A stretch of DNA of 64,000 nt from an uncultured Acidobacteriaceae bacterium (GTDB taxonomy: Bacteria > Acidobacteriota > Terriglobia > Terriglobales > Acidobacteriaceae). Below the pieces are notes generated by a model. It made no database searches and was not told the DNA's origin. It saw only the letters and a list, made by a program, of their open reading frames with translations. A program made the position numbers and the translations under genes. Shown here piece after piece: positions 1-64,000 of the stretch. Numbering within the stretch: the stretch's first letter is position 1; each line of letters starts with the position of its first letter. The stretch lies in contig CAVQGL010000004.1 in NCBI GenBank assembly GCA_963712035.1, positions 458 through 64,457 on the forward strand, in the 5' to 3' direction.

Positions 1-284
1 AGCGCGATTACGCGCGGAAGGTGATATTGCGAGGCCATTCTTCGAAGGAAATGCGGGTCCACGAAATCATGACCAGTCCCGTAGTCTTTGTAACTCCGCA
101 GCACACGGTAGACGAATGCATGGCAATCATGAGCGACGGCCGTCTGCGCCATCTCCCGGTGCTCGAAAACGAGCGTGTGATTGGAGTGGTCTCTATCGGT
201 GATCTGGTCAAATGGATCATCTCGGACCAGGCACAAACCATCCAGGAACTGGAACGCTACATCACCGGGACCTACCCGGGGTAA
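1..284 (+). CDS. CBS-domain protein, C-terminal part (5' end lies outside the window)
   Basis: Frame 3 is open from the window edge. [32 protein letters not shown]...[22 protein letters not shown] reads as the second repeat of a CBS pair. Stop TAA at 282-284. Confidence 0.7.
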
Positions 285-432
285 CCCAGGCGGTTTTCTG
301 TTGTAATTACTTTCGCGTATTTACGATTCCAAATTGGAACGTCCCTCCCTCTTTAAGCCTTTGCTCTGGTTGTCTTCGAGGACTGCTTGACGTATAAAGG
401 CGGCGGGCTTCTCGACCCTTTGGGGGCAGTTC

Positions 433-3055
433 ATGAAAAAACAGCATTTATCGATCGTCTTCGCAGTCGCTGTGTCGTTGTTTACTGGTAGTCGGCTCTG
501 GTCCCAAGCAGCGCAACCCGAATCGCCCGCCGCATATCTGAATCCCGCACTAACCGTGGACGAGCGGGTCAACGATCTGGTCTCGCGCATGACCTTGGAG
601 GAGAAGGCTTCGCAAGTAGTACACTCCGCGGCGGCAATTCCCCGCCTGAATGTTCCTGCCTACAATTGGTGGACGGAAGCGCTGCATGGCGTCGCCTCCG
701 GCGTAGCCACGGTGTTTCCCGAGCCCATAGGTTTGGCCGCAACCTTCGACGCGCCGCTTGTTCATACCATGGCGATCGCAATTGGAACGGAGGCACGAGC
801 CAAGCATCACGAGGACATTCGCCATGGAAATTATCTCGGCGTTGGGACTGGATTTCTGGGCGCCCAACATTAATATTTTTCGCGATCCGCGCTGGGGACG
901 CGGCCAGGAGACCTATGGCGAAGATCCTTATCTCACCGGGCGCATGGGTGTGGCCTACGTCACGGGCATGCAAGGGGACGACTCCAAATATCTGCGCGTA
1001 ATTTCCACTCCCAAGCACTATGCCGTCCATAGCGGCCCGGAGCCTTTGCGTCACACCATGGACGTGCAAGTCTCCAAGCACGATGAGGAAGATACTTACC
1101 TCTGGGCGTTTCGCGCCGCGGTCACCGAGGGCAAAGCCGGGTCGGTGATGTGCGTTTACAACAGCGTGAATGGCGAACCGGGTTGCGCGAATTCATTTCT
1201 GCTTGAAGACCAACTCCGCGACAAATGGAAGTTTCAAGGATATGTCGTGTCGGATTGCGATGCCGTGCTGGACATCTACCGTGGACATCGCTATGTGAAA
1301 TCGGTAGCGGAAGCGGGAGCCATCTCCATGAAGCGCGGCACGGATCTGGACTGCAACGAGCCGGGCGACGACTACTCCCGTTACGTGGACGCAGTGAAGC
1401 AAGGTTTGATGACGGAGCAAGATCTCGACGTGGCCGTTAAGCGTCTCATGAAGGCCCGTTTTGAGCTGGGCATGTTTGATCCGCCGGAGACGGTGAGCTA
1501 CGCGCAGATTCCGTTCAGCGAAAACGACAGCGAAGCCCATCGACTACTCGCTCTACAGGCGGCGAGAGAGAGCATGGTTCTGTTGAAGAATGACGGGGTA
1601 TTGCCGCTGAAGCGCGAAATTAAAAAGATTGCGGTGATCGGCCCGCTGGCCGACCAGATCGACGTGCTGCAGGGTAATTACAACGGCTCGCCGTCGCGGG
1701 CGACTTCCGCCCTGGACGGCATCCGCAGGCAATTCGCGGGGGCTAAGGTGACTTTCGCGCCCGGAACATTCTTCCTCCACAGAAGCGATCCGGTTCCCGC
1801 TTCGGCTCTGACCACGGAAAATGGCAAGCCGGGGCTAAACGCTGAATACTTTCAGGGCAGAGAGCTGAAGGGCTCACCAGTTTTGACCCAAGTGGACCCG
1901 CAGGTGGACTTCGTCTTTACCGGCAGAAATCCGGCACCAGGATTGGGCCCGGAGAATTTCTCTGTACGATGGAGCGGATTCCTAAAACCAAGAGTTTCGG
2001 GAACCTTTCAACTGGGAGCGCAGGGTGATGACGGTTGCCGTTTGTGGTTTGAAGGCAAGCTGATCATTGATCGCTGGAGCAATTGCGGGAGCTCGACGGT
2101 CGAACTACCCATGGAGAAGGGCCACCAGTACGCCGTGAAGTTGGAATACTATCAGGGCGGAGGAGCGGCGAATATCCGCTTGATGTGGAGAGCTCCGCAG
2201 GCTGATCCGCTCAAGATAGCTCTGGCAGCCGCAAAAGGCGCAGACGTCATAGTCGCGGTCGTCGGCATTACATCGGAATTGGAAGGTGAGGAGATGCCCG
2301 TGAATCTTCCCGGATTCAAGGGCGGCGACCGCACCAGCCTGGATCTTCCCAAAGAGGAAGATGCCTTGCTGAAGGCGCTCAAGGGCACCGGAAAGCCTTT
2401 GATCGTTGTTCTGATGAACGGTAGCGCGCTTGCAGTGAACTGGGCCAACGAAAATGCCAACGCGATACTCGATGCATGGTATTCGGGTGAAGAAGGAGGG
2501 AGGGCCATCGCTGAAACCCTGGCCGGAGTCAACAATCCCGCTGGACGTTTGCCCGTGACCTTTTATACGGGCATCGACCAACTGCCACCGTTCGAGGATT
2601 ATGCCATGAAGAACCGGACCTATCGTTATTTCACCGGTGTTCCCCTTTATGCGTTTGGTTATGGACTTAGCTACTCGACGTTCGCCTACAGCAATTTGAA
2701 ACTCTCTTCCCCTACGCTCAATGCCGGAAGTTCGCTTGAAGTCGATGCGGATGTGCAGAATACCGGCCAGCGCGAAGGGGATGAAGTGGCGGAATTGTAT
2801 CTGACCCCTCCGCAAATGCCGGGTGCGCCGATTCGCGCTCTGCGGGCCTTCACCCGCGTGCATGTAACGGCGGGCGGGATACAACACCTGCACTTCACCC
2901 TTAGCCCGCGGGACCTGAGTACGGTAAGCGAATCCGGCGATCGGGGCATAGCGGCGGGTGAGTATCGCATCAGCGTGGGGGGCGGCCAACCGGGAAGCGC
3001 TCCGGTTGCGGAGTCGAGTTTCACCATCCGGGGAGAGCAACGGCTGCCCGAATAA
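433..3055 (+). pseudogene. Glycoside hydrolase family 3 (beta-glucosidase/beta-xylosidase type) with inserted PA14 domain; split by one frameshift as sequenced
   Basis: N-terminal signal peptide plus LTLEEKASQV...YNWWTEALHG lie in frame 1 (433-873). FWAPNINIFRDPRWGRGQETYGEDPYL and the rest lie in frame 2 (758-3055). The frame change falls around 835-850. The PA14-like block is NAEYFQGRELKG...FSVRWSGFL...GDDGCRLWFEGKLIIDRW...YYQGGGAANIRLMW. Confidence 0.85.
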
Positions 3056-3102
3056 GCGGACTCTCGGGTTACAATCTTCCAGGAATTCTATCTGGAGGAA
3101 GC

Positions 3103-3465
3103 ATGAAGAAAGTGGTAGCTGGCCTTTGCGGATTTCTGATTAGTGCGAGTGTTCTCTGTGCAGCGCCGAAAGAGAAATACCAGACCTTCAACGGCGAAAT
3201 CACCGACAGCATGTGCGCCCAAGCCGGATCGCACGATGCCATGATGAAAAAAGAAGGGGCCAAAGACGCCAACGATTGTGCCGACAAGTGCGTCAGGGCG
3301 GGCGCGAAATACGTGCTGGTTGATCCTGCCACCAAGATGGTTTACCAGCTCGACGATCAGGTGAATGCCTACGAATTCGCCGGCTATAAGGTCGCGGTCA
3401 CGGGCAAATACAACCCCGCCAACAAGACGATTTGGGTTCATGACATCGAAGTGACTTCCTGGTAG
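3103..3465 (+). CDS. Small secreted Cys-containing hypothetical protein
   Basis: ATG preceded by GGAGGAAGC. Signal peptide MKKVVAGLCGFLISASVLCAAP. 120 aa with no recognisable family. Confidence 0.6.
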   Translation: MKKVVAGLCGFLISASVLCAAPKEKYQTFNGEITDSMCAQAGSHDAMMKKEGAKDANDCADKCVRAGAKYVLVDPATKMVYQLDDQVNAYEFAGYKVAVTGKYNPANKTIWVHDIEVTSW

Positions 3466-3539
3466 GTTCCTCTACGATTGGCTATCAGGGCCGGCCGCTT
3501 AGAGGACTTTTTCATGCATGCCGCCGATCTCCCTGCGGG

Positions 3540-4484
3540 ATGGCACGAAGGTGGTATTTGGAGCTTTCGCGGTCTGGGTGTATGCTCGTGTCCACTTCGC
3601 GGGGCGCTCGTGTTTGCACGGAATTCTTCGGCACCAACTTAGGCACTTGCACGATAAAGTCGCCTACCGGGCAAAATGAAGCCATTGCTGAGACCAGGTG
3701 TTCTTCCAGGAGTGGAGCTGTGGAGAAAACGCAATGGTGGGGACCGAGCCCTGTTCTGCGAGTCGCCCTGATAACGCTGACGCTGGCGACTGCGGCAGCG
3801 GCGCAGAAAGCACTTCCCGACGCGCCGTCCTCCTCCCAGCCTAGATCCGGTGGCGACGCAGGCAAGCAAAACTCTCCCCAGGAAACCAATCCTACGAACG
3901 ACCGCATTCTGTGGACTCTTCCCAATTACCTCACCGTGGAAAATGCGGACCATGTTGCGCCGCTCACGGTAAAAGGAAAATTCAAGATCACCGCGAAGGA
4001 TTGTTTTGATCCGGTCGAGTTCCCTTTCACTGCGATCCTGGCTGGTATTGGCCAAGCGCAAGATAGCGAACCATCCTATGGGCAGGGCCTCAAAGGATAC
4101 GGCAAGCGTTTCGCCATGTCATTCGCCGACAATACGCTGGGCAACTTCGTTACCGAGGCAGTCTTCCCGTCCATGTTGCACCAGGACCCACGATACTTCC
4201 GCATGGGCGAAGGCGGCTTCTTGCGGCGCACCGGATACGTTCTCAGCCGCCTGGTGGTCACGCGGAGCGATTCCGGCGCAAGCCAATTTAATTTCTCCGA
4301 GATTGGCGGGAATGCAGTAGCCTCTGAACTCTCGTTGGCTTACCATCCTGTAGCCGAACGACACCTTTCGAACGCTCTGGATGTCTGGGGCACACAGATC
4401 GTTTGGGACGGAATCGCCAGCGAATTGAAAGAGTTTTGGCCGGACATGCACCGCAGGCTGAGCCACAAGAAAGATCTGCAGTAG
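3540..4484 (+). CDS. Hypothetical secreted/membrane protein (start uncertain)
   Basis: Long ORF with an internal signal-like stretch VLRVALITLTLATAAAAQ. The C-terminal 200 aa look globular (FDPVEFPF..., HQDPRYFRMGEGG). The true start may lie downstream of 3540. Confidence 0.5.
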   Translation: MARRWYLELSRSGCMLVSTSRGARVCTEFFGTNLGTCTIKSPTGQNEAIAETRCSSRSGAVEKTQWWGPSPVLRVALITLTLATAAAAQKALPDAPSSSQPRSGGDAGKQNSPQETNPTNDRILWTLPNYLTVENADHVAPLTVKGKFKITAKDCFDPVEFPFTAILAGIGQAQDSEPSYGQGLKGYGKRFAMSFADNTLGNFVTEAVFPSMLHQDPRYFRMGEGGFLRRTGYVLSRLVVTRSDSGASQFNFSEIGGNAVASELSLAYHPVAERHLSNALDVWGTQIVWDGIASELKEFWPDMHRRLSHKKDLQ

Positions 4485-4550
4485 AGCGGGACAACCCACC
4501 TTGGCCAAACCATCATCGAAGTTCGGTCGTATGACAGGAGAAAACTGAAG

Positions 4551-4868
4551 ATGAAAGAGTTCCAAAAGCTATTGCGGCTCACTGGTGCATTTCTCGCTAC
4601 CGTCGCTTTGGGTGGTCTATTGGTATCGGCTTCGGTTCCCATGGCGCGAGCGGATGACGACCATGACAAATGCCGTCACCGCATCGAGAAAGCACAGCAT
4701 CGGCTTGACGACGCGGTTCGCAAACACGGGGAGAACAGCCCTGAGGCCGACCGTTATCGCCATGCCTTGAACGATGAACGAGAACATTGCTGGAGCGTGT
4801 ACCACGGGTATTGGAGCACGCAAGATAACCGGTGGCACGATCAGCATGATTGGGATGACCATCACTGA
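4551..4868 (+). CDS. Small secreted His/Asp-rich hypothetical protein
   Basis: Signal peptide ...LLVSASVPMARA, then a charged His/Asp-rich body ending DQHDWDDHH. An intrinsic terminator follows. Confidence 0.55.
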   Translation: MKEFQKLLRLTGAFLATVALGGLLVSASVPMARADDDHDKCRHRIEKAQHRLDDAVRKHGENSPEADRYRHALNDEREHCWSVYHGYWSTQDNRWHDQHDWDDHH

Positions 4869-4896
4869 AGCTCTGCTCTGAAATCGAAAGTCAAGT

Positions 4897-4929
4897 CCCT
4901 GAGCCCGCGGGCTCAGGGATTTTTGTTTG
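4897..4929 (+). terminator. Rho-independent terminator
   Basis: CCCTGAGCC-cgcg-GGCTCAGGG (9-bp stem) followed by ATTTTTGTTTG. Confidence 0.7.
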
Positions 4930-5031
4930 TGAAGAGCGCCTGGCGAGGCGAAATGCAATCAAATGCGCTTGCGCTTTGGGTAATGGTGCCGTTTGGTCTC
5001 CGCGGGTAAGGCGATTGGCACTTGGGTTGCT

Positions 5032-6018
5032 TCAGCGTTTTGAGCCGACGCTAAGACTAATCTTGTTGTCTTTGGGATTGTTAGGATTCTCCATCTCTTC
5101 TTTCGCTTCCAACCCCTCGGCCTGCAATGCGAGTGTCAGATCCTTCGCAGCCTTTAGGGTTGGCTCATCGGCATTCGGATGGACATCTATTTTGAAGCCA
5201 ACGACGCCACCCATCAAGCCTCTCCAGGCAGTCATCGGTAGGAACTTCCATTTCGCCATCTGTAATGCGAGATGGACACGATTGGCGATTCCTACAGATT
5301 CTGGCGAGTCCCAATACGCTGTTACGTCGTATTCTTGGCCTGCATATTCCGCTAGTTTCCCCCTAATCGACTCCAATTGGGCATCGCTAAGAATTCGGTC
5401 GGCTAGTTGTTCTTTCAGTTGTAATTCCTCTTTTTCGGTATCAGCCACTCTCTGCAAGGCGTCTGCAAGGTTGTTCTCAGCCTTTGCTGCTTTCTCTTCG
5501 GCACTCACAGCTTTTTCCTTCGCAGACTTAATATCTTTCTCGAAAGAATCCGCCTCTGTGTGCGCTCCACGAGCGAGATTTAATGCACTAGATGAAGCCG
5601 CCTGTGCGCCCTTGGCTTCGCTCTCAGCTTTCCCGAGCGAATATTCCGCTTTGCCAGCTTTCGTCAGAGCGTCTTTCGACTGCGACAATGCAGTTGAGGA
5701 GTTCGTCACTGCCTTATCCGCGTTGCCGTCCGCTTCCTTTACCTTTGCGTCCAGCGAACCGATTGTTTGCTCTGATAGTGTGTCGTTTCTCTGCCCGTAT
5801 GGATACGCCCCAATCTCAGCAAGCACGGCCACAGCAAAGAAACAGAGGCCGATCTTCTCAAGCAGTGTCTTCCTGCTCTCTCCTTTTGAGAGATGGGCGA
5901 GAACGTCAAAGAGTACAAGCAACGCAAAGAATACGAGCGCGACAGCCTCTAGATCGCTATGGGCGCGTCTGACCGATTCAAGCGAATTCCAATCTGGAAT
6001 CAACATTGCAAAATGCAT
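5032..6018 (-). CDS. Membrane-anchored coiled-coil protein, orphan (start 6018, 6006 or 6156)
   Basis: Two hydrophobic helices (AVALVFFALLVLFDVLAHL, IGLCFFAVAVLAEIGAY). Then about 170 aa of K/E/A-rich heptad sequence, then a C-terminal globular domain (YDVTAYWDSPES...GGVVGFKIDVHP). GC is lower than the flanks. Confidence 0.55.
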   Translation of the reverse strand: MHFAMLIPDWNSLESVRRAHSDLEAVALVFFALLVLFDVLAHLSKGESRKTLLEKIGLCFFAVAVLAEIGAYPYGQRNDTLSEQTIGSLDAKVKEADGNADKAVTNSSTALSQSKDALTKAGKAEYSLGKAESEAKGAQAASSSALNLARGAHTEADSFEKDIKSAKEKAVSAEEKAAKAENNLADALQRVADTEKEELQLKEQLADRILSDAQLESIRGKLAEYAGQEYDVTAYWDSPESVGIANRVHLALQMAKWKFLPMTAWRGLMGGVVGFKIDVHPNADEPTLKAAKDLTLALQAEGLEAKEEMENPNNPKDNKISLSVGSKR

Positions 6019-6174
6019 ACTCTTCACACTTGCGCTTATGGGGACGTTCGCATGCCGTCTTCTTCGCTGTCGGAACAAAATGGGCGAATACAAGAGGATT
6101 CGCGCCGTAATCCTAGCACTCAGGGAAGGCGAACTGTGGATTTCAAACGGCACCATTACCGCACTTTTGTGCGG

Positions 6175-6204
6175 TTGACTTTGGCAAGCCCTCCGTACTA
6201 GTGT
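6175..6204 (+). promoter_or_regulatory. Candidate sigma70-type promoter
   Basis: TTGACT (6175-6180), 18-nt spacer, TAGTGT (6199-6204). It sits about 30 nt upstream of a strong SD and small ORF. Confidence 0.35.
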
Positions 6205-6232
6205 GAAGTTACACCGGAAAGGAGGTGGTCCG

Positions 6233-6301
6233 ATGACAAGTTCTGATAGTCATTGTTGTAGCCGTAGCAGTAAAAGACCAGGTGAGGTGGCTGAGACTTA
6301 G
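6233..6301 (+). CDS. Candidate 22-codon small ORF (MTSSDSHCCSRSSKRPGEVAET)
   Basis: AAGGAGGTG lies 7 nt upstream of the ATG at 6233; stop TAG at 6299-6301. No homology can be judged by eye. Confidence 0.25.
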   Translation: MTSSDSHCCSRSSKRPGEVAET

Positions 6302-6470
6302 GGCGGTTGCTCTGGTTTCGGTGCATACGGCGCGTCCGGTCTTGATGCGCAGGTGCAAATACCATCGCACGACTAACGGTGAGTTGGGATTGATCCACCC
6401 AGCCGGGCATCTCTTGGCTGGGTCCCGAAGGTTGCCGAAGGGGCCACGCAGAGTGACCACCTCTTGGTCA
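6276..6470 (+). ncRNA. Candidate structured RNA domain (unclassified)
   Basis: Closing helix GACCA/TGGTC (6276-6280 with 6465-6469) plus GAGGTGG/CCACCTC (6284-6290 with 6457-6463). Internal hairpin CCCAGCC...GGCTGGG (6398-6404 with 6416-6422). A terminator follows immediately. Confidence 0.3.
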
Positions 6471-6491
6471 ATCTAAGCAGTCCACCGGATG

Positions 6492-6526
6492 GCCCGCGTG
6501 CCTAAGCACGCGGGCTATTCTGTTTT
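6492..6526 (+). terminator. Intrinsic terminator (may also serve the convergent NUDIX gene)
   Basis: GCCCGCGTGC-ctaa-GCACGCGGGC (10-bp stem) followed by TATTCTGTTTT. Confidence 0.65.
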
Positions 6527-6535
6527 CGGAGGAAG

Positions 6536-6967
6536 CTACCTCGCCGCCCTCTCAAACCCTAGGCGGATGACCTCGGCCGTATCCTCGGGCAGGTGAAGCT
6601 GTTTTACTTCTTCTGGAGAGAACCAGCGAACTTCGTCCGCATCCCCAGCCGCGCAAAGATCTCCGGCAACCCGGCGGCACAAAAAATCCACCAGCAGAAA
6701 GTGATAACGGACCTTGCCCTCTTCGTCGCGCAGCAAACGATCATAGATGCCGAGCAATTCTTGAACTTCGACCGTCAATCCTGTTTCTTCGCAAGCTTCT
6801 CTCGCCGTAGCCTCGCGCACGGTCTCCCCAACTTCCATGGCGCCGCCGGGGATGGACCATTCCCCAAGCAGCGGTGGATGGCCTCGCTTTACCAGGGAAA
6901 CCCGGCCGTCCTCGATGACAATTGCGCCAACGCCGATGAGCGGGGTATCGGGATATTCGCGTTTCAT
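6536..6967 (-). CDS. NUDIX hydrolase
   Basis: Nudix box [24 protein letters not shown] (GX5EX7REUXEEXGU) in a 143-aa protein. Confidence 0.9.
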
Positions 6968-7074
6968 GGTTCGCAGTGCTGCGCGATTTTAGCGGAAAAT
7001 CACAGCGTTGACATCTACAATGCTGTGCGCATCTGTACATTGCGTAACCTTCCATCTGTCGTAGAAAAACGCTT

Positions 7075-8930
7075 ATGGCCCTCGAAGAATACAAACGCAA
7101 GCGGCGATTTGAGGAAACTCCGGAGCCTCCGCCAAAAGTCGAGAAAAGAAATCCGGCCACCGCTTTGTGGTGCAGAAGACATCGACGCCACCCGCCTGCA
7201 TTACGACTTCCGCTTGGAGATGGAAGGAGTGCTGAAGTCGTGGGCGGTGCCGAAGGGGCCGTCGCTCGACCCCGCCGACAAGCGGTTGGCCATGCAGGTG
7301 GAGGATCATCCGGTATCGTACTTCGATTTCGAAGGGCACCATTCCCGAAGGCAACTACGGAGCGGGCACCGTCATGGTATGGGACGTGGGCACATGGGAG
7401 CCGCTGTCGCCTGAGCCGGTGAATGGCAAATTCGTTCCCGGGACCGATGCCGAAGCCGCTGCGATGTTGAAGAAAGGAGATTTCAAAATTCGCCTGCATG
7501 GCAAGCGCCTGAACGGCGATTTCGCCCTGATTCACATGAAAGCACGCCGGCCCGGGAAGCAAAGGCACAGAGTGGCTGCTGATTAAGAAACAGGACGATG
7601 CAGTCGGTCAAAGGCTATGACATCGATCAATACGACTCGTCCGTCCTGACCGGCCGCAGCATGGCGCAGATCGGTGGCGACGAGAAATCGGCCGAGTGGA
7701 ACAGCAGCCGGCCAGCCTCGCGGGGAAAGCTAAAGGCCCCGTGGCTGGCGGACGCGTTGGCCAAAGCTGAAAGAAAAAATCAAAGTCCCAATCCTTGACC
7801 GCAAAGAACGCGGAGGACAACGAAAGGGCAAAGCACAAAGGAAACCAAGACGGCGCAACGAAATCGTCGGCCGTCACTGCGAATCATCGATCGAGATCTC
7901 CGTCCCTCTGCTGCCCTCCGTCGGTTACAATTTGACGGGCGCCGTTCGCAAGCCAATGCCCACGGTCATCCATCCGATGTTGGCGACGCCCATCGAGAGG
8001 CCGTTTGACGATCCCGAATGGCTGTACGAAATCAAATGGGATGGCTATCGCGCCATTTCATTTATCGAAGATAAATCGGTAAGCTGGTTTCCCGCACGCA
8101 AAACGATCTCACCGGAAGGTTCCCCGAACTCCATGATCTTCCGAAGTTTGTCGGCGCCAAAACCGCGAATTCTCGATGGTGAGGTCGTGGCACTCGACGA
8201 GAACGGGCGCGCCTCTTTCAGCTTGATGCAGCAGCGAACCGGCATTCGCAAAGCCGGAAGACAAGGCTCCCACGGATCGAAAAACATCACGTCCTCTATT
8301 ATGCTTTCGATCTTCTCTATATCGACGGCTACGATCTGCGCCGCGGCCGCTTGGAGGAGCGCAAGCGGGTACTGCGCAAGAAATTGAAGACGGCGAGGCC
8401 CGCTGCGGTTTTCCGATCATTTCGATCAAGGGATTTCTTTCTTTGAAGCCGCCGGGCAAAAAGGACTGGAAGGCATTCTCGCCAAGAGAAGAGCAAGCCA
8501 CTATCATCGAAGGACGCAGCCGGGAATGGCTGAAAATCAAGATCACGCAGACCATCGATTGCGTGATTGGCGGCTACACCGATCCCGAAGGCAGCCGCGA
8601 ACACTTTGGCGCGATTGTGTTGGGATTGTATGACAAAAAAAAGCGCCTGATCCACGTGGGACAAGCTGGCACGGGATTTGATCAGGCCAAGCTGCGGGAA
8701 CTGGCAAGTTATTCAAGCCGATGGAGACCAACAAAAATCCCTTTTATGGCCACGTAGAGGCCAAGCACGTGCACTGGCTCAAACCGGAACTCGTGGCCGA
8801 GATCAAGTTTACCGAATGGACCCACGAAACCGCGGAAGGAGGGGTGAAGCTGCGCGCCCCAGTGTTCCTCGCCTTGAGAGACGACAAAAAGCCGGAGGAG
8901 TGTACGTTTGCGGAGCAGAGTTCGGGCTAG
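7075..8930 (+). pseudogene. ligD: ATP-dependent DNA ligase LigD (3'-phosphoesterase + ligase/OB domains, no polymerase domain), at least 10 frame changes as sequenced
   Basis: PE domain pieces: [72 protein letters not shown]. Ligase pieces: HPMLATPIERPFDDPEWLYEIKWDGYRA, ILDGEVVALDENGRASF, YYAFDLLYIDGYDLR, GLEGILAKR, EWLKIKITQTIDCVIGGYTDPEG, WLKPELVAEIKFTEWT. These are spread over all three plus frames. Confidence 0.85.
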
Positions 8931-8949
8931 GCCTTCTCACTAGATTGAA

Positions 8950-8974
8950 GAATCCTTCGCTTCTCTCAGGACGA
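8950..8974 (-). repeat. Short intergenic repeat, compact copy of the GTCATCCTGAGC...CGAAGGATCC family
   Basis: The minus strand reads TCGTCCTGAGAGAAGCGAAGGATTC. It lies just downstream of the ligD stop. Confidence 0.5.
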
Positions 8975-8992
8975 TAAGCAGGTCCCAGCCCC

Positions 8993-9990
8993 TCACTTGA
9001 TATTCTTCATCTGTAGCATGGTGCCGTAATCCCGGCCGGAAGGCTCGACGGCGCGCGCGATCACGCCGTCAAAACTGTCGCGGAGTTCAGGATACTTCGC
9101 GAGCAGAGCTTTCATCACTGTCAGATTGTCCTGGTACGTGGCCGCCGAATTGGCAACGCTAGCGGCATCGTATTTCGCGACCAGATCCAAGTCAGTCCCC
9201 ACGGCGAGGGGAAAGAGCGCGGTCAACTTGAAATCTTTGCCGTTTCCGCTCAACTGCGCGGGAGGCAGATCCGCGGGTTTCATGGTTTGCGCTTCATCGT
9301 AGAGTTTGTCCGTCACCATCGTGCTCATGAAAGGGACGGGCACCAAAAGCTCGCGCGCTTCCTGAAAGTAAAACCAGGCAGCATGATTCTGTCCCTTCGC
9401 TTTCAGTTCCCGAGCGCGAGTCGGCAAACCAATTGCCGTCATGGCCCCCAGCTTGTGCCGATTTGATGTAGAGTCCGCCAAGTTTCCATGCGTTGCCCTG
9501 CTGCTCAAGAACATAAGAAACCGTATAGGGCGCCTTGGCCGCGTTCACGTCTTGCGTGACAAAGCCATAATTGCCCGGCGGCAGGTTGGGAATGACAAAG
9601 ATGCGGCTGTCGGCTGTCTGGCCATGGGCGCCAAAGACACCGCACAAAAACTCGGCGCGTTCCAGCGGCGCGCTGCCTTCCGCCTGCAACAGAAATGGCG
9701 GCCGGGCTATCGGTTTCGCGGAGGATAGATCGCTCTGATTGTCCTTGATGGCAGTTTCGATATCTGAAAAATTGGCGGCCACGCTGGCAATGGCATTTTG
9801 CCGCAAGGCCGCCGAGTCGCCGTGAGCGATGCTGTCGAAATAGCTTTGCGCCGTGTTCAGCAGAGCTGTTTTCGTCGCCTCGTCCATATCGCCGGCGGTC
9901 AGACAGGTTTGTGCCGCGAAGGCTCGTGAGCGCGAGCAACAACAACGAAGCCAGCACCAGCACTTCGCGAAAGCATCCGCGTTGTGGCAC
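8993..9990 (-). pseudogene. Secreted hypothetical protein, two frame changes as sequenced
   Basis: The signal peptide (VLVLASLLLLALTSL) is in one frame. The body AQTCLTAGDMDEATK...GGLYIKSAQAGGHDGNWFA is in a second. The C-terminal part ARELKAKGQNHAAWFYFQEAREL...MLQMKNIK is in a third. Shifts are near 9910 and 9425. Confidence 0.5.
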
Positions 9991-10200
9991 CAGAACTTCT
10001 CGCTGCCGCCAAAGTGCGCCGCGTCGATCATGAAAAAAGTCTATCAGGATATGACGCCGGATTGAATTATGTGTTGCAGCAGTGTTGACGCAAGCGCGGC
10101 GTTCCGACTGCGGTCATCCACGAAGCGACGGCGATTGCACCGGCAGGCCGCCTATGATACCGTCGCCATGATTCGTGCTTTCGCGCGCAGGGGGATGCCT

Positions 10201-10752
10201 ATGGCGGGCTGGATTATTCTCGGCGTTCTGGTGGTGATCGGCTTCGTGCTGATCGGGATGTACAACAGCCTGGTGCAGTTGCGCGTGCGCTGCGACTCGG
10301 CTTGGTCCGATATTGACGTGCAGCTAAAACGGCGGCACGATTTGATTCCTAACCTGGTCGAGACCGTGAAAGGCTACGCCGGGCATGAAAAGGGCACGTT
10401 CGAGGATATTGCCAAATTCCGCTCCCAGGCTATGCAGGCTACTTCGCCGGCCGACAAAGCGGTAGCCGAAAATCAGCTCACGGGCGCGCTCAAGAGTCTG
10501 TTTGCGGTCGCGGAGAATTACCCGGAGCTGAAAGCCTCGGAAGAATTCACGCAGCTACAAGGTTCCCTGAACCAGACAGAAGATACGATTCAAAATGCGC
10601 GCCGCTACTACAACGCGGTGGTGCGTGATTTGAATACCAAAATTCAATCGTTCCCCACAAATATCATCGCGGGCATGTTCGGCTTCCAGCAACGGCAGTT
10701 CTTTGAGGTTAGCGATGCCGCCGACCGCGAACCAGTGGCCGTGAAGTTCTAG
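10201..10752 (+). CDS. lemA: LemA family protein
   Basis: N-terminal TM segment (WIILGVLVVIGFVLIGM) then YNSLVQLRVRCDSAWSDIDVQLKRRHDLIPNLVETVKGYAGHE...ENYPELKASEEF...NARRYYN. AGGGGG lies upstream of the ATG at 10201. Confidence 0.9.
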   Translation: MAGWIILGVLVVIGFVLIGMYNSLVQLRVRCDSAWSDIDVQLKRRHDLIPNLVETVKGYAGHEKGTFEDIAKFRSQAMQATSPADKAVAENQLTGALKSLFAVAENYPELKASEEFTQLQGSLNQTEDTIQNARRYYNAVVRDLNTKIQSFPTNIIAGMFGFQQRQFFEVSDAADREPVAVKF

Positions 10753-10763
10753 AACGGACTTGC

Positions 10764-12557
10764 TTGACGCCTCCCTTTACTCCCGTAGAGACGTTGTTTG
10801 CAACGTCTCGGCCGAAACGCAGTCAGCTAAGACTCAGTAAGCTGTGTCTCTACCTGGCTTTCTTTCTGGCCTTGTCTTCTGCCGCCTTCGCCAGCAGCTG
10901 GCGAGTCGCCGACTTCAATGACACCGTCTCCATCGCAAACAACGGCGCCACCACGGTGCAGGAACGTATCACGCTGGTGTTCGTCGGCGAGTGGCACGGC
11001 ATCCATCGCACCATTCCAGTGGAATATCCAGGGCCGCGCGGCGCCAACTACACGCTGTTCTTGAATGTCACCAGCGTCACCGATGACAATGGCAACAAAT
11101 TGAAATATGAGTCCTCCACCGCGAATGGCTTTCGCGATCTCAAAATCTATATTCCCGGCGCAGTCGACACTACCCGCACCGTGGAAATTAACTACACACT
11201 GCGTAACGCCGTCCGATTTTTTGACGACTACGACGAGTTCTACTGGAATGTAACCGGCAACGACTGGCCGGTTCCGATCGATCATGCCAGCGCCTTCGTC
11301 GCGCTTCCCATTTCCGCCGCCGGGTCACTGCGGGCACAGGCTTTTACCGGAGTCTATGGCTCCGTGGAGCACGACGCCACCGTCGAAGTTAGCGGCGACA
11401 ATGTCACCTCGGAAACCAACAACCCGCTTCCCATGCGCGGCGGACTCACGATTGATGTTTTTATTCCCAAAGGCATCCTGGAAAAGCCCAGCTCATTTAC
11501 CTTGCTATTGTGGTTTCTCGGAAGCAACCCTGTCGTGTTTCTTCCGTTCGCCACCTTGGCCGTGATGTTTGCGCTGTGGGGGCTCAAGGGACGCGACCCC
11601 GATCCTGGACTTTCCGTCGCGCCCATGTACGAACCTCCAGCCGGCATGACTCCCGCGGAAACCGGCGCTCTGCTGGAAGACCAAGTCCATCCTCGTGACA
11701 TTACCTCCACGCTCGTTGATCTTGCGGTGCGCGGCTACGTGAAAATAGAAGAGGTAGATGACAAGGGCCTGATCTTTCACCACAGGGATTACGTTTTTCA
11801 TTTGCTGAAGCCACAGGCCCAATGGGTGGGCCTCGCGCCGCATGAACTGGTGATGCTGCAGAACGTTTTCGGCGACGGACAGCAGACTCGGCTTTCCAGC
11901 CTGAAGAACCGCTTCTACACTGCCATTCCCGTCATTCGCCAAGACATCATGGCAGCGCTGCGCAACAAGAATATGTACACGCTGGACCCGGATTCGGCCA
12001 ACGCTTTCAGCATAGTGGCGGCCGTCGCGATTGGGCTCGCGTTTGTCGGCTTGCAAGTCTTGGGGTGGGCAAATTTCCTTAGTTCGGTGCCTCTACTGCT
12101 GATCAGCGTGGCAATCTCAGCGCTAATCTGGTGGCTGTTTGCGCGCAAGATGACGGCTAAAACTACCAATGGCGCTCGCACCTGGATCGCCGTTCTGGGA
12201 TTTCAAGAGTTCATGAACCGCGTGGACGCCGACCGCCTCAAAAAAATGCCTCCCGACACGTTCGAGAAGTTCTTGCCTTACGCCATGGCGCTCGGCGTAG
12301 AGCACCACTGGGCACAGGCCTTTGCCGGGATCGTCAAGGATCCTCCAAGTTGGTATGCCGGGAGTGGCCCGTACACCGGATTCAATCCGATCTTCTTTTC
12401 CGCTTCGATGCACAGCATGGCCACCGACATGCACCAAGTCTTTGTCTCGGCGCCCCGCGCCAGCTCCACCGGATCAGGATGGGGCGGAGGCGGAGGCTTC
12501 GGCGGTGGCGGCTTCTCCGGTGGAGGATTCGGTGGCGGCGGCGGCGGAGCATTTTAG
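10764..12557 (+). CDS. DUF2207-type membrane protein (usual LemA neighbour) with Gly-rich C-terminal tail
   Basis: Signal/TM segment, a large extracytoplasmic domain, three to four TM helices, and a GGGGGFGGGGFSGGGFGGGGGGAF terminus. It starts 12 nt after lemA at a TTG codon. Confidence 0.8.
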   Translation: MTPPFTPVETLFATSRPKRSQLRLSKLCLYLAFFLALSSAAFASSWRVADFNDTVSIANNGATTVQERITLVFVGEWHGIHRTIPVEYPGPRGANYTLFLNVTSVTDDNGNKLKYESSTANGFRDLKIYIPGAVDTTRTVEINYTLRNAVRFFDDYDEFYWNVTGNDWPVPIDHASAFVALPISAAGSLRAQAFTGVYGSVEHDATVEVSGDNVTSETNNPLPMRGGLTIDVFIPKGILEKPSSFTLLLWFLGSNPVVFLPFATLAVMFALWGLKGRDPDPGLSVAPMYEPPAGMTPAETGALLEDQVHPRDITSTLVDLAVRGYVKIEEVDDKGLIFHHRDYVFHLLKPQAQWVGLAPHELVMLQNVFGDGQQTRLSSLKNRFYTAIPVIRQDIMAALRNKNMYTLDPDSANAFSIVAAVAIGLAFVGLQVLGWANFLSSVPLLLISVAISALIWWLFARKMTAKTTNGARTWIAVLGFQEFMNRVDADRLKKMPPDTFEKFLPYAMALGVEHHWAQAFAGIVKDPPSWYAGSGPYTGFNPIFFSASMHSMATDMHQVFVSAPRASSTGSGWGGGGGFGGGGFSGGGFGGGGGGAF

Positions 12558-12820
12558 AGTTCCTTAAATTCTTGTGAATTCGTATCCGGAATCCGCACAT
12601 TCAACCAACCAAATGCCCCAGACTCTGAATTGGACTCCGCGCCTTATCTCTTCTCTTACTTGAAGGCGCGAAACCCCCTGCGCCATCCCTACGACCCTGC
12701 CGCCAGGTAAATACAACCTTCGCGATCCCGAACTAAGCCGAGGCCTTACCCTGCGATAAGCCCAAGAAAGTCGTCACCTCCCCGGGTGCGACTAATGTCG
12801 CCGAGCCGAACCGCCGATAA

Positions 12821-13081
12821 CGTCAGTTCCAGCCACATTCACGAGCCGCCAATGCATACGGGTTAACCGGTTTCAATGGCGGAATTCCGATTTATCGAGG
12901 CACGCTGCAGGCAGTCATTCTTTACTACAAACTTAATCCCTCGGTGACGTTCGCGTTTGGACAGTCGCGCTACGGAACCCGCATGCTGCCTGAAGTTGGA
13001 GCGCTGTACGACATCGCCGGCAAGCCTTCCCGGGTCTGGCAGGACCAACGCACCGAATTTGAACCGATCGTCAGCTTTTAA
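12821..13081 (+). pseudogene. Remnant of an outer-membrane beta-barrel gene (C-terminal about 85 codons, no start codon)
   Basis: Frame 2 is open only from 12821. It reads ...GTLQAVILYYKLNPSVTFAFGQSRYG...QRTEFEPIVSF-stop, with alternating hydrophobic residues and a terminal Phe as in OMP C-terminal signatures. The upstream sequence is out of frame. Confidence 0.3.
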
Positions 13082-13237
13082 AAACTGGTTGGGAACGACA
13101 TCGCCAACCTTGACGCTTGATCACCCGATCAAGCCAATGGAAACTCACTCCGAAAGTGGCTCTCGGCACGGCAAAGCGGAAAATCCTAACGTCAGACTCA
13201 AGAAGAGTCCGACGCGCCCTAGCGGTTCAAATCTCTG

Positions 13238-13253
13238 GATTTCCATGGAAATC
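13238..13253. promoter_or_regulatory. Perfect 16-bp palindrome upstream of thiC (possible operator)
   Basis: GATTTCCATGGAAATC, 115 nt upstream of the thiC ATG. Confidence 0.25.
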
Positions 13254-13328
13254 GAAATCAGCGGCCCCAAACTGCCCAAAACTGACAGATGTCCTCGGAA
13301 AGCATCGTTCCAAACTCGCGGGTTATAA

Positions 13329-14831
<1,503 letters not shown>

Positions 14832-14844
14832 GAGATTTTCGCAG

Positions 14845-14909
14845 CCCCGGACGCCCTCGTCCGGGGGCGGCGTCCCAAATGCTGACCGGGCGGACTAGGG
14901 CGTCCGCCC
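14845..14909. terminator. Two GC-rich hairpins between convergent thiC and the M28 peptidase gene
   Basis: CCCCGGAC-gccctc-GTCCGGGG (14845-14866) and GGGCGGAC-tagggc-GTCCGCCC (14888-14909). Neither has a clear T-tract. They resemble the hairpin at 36411-36430. Confidence 0.4.
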
Positions 14910-14920
14910 CTACGCGGTGT

Positions 14921-17083
14921 TCACCGCGCCGCTTCCAGAATCTTCGCCGCTCTATTCAATGCCGCCACCAACTCCGCTATCTGTTGCTTCGCTCGCTCCA
15001 GGTCGTGATGATCAATGGCTTCATTCACGCCGGGAATCATAACCGCGGCATACCCCGTATACATTCCCGGAGCGTAGATGGAATGCGTATACCAGGGCCG
15101 GTCGGGAAGGCCCCCGGGAATCAGCAAAGCTCGCTCCGCCTCGCGCAACCCCTGATTCAACTTACCCAGATCGTCGGATCGCTTTTCCTGGCGAGAAAGA
15201 ATTTTTTCCCCGGCTTGCTCAAAATGCTTAGCCGCTCCCATCGCATCGGCGAAGCTGGGCGATTGCGCGCCAAATTCCGCGTCAGCTCTTTTCTTCACAG
15301 CATCAACATAGACTTCGATTTCTCTTCCGTATTCTTCGTAATCGAAAGGGAGCACATCGGCATCCGCCATCCGAAGCGCTTCCAAGCCAAACACTCGCGC
15401 CATTTGTTGCTCGTAAACGAAGGTTGGATCGGCAAACTTGGTAAACCAAGCAAAGTTGTCGAAGGCGGAGTGATAAACGCCGTACGGGCCGCCGGAGCCA
15501 ATGTCCGTCGCAGGCACACCGAGGTGCTGCAAGAACGGAGTGTAATCCGAACCGCTGCCTAAATCGCCGACAGGAACATCGGCTTTGGTTTGCGCCACGG
15601 GCGGATCCGCGACATCGGTATGGTGGCGCTTCGCTGGATCCGCCGCCTGTGTGTCTTTCTGCCACGCGTCATAAACCGTCCCACCTTGTGGGCTAGGAAC
15701 GGATTTGGTCACGTCTCGCAGGAATTGCTTCAGGCTCGGCACCGAAGACGACCCAAACTTCGGCCCTGCCACCCCCACATCCATATTCAGATAAACAGTG
15801 GCATTGCCGAGTTCCGCCGCGTACTGTTCCGCCCATTCCGTCGAACCTACCAGGCCTTCCTCTTCTCCATCCCAACTGGCAAAGACGATGGTCCGCTTTG
15901 GCTTCCATCCCGTCTTCAACAATTCGCCCACGCCGTGCACCGATTCCAGCATTGCCGCCGTCCCGCTGTTAGGATCGACCGCACCGTATACCCACGCGTC
16001 CCGGTGATTTCCCGCAACCACCCATTCGTTGGGCGACTCGCTGCCATGCACGCGGCCGATCACATCCCAAATCGTGCGGTACTGGTAGTCCTGTTTGACG
16101 TGCAGGTGCACCTTCACCGGACCGGGTCCAAGGTGATATGTGAAGGGCAAGGATCCCTGCCATTCGCGCGGCGAATCCGGGCCACTCAGATGATCCAGGA
16201 TAGGCGCCGCGTCAGCATACGACAGCGGATTTGAAGGAATCTTCGGCAACGCCTTCGATTGCTCCGGCGGCGTGCGCTGCGATTGCGGCAGATCAGGCAC
16301 CGAAGCAATTCCCGGCGTGGTCGGGTCGCCGGGAAACTCCGGCAGCAAGCCTACCGATCCCCTCTGTACCCCGGTATCTGGACGCCACGGACCTTGCGGA
16401 TACTTGTCGCCTTGCCGCCAGCCGTCGTCGTACGGATCGGAGTAGATAAGCACTCCCGCAGCGCCGCGCTCCTGCGCCAGCAGAACTTTTATCCCGCGAA
16501 AATTCCCGCCGTAGCGCATGATCACAATCTTTCCACGCACATCGATCTTCATGTCGGCGAGTTTTTTGAAATCCTCAGTCGTGCCATAGTTGGCGTACAC
16601 CACTTCAGCTTCCACATCTCCCGAAGGAGATTCCCCGTTAAATGGCATAACCACGCGCGGGTCGTCCTGGAAGGGATCGCCTTGGACGTGCTCGCGTGTC
16701 GGGCCGTGCATGGTGACACCCGGCGGAGCCGTGACATCTACGCTGATCTCGGCGGGATAATTCATCCAGACTTTGTATTCGACAATTTCGGTGTCCAGGC
16801 CGGCGTCACGGAATTTCTGGGCGACGTAGTCTGCTGTGGCTTTGTCCTCGGGCGTGCCCGCCATGTGCGGAGCCTGGGTCAGGATGCGCAGATGTTCCCC
16901 GGCCAGTTTGGCGTTCGGCACGGATAGAAAGCGGGACTCGATGAAGTTCTCAGCGGCGGAATCCCGAAACCCGAAAATGGGCTGCGACGAGACGGCAGTT
17001 TCCGGCGCGGCGCCTCCGACCCTAGGCGAAAATGAGAAAACAATAACAGCACAACCAAGCGCCGCAGCCAAAGCGAATTTCAT
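14921..17083 (-). CDS. M28 family peptidase, glutamate carboxypeptidase II / transferrin-receptor-like
   Basis: 720 aa. Signal peptide, PA-domain region, M28 core (FASWDGEEEGLVGSTEW, GSGSDYTPF) and a C-terminal TfR-like dimerisation helix region. Confidence 0.85.
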   Translation of the reverse strand: MKFALAAALGCAVIVFSFSPRVGGAAPETAVSSQPIFGFRDSAAENFIESRFLSVPNAKLAGEHLRILTQAPHMAGTPEDKATADYVAQKFRDAGLDTEIVEYKVWMNYPAEISVDVTAPPGVTMHGPTREHVQGDPFQDDPRVVMPFNGESPSGDVEAEVVYANYGTTEDFKKLADMKIDVRGKIVIMRYGGNFRGIKVLLAQERGAAGVLIYSDPYDDGWRQGDKYPQGPWRPDTGVQRGSVGLLPEFPGDPTTPGIASVPDLPQSQRTPPEQSKALPKIPSNPLSYADAAPILDHLSGPDSPREWQGSLPFTYHLGPGPVKVHLHVKQDYQYRTIWDVIGRVHGSESPNEWVVAGNHRDAWVYGAVDPNSGTAAMLESVHGVGELLKTGWKPKRTIVFASWDGEEEGLVGSTEWAEQYAAELGNATVYLNMDVGVAGPKFGSSSVPSLKQFLRDVTKSVPSPQGGTVYDAWQKDTQAADPAKRHHTDVADPPVAQTKADVPVGDLGSGSDYTPFLQHLGVPATDIGSGGPYGVYHSAFDNFAWFTKFADPTFVYEQQMARVFGLEALRMADADVLPFDYEEYGREIEVYVDAVKKRADAEFGAQSPSFADAMGAAKHFEQAGEKILSRQEKRSDDLGKLNQGLREAERALLIPGGLPDRPWYTHSIYAPGMYTGYAAVMIPGVNEAIDHHDLERAKQQIAELVAALNRAAKILEAAR

Positions 17084-17248
17084 GAAACTCCTGGGTCAAA
17101 GGACCTGGGGGAATGAGCTCGGGGGAACAAATAAGTTATCACAATGCCCGTCCGCAGTTTACTCCCTGTACTCAATGCCCTCTGTGGGCAGAACTTAGCA
17201 GAAATAACCATCTTCACCGATTTCACCAGTTGGTGCTATGATGGGTCA

Positions 17249-17503
17249 ATGAAGCGAGCGACCATGACCCTTCCCGACGACCTGGCGGACGCAGTAGAAA
17301 ACTACCAGCAGGCACAGGAAGCTCCACCCACGCTGACCACCGTCGTGCAAGCGGCGCTCCGGCAATACCTGGCCGAGCGTGGATTTCTTCGCGTGCGGCG
17401 CAGCTTGCAGATCACGCCCGCAAAGAAAGGCAGCGGCCATCGCGACGTGAGCCAGGAGCACGACCGCTACCTTGCCGGAATTCGACCGAGCACGCAAAGA
17501 TGA
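17249..17503 (+). CDS. vapB: Antitoxin, ribbon-helix-helix type (VapB-like)
   Basis: 84 aa; MKRATMTLPDDLADAVENY... Its stop overlaps the start of the PIN gene (ATGA at 17500-17503). Confidence 0.65.
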   Translation: MKRATMTLPDDLADAVENYQQAQEAPPTLTTVVQAALRQYLAERGFLRVRRSLQITPAKKGSGHRDVSQEHDRYLAGIRPSTQR

Positions 17504-17901
17504 AGAGGCGGGCCGTGCTGGCGGACACCGGACCGCTGTTCGCTGCTGCCGACCCCGACGACGCCTATCACAAACGCGCCCATCTAGAGCTACAAAGACT
17601 GGCGCGCGAGCAATATGAAGTAATGGTTGCTTATCCCACTCTGCTGGAAGCTTACACGCTTGTGCTGTTTCGCCTCGGCCGCAATGCTGCTTCGCACTGG
17701 CTAAGTGACATGGCGAGTGCAGCCCTCCTCAATCCGAATGCCGAAGACTACCGGCAGGCTAGCAGTCGGGTGCAGTCGTTGGCCGACCAGCCCATCACAT
17801 TATTCGACGCGACCGTGGCAGCGTTGGCCGCGCGCTTGGGCTTGGAGGTGTGGACTTACGACCATCATTTCGATCTGATGCGGGTGGGAGTATGGCGCTA
17901 A
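17500..17901 (+). CDS. vapC: PIN-domain toxin VapC
   Basis: 133 aa with acidic PIN residues (VLADTGPL..., LLEAY, FDATVAALA, TYDHHF). Confidence 0.8.
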   Translation: MKRRAVLADTGPLFAAADPDDAYHKRAHLELQRLAREQYEVMVAYPTLLEAYTLVLFRLGRNAASHWLSDMASAALLNPNAEDYRQASSRVQSLADQPITLFDATVAALAARLGLEVWTYDHHFDLMRVGVWR

Positions 17902-17905
17902 GTTC

Positions 17906-19577
17906 TTATCGTTCGCCCGGAATCGGCGGTGGCTCCGGTTCGGCCGAGCCGTCGGCGCGGGCATCCGAGCCGCCGTAGTTCACTCCAGTTTTGGAATCAT
18001 GCAGCACGGCTTGGCCGCGTCCCATGCGGGTGGAATAATCGCGTTGAACTTCAAATTGGTGCCCCATCGTCGAAAGCTTCCGCAAGACTTCTGGCTTGAC
18101 CCGCGATTCAATCAAAATATCGCACTGTCCCTTCCCGCTGACCGTGAAGCGGGCGTTTTCCAGTGCCTCTTGGACGTTCATCCCGTAGTCCACGAAGTTT
18201 GAAACAAATTGCGCATGGGCGAGCGGCTGATTTGCGCCTCCCATGATGCCAAATCCGATGTGCCGATTACCGCGCTCCATAAAAGCCGGAATGATGGTGT
18301 GAAACGGCCGCTTGCGTGGCGCCAGAACATTCGGCGACGCGGGATCGAGCGAAAACAGTCCGCCGCGATTCTGCAAAACGAATCCCATCCCTCGCACCGT
18401 GACGCCTGATCCGAAGGCGCTGTAGTTGCTCTGGATGAGCGACACAATGTTGCCCTCCTGATCCACCGCCGAAAGATAAGTGGTGTCGCTGGCGGGCGTG
18501 CCGTAGGAAACATTGCAGTTCGCTTTCTCGAGATTGATCAGCTTCGCGCGTTGTTGCGCGTAATCCTTCGACAGTAAACCCTTCACCGGAATCTTCGCGA
18601 AGCGCGGGTCTGCATCGTAACGATAAACATCCGCGTAAGCCAGCTTCATGGCTTCAATCTTTTTGTGCAACTCAGCAACGCTCAAAGGCCCATCCGGCGA
18701 GGCCGGCATCGTCTCCATAATGTTCAGCATTTCTAAAGCGGCCATGCCCTGGCCATTCGGCGGAAGCTCATAAACAGTCCATCCCCGATAAGTGGTCGAG
18801 ACCGGTTGCACCCACTCCGGAACAAACGCCGCCAAGTCATCGGGCGACATGGTGCCGCCCAAACCCGCCGACGTTTCCAGAATCGCTCGCGAGATTTCGC
18901 CTTTGTAGAACGCGCTCGGTCCATCGTCCGCGACCAGACGCAAAGCCTTGGCTAATTCAGGATTCCGAAAAACGTCACCGAGTGCGGGAGGATGGCCTTG
19001 TGGCAAATAAACTTTCCGCCCTTCGGCGTCATTCGCGAACTCAAGCGCCGCTGCCTGAAAATAGGCGCCGATAAATTCCGGAACGGCGATAACCGTTCTC
19101 CGCGTAAAAGATGGCCGGCTGAAAGAGATCCTTCCAGGGAAGGTGCCCGAAGCGCTGATGAAGAGCGCTCCACCCGGCGACCGCGCCCGGCACCGTAACT
19201 GAGTCAATGCCCGATTGCGGCATGACGGTCACGCCCTTTGCCCGCAGATGCTCGACCGTTAGTCCCTTCGGAGCCCACCCACTGGAATTCAGGCCGTAAA
19301 GTTTGCCGGTCTTGGCGTCCCAATAGATGGCAAAAAGATCGCCGCCCATGCCGTTCATCATGGGCTCGGCCACGCCCAGCACGGCATTCGCCGCAATCGC
19401 CGCGTCCACGGCCGATCCCCCATGCGCCAGAATTTGTGCTCCAGCCACTGAAGCTTGCGTGTAACTGGTCGCCACAATGCCGTACCGGCTCACCGTCATG
19501 GAGCGGGCGCTGGAACGGTCCTGAGCGATGAGCAGCGAAGAGGAGAAGAGAAATGCCAGAAGAAGATTGATTCGCAT
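17906..19577 (-). pseudogene. ggt: Gamma-glutamyltransferase, one frameshift near 19090 as sequenced
   Basis: N-terminal ORF 19041-19577: signal peptide, GGSAVDAAIA, MMNGMGGD. C-terminal ORF 17906-19207: PPNGQG, the autoprocessing DTTYLSAVD, MGGANQP. The junction is AIFYAENG / IAVPEFIGAYF. Confidence 0.85.
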
Positions 19578-19592
19578 GGAATCCCCTTGCGG

Positions 19593-20855
19593 CTAGGTTC
19601 GAATTTGCCCTGTACCGACAATTTCGTACTTCGTCGATGTCAGTTCTTCCACGGCGAACGGCCCGCGGCAGTGCAGCTTTTGGGTACTGATGCCCATCTC
19701 CGCTCCCATACCAAACTCGCCGCCATCGGTAAAACGGGTCGAGGCGTTCCAATACACAGCGGCGGAATCCACCAGGCGCAGAAATTGACGCGCATGATTT
19801 TCGTCGCGAGTGACGATGGAATCCGAATGCTTAGTCGAATGCCGGTTAATGTGGGCGATGGCTTCCTCGACATCGGGAACTACGCGGACCGCCATGCACA
19901 ACCGGGAATACTCTTCGTCCCAATCCTGAGATTCGGCGGGAAGAACCTCCAAACCGGACGCCAGGCGCTGCGTTTCGTTGTCGCCGCGAGTCTCCACTCC
20001 GGCCTCAATCAGTTTCTTCACAATTCGAGGAACATAGTCGCGTGCAATTCGTTCATGCACCAGCAGTTTTTCCGCCGCATTGCAGACCGAAGGCCGCTGC
20101 GTCTTCGCGTTGATGACGATGCTGTCAGCCATATCGAGATCGGCAGAGTCATCTACGAAGATGTGACAATTCCCTGCTCCGGTTTCAATCACGGGCACCA
20201 AGGAATTCTCCAGCACAAAAGAAATTAACTGCGCGCCTCCCCGGGGAATAATCACATCCACCAGACCGCGTGCGTTGATCAACTCCCGCACCGAATCGCG
20301 CGTGCTGGAATCCAGCAGTTCGATGGAGCCTTCAGGCACGCCCGGCACGGCCGCGAGAATCTCCACGATCCGCCGATTACTGCGAGCCGCTTCCTTCCCT
20401 CCGCGCAGCACAATCGCGTTGCCAGTCTTCAGGGTGAGAGCCACCGTATCCGCAGTGACGTTCGGCCGCGATTCGTAGATAATTCCGACCACGCCCAGCG
20501 GCACTCGCACCTTGCGAATCCGCAAGCCATTGGGCCGAGTCCACTCCGCCACCGTCTGACCGACGGGATCGGCCAGCCTGGCCACTTCGCGAATCCCGTC
20601 CGCCATTTCTTTGACCCGTGGGCCATTCAGCAAGAGCCGGTCGCGCATCGAACCGGTCAGCCCGCACGTTTCCAGATCCTCGCGGTTGGCTTCGAGGATA
20701 CCTTTCTCGCTGGCGAGTAGCGCGTCCGCCATCGCCAGCAAGATGGTATTTTTCTGGGCGGTGGAAAGCTGCGCCAGGCGGGCTGCGGCGTCGCGCGCGC
20801 GTAACAACTTATCGTGCGTCGAGGACACGGTGGTCAGCGTGCTGGACATAATCAA
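19593..20855 (-). CDS. proA: Gamma-glutamyl phosphate reductase
   Basis: 420 aa. VPLGVVGIIYESRPNVT, GNAIVLRGGKEA, CNAAEKLLVH. Confidence 0.95.
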   Translation of the reverse strand: MIMSSTLTTVSSTHDKLLRARDAAARLAQLSTAQKNTILLAMADALLASEKGILEANREDLETCGLTGSMRDRLLLNGPRVKEMADGIREVARLADPVGQTVAEWTRPNGLRIRKVRVPLGVVGIIYESRPNVTADTVALTLKTGNAIVLRGGKEAARSNRRIVEILAAVPGVPEGSIELLDSSTRDSVRELINARGLVDVIIPRGGAQLISFVLENSLVPVIETGAGNCHIFVDDSADLDMADSIVINAKTQRPSVCNAAEKLLVHERIARDYVPRIVKKLIEAGVETRGDNETQRLASGLEVLPAESQDWDEEYSRLCMAVRVVPDVEEAIAHINRHSTKHSDSIVTRDENHARQFLRLVDSAAVYWNASTRFTDGGEFGMGAEMGISTQKLHCRGPFAVEELTSTKYEIVGTGQIRT

Positions 20856-20861
20856 TTCGTC

Positions 20862-21602
20862 CTATGCCGGCGGAAAATAAGTTCCAATCTTGCGCTCGAG
20901 AGCCCAGGCCAGGGCGTGCTCATGACGCCCATTCACAATGGCGACGTGCACTCCCGATTCGCTGGCCGTCTTCGCCGCGCGTAGCTTGGAACGCATGCCA
21001 CCGCGTCCCAGTTTGCTGTGCCCGTTGCAGAGCGCTTCCATCTCCGGAGTGAGCTTGCGGATGGTGCGCACCAGCCTCGGGCGCACTCCATTGGGAGCGA
21101 AAAAGCCGTCCACATCGGTAAGCAACAGCAGCCAGTCGGCCTGCACCGCGGTGGCCACCAGGCCGCTCAGTTCATCATTGTCGCCGAATGCGCCTTCCAA
21201 CTCGCGAACCGAGACGCTGTCATTCTCGTTGACCACCGGCACCACGCCAAGCTTCAAAAGTTGACGCAATGTGTTCTGCAAATTCTTGTACCGGATGGGT
21301 GAAGTGAAGTCGTCACTCGAAAGCAGTAGCTGGGCCACCAGTTTCTTACCGAAAAATAGCCGCTCGTAGGTGCGCATCAACACGCTCTGCCCGACTGCGG
21401 CGCAGGCCTGCATGAGCGGTACTTTAGTCGGCTTCTCGCGGATCCCGAGATTCAACATGCCGGCAGCAATTGCGCCCGAGGACACAATCAGATATTCATG
21501 CTTCGAAAGATCCAACTGATCCACCAGCGCTCGCATGTGGCTGGTGTCAATATAGCCGGCGGGCGCAATCAGGCTAGTTCCGACTTTGACGACGAGGCGC
21601 AT
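20862..21602 (-). CDS. proB: Glutamate 5-kinase (short form without PUA domain)
   Basis: 246 aa. VVKVGTSLI, IVSSGAIAAG, PVVNENDSV, FGDNDELS. It lies 6 nt upstream of proA. Confidence 0.9.
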   Translation of the reverse strand: MRLVVKVGTSLIAPAGYIDTSHMRALVDQLDLSKHEYLIVSSGAIAAGMLNLGIREKPTKVPLMQACAAVGQSVLMRTYERLFFGKKLVAQLLLSSDDFTSPIRYKNLQNTLRQLLKLGVVPVVNENDSVSVRELEGAFGDNDELSGLVATAVQADWLLLLTDVDGFFAPNGVRPRLVRTIRKLTPEMEALCNGHSKLGRGGMRSKLRAAKTASESGVHVAIVNGRHEHALAWALERKIGTYFPPA

Positions 21603-21735
21603 AATATCTCTAATTTAGCAGTTCCAGCTGGAATCGGCACAGTGTGCTGATGATCGTCTGATGCCGGGGACATCACCTTCTCCCTTGTGATCTTGAGAGA
21701 AGTGGTTCGCCCGTCAGGCCTAGTAAACTGCATCC

Positions 21736-22500
21736 ATGAGCATTCAAGAGCCCACGCATCGATTCTCTTCCCGGGTCGACAATTACGTACTTCATCGGCC
21801 GGGCTATCCCGCCGATGTGCTCGGCCTGCTGCGAACGGAATGTGGACTGACCCCAAACTCGGTTATCGCAGACATCGCCTCAGGAACCGGGATCTTCACT
21901 CGCCTGCTGCTGGAGAATGGAAATCGCGTTTACGGTGTCGAGCCCAATCCTGAAATGCGGAGCGCTGGAGAAACATTTCTGGCCGCTTTTCCGCGATTTA
22001 CCAGCATCACTGGAACCGCGGAAGCGACCATCCTCGCCGCGCAGAGCGTGGACCTAATAACGGCCGCCCAAGCCGCGCATTGGTTCGACCGCGGGAAATC
22101 GCGCCGCGAGTTTGTCCGCATCCTCAAGCCCGGCGGATGGCTAGTGCTTCTATGGAACGAGCGCCAACCGACTCGACGCCCTTTCTGCGCGCTTACGAGC
22201 GCCTGCTCCTGACCTATGGCACCGATTATCATGACGTGAGGCACGAGCACACGTCTGCAACCATCGCTGAGTTCTATGCGCCTTATTCTTACCAGGCGCG
22301 CGGCTTCGAGACTCGTCAGGATTTAGATTATCCCGCGCTCGAAGGGCGGTTGCGTGTCTTCTTCCTACACGCCCGAACCAGGCAACGAAAAGTACCAGCC
22401 GATGTTGCGCGAGCTCCAAAGAATTTTCCACGCGCACCAACATAACGGCAAAGTAGCGTTCGAGTACGATACACGCGTGTTCTATGGAAGATTAGATTGA
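21736..22500 (+). pseudogene. Class I SAM-dependent methyltransferase, two frame changes as sequenced
   Basis: VIADIASGTGIFTRLLLENGNRVYGVEPN (motif I) and LKPGGWLVLLWNE are in frame 1. TDSTPFLRAYERLLLTYGTDY is in frame 3. The C-terminal SSYTPEPGNEKYQPMLRELQRIF...VFYGRLD is back in frame 1, ending at TGA 22498-22500. Confidence 0.75.
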
Positions 22501-22587
22501 CCCCGTGCTCCTCTGTGACCTCTGTGGTTTTTCGTTGAGATGCAGACCACAGAGAGCACGGAGTTCACAGAGGAAGTCTCGATAATT

Positions 22588-24034
22588 ATGTCTGAAAAAA
22601 GCTTTCACATGACTCCCGACGAATTCCGCCGTCACGGCCACGCCGTGATTGACTGGATTGCCGACTACTATGCGCGCATCGAGTCTTTTCCGGTGCTCTC
22701 GCGCGCGCAACCGGGAGACATTCGCGCGTCGCTACCGGCGAAAGCGCCGGAAAAAGGCGAGCCTTTCGATGCGATCCTTGGTGACGTCGAAAAGCTGATC
22801 CTCCCCGGCATCACCCACTGGCAATCGCCAAACTTCTTCGCCTATTTTCCTTGCAATGCCTCCGGCCCCGCGATTCTCGGCGATCTATTGTCGTCGGGAT
22901 TAGGCGTGCAAGGCATGCTCTGGGCGACCAGTCCCGCCTGCACAGAACTCGAAACGCATGTGCTGGACTGGCTAGTTGAAATGCTGGACCTGCCGCAGAA
23001 ATTTCTATCCATCGAACACCGGCGGCGGGGTGATTCAGGATTCTGCTTCCAGCGCGTCGCTATGCGCCTTGCTGGCCGCGCGGGAGCGAGCCACAAAGTT
23101 CGCCAGCAATCGGCAAGGCTGTGATGGAAGGCTCGTGGCCTATACATCGTCGCAGGCGAATTCATCCATTGAGAAGGCGACGCAAGTGGCTGGCCTGGGA
23201 CGCCATCATCTGCGCCTCGTCGAAGTGGACGAAAAGTTCGCCATGCGGCCCGCAGGCGCTGGCCCGCCAAATCGAAACCGACCGCCGCGCCGGACTGCTT
23301 CCCTGCTTTGTCTGCGCCACCGTTGGCACCACGTCCTCGAACGCCATGGATCCGCTGCCCGAAATCGGCCGCATCTGCCGGGAGCAGAATCTTTGGCTGC
23401 ACGTGGACGCAGCCATGAGCGGCACGGCCGCCCTTTGCCCGAGTTCCGCCATATTCACTGCGGCCTTGGAATTCGCCGACAGCTACGCCTTCAATCCGCA
23501 CAAGTGGATGTTCACCAATTTCGATTGCGACTGCTTCTACGTCGCCGACCGCGCCGCGCTGATCAAGACTCTCAGCATTCTGCCGGAATACTTGCGCAAC
23601 CAGGCAACCGAATCCGGCGCGGTGATTGACTATCGCGATTGGCAGATTTCGCTAGGGCGCCGCTTCCGCTCGTTGAAATTGTGGTTTGTGATTCGCCACT
23701 ACGGCGTGGAGGGGCTGCAGCACCACATTCGCCGCCACGTGGCGCTCGCCCAGACAATTCGCTCAGTGGGTGACAGATGATGAGCGATTTGAGCTCGCGG
23801 CGCCGGTGCCGCTGAACCTGGTTTGCTTCCGACTCAAGGCGGGGGACGAAATCAATCACGCCTTGATGGATCGTCTGAATCGCAGCGGCGATCTTTATCT
23901 TGACGCACACCAAGCTCAACGGAAAGTTTACTCTGCGCTTCTGCATGGGGCAGACCAACACGGAATCACGCCACGTGGAGCACGCTTGGAAGAGAATTCA
24001 GGAAGAAGCTGAAATTGTTCTTGCGCAACCCTAA
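22588..24034 (+). pseudogene. Group II PLP-dependent (aromatic-L-amino-acid type) decarboxylase, six frame changes as sequenced
   Basis: ITHWQSPNFFAYFP, GGGVIQDSASSASL, VCATVGTTSS, LWLHVDAA, NPHKWMFTNFDCDCFYV, LVCFRL and a C-terminal TLRFCMGQTNTE are distributed over three frames. The stop is TAA at 24032-24034. Confidence 0.85.
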
Positions 24035-24462
24035 GACTTCGCCATAGCCATGGCCCGAGCCTTGCGGCGCAAGATATCGCCCCGGTCCCGCGAGAAACCG
24101 CGCCAAAAGGTTTGCCACATTCTCCAGAAGTACCCGGTCTTCCGGGCCCGAACGCATTCTCGCGGTCACTCTCGACATCCAGAACTCCGAACTCATGTCC
24201 CGCCAGTTTCATGGACACAAGGATCTTGGATTTCGTTTCCGGCCTGCGCCATCTCCCCGGGATGCGGCTCACCGCCCGCGCCTACCAGTTGCTGGTTGTT
24301 TGTTCCCGCGGCCAGATAGATGCCCACCCAGGTGGCATGAAGACCGCGGCTAAGCAACTCGATGACTTCCTGCAGAGGAGAACTGTGGAAGGAAGGCCGG
24401 CTCGCCGTAAGCACGCGTCCGATTTCTGCGAGCAATTCAGCACTGTCACGATGAATTTTCAA
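23966..24462 (-). pseudogene. Stand-alone GAF-domain protein, about two frame changes; 3' end unclear
   Basis: The pieces are MKIHRDSAELLAEIGRVL...ATWVGIYLAAG, then KILVSMKLAGHEFGVLDVESDRENAF, then EDRVLLENVANLLARFL. They lie in three minus frames and converge on the decarboxylase 3' end. Confidence 0.5.
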
Positions 24463-24664
24463 TTGAGTTCCCAGAGTATAGAGTCACGAATAAAGCCGCA
24501 GGTAGTTTAGTCGCCGCACTCAGAGGGGTCAATTCGATCAGGCACGCTGAGATTCAGAATTGCCATTCCGAAGCGCGGCCGTATCGCGGCGAGGAATCTG
24601 CTTTTCGGCGGAAGCAGCATTCCCAAATGCCGCATATCCGTCCAAAGCCCGCGCGCGCTCCGCC

Positions 24665-25681
24665 TCAATTCTCCTTCGGGCTGTCGGTACGATTCTGCAC
24701 TGACGGAGGCTGATCGGCGAGCGGCGCAGCAGCCGGGGCTTCCGGTCTCAATGCCAGCGGATTCGCCGGCGCCGCCGGATTCACTCCAAAGTCCCAGATG
24801 TTGTCCGGGAGATAAAGGGACTGCGTGTTGAGGTTGGTCGCGCCTTTGCCGTTCATCAGTTCCACCAGGCCATATTCCCCCGGCGTTAACGGCACGGTCG
24901 GCGTAATCTTCAGCCACCCTTCCGTCACAGGTTCGATCGTCGAGGGGATGGATTTCTGTTCCTCTGGCTGGGCGATTCCAGTCATCGAGACTTTAATCGC
25001 GCCCACAATGCGGCGGTCCTTCTTGGTCTGCGCATGAATAATTTGGAAGCGCTCGGAAAGTTCGTTCAACGCAGCGGCATCGGTCGTTTGTCCAACCTTC
25101 ACCGATTCGAGCTTGAGATAGAGAACAGGAACCGCCGCGTGCGCCTGCACATCGGCATGCGGCCCGGCAATATCCACCTTGTCCTTGACATTCGGATCGG
25201 AGCACACGTTATTCGTGCAATCCACTTCGCCCTTCTGATTCACATGGACCACCTTCTCTTCCACAGGAACCAGTTCTGGCTTGTTCTCAAAGGTGTCAAG
25301 CAAAAGCACGCCGCCATCGGAGGGCAGGCGCAAGCCGGGAGCGACCTCCGGCCTCTTCGCCTCTTCGGCGGCGCGTTCCGCGGCTAACCGCTTGTCGAAT
25401 TCAACCGCCTCGGGCACCGGCACACCGGCCGCGCGGTCTTTTTGATACTTGTCGGTGGCCGCCCAATCCACCATGGCGTTCGGAACTTCTTCCCACTCGC
25501 TACGCTCCGCGCTGAAGTAGCGCACCCGCTCTCCCTGCACCTCCCACTTAGTCGCCAATTGATAGGAGCCATCTTTCAGAATGAGGCGCTTGGACAGTTG
25601 CTGGGCACAGAGGGGGCTGGTCAGCAGGACAACGCCAGCCAGAAGCGGGATCAAAAAATGAGATTTGACCCATCGGATCAT
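24665..25681 (-). CDS. Secreted hypothetical protein
   Basis: MIRWVKSHFLIPLLAGVVLLTSPLCAQ signal peptide; 338 aa with no recognisable family. Confidence 0.6.
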   Translation of the reverse strand: MIRWVKSHFLIPLLAGVVLLTSPLCAQQLSKRLILKDGSYQLATKWEVQGERVRYFSAERSEWEEVPNAMVDWAATDKYQKDRAAGVPVPEAVEFDKRLAAERAAEEAKRPEVAPGLRLPSDGGVLLLDTFENKPELVPVEEKVVHVNQKGEVDCTNNVCSDPNVKDKVDIAGPHADVQAHAAVPVLYLKLESVKVGQTTDAAALNELSERFQIIHAQTKKDRRIVGAIKVSMTGIAQPEEQKSIPSTIEPVTEGWLKITPTVPLTPGEYGLVELMNGKGATNLNTQSLYLPDNIWDFGVNPAAPANPLALRPEAPAAAPLADQPPSVQNRTDSPKEN

Positions 25682-25828
25682 GACGGCTCTATTATCCTCT
25701 TCATGACCTTCGGTAAGCACCTAGATTTATGGCCGTTTTTCGCCTTGCATAAATCATTCCTTTCCACAGGGTTCTCTGCCATAATTGATCGTGCACCCCA
25801 ACCTGCACAAAATTTCAATTCAATTTAG

Positions 25829-27514
<1,686 letters not shown>

Positions 27515-27578
27515 AAGAACCAAAGGGTCCCCCTGTGTTCCTCGGTGCCCTCTGTGGTTATGATGTGTGTAGCTAGTT

Positions 27579-28427
27579 ATGCCCATGTCATTCCAACTCG
27601 ATAATGTCCGCATCGGTTCCGGCACCCTGTTCCTCATCGCCGGCCCATGCGTCATCGAGAGCGAGCAACACGCGTTGTTCATGGCAGAGGTCATCAAAGG
27701 GGTCACGCGTTCCCTGAATGTCCCCTTCATTTTCAAAGCCTCCTACGACAAAGCCAACCGCACTTCTCTCCGCAGCTTCCGCGGACCCGGCATAACCGAG
27801 GGCCTTCGCATCCTGAAAAAAGTGAAGGATGATGTCCACGTCCCCGTGCTCACCGACGTTCACCAGACCGCCGACGTAGCAGAGGTTGCCGAGGTCGCCG
27901 ACGTGCTTCAGATTCCCGCTTTCCTCTGCCGCCAGACCGATCTCATCGTCGCCGCGGCCATGACCGAGCGAGTCGTCAACATCAAAAAAGGCCAGTTCGT
28001 TTCTCCCTGGGACATGCAGCATGCCGTCGACAAATGTCGCGCCGCAGGCAATGACCGCGTGTTCGTCACCGAACGCGGTTCCAGTTTCGGCTACAACAAT
28101 CTCGTCGTGGACATGCGCTCGCTCGGGATCATGCGCAAATTCGCGCCGGTAGTTTTCGACGCTACGCATTCCGTGCAACTGCCTTCGGCATCCCACGGCG
28201 ACGACGACCAACCCGCCGTCAGTGGAGGCCAGCCAGAATTCATTCCACTGCTGGCGCGTTCCGCGGTCGCGGCCGGCGTAGATGGCGTCTTCATGGAAGT
28301 CCACGACAACCCGAAAGAAGCCAAATCCGACGGCGCCAACGCCCTCGAGTCCACCAAGTTGCGTGACGTGTTGAAGGAATTGCTAGCGATCCAAAATGCG
28401 CTGATCGCAGCTCGCGCGAAACCGTAA
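27579..28427 (+). CDS. kdsA: 3-deoxy-8-phosphooctulonate (KDO-8-P) synthase
   Basis: [41 protein letters not shown]. Confidence 0.95.
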
Positions 28428-28515
28428 GGCAGGGCTACTGCCCGCCAACACCGAAAAGCGGTTTCCGTGGTCTCGGATTCCGCGACATCGAAATCCGCGG
28501 TCTGCAACCGTTGAA

Positions 28516-28883
28516 CGTCCCGGAGGGACGAAACAACTTAGCCCAGCGGTTTCAATGTCGTTGATCCACTTCGACGAACTTCCTCTTAGAAACTGGATTG
28601 CTTTTGCCAATGGAATAACCGGCGGCAATACCAAAAGCACATGCACATGGTCTGCGAACCCGCCGATCTTGATTGCCTCGCAAGCTTGCTTCCTGGCTAT
28701 GCCGGCCATGTAGGCCCAAAGCCTCGGCTGGAGTTCTTCTAAAATCGTCTTGACGCGCTCCTTCGTGCTGAATACGACGTAAACGCGATTGCTGGAGTAT
28801 CAATGGGACATTGTGCCGTCCCTCCGGGACCGCTCTGACTTTTTATCGCTGTCCCAGCGCTAAAAGCGCTGGGCTAAGTTGTT
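28516..28883. mobile_element. Decayed RAYT/IS200-like unit with flanking REP-like hairpin modules
   Basis: Module A: CGTCCCGGAGGGACG (28516-28530) and CGTCCCTCCGGGAC (28817-28830). Module B: AAACAACTTAGCCCAGCG (28531-28548), in inverted orientation to CGCTGGGCTAAGTTGTT (28867-28883). An additional hairpin CCCAGCGCT-aaa-AGCGCTGGG is present. Confidence 0.6.
28549..28811 (-). pseudogene. HUH Y1 transposase (IS200/RAYT type) with in-frame TGA at codon 4 and 3' truncation
   Basis: Reads MSH-stop-YSSNRVYVVFSTKERVKTILEELQPRLWAYMAGIARK...GGFADHVHVLLVLPPVIPLAKAIQFLRGSSSKWIN. The TGA is at 28800-28802. The catalytic-Tyr C-terminal part is missing and replaced by REP-like sequence. Confidence 0.65.
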
Positions 28884-29035
28884 ACGCGCCTCCGGCGCCT
28901 TGGGGCAACGTTTTACGGCTTTTGCCGCCGGGACCGCGAAAGCTACTGCGAAAGTTCGATATCCTAAATGCTAACGATCTAGCACGCGTTTGTATGTGAC
29001 AATGTCACAATCTTCGCCGCATCTGTGAGGTTGCA

Positions 29036-30167
29036 GTGAAATATTTCTCGGCCCTAATCCTGGCTTCTCTCTGCCTTACGCTGGCCGCTTCCGCGCAAAC
29101 TTCGCCCAGCACTCCGCCGCTTCGCGTCGCCATCGCCGGACTGGTTCACGGCCACGTCGAGGGATTCTTCAAAAATTCCCTGCATCGCACTGACATTCAA
29201 CTTGTAGCAATTGCCGAACCCGATCAGCTACTCGCGTCACGCTATGCCACTCAATTCGGTCTCGACCGCAACCTCATTTTCGCCGAATTGGAAACCATGC
29301 TGCAGAACACGCATCCCCAGGCTGTTTTGGCTTACACCAGCACTTACGACCACCGCCGCGTCGTCGAAATCTGTGCTCGCCACGGCGTTCCCGTCATGAT
29401 GGAAAAACCTCTAGCCGTCAGCGCCGAAGATGCCCGCGCCATGGAGACGCGGCCAAGCAAGGCGGAAAATCCAAGTGCTGGTGAACTATGAAACCACCTG
29501 GTATCCCGGCAATCACGCCGCCTACGACCTGGCCACGAAAACAAGCCATCGGCGACATCCGCAAAATCGTCGTCCACGACGGCCATCGCGGCCCCAAAGA
29601 AATCGGCGTCGCAGCCCGAATTCCTCGCCTGGCTCACCGACCCGATACTGAACGGCGGGGGCGCGCTCTTCGATTTCGGCTGCTACGGCGCCGACCTCGT
29701 GACCTGGCTGATGGGCAACCGCCGGCCCACCGCCGTGACCGCCGTCACCCAACAAATCAAGCCCGATATTTATCCGCAAGGTGGACGACGAGGCCACCAT
29801 CATCCTGACCTACCCGAAAGCGCAGGCCATCATTCAGGCGTCCTGGAACTGGCCCTTCGACCGCAAGGACATCGAGGTCTATGGCCAAACTGGATACGCC
29901 ATCACGGTCGCCCGCGACGACGTGCGCGTGCGCCTACAGGGCAAAGAGGAACAGCACATCACCGCCCAGCCCGTTCCGGCTCCCGAGGATGATTCATTGT
30001 CCTACTTGCGGGCGGTTGTTTTGGAAGGCCGCCCCCCCGACGGCCCCTCGTCCCTGGAAACCAATGTCATCGTCGCCGAGATCCTCGACGCGGCACGGCG
30101 CTCGGCGGCTTCCGGACAATCCGTCCACCTGGCGCGAGGCCCGGCCATGGCCATCAGCGATCACTAA
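29036..30167 (+). pseudogene. Secreted Gfo/Idh/MocA family oxidoreductase, four frame changes as sequenced
   Basis: Signal peptide plus VAIAGLVHGHV...VMMEKPLA (frame 2). IQVLVNYETTWYPGNHAAYDLA (frame 3). IGDIRKIVVHDGHRGPKEIGV (frame 1). LFDFGCYGADLVTWLMG (frame 2). VDDEATIILTYP...VIVAEILDAARRSA (frame 3). Confidence 0.8.
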
Positions 30168-30204
30168 ATCTGCTACCATCCATTCTCATTACCCCTGCTT
30201 CGCC

Positions 30205-31365
30205 ATGCTCATCGCCTCCGCCATCGCCGGTGTCCTGGTTATTTTCAGCGTCCTGCTCGATGCATTTGAGACAGTGGTTCTGCCCCGCCGGGTACAGCGC
30301 CAGTTTCGCATCAGCGCACTTTTCTATCGCAAAACTTGGCTTCCCTGGAGAAGGATTTGCAGCCGGATTAAATCCGCCAGCCGCCGCGAAAACATCCTCG
30401 GATATTTTGGGCCGCTCTCTCTGCTCTTCCTCTTAGCTCTATGGGCCGTCGGTTTAATTTTCGGCTTTACACTTTTGCAGTACGGCGCTGGCGAGCATCT
30501 TCAGCTCAACAGGGAGCCCATCACGTTTACCCGCCTGATTTATCAGAGCGGCGAAACTTTTTTCACCTTGGGCTATGGTGATATCGTTCCTATTTCCGCG
30601 GTTGCCCGCGCTCTCTCTGTGCTCGAGGCCGGCATGGGTTTCGGATTTTTGGGCACGGTGATTGGATATTTGCCTACAATTTATTCGGCATTCTCCCGCC
30701 GGGAAATTGAGATTTCCCTCCTCGACGCGCGCGCCGGCTCACCGCCCACGGCTGCCGAGTTGCTGGCGCGATTCGGCAATCCCCCGCGGCAGGACGCCCT
30801 CGACCAAATTTTTCGTTCCTGGGAACGCTGGGCGGCCGAAGTTCTGGAAAGTCATCTCTCTTATCCAGCGCTAAGTTTTTTTCGCTCGCAGCATAACAAT
30901 CAATCCTGGCTCGGCGCCTTGACCACGATTCTCGATGCCAGCGCCCTGGTCATCGCCGGCGTGGATGGCTTGCGCAGCGATCAAGCTAAAATCACTTTTG
31001 CCATCGCACGGCACGCGGTCGTCGATTTGGCACAGGTCGTGTACGCCCGCTACGATCCCAACTTTCCCGACCGGCTGCCCCCGGGCGAACTCGCACGGCT
31101 TCAGCAGAGTTTGGCGGAACGTGGCATTAAGCTCGACCTCTCACCGGAACGCGAGCAGAAACTGACCATGCTTCGCGCCCAGTACGAACCCTACGCGCAA
31201 AGTCTGGCGCGCAATTTGCTCATCATTCTGCCGCCCTGGATTCACCCCGAACGAAGAAAAGACAACTGGCAGGTCGCGCCCTGGGATCGTGCGATTCAGG
31301 CTCGCAGTCTCGCCGGCTTGACCAGCATCCAACAACAACGTCGCGGCGCCGACGAACATTTCTAG
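30205..31365 (+). CDS. Potassium channel family protein (2-TM pore with TLGYGD filter) with long cytoplasmic C-terminal domain
   Basis: ETFFTLGYGDIVP selectivity filter between hydrophobic helices. About 230 aa of uncharacterised C-terminal sequence follow. The ORF-track start at 29881 is an artefactual upstream extension. Confidence 0.75.
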   Translation: MLIASAIAGVLVIFSVLLDAFETVVLPRRVQRQFRISALFYRKTWLPWRRICSRIKSASRRENILGYFGPLSLLFLLALWAVGLIFGFTLLQYGAGEHLQLNREPITFTRLIYQSGETFFTLGYGDIVPISAVARALSVLEAGMGFGFLGTVIGYLPTIYSAFSRREIEISLLDARAGSPPTAAELLARFGNPPRQDALDQIFRSWERWAAEVLESHLSYPALSFFRSQHNNQSWLGALTTILDASALVIAGVDGLRSDQAKITFAIARHAVVDLAQVVYARYDPNFPDRLPPGELARLQQSLAERGIKLDLSPEREQKLTMLRAQYEPYAQSLARNLLIILPPWIHPERRKDNWQVAPWDRAIQARSLAGLTSIQQQRRGADEHF

Positions 31366-31376
31366 CATTCTGAGTT

Positions 31377-31409
31377 GTCATCCTGAGCAGCGTTAGCCGC
31401 GAAGGATCC
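31377..31409 (+). repeat. Intergenic repeat GTCATCCTGAGC...CGAAGGATCC
   Basis: GTCATCCTGAGCAGCGTTAGCCGCGAAGGATCC, 12 nt after the K+ channel stop. Confidence 0.6.
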
Positions 31410-31568
31410 TACGTCCTTGTCCGTCGCCGAAGCCGTTCGCAGGGCAATCACCGCCGTTCCCGCCACACCGCTATTGCGTCCCTTGTCCAATCACTCGCAG
31501 CGAAGACTCTTCCGCATGATACCTCCCTCCGAACATGACCGCGTCAGCGTGCTAACATCCTTCTTCGC

Positions 31569-32570
31569 ATGAAAAATGATGGCGAAAATGTCGTTCGCAT
31601 TGAAGCCGAAGCGCTGCGTGCTCTCGCGGACCGCATCGCCGGGCCCATGGCAGCCCCCTTCAACCGCGCCGTCGATCTGCTCCATGCCTGCCAGGGCCGC
31701 GTCGTGGTCACCGGCATGGGAAAGAGCGGCATCATCGCCCGCAAAATCGCCGCCACCTTGAACTCCATCGGAACGCCCGCGCTCTTCATGCATCCGGTCG
31801 AGGCTCTTCACGGCGACCTCGGCATGGTCGTCCGCGGAGACGTGGTTCTCGCCCTCTCCGCCAGCGGCGAAACCGAAGAAATTCTTCGCCTCCTGGCCAC
31901 ACTCAAACGGTTGCAGGTACCGCTTATCGCCATGACCTGCGACGAACTGACTGGCGACGAACTGAGTCCGGAAAGTAAAAGGCCTTCCACTCTCGCTTCG
32001 GCGGCGGACGTTGCGCTTGATTGCTCAGTCGCGAAAGAGGCTTGTTCGCTAGGCCTGGCTCCGACCGCTTCCACCACTACAATGCTCGCTCTCGGCGATG
32101 CGCTGGCCGTCGTCCTCTCAGAAAAGCGCGGCTTCAAGGAAGAAGATTTCGCCAACCTGCATCCCGGAGGCAAACTCGGCAAGCAACTGGCGCGCGTCGA
32201 ATCGCTCATGCACACCGGCGACGCGCTGCCTCGCGTCTCGCCGCAAACCAAAATGCCCGACGTGATTTACGAAATGTCGCGCAAGAAGTTAGGCGTCACC
32301 GCGGTGGTAGATGGCGAAAAGTTGGTCGGCATTATCAGCGACGGCGATCTGCGCCGCCTGCTCGAAAAACGCGGGAAGGACGCTCTCGATCTAACCGCCG
32401 CCGAGTCCATGACCCGAACCCCGAAGACCATCCCTCCCACGGAATTTGCCACCGCCGCACTCGCCCTCATGGAGGAAAAGAAAATCACTTCCCTCGCCGT
32501 TGTGGACGCCAACTCCAATCTTCTCGGCATCGTCCACTTGCACGATTTGTGGGGAACGGAAATGTTGTGA
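31569..32570 (+). CDS. kdsD: Arabinose-5-phosphate isomerase (KpsF/GutQ family; SIS + tandem CBS)
   Basis: GRVVVTGMGKSGIIARKIAATL, ALSASGETEE, then two CBS repeats (MPDVIYEMSRKKLGVTAVVD, LGIVHLHDL). Confidence 0.92.
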   Translation: MKNDGENVVRIEAEALRALADRIAGPMAAPFNRAVDLLHACQGRVVVTGMGKSGIIARKIAATLNSIGTPALFMHPVEALHGDLGMVVRGDVVLALSASGETEEILRLLATLKRLQVPLIAMTCDELTGDELSPESKRPSTLASAADVALDCSVAKEACSLGLAPTASTTTMLALGDALAVVLSEKRGFKEEDFANLHPGGKLGKQLARVESLMHTGDALPRVSPQTKMPDVIYEMSRKKLGVTAVVDGEKLVGIISDGDLRRLLEKRGKDALDLTAAESMTRTPKTIPPTEFATAALALMEEKKITSLAVVDANSNLLGIVHLHDLWGTEML

Positions 32571-32583
32571 GCCCAACCACCAT

Positions 32584-32644
32584 GTCATCCTGAGCGGAGC
32601 AGACCGATTCGCCTTGCGAATCGGTCCGCGGAGTCGAAGGACCC
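32584..32644 (+). repeat. Intergenic repeat, long form with internal hairpin
   Basis: GTCATCCTGAGCGGAGC ... GACCGATTCG-ccttg-CGAATCGGTC ... CGAAGGACCC, 14 nt after the kdsD stop. Confidence 0.6.
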
Positions 32645-32825
32645 CTTGTAACTTGATACCCGCATCGCCGCACCAGGGAGTTCTTCCCGCGCCGAGTAAC
32701 ACATCCGCGAGTCCCGGTTACTGCTCGCGCCGAAGGGATCACATTGCCAAATTCCTCGACCCGCGTCTCAAGCAATCACCCAACGGGTGTACCATTCCCG
32801 CGAGGAAAGAATTCCAATCGCCCCG

Positions 32826-33932
32826 ATGACAAAAAAACAAATCACGCCCTTCTTCCCAATCTTTCTGACCGTCGTTCTAGCCTGTTCCGCTGGCTCGGCT
32901 GCGCCCCCACCCCAATCCAATCAAAAAACCACAGCAGCGGCTCGCACCTCTGCACCAACTCTCGTCCTGCTCGATCATTACAAGGATCCCGTCATCACAG
33001 TGCATTCCCCTGGAGCCGAAGACATCAAATATGGCTTCGAAGATGGCCGCGTCGTCAAAATTGCGGACACCTACCATCTCATCACCACCGAAATGTTCAC
33101 CGAGCCGTTCTCCGTAAAAACCAGAATCGGCTACTGGACCAGCAAAGACCGCATCCACTGGACCCGAATCTCCACTCTCTTCGTTTCCAGCGGAGACCAA
33201 ACTGGAAAAGATCCGCGCGCTTCTTTGTGGGGACCTTTGCCTGCATGGAATGAAAAAACCGGCCACTGGGAACTTTTCTACGTCGGCTATCGCTCTCAGG
33301 CGCAAACCGAGCCGCAATGGCTTCTCGGATATGAAGGCAGAATTTGGCGCGCCATTTCTCAAACCCCGGGACCCGGCGGCGTCGGCGGTCCGTACAAAGA
33401 TGTCGGCGTCATTCTCGAGCCCGGCCCTCAATCCGATCCCTGGGAAGGTCTCCAGGGCACCGACTCATTCTTTCCTTATCCCGTGGGAGACGCATGGTAC
33501 GGCATCTACGGCACTGCCCACACCGAAAAACATCCCGTCACCGCTTGGCAAATTGGATTGGCTTCGGCCCCCGATTTGGCCGGCCCCTGGAAAAGAGTTT
33601 CCCAACTCAATCCCTTGGCGATTGAACCTGTCTTCGCCGAGAATCCTATCGTCACCCGCCTCGACGACGGAACCTACATGGCGGTTTACGACACCGGCAC
33701 CGACAATTACGGGATTGGATATGCCTGGTCCGCCGATGGCATTCACTGGGGTCGCGGCAAAACTCTCATCGTTCAACCCGCGGGCCCCGGTCGCTGGGCC
33801 CAGGAAATCACCACACCCTTAGGTCTGATTCCCGAAGGCAAAAACGTCTTCACGATTTTCTATACGGCAAGAGTAAAACCGGTTCCCATTTATTCGGAGA
33901 GCGTGGGCTTCGTGACCGCGAAATTAGAATAG
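32826..33932 (+). CDS. Secreted (possibly lipoprotein) hypothetical protein, W/G-rich beta-propeller-like
   Basis: MTKKQITPFFPIFLTVVLAC signal with a possible lipobox. Repeated W/Y/G-rich strand motifs (YHLITTE, WELFYVGY, WYGIYGT, GIGYAWSADGIHW). The family cannot be assigned by eye. Confidence 0.5.
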   Translation: MTKKQITPFFPIFLTVVLACSAGSAAPPPQSNQKTTAAARTSAPTLVLLDHYKDPVITVHSPGAEDIKYGFEDGRVVKIADTYHLITTEMFTEPFSVKTRIGYWTSKDRIHWTRISTLFVSSGDQTGKDPRASLWGPLPAWNEKTGHWELFYVGYRSQAQTEPQWLLGYEGRIWRAISQTPGPGGVGGPYKDVGVILEPGPQSDPWEGLQGTDSFFPYPVGDAWYGIYGTAHTEKHPVTAWQIGLASAPDLAGPWKRVSQLNPLAIEPVFAENPIVTRLDDGTYMAVYDTGTDNYGIGYAWSADGIHWGRGKTLIVQPAGPGRWAQEITTPLGLIPEGKNVFTIFYTARVKPVPIYSESVGFVTAKLE

Positions 33933-33944
33933 CGGTGTCGCGCG

Positions 33945-36356
33945 TCACTCTTCCCGCAAGGCGGCGAGCGGATCGATTTGCGCCGCTCGCCGCGCCGGAA
34001 TGTAAGCCGCAAGAATTGAAATCAAGGCCACCGCGCCAGCCACAACCAGGAAAGTCACGGGATCGTTGGGACGAACGGCGTACTCCACGCTCGCCGCAAA
34101 TCGCGCCAGCGCGAAAGTAAGTACCAACCCGACGACAATTCCGCCCAGCGCCAACCGCAGGCTCTGCCGCAAAACCAGTCTCATCACGTCGTTTCGGCTG
34201 GCTCCTATGGCCATGCGCACGCCCAGTTCCTTGGTTCGTTCCCGCACCAGATAAGAAATCACCGCAAACAATCCCACGACGATCAGGACGACCGCCAGCG
34301 TGGTCAGCCCGCCCAGCAGCGTCAGGGCAAACCTCCAGCTATCGAGCGAATCGTGAACAACCGACTCAATGGTATCCATGCTGGGCGCGGGCATCTGCGG
34401 GTCCACATTTTGCACGGCCCGGCGAACCACCTTGTCCAGGGAAGTCGCGGTATCGTGGCGTAACGTCACGATTGCCATCGTTTGAAAGGTGACTTGCCGG
34501 TACGAGACATAGATCTGGGGAAGAAAATCGGCTTCGATCCCCGGCCGCACATCGGCCACCACTCCGATGACTCGCAAAGGCCCTTGCGGACGCCGGAGAA
34601 TTTCCAGATACTTCCCCACCGCGTCCTCGCCGGGCCAGTATTTGCGGACAAACGCTTCGTTCACAATTGCCACCGCTTGCGATTGTCCATTGTCCGCCTC
34701 GTTAAAATTGCGGCCACTAAGCAACGGAATGTCGAAGACGGAAAAATATCCCTCGTCGATGAACTCAAGACACCCATTCTCGTATTCGCCCGGCGCAAAC
34801 GAACGGCCCGTAATCCTGAAGGCATCCCCGCCACAACCCCTGAACGGGAAGGGATGCACCAGCCCTACGGCTTGCAGTCCTGGAGCGCCACGCAGTTGTC
34901 GCATGACCTTGTCAAAAAATTCTACAACGTCGTCATTATTCTGGTAGCGCGTGCGTGGCATCGGAACGTAGGAAACGAGTACGTGATCGGTGCGGAAACC
35001 AAGCGGCCGGCGCTGCAGCGCGAGAATGCTGCGCATTAGGACGCCAGTGCCAAACAACAATACGATCGAAAGCGAAATCTCGCCCACGATCAGCAGATGA
35101 CGCAAGCGCCGCCCATGCGCATCCATGGTCGAGGTATTTCCCCCGTTGCGCAGCACGTGTTGAATATCGCGTCGCAGTACCACCAGCGCCGGAATCAGCC
35201 CGAAGCCCAGCCCGGCGAGAACGGAAATTCCCGCCACGAAGGTCAATACAACAGAATTGATTCCGATGAATTTGAACGAGTCGTGATCGGGGAAAAAATG
35301 TAGCAGCGGCGCGCGCGCAGATGCGGCCAAAATGACTCCCGCCACGCCGGAAAGCACGCCGAGCGTCACACTCTCCAGCAAAACGTCGCTTAAGATCTGC
35401 CATCCGCTAGCCCCAAGCGCCCGGCGCACCGAAAGTTCCCGCATACGCGCCGTAACTCGCGCCAACATCAAAATGGCGACATTGGCGTTGGCGATCAACA
35501 ACACGAACCCAACGATGCCGAGCGACAAGAGCAAAGAGTTCCTGGCCGGAGCATTCAAGTATTGCTGCAGCGGAATCACCACTGCCCCGCTACCGTTGTT
35601 AGCCACCATTGGATATTGCGCGTGCAATTGCGCCGCGATGCGATTCATATCGGCCCGCGCCTGGTCGATGGTCGCGCCCGGACGCAGCCGTCCCACCACC
35701 TCCAGAAACGCCTGGTCGCGCCATAACATGCGGTCAGGGCGAATCTGCTGCTGCAAGGGAATCCACAGGTCGGCGTGGTCTTCGTCGCTAACATTAAGAC
35801 CTGGCGGCATGACGCCGACCACGTAAAACGACTCTCCATTGAGTACAACGGGCTTGCCAACAATCTTCGGATCGCCGAGAAACTCTTCCGCCCAAACGTG
35901 ATGACTCAGGATCACCACATGCTGTGCCGAGTAATTGTCTTCCTCCGGCCGGAAGTTTCTGCCCAGAATGGGGCGAACCCCAAGAATATCGAAAAGGCTC
36001 GCAGACACCGCGGTACCTTCGTGGAGTTTCGGTTCGCCGTGTGCGTTAAGCGTGTAGTGCATGGCGAAATACGCCGCCAGATCGGTAAATGACCGATTCT
36101 GCGCGCGGAAGTCGGTGAAGTTTGCCGGAGAAAATCCGTAGGCAGTGGTTTCATCGTTCGGCGTTGTGCTGGCAGAGACACTCATCAGCGCCGCCGGCTT
36201 GAAATACGGGAGCGGCCGAAGCAGCACTGCGTAGATAATGCTGAAGACGGCAGTAGTAGCGCCGATTCCAAGTCCCAGCGTCAAGATAACGGAGAAAGAG
36301 AAGCCCCGGCTCTTCCACAATCTGCGGAGGGTTTGTCGAAGCTGAGTTGTGTGCAT
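33945..36356 (-). CDS. ADOP-family duplicated FtsX/MacB-type ABC transporter permease
   Basis: MHTTQLRQTLRRLWKSRGFSFSVILTLGLGIGATTAVFS N-terminus. There are two MacB-periplasmic plus FtsX modules and it ends IDPLAALREE. Confidence 0.85.
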   Translation of the reverse strand: MHTTQLRQTLRRLWKSRGFSFSVILTLGLGIGATTAVFSIIYAVLLRPLPYFKPAALMSVSASTTPNDETTAYGFSPANFTDFRAQNRSFTDLAAYFAMHYTLNAHGEPKLHEGTAVSASLFDILGVRPILGRNFRPEEDNYSAQHVVILSHHVWAEEFLGDPKIVGKPVVLNGESFYVVGVMPPGLNVSDEDHADLWIPLQQQIRPDRMLWRDQAFLEVVGRLRPGATIDQARADMNRIAAQLHAQYPMVANNGSGAVVIPLQQYLNAPARNSLLLSLGIVGFVLLIANANVAILMLARVTARMRELSVRRALGASGWQILSDVLLESVTLGVLSGVAGVILAASARAPLLHFFPDHDSFKFIGINSVVLTFVAGISVLAGLGFGLIPALVVLRRDIQHVLRNGGNTSTMDAHGRRLRHLLIVGEISLSIVLLFGTGVLMRSILALQRRPLGFRTDHVLVSYVPMPRTRYQNNDDVVEFFDKVMRQLRGAPGLQAVGLVHPFPFRGCGGDAFRITGRSFAPGEYENGCLEFIDEGYFSVFDIPLLSGRNFNEADNGQSQAVAIVNEAFVRKYWPGEDAVGKYLEILRRPQGPLRVIGVVADVRPGIEADFLPQIYVSYRQVTFQTMAIVTLRHDTATSLDKVVRRAVQNVDPQMPAPSMDTIESVVHDSLDSWRFALTLLGGLTTLAVVLIVVGLFAVISYLVRERTKELGVRMAIGASRNDVMRLVLRQSLRLALGGIVVGLVLTFALARFAASVEYAVRPNDPVTFLVVAGAVALISILAAYIPARRAAQIDPLAALREE

Positions 36357-36410
36357 TCGCTCTCCCGCGATGCGGTGCGCGCCGTTCAATTATAGAGACG
36401 AATCCTGTGG

Positions 36411-36430
36411 GGCGGACACTCTTGTCCGCC
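36411..36430. repeat. GC-rich hairpin of the GGCGGAC...GTCCGCC type
   Basis: GGCGGACA-ctct-TGTCCGCC followed by GCTTTTGCC, in the divergent promoter region between the ADOP gene and 36681. Confidence 0.4.
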
Positions 36431-36680
36431 GCTTTTGCCGTTGCCTTTGATCTCCGCGCCGATCCGCCCAGGACAACCCCCTCTTTGCGCCGGCCACATC
36501 GTTTGGGGCTTGGAACCCAGCGTCAAAAGCTTTCCGGCTCGGGCGGTGTACTCCGGTAACTTCCAGCCTCAGCCTATCTCCCCTAAAATTGCCGAGTCAA
36601 AAGCTGCGCCTCCGGGTTTACCACTTAGACTGGATTTTCCCCAGAAGCGAACAAAGAACCACCAAACCAAGAGGAGAACA

Positions 36681-37136
36681 ATGAAGACTTTAAGAGTCTG
36701 TACCGTGATTGCATTTTTTCTGGCTGTCTGCTCCACCATGACCTTTGCCGATGATCCAGGAAGGCATCCGGCATACCTGCACGCCCTTTCCGACCTTCGC
36801 GACGCCCGCGCTCATCTCGATCGCCTCACTCCTTCCGACCGGCTCGATAGCGAAGAGGAACACGCCATCCGCGAAATCGACGCTGCCATCGCCGAAATCA
36901 AACACGCCGCCATCGATGACGGCAAGAACGTCTCGGACCACATGCCCGTGGACGCGCACGGCGGCCGCCGCGGCCGTTATCACAAGGCCCTCGAATTACT
37001 CGACCGCGCCCATCATGATATTTCAGAAAAAGAAGACGACGAGTTTGCCCATGGCCTGCGGCATCGCGCCTTGCAACACATCGACGAAGCCCATCGCATC
37101 GTCGATCACCTGATTATTCAGGCTTCCGGCGACTGA
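36681..37136 (+). CDS. Secreted His/Asp-rich helical hypothetical protein
   Basis: GAGGAGAACA-ATG. Signal peptide MKTLRVCTVIAFFLAVCSTMTFA; 151 aa. Confidence 0.55.
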   Translation: MKTLRVCTVIAFFLAVCSTMTFADDPGRHPAYLHALSDLRDARAHLDRLTPSDRLDSEEEHAIREIDAAIAEIKHAAIDDGKNVSDHMPVDAHGGRRGRYHKALELLDRAHHDISEKEDDEFAHGLRHRALQHIDEAHRIVDHLIIQASGD

Positions 37137-37295
37137 GTTTCGCCGAAAACCACCGGGATGTCCGCTCTAGCGCGCTGCTTGCGCTAGAGTGGACTCGTGT
37201 CCTTCGATCAGGGACGATGCCGAACGGTCTGGATGAGCGGCGACGATTATCGGCCGGCGGCGACTGCACCAGAGCTGGAGTATCATTCCGGAATC

Positions 37296-37736
37296 ATGGA
37301 TCCCGCACAGGAACGACGGCGGCTTGAGGCTGTGTACTCGAAGATGGCTGAAGGGGAATTGCGCAAAGTTGCAGAAGATGCCGACTCGCTTACCGACGAG
37401 GCGCTACAGACGCTGACGGCCGAGATGAGCCGCAGGGGATTAGACATAGCAACCGCCGTTGCTCCAACTGGAACCGACGAAGTGGGATTTCAGGAACTGG
37501 TCACGATCCGCAAGTTTAGAGATTTGCCCGAAGCTGTGCTCGCCAAAGGCCTGTTAGAATCAGCGGGAATCGAATGTTTTCTCGCAGACGACAACCTGGT
37601 GCGGATGGATTGGTTCATTTCGAATTTTGTCGGAGGCATCAAGCTTCAAGTCAAGGCGGAAGATGCGACCGCTGCGAACGAAGTCCTGGAACAGCCGATC
37701 CCCGAGACGTTGGATGAGGATACGGCTGGAGAATAG
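37296..37736 (+). CDS. Hypothetical protein with C-terminal DUF2007-like (putative signal-transducing) fold
   Basis: LVTIRKFRDLPEAVLAKGLLESAGIECFLADDNLVRMDW...LQVKAEDATAANEVL resembles DUF2007. The start is uncertain. Confidence 0.45.
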   Translation: MDPAQERRRLEAVYSKMAEGELRKVAEDADSLTDEALQTLTAEMSRRGLDIATAVAPTGTDEVGFQELVTIRKFRDLPEAVLAKGLLESAGIECFLADDNLVRMDWFISNFVGGIKLQVKAEDATAANEVLEQPIPETLDEDTAGE

Positions 37737-37810
37737 AAAAGTTGCGATGTTCCAAGTGCGATCCGACGAATGGTCCTTCCCACCTTTTTGCCCGTTCTCC
37801 GCGCATCGTA

Positions 37811-37844
37811 AGAGCCTTCCCGGCTTAGACCGCTCTAGGATGAC
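37811..37844 (-). repeat. Degenerate copy of the GTCATCCTGAGC...GAAGG repeat
   Basis: The minus strand reads GTCATCCTAGAGCGGTCTAAGCCGGGAAGGCTCT. It lies downstream of the aldo/keto reductase stop. Confidence 0.45.
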
Positions 37845-37890
37845 GACTACGACGTGTTGGGCACGCTCCGCGTCAATCGCCCACGCAAGA

Positions 37891-38859
37891 TCAGGCGGCT
37901 TTCTCTTCTGTCCAATCGCTTGCTCTGGTCAGCCGTTCGATCGAATCGTGATCCAGTTCCAACTTGGTGGCTTCCACCAAATCGTGCAGTTGTTCGACGC
38001 TGGTCGCGCTGGCGATGGGTGCGGTGATGCTGGGCCGCGCCATCAACCAAGCCAGGGCGATTCTCGCAGGCGTAGAGTTGTGTGACTTCGCGACGTTATC
38101 TAAGGCTTCAAGAATGCGGAAGCCCCGCTCATTCAAATACTGCTTAACGCCACTACCGCGCGGACTTTTCCCGAGATCTTTCTCGGAATGATATTTGCCG
38201 CTCAGAAATCCACGGGCGAGAGAGAAATAGGGGATGACCCCTAAGCCGTTGGCTTCGCAGACCGATTCAAGCGCCTGCTCGAAGAACGCGCGGTCATAAA
38301 GGTTATACCAGGGCTGCAGGCTCTCGTAGCGGGGAAGATTGTGCTGCCGGCTTACTTCCAAAGCTTCCGCCAAGCGCTCAGCGCTGTAGTTGGAGGCGCC
38401 AATAGCCCGCACCTTTCCTTCCTTGATCAATTGCGCGTAAGCCTCAAGCGTTTCGGCGAGTGGAGTGTTGGGGTCGTCCTCATGAGATTGATAGAGGTCA
38501 ATGTAATCGGTCTGCAAGCGGCGCAGGGAATCTTCCGCGGCGCGCAGAATGTAGGACTTGGAAAGGCCCTTTTTGCCGGGACCCATTTCCATGCCGACCT
38601 TGGTGGCGATAATTACACTTTTGCGTTTGCCGCTGCGCTTCAGCCAATTCCCGATGATAGCTTCCGATTCGCCTCCGTTGTTGCCCGGGACCCATTTGGA
38701 ATAGACATCCGCGGTATCCAAAAACGTAAGATCGGACGCGACGGACGCGTCCAGCAATTTGAATGCGGCGGGTTCGTCTACCGTCCAACTGAAAACGTTG
38801 GTCCCCAAGGCCAATGGTGGGATTTCGATTCCGGAGTTGCCCAACTTGCGTAGTTTCAT
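37891..38859 (-). CDS. Aldo/keto reductase
   Basis: MKLRKLGNSGIEIPPLALGTNVF, FLDTADVY, IDLYQSHEDD, AIGASNY. Confidence 0.9.
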   Translation of the reverse strand: MKLRKLGNSGIEIPPLALGTNVFSWTVDEPAAFKLLDASVASDLTFLDTADVYSKWVPGNNGGESEAIIGNWLKRSGKRKSVIIATKVGMEMGPGKKGLSKSYILRAAEDSLRRLQTDYIDLYQSHEDDPNTPLAETLEAYAQLIKEGKVRAIGASNYSAERLAEALEVSRQHNLPRYESLQPWYNLYDRAFFEQALESVCEANGLGVIPYFSLARGFLSGKYHSEKDLGKSPRGSGVKQYLNERGFRILEALDNVAKSHNSTPARIALAWLMARPSITAPIASATSVEQLHDLVEATKLELDHDSIERLTRASDWTEEKAA

Positions 38860-38990
38860 GGTCGGTCTTTCACCTTATGTCCTCTACGCTGGCTTAGATT
38901 ACACGGCAGAAATCTGGATGCAGGGTGGCCTGAAATTTCTGAGACTGCTTGGGGCTGGCCCCCTGCCGAGCCCATGCGAGAATATCGAGG

Positions 38991-39794
38991 ATGAAAGTGA
39001 GAGCACCGTCTTTCCGAGGCGCAATCATTGTCCTGCTGATTGCGATGGGGACACTTGCGCAGTCTGCACAGCGGATTGGGACGAAACACCCTCCTGAATA
39101 TACCTTCAAAGTCGTCCGCCAGTTTCCGCATGACCCTAAGGCTTTCACACAAGGACTTGCGTATCGCGACGGCTATTTCTATGAGGGCACCGGGCTCAAC
39201 GGACATTCCTCGCTTCGCCAAGTTCGCATGCAGACGGGAGAGGTTGTGCGAAAAGTAGATCTGGCGCCGCAGTTCTTTGGCGAAGGAGTGACTCTGCTGG
39301 GCAACGAAGTTTTCCAGCTTACCTGGCAATCGCATATTGGATTTGTTTATCTGCTCAGCGATTTCCGCTGGGTGCGGAGCTTTTCCTACCCTGGTGAGGG
39401 CTGGGGCATTACGACCGTGGGGAATGAACTCTTTATGAGTGACGGAACTCCAGAAATTCGTGTTTTGGATTCGGGTACGTCGCTTGAAAAACGGAGTTTC
39501 ACGGTCCGCGATGGAACCACGCCGGTCTCTCAATTGAATGAACTGGAGTTTGTGGATGGCGAAATCTTCGCTAATATCTGGCAGACTGATCGAATCGCGA
39601 GAATCTCTCCACAAAGCGGAGAAGTTGTCGGCTGGATTGATCTCAGCGGCCTTCTTAGTTCGGACCAACGTCCCGATCCGGATGCCGTTTTGAACGGCAT
39701 CGCCTACGATCCCAAAGAAAAGCGGTTGTTTGTCACCGGCAAATTATGGCCGGCTATTTTTGAAATCCAACTTGTGCCGAAACGTCCACACTGA
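38991..39794 (+). CDS. Glutaminyl-peptide cyclotransferase (beta-propeller type)
   Basis: Signal peptide, then FPHDPKAFTQGLAY..GYFYEGTGLNG.SSLR, FGEGVT, GEGWGIT, LNELEFVDGEIFANIWQTD. Confidence 0.85.
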   Translation: MKVRAPSFRGAIIVLLIAMGTLAQSAQRIGTKHPPEYTFKVVRQFPHDPKAFTQGLAYRDGYFYEGTGLNGHSSLRQVRMQTGEVVRKVDLAPQFFGEGVTLLGNEVFQLTWQSHIGFVYLLSDFRWVRSFSYPGEGWGITTVGNELFMSDGTPEIRVLDSGTSLEKRSFTVRDGTTPVSQLNELEFVDGEIFANIWQTDRIARISPQSGEVVGWIDLSGLLSSDQRPDPDAVLNGIAYDPKEKRLFVTGKLWPAIFEIQLVPKRPH

Positions 39795-40120
39795 AAGTAT
39801 GGCTGTCGTCAAGGAAGCGCCGTTCGTGTTGGACGAAGCCAGGGTCAGCACATTGCCGTGCGCGTCGTAAGTGTAGGTGAGCGTGCCTTCGGGCGTGGCC
39901 TCTGTGACCAGGCGGTCGCGATTGTCGTAAGTGTAGCTGGTCGATCCGCTGGCGTCGGCCATCGAGGCCCGGTTGCCGTGTAGGTGAACGTGACCGTGGG
40001 CTCGCTTAAAGACGGATCTGGCACCTTGGTGAGCAGACGGTTCAGGCTGTCATAGCTATATTTAGTTCGAGTGCTGGGCTCGTGTTTGTCGCAGTTCTCA
40101 TACATGCTTGAGTCCGACAA
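39795..40120 (-). pseudogene. YD/RHS-repeat protein fragment (about 110 codons, frameshifted, truncated at both ends)
   Basis: KYSYDSLNRLLTKV, TFTYTATG, then in another frame YTYDNRDRLVTEATPEGTLTYTYDAHGNVLTL. It runs into the 3' end of the cyclase gene. Confidence 0.6.
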
Positions 40121-40233
40121 GACATATTAGCACTGAGTAAAACTTGTTAGAGAAGAGAGGAGTCTGCTTTGAAAGAAGCAAGTAAGTTAGTTTTCTGTGA
40201 CTAACTCTATTCTGGCACGCGAGTCTTCTTCAC

Positions 40234-41226
40234 CTAAATCGAAGGCGTTGAAAAGGAGAAAGAGATAGAGGTTAGCACTTTCTGGAAGGGTAATGGCCCG
40301 GGGCTGATGATGGTTCTTATCGAATCGAGCAGGCGGCTGATGGGATGGCGGACTGCAGCTGCGCGAAGATCGTCTGCGGTGACATGTAGATAAACTTGTG
40401 TGCTTGTAATGAGGCGATGTCCGAGCAGATCGCGGATGGTAACGAGACCGACGCCGGCACGGACCAGATGAGTTGCAAAGGTGTGGCGCATACGATGCGG
40501 CGAAAGACGAACGCCGATGCGGCTGCGCTGTCCCCACGTGCGCACGCGTTCATAAACTCCGCCACGTGACAACAGTCTTCCGAAACGTGATCGGAAGAAT
40601 GGCGCCGAAGGCAGTGCGGGGCCGCGTGCCTGTACGTATGCACGGAGCAGTTCCGCCAGTTGCGGGTTGAGAGGAATGACGCGTTCATGACCGCCCTTGC
40701 CACGAACGGTGATAGCGAGTTCCTTGAGGTCGACATGACTGTTACGAAGAGAGGCGCACCCGGATGCGCGAATGCCGGTTCCGTACAAGATCGCAAGCAG
40801 TGCGCGATCGCGCAGTCCGATCACGGTCGTGGCCTTCGGCTCAGCCAATGGCCGGCTGACCTGCTCCTGCGAGAGAGCGATGGGCAGCTTGCGGGGCACA
40901 GCCTTGATCGAAGGAAACGTCGCGAGCGGGTTGGCGGAAGGTTCAAGATATCCCATGGCCACCATCGCGCAATAAAAGCGGCGGAGCACAACGACGGCGC
41001 GATTGACCGCGGAGGCGCCGTTATCGCGTACTTCGCGAAGATACTGCACGTAGCCGAGAACATCACGCGCGGTGATTTCGTCGGGCGCGCGATCTGCGCA
41101 CTTGACCTGGACCCACTCGTGAAACTGCTTGAGAGTGTTCTCGTAGGCAACCAGCGTGAGCGGGCGCAGACCTCGCGCAACGCAATGCGTGCGAATGTAG
41201 ACATCGATCCAGAATGACCACTTCGT
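40234..41226 (-). CDS. ritC: Tyrosine recombinase, third of trio (RitC position), lacking a canonical start (ACG at 41224-41226)
   Basis: In-frame N-terminal SAM-like domain KWSFWIDVYIRTHCVARGLRPLTLVAYENTLKQFHEW lies upstream of the GTG used by the ORF track. YGTGIRASG, HRMRHTFATHLVRAGV, LGHRLITSTQVYLHV. GGAGAC lies 5 nt upstream of the ACG. Confidence 0.7.
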   Translation of the reverse strand, partial: TKWSFWIDVYIRTHCVARGLRPLTLVAYENTLKQFHEWVQVKCADRAPDEITARDVLGYVQYLREVRDNGASAVNRAVVVLRRFYCAMVAMGYLEPSANPLATFPSIKAVPRKLPIALSQEQVSRPLAEPKATTVIGLRDRALLAILYGTGIRASGCASLRNSHVDLKELAITVRGKGGHERVIPLNPQLAELLRAYVQARGPALPSAPFFRSRFGRLLSRGGVYERVRTWGQRSRIGVRLSPHRMRHTFATHLVRAGVGLVTIRDLLGHRLITSTQVYLHVTADDLRAAAVRHPISRLLDSIRTIISPGPLPFQKVLTSISFSFSTPSI

Positions 41227-42113
41227 GGCTGGTCTCCGATGGGAAGGGTTCTTACTGCAGCTTGAGTGCGGCCGGGCAGAACGTGCAGGTATACGCCTGT
41301 TTCCTGCGGACTACAATGGCCCATTAAAGATGCGATGACAGCGAGGTCGACACCGCGATCCATCAGATGAGTTGCAAAGCTGTGCCGGAGAGTACGCGGC
41401 GTGATGTCGGGTCGCAGGCCGGCACGAGTCACTGTGTCCTTGACGATCCGGCACACGTCCTTGGCACGCAATCTTCGATGCTTGGCGCTGGTTCGAAACA
41501 GTGGCCCGCGTTTTCCATGCTCGAGAAGATAGGCCAGCAGCTCTGTGTAGAGCGCTTCGGGAATAGGAATCGAACGTGGCCGATCGCCCTTGGCGTGCAG
41601 TACAGTTAACTCGTGACGTTCACGGTTGATCTGCGCTACGTCGAGGGCGCATAACTCATCGGTACGCAGACCACAGCCATAAAGCATCAGCACAACCAGG
41701 CGATCGCGCCGTGCTGTTGGTCCGGCTGCGGACGTTGCCTGCACAAGCTTCGCGGCTTCGTCGAGGGTGAGAGAACTGGGCGCGATCCGCGGCATCGCGT
41801 GCTTGAGGGTAAAGCCATCGAGCACGTTGCGCTCACTGCGGCCACTGCGCCATGCGTAGTCGAGGAAGCCGCGTAGATGGCTCAGATACTTGGCCAAGCT
41901 GGTCTCAGTGCAGCCGGACTCGCGTTCCGCCTCCAGCCAGTGCAAGTAGTCTTCGAGCTGCAAGCGCCACAAGGGAGTATCGGTGCGCAATCCACTCAAC
42001 GCGCGACGCAAGGTACAACGAACATCGATGATCGTTCGCGGAGTCTTGCGTCCGACCTTGTCCAGGTAACTCAGGTAGCCCTCGATCGGAGGATCCATCG
42101 ATGACTGCTTCAT
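40821..42113 (-). CDS. ritB: Tyrosine recombinase, second of trio (RitB position). The ORF as sequenced reads through about 134 extra codons
   Basis: ATG at 42111-42113. YGCGLRTDEL, RTLRHSFATHLMDRGV, MGHCSPQETGVYLHV. The recombinase fold ends near 41223. The remainder overlaps ritC out of frame and looks non-protein-like. Confidence 0.8.
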   Translation of the reverse strand: MKQSSMDPPIEGYLSYLDKVGRKTPRTIIDVRCTLRRALSGLRTDTPLWRLQLEDYLHWLEAERESGCTETSLAKYLSHLRGFLDYAWRSGRSERNVLDGFTLKHAMPRIAPSSLTLDEAAKLVQATSAAGPTARRDRLVVLMLYGCGLRTDELCALDVAQINRERHELTVLHAKGDRPRSIPIPEALYTELLAYLLEHGKRGPLFRTSAKHRRLRAKDVCRIVKDTVTRAGLRPDITPRTLRHSFATHLMDRGVDLAVIASLMGHCSPQETGVYLHVLPGRTQAAVRTLPIGDQPRSGHSGSMSTFARIALREVCARSRWLPTRTLSSSFTSGSRSSAQIARPTKSPRVMFSATCSIFAKYAITAPPRSIAPSLCSAAFIARWWPWDILNLPPTRSRRFLRSRLCPASCPSLSRRSRSAGHWLSRRPRP

Positions 42114-43051
42114 GCCTTCACCTCCTGTTCGGAATGCAGCCAAGCGTTGATGGGATGGAGTTCGATCGCGGCACGCCGCTGTGGATCCGCGATGTGTATG
42201 TAGCGCACCGTGGTCGATATCACCGAGTGACCGAGGACTCGCTGCACCTCGGCAAGATGAACACCTGCTTCCAGAAGATCGGAAGCGCAAGTATGACGGA
42301 ACTGATGGAGGCTGTGCATCGGAACCTGTGCGTTGCGCGAGATGGCATGCACTCCGTTGCTGATGGCGAAGCCTGAAAGGCGCTTGCCGTTGCGGCTTAC
42401 CAGCAATGCCGGCTCATCCAACCTGCCGCTCTGTTCGAGCTGGTTGTGACGCTGCGGCAGATATGCTTCCAGGCAACGCAGCGTAACATCCGGCAACGGC
42501 ACGCAGCGTTCCCGTCCTGTCTTGCGACCATCGATGCGCAGCGTTGCTTCCGAACGATCGAATGCATCGACGTTCAGTCTCTCAAGTTCTCCGCGGCGAA
42601 GCCCGGTGCCATACAGCATGGCAAGAATCGTAACCCACAGATGCGCGCTGTAATCGCCGCGCCGGGTTGCGGCTTGCCGCCACATCGCCTCCATGTGCGC
42701 ATGGTCAATGCGCTTCGGCAGGCGACTGTAAGGTGAGACCTTCGGGCCCTTCATCCAGCGCAGCGGGTTCAGCTTCCAATGTCCCTGCCGAACGAGAAAC
42801 TCCCCGAATCCACGCATCGTGCTCAGTGTTGCGTACACGGTCGCCTTCGATCGAAAACTTGCGCACGCTGCTATGTAGTCGGTGATCAGATCCACGCCGA
42901 TCTGCTCGATCGAGACCCGTGGCCGCCGCTTCTTCAGCCAACGACCCCAACGCTCCAGCCGGGACTCTGTGTATGCAACCGAAGCCTCGCTGACTCCACG
43001 TGCCCCGTACTCCTCCATATATATGTCCAGTAGTCGATCCCATCTCCTCAT
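42110..43051 (-). CDS. ritA: Tyrosine recombinase, first of trio (RitA position)
   Basis: AAGGAGG lies 6 nt before the ATG at 43049-43051. YGTGLRRGEL, HQFRHTCASDLLEAGV, LGHSVISTTVRYIHI. The stop TGA at 42110-42112 overlaps the next ATG. Confidence 0.85.
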   Translation of the reverse strand: MRRWDRLLDIYMEEYGARGVSEASVAYTESRLERWGRWLKKRRPRVSIEQIGVDLITDYIAACASFRSKATVYATLSTMRGFGEFLVRQGHWKLNPLRWMKGPKVSPYSRLPKRIDHAHMEAMWRQAATRRGDYSAHLWVTILAMLYGTGLRRGELERLNVDAFDRSEATLRIDGRKTGRERCVPLPDVTLRCLEAYLPQRHNQLEQSGRLDEPALLVSRNGKRLSGFAISNGVHAISRNAQVPMHSLHQFRHTCASDLLEAGVHLAEVQRVLGHSVISTTVRYIHIADPQRRAAIELHPINAWLHSEQEVKA

Positions 43052-43183
43052 CGCCTTCCTCCTTAAACGTTCAGGGGGCGCGCTCACGCTCGCCCCCTAA
43101 ACGTTATAGAAACAAACAATATGACCTCCAATATGACTCCCTTGGAGGTCGCGATGAGCCCTGAACTGAACTAAACAAAGTTT

Positions 43184-44068
43184 GTGCTGGCTTCAGGCGC
43201 AGCGCCGCAAGTAGCGGCCGAGCCACAGGCGGCGCCAGCGCCGCTGCCCGCGCCAGCCGCGCCACCTGCCACGACCATCAGGAACGATGGCAATCTGGGC
43301 GGGACCATCCCCGGAACTATCCCTGGGGCCATCGCTCCACCGACTATTCCGCAACTGCCGCGCGTGTTAGCGATACCCGCCGTTCCGCCGATCCTTGCCG
43401 TCGATAGCAATAATGATGTGACTTATCGCTCCAGCAGCTTCAACGGCAGTATGGACTTCGCCATTGTTTCCGGCGACTCGGTGACCATGAACGGATCGGA
43501 TGACGACCGCCGTGCGGTGGAAGCGCTGCGAAAGAAAATTTCCGGCGATTTCATTTGGTTCATCCACAACGGAAATGCCTATGTCATCAACGATGTGACA
43601 ACTGTGCAAGGCGCTAAACAGCTTTATGCCCCGATGGACGAACTGGGCAAACAGCAAGAAGAGCTAGGAAAGCAACAAGAAGAACTGGGCAAGCAACAGG
43701 AAGCGCTGGGCAAACAACAGGAAGGCGTTCGGGTAGATGTCCCCGCCAATTTGACGCAAAGGCTACAAGCATTGGAGGCAAAACTCAAGGCGCTGGGCGG
43801 ATCGGCTGACATGGACCAACTCGGTCGTCTTCAAGGCGAACTGGGCGATCTGCAAGGCCAACTTGGATCCTTGCAAGGCAAAGCCGGCGAAGCTCAGGGC
43901 AGGTTGGGCGAGCAGCAAGGCGAGTTAGGACGGAAGCAAGGTGAACTCGGCCGCCGCCAGGGCGAGTTGGGCAGGGAGCAAGCAAGAATCGCACGTGAGG
44001 CGGCGCGCCAAATGCAGGACATCATCAGCAAGGCTCTGAGTAACGGGACTGCGAGACGAGTCGAATAG
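43184..44068 (+). CDS. C-terminal part of a heptad-repeat protein, probably 5'-truncated (recalls C-terminal regions of acidobacterial BlaR1/M56-type proteins)
   Basis: The frame opens only at 43175, right next to the RIT, with no signal peptide or TM. The sequence has a Pro/Ala-rich linker, FAIVSGDSVTMNGSDDD...GDFIWFIHNGNAYVI, then ELGKQQE and QGELGRx heptads. Confidence 0.5.
   Translation: MLASGAAPQVAAEPQAAPAPLPAPAAPPATTIRNDGNLGGTIPGTIPGAIAPPTIPQLPRVLAIPAVPPILAVDSNNDVTYRSSSFNGSMDFAIVSGDSVTMNGSDDDRRAVEALRKKISGDFIWFIHNGNAYVINDVTTVQGAKQLYAPMDELGKQQEELGKQQEELGKQQEALGKQQEGVRVDVPANLTQRLQALEAKLKALGGSADMDQLGRLQGELGDLQGQLGSLQGKAGEAQGRLGEQQGELGRKQGELGRRQGELGREQARIAREAARQMQDIISKALSNGTARRVE
43640..43723 (+). 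repeat. Four tandem 21-bp units encoding (E/A)LGKQQE
   Basis: GAACTGGGCAAACAGCAAGAA / GAGCTAGGAAAGCAACAAGAA / GAACTGGGCAAGCAACAGGAA / GCGCTGGGCAAACAACAGGAA. Confidence 0.9.
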
Positions 44069-44111
44069 GCAGAGCGTCGAGTCCTGGCTCGCGGGGAAGA
44101 CTTAGCCCGCG

Positions 44112-44348
44112 CTAGCTGCCGCCTTCCGCCTGCTTTACTGCGGACTCCGCAGCCTCGAAACCCATTTTGCTGTGGGTGCCATCGCAGAAGGGCTTGTTGA
44201 CCGACGCGCCGCAGCGGCACAAAGCGAAGTTCTGTTTGCCAGTGAGATCGTACTTGTTGCCGTCGGCGTCTACCAATTCCACCGGACACTGAGATGCGTC
44301 CACCAGGTAAGGGCCATTCTTTCTAACCTTGATTTTCAGTTCGGGCAT
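44112..44348 (-). CDS. CDGSH-type iron-sulfur domain protein
   Basis: 78 aa with CRCGASVNKPFCDGTH. Confidence 0.85.
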   Translation of the reverse strand: MPELKIKVRKNGPYLVDASQCPVELVDADGNKYDLTGKQNFALCRCGASVNKPFCDGTHSKMGFEAAESAVKQAEGGS

Positions 44349-44532
44349 GAAGCCTCCATAGGATCGGTTTAGTACTTATATGAAGATACCATCGAAGATG
44401 GTTGGAGTGAGGCGCTGGGCGCAACTCAGTTCTTTTCCAGCCAAAACCTTCTAACCGCCGAGATCGCAGAGAAAGTCCAAAGGCTAGGCCGCAGGAAGCT
44501 TTTCGCGGGCGAGGGCGCCCGCGCCACTCCGA

Positions 44533-45657
44533 CTACGCTGCGATGGGCTCCGCTCTTAGCATGTTGCGGTAGAGTTGGAAATACTCGTCCAACATGCGCT
44601 TGCTGGTAAAGCGATTCCGTGCGCGCTGATAGGCGCGATTGCCGTAGGCGCGGCACAGTTCCGGGTCCTGCCGCAAATTGCGGATGAGCATCGCGAGGCT
44701 GCCTTCATCGTTCGCCTGAAAAAAGAGGGCGGCGTCTCCCCAAATTTCGCGGAAGGAAGGAATGTCGTTGGCTACGATGGCGCAGCGCGAAAGCGCCGCC
44801 TCCAGGACAGAGACGCCAAATGGTTCGTAGCGAGAAGTCGCCGCGTAGATGGAGGCGCGGCTATAGAGACTACGCATCTGCGCCTCGTTCTGCGGTCCTC
44901 GCAGGGCCACGTTCACATCGGCGACGGCGAGTTTCACATCGGTGCGGATAGGGGATTTCGGGGCCAGCGCCGGAGTTTCATCACTCACGATGCACACTGG
45001 CACGGGATGAGTGCGTTGGGTCAGGAGAGATACTTGTTTGCCGACGTCCCAGAAGCGGCCCACGGCAAGAACCGAATCTTCCTTGGCTACGTACGGATTA
45101 AAGAGCAGCGGGTTGCGGCCGGGATAGATCACGACGTCCCTGGCAGGGCGCATGTAGGAGGAATGAAGCGAGTGCAGCATCCAAGCGCTGGGAGCTACTA
45201 GCGTACTGGCCTGCGAGATTCCTCTCATCATGATTTCGCGATACCAGCGCAGCCAGCGGCTGTCGTCGGGTTCGCGCCCATGAACCTCCTTCCACCAAGT
45301 GATCAGGTCGCCATGAGCGACCACAACGCGAGGCACATCGCCGGGAAGGCTGCCATAACAAACGTGATTCAAGTGCAACAAGTCGGGCTTCACTTCGCGC
45401 ACGACGGCACTGAGGTATGCGAAAGAATCCTTGAGATCCCATTCGCCCTCCTGCATCCAGTCCAAGCGAAAAGCGGTGGGGCGATATTCTAGCCCGGATA
45501 AGTTTTCCATCCAGACGGTTTGTTGCGGCAGCGGAATTTCGCCGAGGCTCACCAGCGTGACGCGTGTACCGGCGCCGATTAGTCCGGTGACGAGTTCGCG
45601 GGTATAGCTCCACACCCCGCTCAAGGTGTCGGTTGTGACCAGAACATGCACCAGCAA
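44533..45657 (-). CDS. Glycosyltransferase family 4 (GT-B)
   Basis: 374 aa. The N-terminal MLVHVLVTTDTLSGVW and C-terminal SRYEPFGVSVLEAALSRCAIVAND match the E-x7-E region typical of GT4. Confidence 0.85.
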   Translation of the reverse strand: MLVHVLVTTDTLSGVWSYTRELVTGLIGAGTRVTLVSLGEIPLPQQTVWMENLSGLEYRPTAFRLDWMQEGEWDLKDSFAYLSAVVREVKPDLLHLNHVCYGSLPGDVPRVVVAHGDLITWWKEVHGREPDDSRWLRWYREIMMRGISQASTLVAPSAWMLHSLHSSYMRPARDVVIYPGRNPLLFNPYVAKEDSVLAVGRFWDVGKQVSLLTQRTHPVPVCIVSDETPALAPKSPIRTDVKLAVADVNVALRGPQNEAQMRSLYSRASIYAATSRYEPFGVSVLEAALSRCAIVANDIPSFREIWGDAALFFQANDEGSLAMLIRNLRQDPELCRAYGNRAYQRARNRFTSKRMLDEYFQLYRNMLRAEPIAA

Positions 45658-45833
45658 TCCCCAGGAGAAATGGACGGAAAGCCGCGATGGGCAAGCTTTC
45701 TAAGCATCCAGCGATGCCCCATTGTACTGGTTGATTGCCGGAAAAATTGAAGAATTTCCTGTCAATAAATTATGCGAGCGCAAACAATTGCACACACGCG
45801 AAAGCCCACACGCCGACAAGGTTGAGATAAGTG

Positions 45834-46322
45834 TTATTCCCCGATGCCCAGCTTGCCGCAAATCTGCTGCGCGAGCTGATGCACGTTTTGTATTCTGGTT
45901 TGCGCCATCGCGGGGAGTTCCGGCGACTTCAACGCCATCTCGCAAGAGACCAGGATGGCCGTCGCAGTGCTTTTCAATTCGCTGCGAAGTTCCTGCTCCG
46001 CGATCTGGCGGGCGGCCTTCCGTTCCTTTTCGCGGCGCTGCAGCGCGACCCGCAGCTCACGGATCACGCGCTCCGAGCTGTTAATGGCAAAGTTGACGTA
46101 CACCGGAACCGCGGTGCCAAGGTGCTGCAGCAAAGAATCGCTTTCGTCTGGTTCGAGATCAACCGCCGATTGGTCGATCAGAACTGCCGAAAAATCCTGG
46201 GCCCGCAGACAGCTAGCGGCTTGCCGTAAAGTGGAGGCTACTTGCGCAGCCTCAGAAGTGGCCTGGTGCAACGCCTGGGCGCAATCCTGACCTCGTGCCG
46301 AAGGCGTAATCAGTAGAATCAT
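45834..46322 (-). CDS. Receiver-like (pseudo-receiver) domain protein with C-terminal helical region
   Basis: MILLITPS...FSAVLIDQS resembles a REC fold but lacks the N-terminal acidic pair. It lies downstream of the sigma54 activator on the same strand. Confidence 0.45.
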   Translation of the reverse strand: MILLITPSARGQDCAQALHQATSEAAQVASTLRQAASCLRAQDFSAVLIDQSAVDLEPDESDSLLQHLGTAVPVYVNFAINSSERVIRELRVALQRREKERKAARQIAEQELRSELKSTATAILVSCEMALKSPELPAMAQTRIQNVHQLAQQICGKLGIGE

Positions 46323-46435
46323 GCTTGGTCAAATTGCACGCCAATCGCCACAGCTCAGGCATTGAGAACAAGAGGGTTACGCTTGGGACGGCGGGCTAGT
46401 ATTTCCCGTCGTGGGAAGCTTTGCCCGCTTCTGAA

Positions 46436-47842
46436 TCACTGCGGGGCGCAGGCGTACTCCTTCAGCTTGCGATAGAGGGTGGTCTTGCCTATACCGAGCA
46501 GCCGGGCCGCCATCAACTTGTCGCCGTTCAGATGAGTGGTGGTATTCAGGATGGTCTGTTTCTCCAATTCCGCCATGGGAAGAATTCTCGCTGAACTTTC
46601 GGCACTCTCCGGCGTCTGAACAAAACTGTGGATGGTGCTGGGCAAATCCTCCGTATTGATTAACGGTCCGGTGGTCAGCGCGCCGGCGCGATCCAGACAG
46701 TTTTCCAACTCCCGCACATTGCCCGGCCAATCGTAGGCCAACATCGCCTTTAGGGCGTCATCGCTCAGCGTGCGCTCCTGGCCCGAGGCCCGCTCCATCC
46801 GTTCCAGGAAAAATCCCACCAGCAGGGGGATGTCCTGACGGCGCTCCCGCAAGGGAGGAATTCGCAGGCTAAGCACGTTCAGACGGAAGTACAGATCACG
46901 GCGAAAGGTTCCCTGGGCAACGGCTTGCTCCAAATCGCGATTCGTAGCAGCGAGGATACGCACGTTGATGGGAGTGCGTTTAGTGCTGCCGACCGGGCGG
47001 ATTTCCTTTTCCTGGATGGCGCGCAGCAGTTTGGCCTGGAGATCCACCGGCAGTTCTCCGATCTCATCCAGAAACACCGTGCCACCCTCGGCGATTGCCA
47101 ACAATCCTTCTTTCGCTTGCACCGCGCCGGTAAAGGCGCCTTTCACGTAACCGAAGAGCTCGCTTTCGATTAGCGTCGGAACCAGCGAGCCACAATCCAC
47201 CGGGATGAATGGCTTGTCGCGATAAGGACCGGAGAAGTGGATGGACCGCGCCACCATCTCCTTGCCAGTGCCGCTTTCGCCCAGGATGAGCACCGGGTGA
47301 TTGCTCTGCGCAGCTTTGGCGATGATGCGGAATAGTTTTTCCATCTCGGGCGCGCGGCCGACGATGCCGCCGAAACCTTGCTGGGATTTGATCTTTTCGC
47401 GCAGGACGCGATTTTCGGTTTTCAACTTTAGATGAGTGGATACGCGATCCAACAAGAGCCTGAGTTCCTCCATACTGAAGGGCTTGGTCATGTAGTCATA
47501 AGCGCCGTTTTTCATGGCTTGCACGGCGGAGTGCACGGTACCGTATCCCGTGACCACGATGACCACGGCGTCCGGCCTGCGCTCTTTGATCTGGCGCAGA
47601 GCTTCCAGGCCGCCCGCGCCCTGAAGTTTGAGGTCGAGCAGCACTACATCGATGCTCTGCGCGTCCAGTTGACGGTAGGCATGTTCGGCGGAATCGGCGA
47701 CATGAGTATTGAAGCCCAGCGATTGTGCGACCTCGCTGCAGACTTCGCGAATGGCGCGTTCGTCGTCAACAATCATCAGGTTAAGAAAATTGGCGGCTTC
47801 GATTTGGGGTTGGGGAAATGCAATGGCTGCAGCGGTCGTCAT
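46436..47842 (-). CDS. Sigma54-dependent response regulator (REC + AAA+ + Fis-type HTH; NtrC family)
   Basis: LMIVDDE...DVVLLDLKL, GESGTGKE, GAFTGA, ELGELPVDLQAKLLR, and the C-terminal KLMAARLLGIGKTTLYRKLKEY. The ATG is at 47840-47842 with GAGAGG upstream. Confidence 0.9.
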   Translation of the reverse strand: MTTAAAIAFPQPQIEAANFLNLMIVDDERAIREVCSEVAQSLGFNTHVADSAEHAYRQLDAQSIDVVLLDLKLQGAGGLEALRQIKERRPDAVVIVVTGYGTVHSAVQAMKNGAYDYMTKPFSMEELRLLLDRVSTHLKLKTENRVLREKIKSQQGFGGIVGRAPEMEKLFRIIAKAAQSNHPVLILGESGTGKEMVARSIHFSGPYRDKPFIPVDCGSLVPTLIESELFGYVKGAFTGAVQAKEGLLAIAEGGTVFLDEIGELPVDLQAKLLRAIQEKEIRPVGSTKRTPINVRILAATNRDLEQAVAQGTFRRDLYFRLNVLSLRIPPLRERRQDIPLLVGFFLERMERASGQERTLSDDALKAMLAYDWPGNVRELENCLDRAGALTTGPLINTEDLPSTIHSFVQTPESAESSARILPMAELEKQTILNTTTHLNGDKLMAARLLGIGKTTLYRKLKEYACAPQ

Positions 47843-47867
47843 GGGTATCGCCTCTCTAAGCTCGAAT

Positions 47868-48170
47868 CTAACTTCTAGCGGGTCGCAATTTCTTGTCGGG
47901 AGGACTCTCGGCGAAACGCGCCTGGGGCAAACGAACGCAAATCCGTGTTCCCTGGTTTGGTTCGCTATGCAGTTCCAAGCTCCCGTTCGCCTCACTCACG
48001 ATGCGCTGCACCGTGGCTAGCCCAAGCCCGTTGCCCTGGCCGGCAGCTTTCGTAGTGAAAAAGCATTCAAATACGCGATCGCGGGTGGCGGCATCCATGC
48101 CGCAGCCGCTATCGGCGACGCTAAATTCCACGTGTCCCTCGAACAACTCGGAAGGAGCGGCACTCTGCGA
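47868..48170 (-). pseudogene. Histidine kinase remnant (HATPase_c G1/G2 part only)
   Basis: FSVADSGCGMD...FFTTKAAGQGNGLGLATVQRIV...LHSEPNQGTRICVRLP. The frame opens only 8 nt from the stop of the neighbouring oxidoreductase gene. HisKA/DHp and sensor parts are absent. Confidence 0.75.
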
Positions 48171-48178
48171 TCAAGAAA

Positions 48179-49168
48179 TCACAATCGGATTTCTTCTCCG
48201 GTTTCCGCTGATTGCTTACTCGCACTCAGCAACTGCATTACCGCGTACGATTCTTCCGGAGGGCAAATGGGAGTCGTGCCCGGATTTTCTATGCATGCCG
48301 CGAAATGCTTCAGTTGCGCTGCAAACACATCTACGCGGCCTACCTTAACCTGCTGATTCGTTTCGTTCGAACCAAAGAGGGTCAACTGCTCCTCCCACTT
48401 GCCCTTCTTGTTCACGTCGCCCGCGGAGCGAAAACTGTATTCGATCACCGCATTCGACCCGGCGATACGCATGCCGGCGGACAAAGGCCATGAGTCCGGC
48501 ATCAGGTAGCTCGACTCAATCTGGGCAATCGCTCTTTCGTACGAAAGCGAAGTGACCACATGGTCCCAGGCGCCTGTGGAGGATTTTAGTCCGAGCGAGT
48601 AAAGCTTTCGCGGTTTCCCCAACATCCAAAAAATGAAATCCACGTCATGCACCTGTAAATCGAGCAGGCAACCCCCGCTTTTTGCAGGCTCGCGAAACCA
48701 CTCCGACCATGGCGGATAGGTCGCCAACCGGTAGGAGTTCACCGAATGAAGGGCACCGAGAGCGCCGCTCTTCACAAGTTCCCGCATACGCACATACTGC
48801 GGCCAAAAACGCAGCACTTGCGAAACCATGAATGTAACGCCCGCTTCTTTGACAGCCGATACTATGCGCGCCGCCGAATCGGCATCGAGCGCCAGCGGTT
48901 TTTCGCAAAGCACATGCCGTCCATTGGTGAGTGCATCAATAACGGATCGCTCGTGAAGAAAAGTAGGTAAGCAAACCAGAATCGCGTCGAGGCGGCGATC
49001 ACGATATAAATCCTCGTAGGAAACTACTTCCAACTCGGGGTAGGACTCATGAACCTCGTCCGCGCGCGCAGAAGCCACCGCGACCACCCGCATTTCCGGG
49101 ATCGAGCGTGCGGCTTCGTAATGGGTCTGGCCGATGAACCCCATGCCTGCAATTCCGATCCTCAGCAT
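48179..49168 (-). CDS. Gfo/Idh/MocA family oxidoreductase
   Basis: MLRIGIAGMGFIGQTH Rossmann start, VLCEKPLA; 329 aa. Confidence 0.85.
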   Translation of the reverse strand: MLRIGIAGMGFIGQTHYEAARSIPEMRVVAVASARADEVHESYPELEVVSYEDLYRDRRLDAILVCLPTFLHERSVIDALTNGRHVLCEKPLALDADSAARIVSAVKEAGVTFMVSQVLRFWPQYVRMRELVKSGALGALHSVNSYRLATYPPWSEWFREPAKSGGCLLDLQVHDVDFIFWMLGKPRKLYSLGLKSSTGAWDHVVTSLSYERAIAQIESSYLMPDSWPLSAGMRIAGSNAVIEYSFRSAGDVNKKGKWEEQLTLFGSNETNQQVKVGRVDVFAAQLKHFAACIENPGTTPICPPEESYAVMQLLSASKQSAETGEEIRL

Positions 49169-49435
49169 ATGGTTTGACCTGGCAAGCTTATCGGGACCTC
49201 GAAAACGTACTTTTGCATGCGTAGCGATAGAAATTTTTATCGTCGAGGCGCTAGAAACAATGGATAGTGCCCGAAATCTGTGTCAACCAGTTAAACACAT
49301 AAATGATACCAAGTGAGCGGATTATAAGAAAATTATTCTCGCTTAAATATCGATCACGATATTTTAGTTTGACATTCGCTTCTGCCATCTGATATTGCAA
49401 AAGGGTACTGCAAAATGGGTGTTAGGGGCGAAATC

Positions 49436-50785
49436 ATGAGAATGCAATCGCGTCGAGAGTTCTTGGGTTCCGCTGTCTCCGGGGTTGCCGGTTTCTCTTT
49501 AATGGCCAACAAGGGAATGTTTGCACAATCGACGCCTGCAGAGGAGTTAGCGGTACTCGGGGGAAAGCCGGTTCGCTCCACTCCCTTTCCGGGGTGGCCA
49601 ATCGTCGCGGGGAATGATACCGCAGCCTGGGAGGCGGTGCTTCGCAAGGGCGAATGGTGCCGCCTGTCTGCGCCCGAGACTGGCTACGTAGGACAGTTTG
49701 AAAAAGCCTGGGCGGAAATGACAGGCGCGCAACGTTGCCTTGCGACCTCAAGCGGTACGACGGCCTTGCTTACGGCTCTTAACGCCATGGACATCGGCCC
49801 TGGGGATGAAGTGATCGTCCCACCTTATACGTTCGTAGCGACGATCAACGTTGTGTTTCTCCAGCATGCTCTGCCGGTCTATGTGGACACGGATCGGAGG
49901 ACTTTCCAGATCGACGCCGAAAAGATTGAAGCCGCGATTACACCCCGGACGAAATGCATCTTGCCGGTGCACCTTGGCGGCAATCCGGTGAACTTGGACA
50001 GGATTTTGGCCGTCGCGCAGAAACATGGTGTTCGAGTTCTTGAAGATGCCTGCCAGGCGCATCTTGCGGAGTGGCGGGGAAAGAAAGTGGGCACCCTGGG
50101 GGATCTGGGATGCTTCAGCTTTCAGGCTTCAAAGAATCTGAATTGCGGAGAAGGCGGGGCCATTCTCGGCAATAACCCTGAACTGATGAACCTTTGTGAA
50201 ACCTTTCACAACAACGGCCACATGATGTCGGACGCTTACACACATGACGTTATCAACGGCAGTAATCATCGCCTTACTGAATTTCAAGGCGCGCTGCTGG
50301 GAGCGCAATTGACTCGCGTCAAGGCGCAAGCCGAAGCGCGTACCGTGAACGCGGACTACTTGACCAAAATGCTCGGTGAAATTCCCGGCATTCATCCGGC
50401 GGATAAGTATGAAGGCACCACCCGCAACGCCTATCATCTTTATATGTTGCGATACAATCCAGCGGAATTCGCGGAGCTTGCGCGAGCGAAATTCATTCAC
50501 GCGCTCAACGCCGAAGGTATTCCGTGTTCCGGCGGATATACGCCGCTAAACAAAGAAGGATTTATGAAGGCGACTTTGTCGTCCCGGGCTTTCAAAAGAA
50601 TCTATTCCGAGCAAGAACGCAAGGATTACGAAGAACGCAATTACTGTCCCGAAAACGACAAGCTTTGCACCGAAGCGGTGTGGTTTGACCAGACAATGTT
50701 GCTAGGAAGCCGGAACGACATGGAGCAAATAGCCGAGGCGGTACGCAAGATCCGGCTGCAGGCAGCGAGTCTGGTCCGGAGCTAA
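49436..50785 (+). CDS. DegT/DnrJ/EryC1/StrS-type PLP aminotransferase with twin-arginine signal peptide
   Basis: MRMQSRREFLGSAVSGVAGFSLMA (SRRxFL Tat motif). ATSSGTTAL, and FSFQASKNLNCGEGG (PLP-lysine motif). AGGGG lies 7 nt upstream of the ATG. Confidence 0.8.
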   Translation: MRMQSRREFLGSAVSGVAGFSLMANKGMFAQSTPAEELAVLGGKPVRSTPFPGWPIVAGNDTAAWEAVLRKGEWCRLSAPETGYVGQFEKAWAEMTGAQRCLATSSGTTALLTALNAMDIGPGDEVIVPPYTFVATINVVFLQHALPVYVDTDRRTFQIDAEKIEAAITPRTKCILPVHLGGNPVNLDRILAVAQKHGVRVLEDACQAHLAEWRGKKVGTLGDLGCFSFQASKNLNCGEGGAILGNNPELMNLCETFHNNGHMMSDAYTHDVINGSNHRLTEFQGALLGAQLTRVKAQAEARTVNADYLTKMLGEIPGIHPADKYEGTTRNAYHLYMLRYNPAEFAELARAKFIHALNAEGIPCSGGYTPLNKEGFMKATLSSRAFKRIYSEQERKDYEERNYCPENDKLCTEAVWFDQTMLLGSRNDMEQIAEAVRKIRLQAASLVRS

Positions 50786-51009
50786 ATTGGTTCTGTGGGC
50801 ATGTAGCCCGGCTGGAAGCCTTCACGTCCTTGACCGTTGGCGGCCGCAAGACTGTAGATTTCTCGATCTGGCCTTTGCCATTGACGGAATTTCTCCCATT
50901 GCCTAACATTTCCAGTCCTAACGAAGATCTGGAAGAATATCTGAATCAGTCTGCTTCGCGAACCAACCCGTCACATTGTTAGAGCAAAGCAGGAAGGGGC
51001 CGTCCATTC

Positions 51010-52290
51010 ATGAAGCATGTCGCGAAGAAGAGCGAACATGACAAACACGTCGTTGAAGCTCTGGTTAGGCGGTTTGGACCCGTGTCCCGTGTCGGCATTT
51101 ATAAGTTGACCAATTTCCGCCGCAACACTATTTCTTCGATCGTGCGACAACTTCTGCTCGAAGGCAGGCTGGTAGAAGACGGCCGCTCGAATAATCCGCT
51201 TGGCCGAAAGCAGATTTTGCTGCGCTCCAACGAAGAGTACGGCTTCATCCTCGGAGTTGAATTTGATGACGAGGCGATCGTGGCCGGCGTGATGGATCTG
51301 CGCCCCCAGGTCAAACGCAGCGTCCGCGAACTCACGGACTTAAACGGCGGCCGGGAAGGCTTGATCAAGCAGTTGAAATCCTGCCTGCGCCGGGTGATGC
51401 GCGAGGCCCGATTGGACGGAAAATCAGCAGTAGGCATCGGAATTGCCGACCCGGGCCTGGTGGATAGCAGAAATGGAGTCACGGTCACCTCATCGACCAT
51501 CGAGTTTTGGAATCAGGTTCCGCTGCAACGAATTTTCGAAGACGAGTTCGGCGTACCCGTGGTGATTGAGAGCAAAACGCGGACTAAGACTATTGCCGAG
51601 CGCATTTTGGGAGCCGGTCAGAAACAAGAAAACATGATTTACCTCGACTATGGCACCGGCATTGGCGCCGGCATCGTGGTTGACGGAAGGCTCCTGTACG
51701 GGCAGGATTGCGGGGTTGGAGAGATAGGGCATACTCACATGGGCGAAAATGGCCCGGCCTGCAAGTGCGGAAGCATCGGCTGCCTGGAAGCACTCGCCGG
51801 CGCCGCCGCCATCGAAACGCGAATCCGCAAAGCCCTCTCGGAAGGGGCGCTGTCGCAGGCGCTTGAGCTGGCCGGCGGCGATGCCAAAAAAATCACCGTA
51901 TGGAATGTCCTGATGGCGGCGAACGCTGGCGACAAGTTGTGCGGCAATATCGCCCTCGATATCGGACGCCTGCTTGGAACTGGCATCGCCAACCTGGTCA
52001 ATCTATTTAACCCGGCGGTCGTCGTTCTCGATAAGCGGCTCGCATTGGCCGGCGATGCCCTTCTCGAACAAGTCATGCGCACTGTAAAAGGCCACGCTCT
52101 TACCAGCTCTTCGGCGCGCTTGGCCATCCGCATGGGGGAACTCGGAGCAGAAGCAGGGTTGCTCGGCATTGGACTCGCTGTTCTGGAAAAACATTTCGAG
52201 ATTCCAGCCCTTCGGCCGCCAAGTTTCATGGTCGAATCAGCCTTCCCGAACGAAGCGGCGTTTGAAAGTTTATCGAAATCGCTCAGTTGA
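51010..52290 (+). CDS. ROK family transcriptional regulator
   Basis: N-terminal winged helix (VSRVGIYKLTNFRRNTISSIVRQLLLEG) and a ROK sugar-kinase fold with GEIGHTHMGENGPACKCGSIGCLE. Confidence 0.85.
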   Translation: MKHVAKKSEHDKHVVEALVRRFGPVSRVGIYKLTNFRRNTISSIVRQLLLEGRLVEDGRSNNPLGRKQILLRSNEEYGFILGVEFDDEAIVAGVMDLRPQVKRSVRELTDLNGGREGLIKQLKSCLRRVMREARLDGKSAVGIGIADPGLVDSRNGVTVTSSTIEFWNQVPLQRIFEDEFGVPVVIESKTRTKTIAERILGAGQKQENMIYLDYGTGIGAGIVVDGRLLYGQDCGVGEIGHTHMGENGPACKCGSIGCLEALAGAAAIETRIRKALSEGALSQALELAGGDAKKITVWNVLMAANAGDKLCGNIALDIGRLLGTGIANLVNLFNPAVVVLDKRLALAGDALLEQVMRTVKGHALTSSSARLAIRMGELGAEAGLLGIGLAVLEKHFEIPALRPPSFMVESAFPNEAAFESLSKSLS

Positions 52291-52296
52291 CAGCCT

Positions 52297-53457
52297 TTAG
52301 TCCTCACTCATCTCAGATTGCCTGCGCATCAACTCGCCACGGCACTCGTAAACCTTGCTGACCGCGTTCACGATATCATCCATATCGTTTTCATCGCCGA
52401 GGAACTGGCGGTGCTCGAGCCACACCGCCTCGCGACATGCTTGCTCTACGTTCGGACAGAGATCGGCAAAAGTGCCGTAGTCCAGAGTTTGATTTGATCG
52501 TCCCCGCTCAATCGGCAGACGTCGCGGAAAAAAATTCTGCTTCAAGAACATGGGATTCTTGTAGAGAGGATGTGCGTAACCCGAAGAACACGGAATTCCT
52601 TCTTGCTCTAAAGCTCGCAGAAAATCAGAGCGAGAAATGCCGAACTCCTTCTCCAAAAAACGGAAAATGAAAATGTGATACGAGTGTCTGGTCACATAAG
52701 GCGGAGTTTTCAGCACGCCAATTCCTGGAATCTTCGCTAACCGTGCATTCAGGTAGGAAGCATTCCGTTCGCGCTTCGCGTTCTGTTCTGGCAGGCGTTG
52801 TAGTTGTTGCAGAAGAATCGCACTCTGAAATTCTGTCATTCGGTAATTCCAGCCTAGCCGGTGGTGCTCGTACCAGGGCTGCCCAAGTTCGCGCCCGCCC
52901 CAGATGTATGACTCACACAGTTCAGCCACCGACTGACCATCGGTAACGATGATTCCGCCTTCTCCGGCGGTCATGTTTTTTGACACTTGAAAACTGAAGG
53001 TCCCTACATCGCCGATGGTGCCCAATCCTTTTCCGTTCCACGTGGCTCCGTGCGCGTGCGCCGCATCTTCCAACACCACCAGTCCATGTTGCCGCGCGAT
53101 CGTCCGAATCGCCCCCATATCCGCGGCTTGTCCCGCAAAATGGACCGGGATAATGGCTTTGGTTCGATCCGTAATCGCTTGCTCGATTCCGCGCGGATCG
53201 AGATTAAAAGTGTCGTACTCGATATCTACGAAGGTGGGAATGGCATTCACCATCAACACCGCGCTGGCTGTGGCAATGAAACTGTAAGCCGGCACGATGA
53301 CTTCGTCTCCGGTACCAACCCCTAGAGCTTTGAGCGCGACTTCCAGCGCTCCCGTCCCATTTGCGCAGGCGATGCCAACCTCTTGCAGTTCGGCGGCGGA
53401 CCATACATTTGAGTGCTAAAGCCTTATAATCTCAATGGCTTCAGGTGAGTCGCTCAC
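52297..53457 (-). pseudogene. DegT/DnrJ/EryC1/StrS-type aminotransferase with in-frame TAG at codon 14
   Basis: The frame is continuous from GTG 53455-53457 (which overlaps the upstream stop as GTGA) to 52297. It reads VSDSPEAIEIIRL-stop-HSNVWSAAELQEVGIACANGTGALEVAL...FSFQVSKNMTAGEGG. The TAG is at 53416-53418. Confidence 0.75.
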
Positions 53458-56417
53458 CTTGGGGCCCGAACACAAGTGATTACCACCGGGTAATCACGCA
53501 CGATCAAGCCCTCTATTGTCAAGTTTTCGCCGACATAGGACCACACGGCTGGCTGGGATACTCCCCAGTAGAGATCTGTGAGTATGACCTCCTTGGGCCG
53601 GACGGGTAGCTTGAACGAGAGTTTGCTCGGGTAGGACCGCACCTCCTCCGTGTTCATCTCCGCGGCCCAGGCGAGCACGAGAGTGTCACCGCTTCCATCC
53701 TTGGTATAGCTGATCACTTTCGGTTGGGGCGCCGCGCCCTCGTATTTGTAATCGAGCGAGCGGACGGGTTCGACATCACTGACTACACTGCTGATGTTCT
53801 GCAGCGCATACGACGACGGCCGGAAGCTGTAATCGCGCTGGTCAATCACTCCCCAGTCCTGGCTTTTGTTCAGGTTGAACAGCGCCCACCAGGCGGCAGG
53901 AATATTGAGCCAGCCGCTATAGATGTAGAACCGCATCAAGTATTTCGTGGAACCGTACTCGCCGAGGTGGGGATTGTAGGCAAAGTCCAGGCCGGTCACG
54001 TTTGTGCCCCACTCGTCCAGCCACAACGCAACGTCAGACCGGCCGTGCTGGACAAACGGCTTCTTGGCCCCGGTGATCACATCTTCCAGGTGTTTCCATC
54101 CGGTCTGCTCGGGGGACTGACTGAGACTTTTGCCGCGATAAAATTCCATCGTTCCCATACCGCCTTCGGGCATGTTGATGCCGTAGGGGTGAAAGGCAAA
54201 AGCGTCCACGTAGGGCGCTCCGCCTTCGCGCAGCGACATTTCTGTGGTAATGGGAGCAGGAGCAGCAGTGCCGCCGAACATGACTTTCAGGTCGGGATTG
54301 ATCGACTTGATGTGTTGCCCAACGTCGCGCAGAAGCTTCCCGTAAAGTTCCGGTTCGAAGCCGGGATACCAACCGTTCTCCTCGTTCCAAAGTTCCCACC
54401 ACTTGATGCGATCGCCGTATTTGCGAACCACGAAGTCCACATAGGCTACGAATGCCTGCCTGCCCTCGGCGGTGCGCGGACCGGGGTTCTTGTAGAAGGG
54501 GTGGCCCTCGGTGTAGATAGGTCCGAGGTCGATGTAGGGCTTAGCGGGAGACTCGTAGAGTGCGTTGCCGTAGTTCAGGGTGTAGAGAATGTCCACGCCA
54601 TTGTCAAGGAGCTGATGAATTCCCGCGTCGGTTTTAGGATCGATCTGGAACTTGCCCTTTTCCCGCTCGACGGCGTCCCACTCGGTCTGGTCTCCCCACT
54701 GCCCGATGCGGACCCACTTGACGCCGAGATCCGTTATGCGCCCAAACGATTCATTCGCGGTCTTTGCGGTATCTTGCCAGCCGGTGAAGTAGTCGCTGGC
54801 TTGTGCGCTCGCGCCCTGATCGAGCAGCGCGACATTTTCCCCACGTTCGTTCAAGACCTCAATGCCCGAGAGCCGGGCCTTATAGCCCTGTGAGACTTCC
54901 GCATAGTTTCCGCCGGAAAGGGGCAGGCGCTGAAACTCGATCCTGAGATAGCGCGCCTTTGGCAGACGGCGAACCGGAAACGTCTGTACATATTTGTCGC
55001 CACGCCGGGGGCACGCAACAGAGAACTGGTAGTTATCTTCGCGGAGGACCGTGTGCCACTTTTTGTTGTCCACGCTGCTTTGGACGGTGAAACCAATAGG
55101 AAAATCGGTATTGTGCCAATAGGGCACCAGGTTCACTTCCGTGACGGTTCGTTCCCGGCCCAGATCGAGCTCCACGAAAGGCGGCACGCCGGGATAGGAG
55201 GATGCGTTCTGCTGGCTCGACCAGCAGGTTTCAGGGTTGTTATCAATCAAGTGCGAGGGATTGAAAGGATCTTCGTAATCCCTGGATCGTGGGAGGTGGG
55301 TATTGATGCCGTACGGGCTGTGCTTAATCTCAGATGATTTCAGGTGCTTGATCGCAGTAAGAGGGGCGGGATTGTTCTGTTGCAGGGTACCGGGCCTTGC
55401 TAAGAGCCGCCAATAGCCAGCTGCGTCGGTGATCAACTCCTGCCGGGTGTAGCTGGCGTTGCGGGGGATGACCAGGATCTTATACGACAATTCTCCCTTG
55501 GCCGCGCTCCCCAACGAACCGATCGACGCCTCGACCTTCAGTTCCGCCGACCCTTCTTTGTCAGCCCTGATGTTCCAATCCAGGCGTCGGTACGAACCGG
55601 GAGCTATCGCCGGAATTTTCTGTTCCGCCGCATAGGGGGCAAAATTTGTAGGAGCTTTCAGCTCCACTCGAACGTCTTTCGCTTCGACCTCACCGGGATT
55701 CTCGATAAACGCGCTCAGCCGGACAGTGTCTCCGGCGTGGGCAAGGGGCAGGTTGGACCAAAGATGTTGTACTTTTATTTCGGGCCCCACATGATTGGAA
55801 AACACCTCAACCGCACTGATCAACCACTCGCCTTCACCCTTGTTGATATCCGCGCCGTTAACGGTGGCGCTGACCTGGCAATAACGCGATTGGGTGGAGT
55901 CGAAATCGAAATCAATCGTTCCCTCGTGCCATTGGCCGTCCGCCAGGGATTGCTTCGGCGGAGAATAGGAGCGCCGCGCTACCTCCTCTCCTTGGGGTCG
56001 CTTGAGAGCAATGATGGAGAACGCCAGGTTCGGACCATCAACAGTGGACCGCACCGCTTTGTAGTGAAAACGGACACTACCGCGGCGAACCGAAATGACC
56101 GCGCTGGTCATCCCAACAATTTGCTCGGCATTCGCTTTCAGGTGCAGAGAGTGTCCGCTGGTGAATGCCTCGTCGGAAACTTCGATGAGGCCGCCGGAAC
56201 GATTGCCGATCTCAAACCATTGCTGTCGGAGTGAGCGGCCAGCCGCCTCTTGCAGCTGTTCAAAATCACAATTCATGCAGAGATTCTTTGCACGGTTGGT
56301 GTTGTCTGCGTCCTTTGAGGCTTGGGTTTTATCTGTCTGTGCGATTGCCGATCCGCTGACCAAAGCGCCGTTGAGTGCAAGCCAAATGCTGACTAATGCA
56401 ATACACGTCCGTCGCAT
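53454..56417 (-). CDS. Large secreted multidomain glycoside-hydrolase-like protein (CBM-like, CARDB-like and F5/8 type C domains plus TIM-barrel with WELWNE motif)
   Basis: Signal peptide MRRTCIALVSIWLALNGALVSGSAIA. Discoidin-like LIDNNPETCWSS...FVELDLG...VNLVPYW. Catalytic-barrel-like GVKWVRIGQW...IKWWELWNEENGW. The GH family is not assignable by eye. Confidence 0.7.
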   Translation of the reverse strand: MRRTCIALVSIWLALNGALVSGSAIAQTDKTQASKDADNTNRAKNLCMNCDFEQLQEAAGRSLRQQWFEIGNRSGGLIEVSDEAFTSGHSLHLKANAEQIVGMTSAVISVRRGSVRFHYKAVRSTVDGPNLAFSIIALKRPQGEEVARRSYSPPKQSLADGQWHEGTIDFDFDSTQSRYCQVSATVNGADINKGEGEWLISAVEVFSNHVGPEIKVQHLWSNLPLAHAGDTVRLSAFIENPGEVEAKDVRVELKAPTNFAPYAAEQKIPAIAPGSYRRLDWNIRADKEGSAELKVEASIGSLGSAAKGELSYKILVIPRNASYTRQELITDAAGYWRLLARPGTLQQNNPAPLTAIKHLKSSEIKHSPYGINTHLPRSRDYEDPFNPSHLIDNNPETCWSSQQNASSYPGVPPFVELDLGRERTVTEVNLVPYWHNTDFPIGFTVQSSVDNKKWHTVLREDNYQFSVACPRRGDKYVQTFPVRRLPKARYLRIEFQRLPLSGGNYAEVSQGYKARLSGIEVLNERGENVALLDQGASAQASDYFTGWQDTAKTANESFGRITDLGVKWVRIGQWGDQTEWDAVEREKGKFQIDPKTDAGIHQLLDNGVDILYTLNYGNALYESPAKPYIDLGPIYTEGHPFYKNPGPRTAEGRQAFVAYVDFVVRKYGDRIKWWELWNEENGWYPGFEPELYGKLLRDVGQHIKSINPDLKVMFGGTAAPAPITTEMSLREGGAPYVDAFAFHPYGINMPEGGMGTMEFYRGKSLSQSPEQTGWKHLEDVITGAKKPFVQHGRSDVALWLDEWGTNVTGLDFAYNPHLGEYGSTKYLMRFYIYSGWLNIPAAWWALFNLNKSQDWGVIDQRDYSFRPSSYALQNISSVVSDVEPVRSLDYKYEGAAPQPKVISYTKDGSGDTLVLAWAAEMNTEEVRSYPSKLSFKLPVRPKEVILTDLYWGVSQPAVWSYVGENLTIEGLIVRDYPVVITCVRAPR

Positions 56418-56803
56418 TGCAGTCTCCCCACATTCGTGATCGTTCTATGCCATGTAAATTACATCTTGCGCGGCCAGCATAGGCAAAATGGTTTTATGAC
56501 CCCGGCAACCACGCGAACCCGACTGGAAATCCTTTCACGGACGCCCAGTTCCATGATTTTGACGTAGGTGTGATGATCACGAATAAGGAGCAAGGATGTC
56601 CGTGCGCGCAGTCACACTGCGAGTTGCAACTGGCCGAACGGGAAATTGACTGACCTGCGGTACTGGGTCAGTTTCAATTTCCACAAGCAAGGCTATGCTA
56701 AAGCGGGCGGTAGGGAATGAAGCCCCCGAAACCCGCTCACAGCTATTGGGACGTAGAAGATCGCCTCCGAGTCTCAAAAGGTAAGCCCGTAGTGAGAAGA
56801 CCC

Positions 56804-57597
56804 ATGACCCTGTGCCTAGCCGCAAGCTGTGAGGATCAAGACAGACGAGAGCCCTGCATCGTGGTGTCGTCTGATTGGAAAGCGGAAGTTGGCGACGTGG
56901 CGGGGCTGAAATTCAAAACAAGTTGTATTGGCTGTTCGATGAGTCGTGGCCGACCCAGATTGCTTGTTACAGAACTCACTTCAATCCCAAAGGGGTAACT
57001 AAGGCGAACATTGGCTATCGTCTTCGCGCAGCAGCTTTGAAACGTAAAGCGGAAATCTCCGATGAGTATGTCCAAGCTAGACTTGGCGTTAACTATGAAT
57101 ATTTCAGGAAGCACAAAACTGAGATAGACCCGACTGTGTGGAGCGGCATCTGAAACGATATAAAGAAAATTACACTGGATTGCCAATTGATTCTCTGCAC
57201 TTTCGCGAACGGCGCTCCACTTATGTGTCAGGTCGAAGAAGACGCCAAAACGTGGAGAGACAACAATTTCTTAGCAATTGGAAGCGGGAGCACGGTAGCC
57301 AACTCTCTTTTGTGCTTCCGTCAACAGGATGAGGAAACATCCCTCATTCATACTCTGTATAACGTGTACGAAGCAACGCGATTCGCGTATAAGGCGCAGG
57401 TTCCTGGCGTTGGAAGGCATCATGCATTTTCTGTCCTCTATGCGGGAAAGAGAGGGAAGATAGAGTCTCATTATGTACGAACGAAAGGTACCAATCTACT
57501 GAAATTGTGGTACGAGCAGTATGGTCCCAAAGATACGCCAGACACCTTAGAAGTACCCGACAAAGTTTTCAAGCGCTATCGCTCTGGTCGGACCTAG
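56804..57597 (+). pseudogene. Proteasome-type (T1 family, HslV/beta-subunit-like) Ntn hydrolase homologue; one frameshift plus an in-frame TGA; start may be 56717
   Basis: Met-Thr start (MTLCLAAS...CIVVSSDWKAEVGDV), then AEIQNKLYWLFDESWPTQIA in another frame. TGA at 57151-57153. Then LILCTFANGAPLMCQVEED...NFLAIGSGSTVANSLL, spaced as in the G-S-G loop of proteasome subunits. Local GC is about 47%. Confidence 0.45.
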
Positions 57598-57715
57598 CCT
57601 AACGCCCTCAAGGTAAGATTCTTTTCGATCTGCGAAGCATGAACGGTTGGTTCCGGCAGCAACCTCGCGATGTTACGCCACTTGGCTATCGCAGCGAATC
57701 GCTCGGTCCCTATCT

Positions 57716-60110
57716 CTATCGGAGCCCTGCAGATAAGGTGCGTTGCACAGAATCGCCTCGGAGTCTCGTGGAAACTTCGTCCACTGTTAGAGGTTTGCTG
57801 AAGTAGTAGCCTTGAATCTCGTCACACTGATGGGACCGCAGGAACGACATTTGCGCTTCGTCTTCAACGCCTTCGGCAATCACCTTGAGATTCAGGCTTT
57901 TCGCCATGCTGATAATTGCGCTGTAATCGCGGCATCATCAGCCTTGACAGCGACCTCCGTGATAAACGAGCGGTCGATCTTGAGCTTACTGGATCGAAAC
58001 TGCTTCAAATAGCTGAAACTGGAATATCCAGTGCCGAAGTCGTCAATCGCTAGCTTCAGCCCTATGGCCCTAGTTCCTGGACAACGGATAACACCAGATC
58101 CGCGTTGGCGAGGAGCAGGCTCTCTGTTAGTTCCAGTTCAAGGTATTGCGGGGCAAGACCAGTCTCGTGGAGGATCTTTCTGACCAGTTCACAGAAACCT
58201 TTTTGGCGAATTTGGACCGCCGATACATTTACGGCTACCGAAACGGCGGGAAGCCCTTCGACTTGCCATTTCTTGGCCTGACGGCAGGCCGTGGTCAACA
58301 CCCATTCACCGATTGGCAGGATCATGCCGCTATTCTCTGCGATTCGGATGAACTTGTCGGGTGGCACGAGTCCGAATTCCGGGTGTTGCCAGCGCAGAAG
58401 GGCTTCCAGTCCGACAATCCGTCCAGTGGCAATCTCCATCTGCGGTTGGTACATGAGAAAGAGCTGATTCTTGTCGAGGGCCAGTCGCAAGCTACTCTCC
58501 AAGGTTAGGCGCTCCGCCGCCTGGGTGTTCATGTTCTCGGTGAAGAACGTAAAGTTATTACGTCCAGAATCTTTAGCGCAGTACATGGCCGAATCGGCAT
58601 GCATGATCAAGGTTTCGGGATCGGCGCCGTGGTCCGGGAAAATGCTGATCCCCAGACTGCAGCCAACACTGATCGAGCGATCCTGAACGACGAAGCTAGG
58701 GGTCATCGTGTCCATTAAGCGCTCAGCGGCGACTGCCGCGTCGGGGATATCCTTTACGTCAGTCAACACAAGGAGGAATTCGTCCCCGCCTATGCGCGCT
58801 ACGGTGTCTTGTTCGCGCCCCCATTTCTTGAGTCGTTCTGCAACGCCCTGCAGGAAGAGGTCGCCCACGGCGTGCCCGAGCGAGTCGTTGATGTTCTTGA
58901 ACTGGTCGAGATCGAGGAAAAGAAGGGCAACCTTGCCTTGGTGCCGGCGGGCACGGGCGAGTGCTTTCGACAATCGATCCTTGAGAAGGGTCCGATTAGG
59001 TAGTCCTGTCAGAGCATCGTAGTAAGCCAGGAATTGGACCCGTTCCTCGGCAAGTTTGCGCTCTGTGATGTCCTCAAGCGTTCCTTCGTAAAGCAGGTTC
59101 TTGCCGTCGGAGTCACGGACCGCCCGCATATTTGCCAAAACCCACTTTCTTGTGCGATCTCTGCAATGAACTTCCACCTCTACACTTCGTATCACACCGT
59201 TCTCGTCAAGCACGCGCTTCAATTCATCGATCTGACGGGGGTCGACAAACAGCTCACAAACCAGGTTCTCGACCTCCCCCATGAAGTGTTCCGGGGAGTC
59301 ATAGCCATGTATTTGCGCCAAAGCGCGGTTGATGTTTAGAGGACGACCTTCAGGTGTCATTTGAAAAATTCCTACAACAGCATCTTCGAAGATGGCACGG
59401 TATTTCTCTTCCGCTTTCCGAAGTGCCGCATTGTGTAGCGACAGTTCCTCGGCCCGCTTCCGCTCGGTGATGTCGCGGTTCACAATTACGAGCTTTTCGG
59501 TCTGACCTCTTGCGTCTAGGATCGCACACGCGGTCGACTCCAAAGTATGCCAGGAACCGTCTTTGTGACGCATCCGGTATTCCACACGCTCGCCCCGGCC
59601 GCTCTGGCGGGCTTTTTCCGCTGCATTCAATACTTGTGGGCGATCGTCTGGATGAATTTGCTCGATTGACGAAGTCGCTCTTAACTCGTCGGGAGAATAC
59701 CCAAGGAGCTTTTGATAAGCGGGGCTGTTGTAGAGTCGGCGGTTATCGCCGTCAACTAGGGCGATCATGTCAACGGTGTTCTCGCTGATGATCTTGAATA
59801 GCTGATCTCGCTCAACCAGCCGATGTCGAATGCGCTGAAATAACGAGTGTTGATGAATCGCGTATAAGTTGAAAAGTAATACGAGCGCGGCAAGCGTGCG
59901 GATCCATTCTCGGAGGTTAAACCAGTAAGCAGGGTTTGTTGGCTGATCAAGCCACGGAACAGTAAAGGACACGATCAGCAGGGTCAATGTCAGGGTTAGG
60001 CAAACGGCGAACGCCCACGGCCACGACTCACGACCCCCGGCCTGCCTCACTTCAACCGGAATCGCCTCGGGTTTATTCTGGCGCACTCCTTCGAGCGGTT
60101 CGTGATTCAT
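57716..60110 (-). pseudogene. Membrane PAS-PAS-GGDEF-EAL signalling protein, two frameshifts inside the EAL domain
   Basis: N-terminal TM helices, two PAS/PAC modules, RIGGDEFLLVL, EAL start QPQMEIATGRIVGLEALLRW. The frame then changes near 58070 ([19 protein letters not shown]) and near 57925 ([20 protein letters not shown]...QGYYFSKP). Confidence 0.85.
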
Positions 60111-61055
60111 GGTCGGTTGAGTATTTCCCTGGCAACTTACGGGATTCTAGCCTGCCGAAGTAACGCGAGAAGAGTTACGAAAGTTAGGCCATCCTTGTGC
60201 GAGTGCCCAGGGAAGGAAGCGTAAGCATTACGGACGAGTGACCGTCCCTTTCGCGTGCTTTGCAAGATGGCCGTTGAGGCCAAGCAGCGAATTGACGCGA
60301 TTCGCCGGCAGATTCGAGCCTTAGAAGAAAACAAATGAGCCATCGGTTCATTTCAGACTGGGCGAGGCTGATGGCTGAACTATGGCCGTTTTTTCTCTTA
60401 TGGGGCCAACTGACAAAAAAGAAGGGCAAGCCCAGAGCGGGCCTAGCCGAAAGAACTACAAAAATGAAGCGGTCGTGAGAGTCGAATGCCGGCTACCCGA
60501 CGCTAACCCATGACCGCATTCTAGCAGGCGCTCCGAACCATAACCGGTCTTGCAGCCACCGAGTCTGCGGCCAGCTACTCAGCGCCTATGCGTCCATGGG
60601 TGAGGGCCTTTAGGTGTTCATGGCGAGTACAATTTCGTCGAAGGGGTCGCACTTGGTTTCGACTATCACGGCCCGGCAGGGCCGAATCGTTTGGTTCGGA
60701 CTACCTGGCAAGTTATCCGTTAATTGTTAAGGCTCTTCTTTTGAGACTCTTCTCTTCTGTGTTTTACTCGGGTGACGCAGCTACCACTGCATTCGTGACA
60801 TTGTGGGGCGGTGTCGCCCTGAAAAACGAAGAGCGAGACATTGCGGAATGGACACTCAAGAACGCGCCCGGTATCCCGAGGAAACTCGCTTCCTGCTTCG
60901 CATGGCATGTCACGAATGAGCCGTGAGTTGCGGTTGAAACATCCCGATTACCCTCATCTCCCCTCGGTAGGAAGTAAGCCTCTGTCTTGTGCGCTCCGCC
61001 CCACTCTCGACAGAGTTGACCTCCCGGAGGACACCGCTTCCTGCGTTTCTTGCCG

Positions 61056-61361
61056 TCACACCACCTTGCTGTCGTGCATCACCAACGTCGCGCCCCCGGA
61101 TGCGAAGTTCGACAAATCAGCCGCGGCAGCCTGGCCTTCGGGAGAACCCAGTGCCGCACTCAGGTTAGCCATAGAGTCGAAGTTCAAGGTCGCGATCAGA
61201 TGCGGCGCGGTCCCTGCGACAGCCTGCACCGGGCCACCGCTGATCAAATACGAACGCAGACCCGGTATCTTCCGGGCCAGAGGAATGTGTGTCTGGTGAT
61301 AATAGCGATCGAAGGCGGCGGGATCCGCTGGAGTGTTGTAGAGAACGAGCAGTTGAGCCAT
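61056..61361 (-). CDS. EthD family protein
   Basis: 101 aa. MAQLLVLYNTPADPAAFDRYYHQTHIPLARKIPGLRSY is typical of the EthD/TIGR02118 family. Confidence 0.8.
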   Translation of the reverse strand: MAQLLVLYNTPADPAAFDRYYHQTHIPLARKIPGLRSYLISGGPVQAVAGTAPHLIATLNFDSMANLSAALGSPEGQAAAADLSNFASGGATLVMHDSKVV

Positions 61362-61383
61362 AGAGCTTGCATGTTATCTGGTC

Positions 61384-62672
61384 CTAGCAGGCTGCTGAAA
61401 AACTACTCCTCTTCCACAAGCCAATCGTGTTAAGAGTAAAGCATGCGAGGCGTAGATCATCAGCAGAGTCAGATGTTCAGTTATTTGTCGCCGGAAACGC
61501 GTGTGCGGAAAGATCATCCGCTGCGGGTGATCCGGGCATGGTGGACGAAGTACTTGTCCAGTTGTCGCGACGGTTCGACAGCATGTACGCCAGCGCGGGT
61601 CGGCCCTCGATTCCTCCGGAGAAGCTGTTGCGGGCGCAGTTGCTGCAGATGCTGTATTCGATTCGCAGCGAGCGGTTGCTGATGGAGGAGATCGATTACA
61701 GTCTGCTGTTTCGCTGGTTTGTGGGATTGAACTTGGACGAAGAGGTGTGGGACGCGACCAGCTTCACCAAGAATCGGGACCGGTTGCTGGAGGCCGAGGT
61801 GGCGAAAGAGTTTCTGGCGCAAGTGGTGGCGCGAGCGCGAGGCAAAGGCCTGACTTCGGACGAGCACTTCACCGTAGATGGGACTTTGCTGGAAGCCTGG
61901 GCGGGGGCGAAGAGCTTTCAGCGTAAAGACGGTAAGACTCCGCCTCCACCGGACGATCCCGGCAACCCGACGGTAAACTTTCATGGCGAGAAGCGGTGCA
62001 ATCAGACCCACGAATCGACGACCGATCCCTACGCCAAGCTGGCGCGCAAAGGCGCGGGCAAGGAGGCCAAGTTGAGTTACAGCGGGAATCTGCTGGTGGA
62101 AAACCGGAACGGATTGATCGTGCATGCGGAAGTGTTCGAGGCCAATGGGACGGCGGAACGCGATGCGGCGTTGGTGATGCTGGAGCAGATTCCGGGTACG
62201 GAGCTGGTAACGGCGGGCGGAGACAAGGGCTATGACACGGCGGATTTCGTGGCCGAGTGCCGTCATCATGGGGTCACGCCGCATGTGGCGCAGAATGATG
62301 GGCGGCAGGGTGGCAGCGCCATCGACGCACGGACCACGCGGCACGCGGGTTATGCCATCAGTCAACAAAAGAGGAAGCGCATCGAAGAATGTTTTGGGTG
62401 GCTGAAGACGATTGCACTGTTGCGGAAAGTGCGTCATCGCGGAATCTTCAAGGTGGACTGGGTATTTACGTTCGCCCGTGCCGCTTACAACCTGGTGCGT
62501 ATGCGGAATTTGACCCGAGCAGTGGTTCAACCCGGTGAAGTCGCGGGACCGCTCACATCACCCGGGCTCGGACCAAGCTTTCCCGCATAGCCTAAGGTCT
62601 CCCACACATTAAAGAGGTACCGAGACAGACCAGAAATACATCGTGCACATCAATTTTTCAGCGGCCTGCTAG
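61384..62672 (+). mobile_element. IS5/IS1182-like insertion sequence with CTAG target-site duplication
   Basis: Left end CTAG-CAGGCTGCTGAAAAA (61384-61402). Right end TTTTTCAGCGGCCTG-CTAG (62654-62672). The terminal inverted repeats match at 14 of 15 positions and are flanked by a direct CTAG. Confidence 0.8.
61443..62590 (+). pseudogene. DDE transposase (InsH-N/DUF772-like N-terminus + DDE_Tnp_1 core), one frameshift near codon 32
   Basis: MRGVDHQQSQMFSYLSPETRVRKDHPLRVIRA is in frame 3. MVDEVLVQLSRRFDSMYASAGRPSIPPEKLLRAQLLQMLYSIRSERLLMEEIDYSLLFRWFVGL...GDKGYD... follows in frame 2. The shift is at about 61535-61545. Confidence 0.8.
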
Positions 62673-63029
62673 AGGGCCAGTCCGATTTTTAGAACGGCAG
62701 CCTGCCGGGTACACTCTAGTTACTTGCTACTATTCTCCGGTTCATGGTGCGATGAAGCTTGCGGAGCGAATTATGGGGCGAGTTTTTGGTTTTCTCGGTA
62801 GGCCGATCTATCGGTTACGGGTGGAGCCAAATGTGACGATCAAAGTGGGGCCAAATCAGAGTAGCGAAATCAGCTTGTTCTCCGTTTCCAGGCGAGGACT
62901 CGCGATAGCTCCGTAGAACCTCGGGAAGGTGACTCACAAGATCGGGATCGTCCAAGAGGAGTGCCCTGCCGGTGGCGGCTGCATCGCTCTCGCCCTCCTT
63001 CATATTGATCTCACCAACTTGCTCCTTGG

Positions 63030-64000
63030 CTATTTGTCCTGGCTGATTGACACGTCAAGTTTCTTTTTGCGGGTGTCGCACTTCACGAGTAGCGTGTTTT
63101 CGCTTCCCGGGAAAAATCCCTGAATTAGGCTCTGCGAGGCATCATAGGCATCTTGGACGGATTGCACTCTTACCACTATGTTGTGCTGTCCGGGTATTAG
63201 CTGGATGGTGCCAGTCTTCCGCCCTAGCGTGCGACTGAACACCAACGCACGCCGCTTCTTTTCTCCGCGTAACTCCTCGGCGTATACAGGACGATTGTCC
63301 ACTGAGACGGATGCCTGAGCCTCTCGGAAACTGTGTTCAATGGTGATGTTCAGCGCCGAAAGGTTGACCATGTGAACAGTTATGGCCCCGGCGGGAGAAG
63401 GAACGTCTTGCTGGGAAGCACGGTTCAAATCTCGGTGAATTGACAATGCGGCCTGATTCGATACGTGACGCTGAACAGATGTTGCGTCTTGTCTGGCGTT
63501 ATCCGGAAGGGGTTGCCCTGCGGGATTCAAAGATCGCAGAGGTTTCGCTTCCAGGGACGGGTTTAACTCCCCTAAGGCTGTTCCTTGTAAGGGAGCGTGC
63601 GCTTTCGCCACCGTCATTGCCGACGGCGGCTTATTTACTATTCCATGCTTCGACATGGCCCGAATACCGAGCCCGAGCGCGACGAGCAAAACGGCTCCTG
63701 CCACACCCCCTAAGAATAAAATCCTGGAGGATGAGAAAGCTGGGCCGGCCCTCGATGGTTTATTGGCTACGGCAGGGACAGTTAGCGGCGGGGCCGTTTG
63801 CGGACGCAAAGCCCCCGATACCACGGCGGGTATCAAGAACGAGTGCCACTCTTTTTGCGCCAACACCATTTTCGGGATTTGGGCGACGATGGCTTCGGGG
63901 TCAGCTTCGGGTGCCACCGAAGGCTCCTGTCCGATGATCCGCATGATGCCCGTCAGGGGCGAGGCCGGGGTCGTGTACGCCTCGCGCAAACGTTCCAGTT
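63030..64000 (-). CDS. Hypothetical single-pass membrane protein, 5' end outside window
   Basis: The frame is open to the window edge. TM segment ILFLGGVAGAVLLVALGLGI, with a Pro/Ala-rich region before it and a beta-rich C-terminal domain after it. Confidence 0.5.
   Translation of the reverse strand, partial: LERLREAYTTPASPLTGIMRIIGQEPSVAPEADPEAIVAQIPKMVLAQKEWHSFLIPAVVSGALRPQTAPPLTVPAVANKPSRAGPAFSSSRILFLGGVAGAVLLVALGLGIRAMSKHGIVNKPPSAMTVAKAHAPLQGTALGELNPSLEAKPLRSLNPAGQPLPDNARQDATSVQRHVSNQAALSIHRDLNRASQQDVPSPAGAITVHMVNLSALNITIEHSFREAQASVSVDNRPVYAEELRGEKKRRALVFSRTLGRKTGTIQLIPGQHNIVVRVQSVQDAYDASQSLIQGFFPGSENTLLVKCDTRKKKLDVSISQDK

What the first reader, a model, noticed from the sequence alone, without database searches (positions are those of the whole stretch)
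6175..6526. Self-contained promoter - strong SD - 22-codon sORF - structured 3' domain - terminator unit, with two GAGGTGG copies competing for one CCACCTC
A 370-bp gap between two minus-strand genes contains a complete plus-strand unit:
- TTGACT-N18-TAGTGT promoter-like sequence.
- AAGGAGGTG followed 7 nt later by an ATG.
- A 22-codon ORF, MTSSDSHCCSRSSKRPGEVAET.
- A region closed by the helix 6276-6290 / 6457-6469, with internal hairpins.
- A 10-bp GC terminator hairpin with a T-rich tail.

The 9-nt GAGGTGGTC that contains the SD (6222-6230) is perfectly complementary to GACCACCTC (6455-6463). That same 3' segment also pairs with GAGGTGG at 6284-6290. The two pairings are mutually exclusive, and one of them occludes the ribosome-binding site. 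This architecture is typical of a regulatory or dual-function RNA. I could not match it to tmRNA, RNase P, SRP, 6S or the common riboswitch cores. Acidobacteria-specific motifs such as Acido-1 and Acido-Lenti-1 are known by name, but I cannot recall their consensus sequences.
Basis: seen in the sequence. Interest (0 to 1): 0.6.

Follow-up and report, generated by a model that had tools for sequence, protein, structure and literature searches.

The report
Ribosome-docking mini-mRNA of soil Acidobacteria
This is a real, self-contained gene for a roughly 315-base RNA, present once per genome in most Terriglobales (soil Acidobacteria); its front end can pair with the whole free tail of 16S ribosomal RNA, it carries a tiny reading frame that stays open in every relative examined, and it ends in a conserved folded domain, so it belongs to the poorly understood "rre-type" small mRNAs, whose function is unknown.

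Summary
The unit is conserved far beyond chance. A covariance model finds one copy in 129 of 151 Terriglobales genomes and in some other Terriglobia families. Rfam has no match, and tmRNA, RNase P, 6S and SRP RNA lie elsewhere in this genome.

The "strong SD" is a 15-19-nt complement of the 16S rRNA 3' tail (17 nt here, counting 3 G.U pairs). In some relatives it runs into a GUG start. That is the hallmark of rreB/rreR small mRNAs, described so far only in Alphaproteobacteria and of unknown function.

The sORF is open and in frame in 180 of 180 members. It has 11 different lengths and is built from rare A/U-ending codons. A second SD-like GAGGUG always sits 9 nt before the stop.

The helix joining the ORF's 3' end to the downstream CCACCUC segment is supported by compensatory changes. 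The competing SD:CCACCUC pairing is possible here and near-isoenergetic, but it is not conserved in all lineages.

Earlier agents of this scan found the same class in other Acidobacteria.

Verdict: a new variant of a known kind, with unknown function.

The parts
6175..6180 (+). -35 box, TTGACT
   Evidence: Read. TTGAC is conserved (69-93% per position) at a fixed distance in 121 relatives.
6199..6204 (+). -10 box, TAGTGT (family consensus TAATnT), 18 nt after the -35 box. The inferred transcription start is about 6210-6212.
   Evidence: T 93%, A 97%, T 89%, T 93%. Not called by the generic scan. The start site is inferred, not measured.
6216..6232 (+). Extended Shine-Dalgarno / anti-16S-tail sequence, GGAAAGGAGGTGGTCCG. 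It gives 17 contiguous pairs (3 of them G.U) with the 16S 3' end GGAUCACCUCCUUUCU.
   Evidence: The 16S 3' end of this genome was read. Complementarity is tabulated for 180 members. Apart from the rDNA itself, this is the only site in the genome that matches AAAGGAGGTG[AG]T.
6233..6301 (+). sORF of 22 codons plus TAG: MTSSD, then a variable Ser/Cys/Gly/Arg-rich core, then RPGEVAET.
   Evidence: The frame is open and in frame in 121 of 121 close members and 180 of 180 overall, with 11 different lengths. Synonymous changes occur in codons 2-5. Codons are rare and A/U-ending.
6276..6290 (+). P1 5' strand: GACCAG (P1a), a GU bulge, then GAGGTGG (the second SD-like element, codons -5 and -4).
   Evidence: Consensus folds. 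Pair counts. SD2 lies exactly 9 nt before the stop in 180 of 180 members.
6297..6316 (+). P2 hairpin, whose 5' arm contains the stop codon (CTTAGGGC, loop GGTT, GCTCTGG).
   Evidence: In divergent members, 7 of its 8 pairs show changes on both sides (helix 6).
6317..6454 (+). Variable middle domain. It includes lineage-specific inserted hairpins, the covarying hairpin 6397-6404/6416-6423, and the conserved CCCGRAG...GGGGCCAC segment.
   Evidence: Alignments. The hairpin covaries (columns 155-160/172-177, helix 9).
6455..6469 (+). Y segment, GACCACCTC plus TTGGTC. It forms the 3' strand of P1, resembles the 16S tail (GAUCACCUC), and is complementary to both GAGGTGG copies.
6470..6489 (+). Conserved linker, predicted single-stranded, between P1 and the terminator (family consensus CAAUCCCAACAGnnCACCGG).
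   Evidence: It is unpaired in the consensus folds.
6487..6526 (+). Intrinsic terminator: a G+C-rich stem (15 pairs counted by the scan) followed by a T-rich tail.
   Evidence: It shows strong covariation in relatives (helix 14, 11 of 11 pairs).

Best explanation
The unit is the Terriglobia representative of the rre type of small mRNA: a stand-alone transcript of about 315 nt that docks on the ribosome.

Shown:
- It has a conserved sigma-70-like promoter and an intrinsic terminator.
- It occurs once per genome.
- Almost immediately after its predicted 5' end comes a sequence that can pair with the entire free 3' tail of 16S rRNA: 15-19 contiguous pairs across the family and 17 in this window.
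- A 13-23-codon reading frame is always kept open.
- The last five codons (GAG GUG NNN NNN NNN) and the stop lie inside two conserved helices, P1 and P2. P1 joins an SD-like GAGGUG to a segment about 170 nt downstream that resembles the anti-SD.

Inferred mechanism:
1. The 30S subunit is captured strongly by the extended SD.
2. The A/U-rich, unstructured sORF is translated.
3. The ribosome must melt P1 and P2 to reach the stop.
4. At the stop, its anti-SD can pair with the internal GAGGUG, 6 nt upstream of the P-site codon.
5. Melting P1 frees the CCACCUC segment. In this lineage that segment can then close the true SD through 9 perfect pairs.

In this model, translation and RNA conformation or stability are coupled, as proposed for rreB. 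The physiological output (the peptide, the RNA, or both) is unknown.
For: - Conservation and copy number.
- It matches no known RNA family, and the housekeeping RNAs lie elsewhere.
- The 16S tail and the extended complementarity. In several lineages the complementarity runs into the G of a GUG start. That arrangement is the one described for rreB/rreR (PMC5711450).
- The ORF is kept in frame in 180 of 180 members, with 11 lengths, and SD2 is always 9 nt from the stop.
- Rare A/U-ending codons; GC 0.40 in the sORF core against 0.60 in the 3' domain.
- Structure and compensatory changes.
- The two states are nearly isoenergetic.
- Genomic context is variable, so no cis target exists.
Against:
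- Complementarity to 16S here includes 3 G.U pairs, and the longest perfect Watson-Crick run is 11 nt. rreB has 17 perfect pairs.
- Here the start is an ATG that begins right after the 17-nt complementary stretch, not a GUG inside it.
- The SD:CCACCUC alternative pairing is not conserved in the g38-type lineage. The feedback step is therefore at best lineage-specific.
- The register of P1 differs between lineages, and the alignment used for the pair counts was fitted to the model.
- The function of the reference family (rre) is itself unknown, so the class assignment explains little physiology.
Confidence: 0.55

Rival explanations
1. It is simply a small-protein gene. The 17-23-aa acidic, Ser/Cys-rich peptide is the only functional product, and the 3' domain only stabilises the mRNA and tunes its translation.
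For: - The frame is kept open in 180 of 180 members, and indels are always multiples of 3.
- Synonymous changes occur in codons 2-5.
- An acidic residue at position 4-5 and frequent Cys recur across lineages.
Against: - The last eight codons are invariant at the nucleotide level, wobble positions included, in more than 110 species.
- Where they do change, they change together with the pairing partner (A-U against G-C). This points to constraint on the RNA rather than on the peptide.
- About 200 nt of conserved, covarying structure is more than an mRNA stabiliser usually needs.
- The core is highly variable, and some members have no Cys.
- No Pfam or NCBIfam family matches the peptide.
Confidence: 0.2
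2. It is a trans-acting, base-pairing dual-function sRNA. The conserved single-stranded linker before the terminator (CAAUCCCAACAG..CACCGG, 6470-6489 here), or the anti-SD-like segment, would be the seed that pairs with target mRNAs.
For: - The architecture (own promoter, conserved unpaired stretch next to a terminator hairpin with a U tail) is typical of Hfq-type sRNAs.
- Genomic context is variable.
- A CCUC-containing segment could pair with the SD sequences of other mRNAs.
Against: - No target was sought successfully.
- The linker is not invariant: this window reads AAUCUAAGCAG where the consensus reads AAUCCCAAACAG. That is unusual for a seed.
- The extended SD and the sORF would remain unexplained.
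Confidence: 0.12
3. One reading: the 3' domain is a ligand- or signal-sensing switch that decides whether CCACCUC pairs with the inner GAGGUGG (SD free, translation on) or with the true SD (translation off).
For: - The two states are within 1 kcal/mol in this RNA.
- Both duplexes are about 8-9 kcal/mol stronger than shuffled controls in the main family.
- There are many conserved unpaired nucleotides in the junctions.
Against: - SD:Y pairing falls to background in the g38-type lineage, while the unit as a whole is retained there (38 of 38 genomes).
- The middle domain is the most variable part, with large lineage-specific insertions and deletions down to a 150-nt minimal version. A ligand pocket would not be expected to vary like this.
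- No riboswitch family matches.
Confidence: 0.08
4. It is a cis-acting leader peptide or attenuator (sensing Ser/Cys/Gly) for a neighbouring gene.
For: The short ORF is rich in Ser, Cys and Gly codons and is followed by alternative helices and a terminator.
Against: - The next gene here is convergent: NUDIX on the minus strand.
- Neighbours differ among 146 loci. NUDIX(-) is present in 49, DUF2007(+) in 34, PQQ dehydrogenase in 28, plus LigD, a flavoprotein and others.
- Some members have no Cys.
Confidence: 0.02

Closest known systems
rreB (Bradyrhizobiaceae) and rreR (Rhodobacterales) small mRNAs with an extended Shine-Dalgarno sequence; Hahn et al., RNA Biol 2016, PMC5711450
   Same: - A stand-alone small transcript with its own promoter and terminator.
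- A ribosome-binding site extended to cover essentially the whole single-stranded 3' tail of 16S rRNA (16-17 nt there, 15-19 nt here).
- In several acidobacterial lineages the complementarity ends in the G of a GUG start, exactly as in rreB/rreR.
- A 13-23-codon sORF conserved within the clade but not between clades.
- Genomic context is not conserved between groups.
- Function unknown.
   Different: - A different phylum, and no sequence relationship was shown.
- It is longer (about 225-400 nt against 165 nt).
- It carries a conserved 3' domain in which the last five codons and the stop are paired, including an internal SD-like:anti-SD-like helix.
- The complementarity always contains one G.U pair or a one-base bulge instead of being perfect.
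- This window uses ATG beginning right after the complementary stretch.
- 30S binding was shown for rreB and is untested here.
Ms_IGR-5 (Rfam RF02471), an actinobacterial sRNA of unknown function. This lead comes from earlier agents of this scan.
   Same: Earlier notes say it belongs to the same class of RNAs with an anti-16S front end. I could not check that claim.
   Different: The Rfam model does not match this locus, even at E up to 10. Its best hit in the whole genome (19.8 bits, E 0.05, cut-off 45) lies in an unrelated stretch on another contig, without any SD-like motif.
Dual-function sRNAs (SgrS/SgrT, RNAIII/hld, SR1/SR1P, Spot 42/SpfP, AzuCR, VcdRP; reviews PMC12612679 and PMC12310071, seen only as search-result titles and abstracts)
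   Same: One small transcript combines a translated sORF with a conserved structured RNA part.
   Different: No base-pairing target is known here. In those RNAs the coding and pairing parts are usually separable, whereas here the ORF's end is built into the core helices. None of them has a 16S-tail-length SD.
SD-like element before the recoding site of prfB (RF2 frameshift). Recalled from general knowledge, not tested.
   Same: An internal SD-like sequence is placed at a fixed short distance upstream of a stop codon, where it could pair with the anti-SD of the ribosome decoding that stop.
   Different: The spacing is 6 nt to the P-site codon (initiation-like), not 3 nt. There is no slippery sequence and no downstream frame. 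The stop is not restricted to one release factor (TAG 171, TAA 5, TGA 4).

Membership tests
rre-type small mRNAs (rreB/rreR, PMC5711450) | Independent small transcript with its own promoter and terminator | tested here: inconclusive
   The promoter boxes and the terminator are conserved at fixed positions, and the context is variable.
rre-type small mRNAs (rreB/rreR, PMC5711450) | At least 16 nt of complementarity to the 16S rRNA 3' end, spanning the canonical SD | tested here: met
   There are 17 contiguous pairs in this window if 3 G.U pairs are counted, and 15-19 across 180 members. Caveat: the perfect Watson-Crick run is only 11 nt here, against 17 in rreB.
rre-type small mRNAs (rreB/rreR, PMC5711450) | The complementarity region ends in the first base of a GTG start codon | tested here: not met
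   This window has ATG at 6233, beginning right after the last pairing base at 6232. The feature is met in 15 divergent relatives that read GGTCCAGTG.
rre-type small mRNAs (rreB/rreR, PMC5711450) | A very short sORF (14-18 codons) conserved within the clade | tested here: met
   22 codons here and 13-23 in the family, open in 180 of 180 members.
rre-type small mRNAs (rreB/rreR, PMC5711450) | Predominant association with 30S subunits / the ribosome fraction | not testable with these tools
   This needs sucrose-gradient or P100 fractionation.
Ms_IGR-5 (Rfam RF02471) | Match to the family covariance model at or above its gathering score (45 bits) | tested here: not met
   No match at this locus at E up to 10. 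The best genome-wide hit is 19.8 bits, elsewhere.
tmRNA / RNase P RNA / 6S RNA / SRP RNA | Match to the Rfam model or ARAGORN, and absence of another copy in the genome | tested here: not met
   There is no match at this locus. All four are found elsewhere above their cut-offs.
Leader-peptide transcription attenuators | A regulated gene or operon directly downstream on the same strand, conserved among relatives | tested here: not met
   The downstream gene is a convergent NUDIX gene, and neighbours vary among 146 loci.
Type I toxin-antitoxin mRNAs (hok-like fold-back inhibition) | A small hydrophobic membrane peptide, an antisense RNA partner, often several copies | tested here: not met
   The peptide is hydrophilic and acidic. 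There is a single copy per genome. The minus strand has weaker fold support. An antisense transcript was not tested.
Dual-function base-pairing sRNAs | Demonstrated pairing with trans-encoded mRNA targets | not testable with these tools
   A conserved unpaired linker exists at 6470-6489, but no target analysis was completed.

The most novel reading that the evidence does not exclude
The RNA is a ribosome-operated switch and a new class of ribosome-associated regulator, nearly universal in Terriglobales. In this reading:
1. The extended SD captures a 30S subunit by its whole anti-SD tail.
2. The translating ribosome melts an internal mimic of the SD:anti-SD helix.
3. The ribosome is held at the stop by the second SD-like element.
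4. It releases a 16S-tail mimic that then shuts the true SD.

The RNA would thereby count or time single rounds of translation, or report the availability or state of free 30S subunits. Slow decoding of the rare Ser/Cys codons would add a second input.
Probability: 0.15. Interest if true: 0.8.

Novelty: new variant of a known kind. Interest (0 to 1): 0.55.

Why it matters
Small mRNAs whose ribosome-binding site covers the whole 16S tail have been published only for Alphaproteobacteria, and nobody knows what they do.

This work finds an unrelated, larger version that is present once per genome in about 85% of sampled Terriglobales, a dominant soil lineage. Its reading frame is kept open in 180 of 180 members, and it adds an internal SD:anti-SD-like helix. 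That argues the design is a recurrent and useful solution rather than a curiosity.

It also gives concrete, testable parts: the extended SD, the inner GAGGUG 9 nt before the stop, and the CCACCUC segment. It adds one more conserved RNA family that current genome annotation and Rfam do not capture.

Tried and rejected
- **Rfam.** Searched at gathering threshold over the whole window and at E up to 10 on 6000-6700. Only chance hits to the terminator appeared.
- **ARAGORN.** No tRNA or tmRNA.
- **A missing housekeeping RNA.** Rejected: tmRNA, RNase P, 6S and SRP RNA are all elsewhere in the genome.
- **Pfam and NCBIfam for the peptide.** Nothing found.
- **The look-up of sequencing runs.** Closed, so there is no expression evidence.
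- **RF1-specific stop sensing.** Considered because TAG is invariant in the close family. Rejected because TAA and TGA occur in divergent members.
- **RiPP precursor or PqqA-like peptide.** Considered because a PQQ-dependent dehydrogenase lies upstream in 28 loci. Rejected because no neighbour is conserved and the peptide lacks the Glu/Tyr motif.
- **Ms_IGR-5 membership** (a lead from earlier notes). The CM test failed, and the papers that mention it say nothing about its ribosome-binding site.
- **Complementarity between the conserved linker and rRNA.** The scan timed out and was dropped.
- **Pairing of the 5' CACCGG or 3' CACCGG with the central CCGGUG.** Inspected by eye in the alignments; no compensatory changes were seen.

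Full report
**1.

The plus strand between a minus-strand NUDIX gene (6536-6967, Pfam E 1e-20) and an unassigned minus-strand ORF (5032-6156, no Pfam match) contains these elements, all read:
- TTGACT 6175-6180, an 18-nt spacer, and TAGTGT 6199-6204.
- AAAGGAGGTGGTC 6218-6230.
- ATG 6233 and a 22-codon frame ending at TAG 6299-6301.
- A second GAGGTGG at 6284-6290.
- GACCACCTC at 6455-6463.

It also has a terminator at 6487-6520 with a T tail. The plus strand folds 3.5 SD better than shuffles, and the minus strand only 2.0 SD better. The generic promoter scan did not call the -10 box. However, TTGAC-N18-TAATnT is conserved at a fixed distance from the RNA body in 121 relatives.

**2. It is not a known RNA.**

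- Rfam gives no match at gathering thresholds, and none up to E = 10 apart from chance hits on the terminator.
- ARAGORN finds nothing.
- tmRNA, RNase P RNA, 6S RNA and SRP RNA are all present elsewhere in the genome above their cut-offs.
- Pfam and NCBIfam have no family for the peptide.

**3. Conservation.**

- The unit is single-copy in its own genome.
- blastn finds it in all 9 genomes of the genus and in 26 of 36 of the family, but in no other family of the phylum at that sensitivity.
- An exact 24-nt pattern from the ORF's end occurs in at least 119 species-level genomes. All are Terriglobia MAGs: Acidobacteriaceae, Ca. Sulfotelmatobacter, Terriglobales, and one Acidiferrales. One further hit is a 1.9-kb contig labelled Rubrimentiphilum, which is probably mis-binned.
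- A covariance model built from 25 short members finds one hit per genome in 129 of 151 genomes of the order, and in 125 of 141 high-quality ones. This includes 38 of 38 genomes of one large genus that blastn had missed.
- In the class, the model also hits three further families clearly (10/14, 4/4, 2/7) and a fourth only weakly (3/19, E of 4e-5 or worse), and it hits none in five others.
- Neighbouring genes are not conserved. Among 146 loci, NUDIX(-) is downstream in 49, a DUF2007 gene (+) in 34 and a PQQ dehydrogenase upstream in 28, and LigD, a flavoprotein and DUF983 also occur.

It therefore behaves as an autonomous gene, not as a leader.

**4.

The 16S rRNA of this genome ends in GGAUCACCUCCUUUCU. 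The RNA's GGAAAGGAGGUGGUCCG (6216-6232) can form 17 contiguous pairs with it, 3 of them G.U. No other site in the 5.9-Mb genome apart from the rDNA matches AAAGGAGGTG[AG]T.

Across 180 family members the contiguous complementarity is 15-19 nt. In one large lineage it is 10 + 9 nt around a single bulged base, read GGAGG-A-TGATCCAGC. The 16S end is unchanged in those lineages. In 15 divergent members the complementarity runs into the G of a GUG start, read GGTCCAGTG.

This arrangement was described for rreB and rreR. Those are small mRNAs of Alphaproteobacteria that bind 30S subunits, are weakly translated, and have no known function (PMC5711450). I found no later paper on them and no description of an acidobacterial counterpart in the library.

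**5. The sORF.**

- In 121 of 121 distinct close relatives the frame is open. The variable core between MTSS[D/E] and RPGEVAET always changes length by multiples of three.
- Over all 180 sequences an in-frame ATG, GTG or TTG lies 5-14 nt after GGAGG. The frame has 11 different lengths (13-23 codons). The stop is TAG in 171, TAA in 5 and TGA in 4.
- Codons 2-5 show synonymous changes: ACA/ACC/ACG, TCT/TCC/TCA and GAT/GAC.
- The core is built from codons that are rare in this genome. AGT is 11% of Ser codons, TGT 28% of Cys, ACA 10% of Thr and AGA 5% of Arg. Third positions are 72-87% A or U, against 34% in long ORFs. GC is 0.40 in the core against 0.60 in the 3' domain.
- By contrast, the last eight codons are invariant at every position in more than 110 species.

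I infer that the frame is translated. I also infer that the ORF's 3' end is constrained mainly as RNA.

**6. Structure.**

Consensus folding gives three elements:
- **P1:** 6276-6281 with 6464-6469, plus 6284-6290 with 6457-6463.
- **P2:** 6297-6316, with the stop codon in its 5' arm.
- **A variable middle domain** with a covarying hairpin, followed by a conserved unpaired linker (6470-6489) and the terminator.

On 57 divergent members aligned to the model, 89% of cells are paired. The covariation score is 0.304, against at most 0.069 when the partners are slid. Changes on both sides occur in P1a, P2, the inner hairpins and the terminator. That alignment was fitted to the model, which favours the structure.

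Independent examples read directly from the sequences are:
- P1a GACCAG/UUGGUC becoming GACCUAG/CUAGGUC and GGCUU/AGGCC.
- Extension of P1b by C-G and U-A pairs where the 3' strand reads AGCCGCC.

In several divergent lineages the 3' strand GCCUCAGGYC pairs better with GRCUGAGGC, a register shifted by about 6 nt. The variable pair there is A-U in 12 members, G-C in 11 and U-C in 3, and it is never A-C or G-U. These are probably few evolutionary events.

The inner GAGGUR lies exactly 9 nt before the stop in 180 of 180 members. That is 6 nt before the last sense codon, which is an initiation-like spacing.

**7.

In this RNA, folds forced to contain SD2:Y or SD1:Y differ by 0.8 kcal/mol (-134.0 against -133.2; unconstrained MFE -137.0). 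In the close family both duplexes are about 8-9 kcal/mol stronger than shuffled controls (-21.1 and -19.9 against -12).

In the divergent set, SD1:Y averages -14.6 against -11.7 for shuffles. It is at background in the lineage with the bulged SD, although all 38 genomes of that lineage keep the unit.

SD1 is fixed by its complementarity to 16S, and Y resembles the 16S tail. Their mutual complementarity may therefore be a by-product. The competition is possible here but is not a demonstrated or universal feature.

**8. Most likely mechanism (inferred).**

1. The 30S subunit is captured through the extended SD.
2. The unstructured, rare-codon sORF is translated.
3. P1 and P2 are obligatorily melted by the ribosome.
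4. The anti-SD possibly pairs with the inner GAGGUG while the stop is in the A site.
5. In this lineage, the released CCACCUC segment closes the true SD.

This links translation to the RNA's conformation and probably its stability, as suggested for rreB, where removing the start codon stabilised the transcript. Whether the output is the peptide, the RNA or both cannot be decided here. The rival explanations, with weights, are given separately.

**9. Relation to earlier notes of this scan.**

After I had reached the rre comparison through the literature, the notes showed that other agents had found the same class in other Acidobacteria genomes (e1-746523, e1-3020696, e1-5279071). Another first-reader note describes a look-alike unit (e1-2569012). 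They name rre and Rfam Ms_IGR-5 as closest relatives. I tested the Ms_IGR-5 lead, and the model does not match this locus.

**10. Limits.**

- The genomes searched are samples of their groups.
- Close relatives are not independent observations.
- E-values from the shortened calibration are rough.

Noticed in passing
window 28853-28899 (+): Rfam Acido-Lenti-1 RNA (RF01687), 41.4 bits against a cut-off of 37. It is the only Rfam match in the window at gathering threshold.
   Followed up: no
window 5032-6156 (-) and 4976-6178 (+): Two long overlapping ORFs lie on opposite strands just upstream of the unit, and neither has a Pfam match. Which one, if either, is a gene was not resolved.
   Followed up: no
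G520:C1:248602-248884 (-) next to 250256-250557 (+); G532:C1:858576-858865 (-) next to 859443-859754 (+): In two genomes of genus g12 a second, much weaker match to the model (E about 1e-13) lies within about 0.6-1.4 kb of the main copy on the opposite strand. This may be a diverged duplicate.
   Followed up: no
L036 (DASYYA010000133.1, 1877-nt contig): A contig binned as Candidatus Rubrimentiphilum carries the element. Its peptide is almost the same as that of an Acidiferrales MAG (L133). This is probably a binning error rather than presence in another phylum.
   Followed up: partly
L227 (G611:C84:3320-3770): This is a minimal version of about 150 nt: extended SD, GUG start, a 14-codon sORF, one hairpin that includes the stop, the linker and the terminator. 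It has no CCRCCUC partner segment, so the 3' domain can be almost entirely lost.
   Followed up: no
whole family, position pairing with the U of the 16S GAUCA: Perfect complementarity to the 16S tail seems to be avoided in every member tabulated. It is broken either by a G.U pair (GGTGGTCC) or by a mismatch or one-base bulge just after GGAGG (GGAGG-A-TGATCC). The reason is unknown.
   Followed up: no

Follow-up and report, generated by a model that had tools for sequence, protein, structure and literature searches.

A RIT-type element in an uncultured Acidobacteriaceae-like genome, probably disabled by a base change that removes both the ritB stop and the ritC start

Recombinase-in-trio (RIT) elements characteristically show short overlaps of 4–8 bp within the gene trio (PMC3414803). 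Palindromes of about 50 bp are known at the ends of RIT elements and have been proposed to play a role in mobilisation (PMC5737581), and proteins of the RitA subgroup carry two sequential core-binding domains (PMC8138268). Here we describe a locus of this kind on the minus strand of a 64,000-nucleotide stretch of uncultured Acidobacteriaceae DNA (the window). Judged by its genes and termini, the unit is of the RIT type, a chromosomal copy carried by an uncultured Acidobacteriaceae-like genome, and its features are listed in Table 1.

Three consecutive, co-oriented tyrosine-recombinase genes, ritA, ritB and ritC, occupy positions 43051–40234, and Pfam analysis recovered a Phage_integrase domain and an N-terminal SAM-like domain in each of the three products. 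The proteins share 26–31% identity with one another, and each has its own separate set of close homologues. In RitA, the SAM-like match (Phage_int_SAM_1) spans residues 17–90 and the catalytic domain (Phage_integrase) residues 141–289, giving one recognisable core-binding domain and scant room for a second. Identity with the chromosomal recombinases XerC or XerD was considered and dismissed, the best scores of the rit proteins (138–207) lying below the NCBIfam equivalog cut-offs of 330–335 bits.

In reverse complement, the right end of the element, TTTAGTTCGAGTGCTGGGCTC, matches its left end, TTTAGTTCAGTTCAGGGCTC, and both are kept across loci as terminal inverted repeats. Homology with relatives extends from about 43178 to 40040 in blastn comparisons, and the small hairpin region at 43072..43098 gives self-inverted blast matches. 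Related elements measure 3143–3300 bp, the closest of them 3172–3173 bp, as against 3115 bp for the window copy. At the level of the family, mobility is indicated by identical RitC scores and junction flanks at different sites within single MAGs, with multicopy sets of differing flanks seen at loci L020–L022, L035/L036/L038 and L058/L060. Unlike these multicopy relatives, the window copy is single in the window, where a tblastn search with all three rit proteins found no second RIT copy. A reference RIT trio was not found in the plasmid collection, in which identities among the matches listed did not exceed 33%; the one region inspected, a Bradyrhizobium plasmid match, contains a lone recombinase adjoining an IS91 transposase and not a trio.

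Table 1. Coordinates of the RIT-type element and its features (positions are those of the window).
Feature	Position	Strand	Description
Whole RIT-type element	40061..43175	-	3115 bp; from left inverted repeat TTTAGTTCAGTTCAGG... to right end ...CGAACTAAA
Small GC-rich hairpin	43072..43098	-	Between left inverted repeat and ritA; retained, with one stem mismatch relative to relatives
ritA	42110..43051	-	ATG at 43051, 313 aa, TGA at 42112-42110; AGGAGG ribosome-binding site upstream
ritA/ritB ATGA overlap	42110..42113	-	ritA stop and ritB start (ATG 42113-42111) share four bases; intact
ritB, homologue-equivalent part	41226..42113	-	296 codons, ending ...PIGDQP; normal stop absent
GGAGAC, Shine-Dalgarno-like site for ritC	41232..41237	-	Within the last ritB codons, 5 nt before ACGA
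ACGA lesion	41223..41226	-	ATGA or GTGA in relatives; variant base 41225 (plus-strand G, coding-strand C)
ritB read-through tail	40821..41225	-	134 codons, out of frame over ritC; TGA at 40823-40821
ritC remnant	40234..41226	-	330 codons counted from ACG; start codon missing; E156G, L126P; aberrant tail VLTSISFSFSTPSI after codon 316
55-nt deletion junction	40274..40277	-	TGC microhomology; conserved palindrome of about 50 bp, last 8 codons of ritC and its stop removed
RHS/YD-repeat ORF remnant (YSYDSLNRL...)	39845..40060	-	Flanks right end; 71 codons; in frame with ATG 40105 inside the element

The sequence beyond the right end was also compared among loci. Of the 54 loci whose contig includes both ends, about 45 have an in-frame Y-x-Y-D directly after the right end (...CGA ACT AAA, R-T-K in translation), and the ORF usually runs on for 200–900 codons with more YD motifs. 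Pfam analysis of five such ORFs yielded RHS_repeat in three and toxin-type C-termini (Colicin_E5, Peptidase_M76) in two; the ORF of L074 had no match. On the left side, an RHS-like flank was recognised by eye in a few loci only, such as L023 and L028. The RIT family of the window consistently precedes, in frame, RHS/YD-repeat toxin genes, an association that bears on RIT target specificity, which is listed as untested (PMC10214605). In the window, the corresponding ORF has a weak RHS_repeat match in the source's own annotation and no Pfam match at E ≤ 0.001 (39845..40060); that a remnant of only 71 codons follows the element fits a degraded locus.

At the ritB/ritC junction, the minus strand reads GGAGAC-CAGCC-ACGA, which is CCC ATC GGA GAC CAG CCA CGA AGT in the ritB frame and GCC ACG AAG TGG in the ritC frame. 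An earlier note on this DNA had described these frames, with GGAGAC 5 nt upstream, together with an ATGA overlap of ritA and ritB at 42110–42113, a ritB extension of about 134 codons running out of frame over ritC, and the absence of ATG, GTG and TTG from ritC upstream of its SAM-like domain, and the sequence agrees on all these points. The ATGA of ritA and ritB (42113–42110) is preceded by GGAGGTGAAGGC. Read-through of the ritB/ritC junction gives a RitB product of 430 aa versus the normal 296 aa, with an Arg/Ser/Pro-rich tail of pI 12 that overlies the region encoding the N-terminal domain of RitC; the TGA that ends the tail (40823–40821) overlaps the GTG of ritC codon 135 as GTGA. The ritC frame is open from an in-frame TAG at 41313–41311, and the first ATG, GTG or TTG in it is the GTG of codon 60 (41049), which falls within the SAM-like domain (Pfam residues 8–87). 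An alternative start upstream was rejected, the sole near-cognate codon there being ATA at 41292.

To compare this junction with that of related elements, we used a scan with one genome per species, which gave 80 loci with RitC identities of 57–95%. These were mostly from Acidobacteriota MAGs, and the others were from Gamma- and Deltaproteobacteria, Verrucomicrobiota and Planctomycetota. Seven further loci from JGI metagenomes were obtained with a degenerate DNA pattern across the junction in which the first two bases of the start codon were left free. At the aligned position, the 80 genome loci have ATG in 75 cases and GTG in four, and the remaining one (L065) has ATGA in a frameshifted gene; ATGA is also present in 7/7 of the metagenome loci. 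After CDS extraction, the overlap was ATGA in 81 of the 85 relatives and GTGA in four, and ACGA was found at the ritB/ritC junction of none of them (0/85; RitC identity 57–95%). In 83 of the 85, the ritC start is preceded within 16 nt by a GGAG-type Shine-Dalgarno-like motif. For the ritA/ritB junction, the comparison is valid for close relatives, the extrapolated ritB starts being unreliable in distant ones.

With the ritC translation as query, a protein search gave 1569 strong homologues; among the best 120 of these 1569, all but four are 324 aa long, and in all 15 homologues that were aligned, each of 324 aa, MKW(S/P/T/Q) starts exactly at T(ACG)KWS of the window. No intact near-identical RitC was found in the protein collection, the best match being 93% identical. 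The best 120 RitB cluster representatives (75–94% identical, 249–319 aa) cover the first 67–69% of the 430-aa product, and the closest RitB homologues are 296 aa long with 92–93% identity. The read-through tail is absent from these best 120 RitB clusters, and no homologue covers it.

Because ACGA occurs in 0/85 relatives and the RitB extension in none of the best 120 RitB clusters, we regard ACGA, on the strength of these alignments, as a derived change, private to the window copy, in a signal that is fully conserved elsewhere. Since (A/G)TGA is present in 85/85 relatives and destroyed in the window copy, the ritB/ritC overlap, which falls in the RIT-typical range of 4–8 bp, would be ancestral and lost by mutation. 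The earlier proposal of an ancestral ATGA altered by one T-to-C change is thus backed by the (A/G)TGA of all relatives, the MKWS start at the ACG and the 296-aa RitB; related elements that combine ACGA with a conserved RitB extension, which had been named as the sign of a native feature, were not found among the relatives, and this favours a lesion.

Overlapping stop and start signals (ATGA or TGATG) give translational coupling in bacterial operons. In intact relatives, the three recombinase genes would be translationally coupled in this manner through 4-nt ATGA overlaps. From the gene architecture and general knowledge of such operons, ribosomes ending ritB at the TGA would be expected to restart, or to be recruited, at the overlapping ATG; the GGAG within the codons for ...IG(D/G) may aid the restart, and the three recombinases would be made in fixed proportion. 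In the window copy, a single T-to-C transition, from ATGA to ACGA, takes away the ritB stop as well as the ritC start. Ribosomes would then miss the stop at the junction and add a basic, junk-like tail of 134 codons to RitB, and by reading through they would sweep over the ritC initiation site and probably occlude it. RitC would be expected only at trace level from the ACG, or as N-terminally truncated fragments, and the coincidental GTGA at ritC codon 135 may at best give a protein consisting of the catalytic domain only.

The same copy carries further damage. Alignment with L089, L085 and L091 shows a 55-nt deletion at 40275|40274, flanked by TGC microhomologies, which yields the aberrant RitC tail VLTSISFSFSTPSI. 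This deletion is unique to the window among the loci, and it is also present in Logan contig L002. In close acidobacterial relatives the ritC stop lies inside a strong palindrome (TTTGCAGTACAGGATGAAGTCGATC-TA-GATCGACTTCATCCTGTACTGCAAA in L089); other lineages have a hairpin whose arms differ or whose stem is shorter, and a few have a degenerate hairpin or none. The 96-nt segments that show a hairpin have folding energies between about -17 and -52 kcal/mol. As far as the loci compared indicate, the RIT family to which the window copy belongs has conserved both the (A/G)TGA coupling and a hairpin at the ritC stop.

Several private substitutions are found as well. RitC E156G is private to the window, in a column that is invariant in 71 other non-redundant sequences. 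The position aligns with the Glu of XerD GLRVSEL, which we take to be the conserved active-site residue of the R-x-x-E motif, the counterpart of Cre E176. In RitB, R267C is another private change in an otherwise invariant column, and RitC L126P and RitB L295Q are private among close relatives, the latter lying 7 nt from the lesion. Direct reading of the XerD alignment shows that RitC has kept its catalytic R, K, H-x-x-R, H and Y; RitC and its homologues reach about 36 residues past the end of that alignment (HPISRLLDSIRTII...PFQK).

Pairwise NG86 dN/dS values are 0.06–0.10 for all three genes, with or without the window copy in the pair, and ritC contains no internal stops or frameshifts. The damage is therefore evolutionarily young when set against the distance of the window copy from its nearest relative, L089 (dS about 0.32). 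Outside the tail, the private RitC changes at six-way conserved sites are M1T, L126P and E156G, versus 8 synonymous changes. Private changes at invariant columns number 0 in RitA (none at otherwise invariant columns), 1 in RitB and 1 in RitC, and 0–5 in other sequences; an excess of such changes was accordingly rejected, the count for the window copy lying within the range of the other sequences and being supportive, though not significant alone. Relaxed selection on ritC, or a long-standing pseudogene, was ruled out by the dN/dS values and the few private changes. The dN/dS values, which carry no sign of relaxed selection on ritC, fit a very recent lesion and continued function equally.

Collectively, we put the probability at roughly 85% that the window copy is a real, recently disabled and decaying RIT-type element. 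With the start/stop lesion, the lost palindrome and E156G considered together, the element is most likely immobile. The earlier note had left two outcomes, inactivation of the trio at one point or RitC made from an ACG start with an extension on RitB. Inactivation is the better supported of the two because of the other private damage in the window copy; the restriction to one point does not stand, several lesions being present.

The alternative that the element still functions, with strongly attenuated, ACG-initiated RitC and a RitB that tolerates its 134-aa tail, appears unlikely to us. Non-AUG initiation does occur in bacteria, for example at the AUU of infC; to our knowledge, natural non-canonical starts are conserved among orthologues. 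By contrast, ACG or any other non-(A/G)TG start was seen in 0/85 relatives, and the tail in no homologue among the best 120 RitB clusters. The GGAGAC and its 5-nt spacing are retained, and in E. coli reporters protein initiated with Met could be detected from ACG (bioRxiv 10.1101/063800). In those reporters, codons outside AUG, GUG, UUG and four near-cognates, the group that includes ACG, reached about 0.01–1% of AUG (bioRxiv 10.1101/063800), so that an efficiency of about 1% of AUG or less is to be expected, and it would be lowered further because ritB ribosomes read through the site and termination-reinitiation coupling is lost. Continued function is favoured by the intact catalytic residues of RitC (R, K, H-x-x-R, H and Y), by a long-branch dN/dS as low as in relatives and by the otherwise intact ritA and ritB, but ritC has also lost its native stop, its C-terminal codons and the conserved hairpin, and it carries E156G in the conserved R-x-x-E motif.

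A second alternative is that the coding-strand C at 41225 is a sequencing or consensus error, such as systematic long-read basecalling, and that the true genome reads ATGA. Exact-sequence look-up located the 430-aa product in ENA ERZ25039454 contig_13513 (272 kb), from which the window evidently derives, and in Logan ERR11523672 and Logan ERR11563597. All three contigs are 100% identical to the window over 2.1–6.5 kb, ACGA included; the Logan assemblies are run-level, were made with another assembler and agree with the window at 100% identity over 4646 bp and 2111 bp. A simple mis-assembly, which had been raised earlier for this base, is unlikely because the base is common to three assemblies from at least two sequencing runs, namely the ENA assembly and the two run-level Logan assemblies. 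The naming of contig_13513 resembles that of the Flye/Medaka Nanopore-only Microflora Danica assemblies, and a systematic basecalling error could be common to all three assemblies if all were Nanopore-derived; frameshifted rit genes in several related MAG loci may also be assembly errors. However, the base is reproduced in two Logan assemblies from different runs, and the change is a substitution and not an indel. Moreover, about 10% of sites differ from the nearest relative, so a true difference at one site is far likelier a priori than a rare consensus error, and the further private lesions of the window copy fit real decay. We therefore consider an error in the sequence very unlikely.

It is highly improbable, in our estimate, that ACGA represents a selected attenuation switch, in which the ACG would hold RitC to about 1% of its normal amount, the RitB tail would be tolerated and the element would stay nearly silent while being revertible by one C-to-T change; were this so, a bacterium would be using ACG initiation naturally. 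A purposeful RitB-RitC fusion arising from the stop loss by programmed -1 frameshifting near the junction has next to no chance of being correct, for although ritC lies in the -1 frame with respect to ritB, which has lost its stop, an X XXY YYZ slippery heptamer is absent in the ritB frame from 41402 to 40821 and none of the best 120 RitB clusters is near the fusion length. A 620-codon ritB ORF was found in L013, the sole such case among the fetched loci, and that locus looks rearranged or mis-assembled.

Under the preferred reading of a disabled and decaying copy, the lesion is an ordinary pseudogenising mutation and most likely not a new way of starting translation, and for that reason there is little new in it. 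Where one base of an ATGA overlap belongs to a stop and a start at once, the overlap has an obvious weak point, and the window shows it hit in an already decaying mobile element. For annotation, the locus is of value in that the 430-aa 'RitB' in public protein sets would be a read-through artefact of a pseudogenised locus in which ritC goes uncalled. The comparative data on coupling, the hairpin at the ritC stop and the RHS association are more useful than the lesion itself.

Among known systems, Tn554, SE and GInt (PMC10214605) resemble the element in being multi-recombinase mobile units, with target-site specificity in some, and differ from it in their fourth proteins of the TnpC, Srap or GinD type, of which the window element has none. 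As in described cases of non-AUG initiation, the window ACG is correctly spaced behind a Shine-Dalgarno-like site; unlike them, it is seen in just one of 86 sequences, in a copy that is damaged elsewhere too. The relatives match coupled operons in that a common ATGA holds the stop of ritB and the start of ritC, with the Shine-Dalgarno sequence inside the upstream gene, and one base consequently serves both signals, whereas in the window copy this common signal is destroyed, with no hint of alternative coupling. The closest counterpart is provided by the RIT elements (Van Houdt et al. 2009/2012, PMC3414803; Ricker et al. 2013). The window unit departs from these in its short first protein, which has 313 aa (RIT archetype proteins have 315–410 aa) and one recognisable core-binding domain, and in its loss of the ritB/ritC overlap signal and of the 3' palindrome. 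It shares with them the three co-oriented and mutually distant tyrosine-recombinase genes, a 4-nt gene overlap, kept at ritA/ritB, the terminal inverted repeats, the palindromes near the ends and the occurrence of multiple identical copies in some genomes.

In the window copy of the recombinase-in-trio (RIT) element, the ritB open reading frame, which reads through as a result of the ACGA lesion, terminates in GTGA. The TGA of the extended ritB overlaps a GTG corresponding to ritC codon 135, and a stop/start overlap is again present. This overlap could yield at most a catalytic-domain-only RitC fragment, and is probably a coincidence. A second substitution private to the window copy changes ritB codon 295 from CTG to CAG (L295Q). 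It lies in the spacer between the Shine-Dalgarno-like site and the start position, 7 nt upstream of the lesion, and the two changes cluster at the ritB/ritC junction. The sequence at this site is CCTGCC in each of the seven metagenome loci, as it is in the three closest loci from genomes.

Positions in the window of the features described
Feature	Window positions
GTGA ending the read-through ritB	40821-40824
ritB codon 295 (L295Q)	41229-41231
Junction of the 55-nt deletion near the ritC stop	40274-40277
Sequence beyond the left inverted repeat	43176-43190
Region compared with L005	42421-43175
RHS-type reading frame from the right element end into the flank	40105-39845

Several further copies of the family also seem broken. 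Frameshifted ritB with read-through was found in the related loci L065 and L046, ritA and ritB of L059 are shifted when compared with L058 and L060, which are sister copies of it, ritA is short in L030, ritB is short in L025, and the ritB open reading frame of L013 spans 620 codons with RitC sequence at its end. Since many of these are long-read metagenome-assembled genomes, some of the disruptions may be indel errors.

In most relatives (e.g., L089, L005, and L012), the ritC stop codon is overlapped by a hairpin. In close acidobacterial relatives it is a perfect palindrome of about 36–52 bp, whereas some subgroups have a shorter or degenerate form. A 55-nt deletion has removed the hairpin from the window copy. 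The arm sequences diverge between lineages yet remain complementary, suggesting a functional DNA or RNA structure (terminator or recombination site).

Outside the left inverted repeat, the adjoining 6–7 nt vary among loci and are often preceded by AAA (in the window, ACAAACTTTG/TTTAGTTC, with the slash at the boundary); they could belong to a recombination core or a coupling sequence. Among the relatives, L005 has the highest RitC identity to the window (95%). At the DNA level, however, it is homologous to the window only from position 42421, within ritA, so that the 5' part of its ritA and its left end either differ or have recombined; the family would then be a mosaic one.

On the right, ritC side, the last codons of the element read R-T-K and are almost always followed in frame by Y-x-Y-D and a long RHS/YD-repeat open reading frame. 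This pattern was present in about 45 of 54 loci from at least four phyla (right flanks, L006–L091), and some of the RHS open reading frames have toxin-type C-termini (Colicin_E5, Peptidase_M76). In close relatives, an ATG within the element end is in frame with the flanking open reading frame (MYENCDKHEPSTRTK followed by YxYD). RIT target specificity is given as untested in PMC10214605. Left flanks are RHS-like only in rare cases. The arrangement suggests that the element either targets YD-repeat codons specifically or is mobilised together with C-terminal cassettes of rhs genes.
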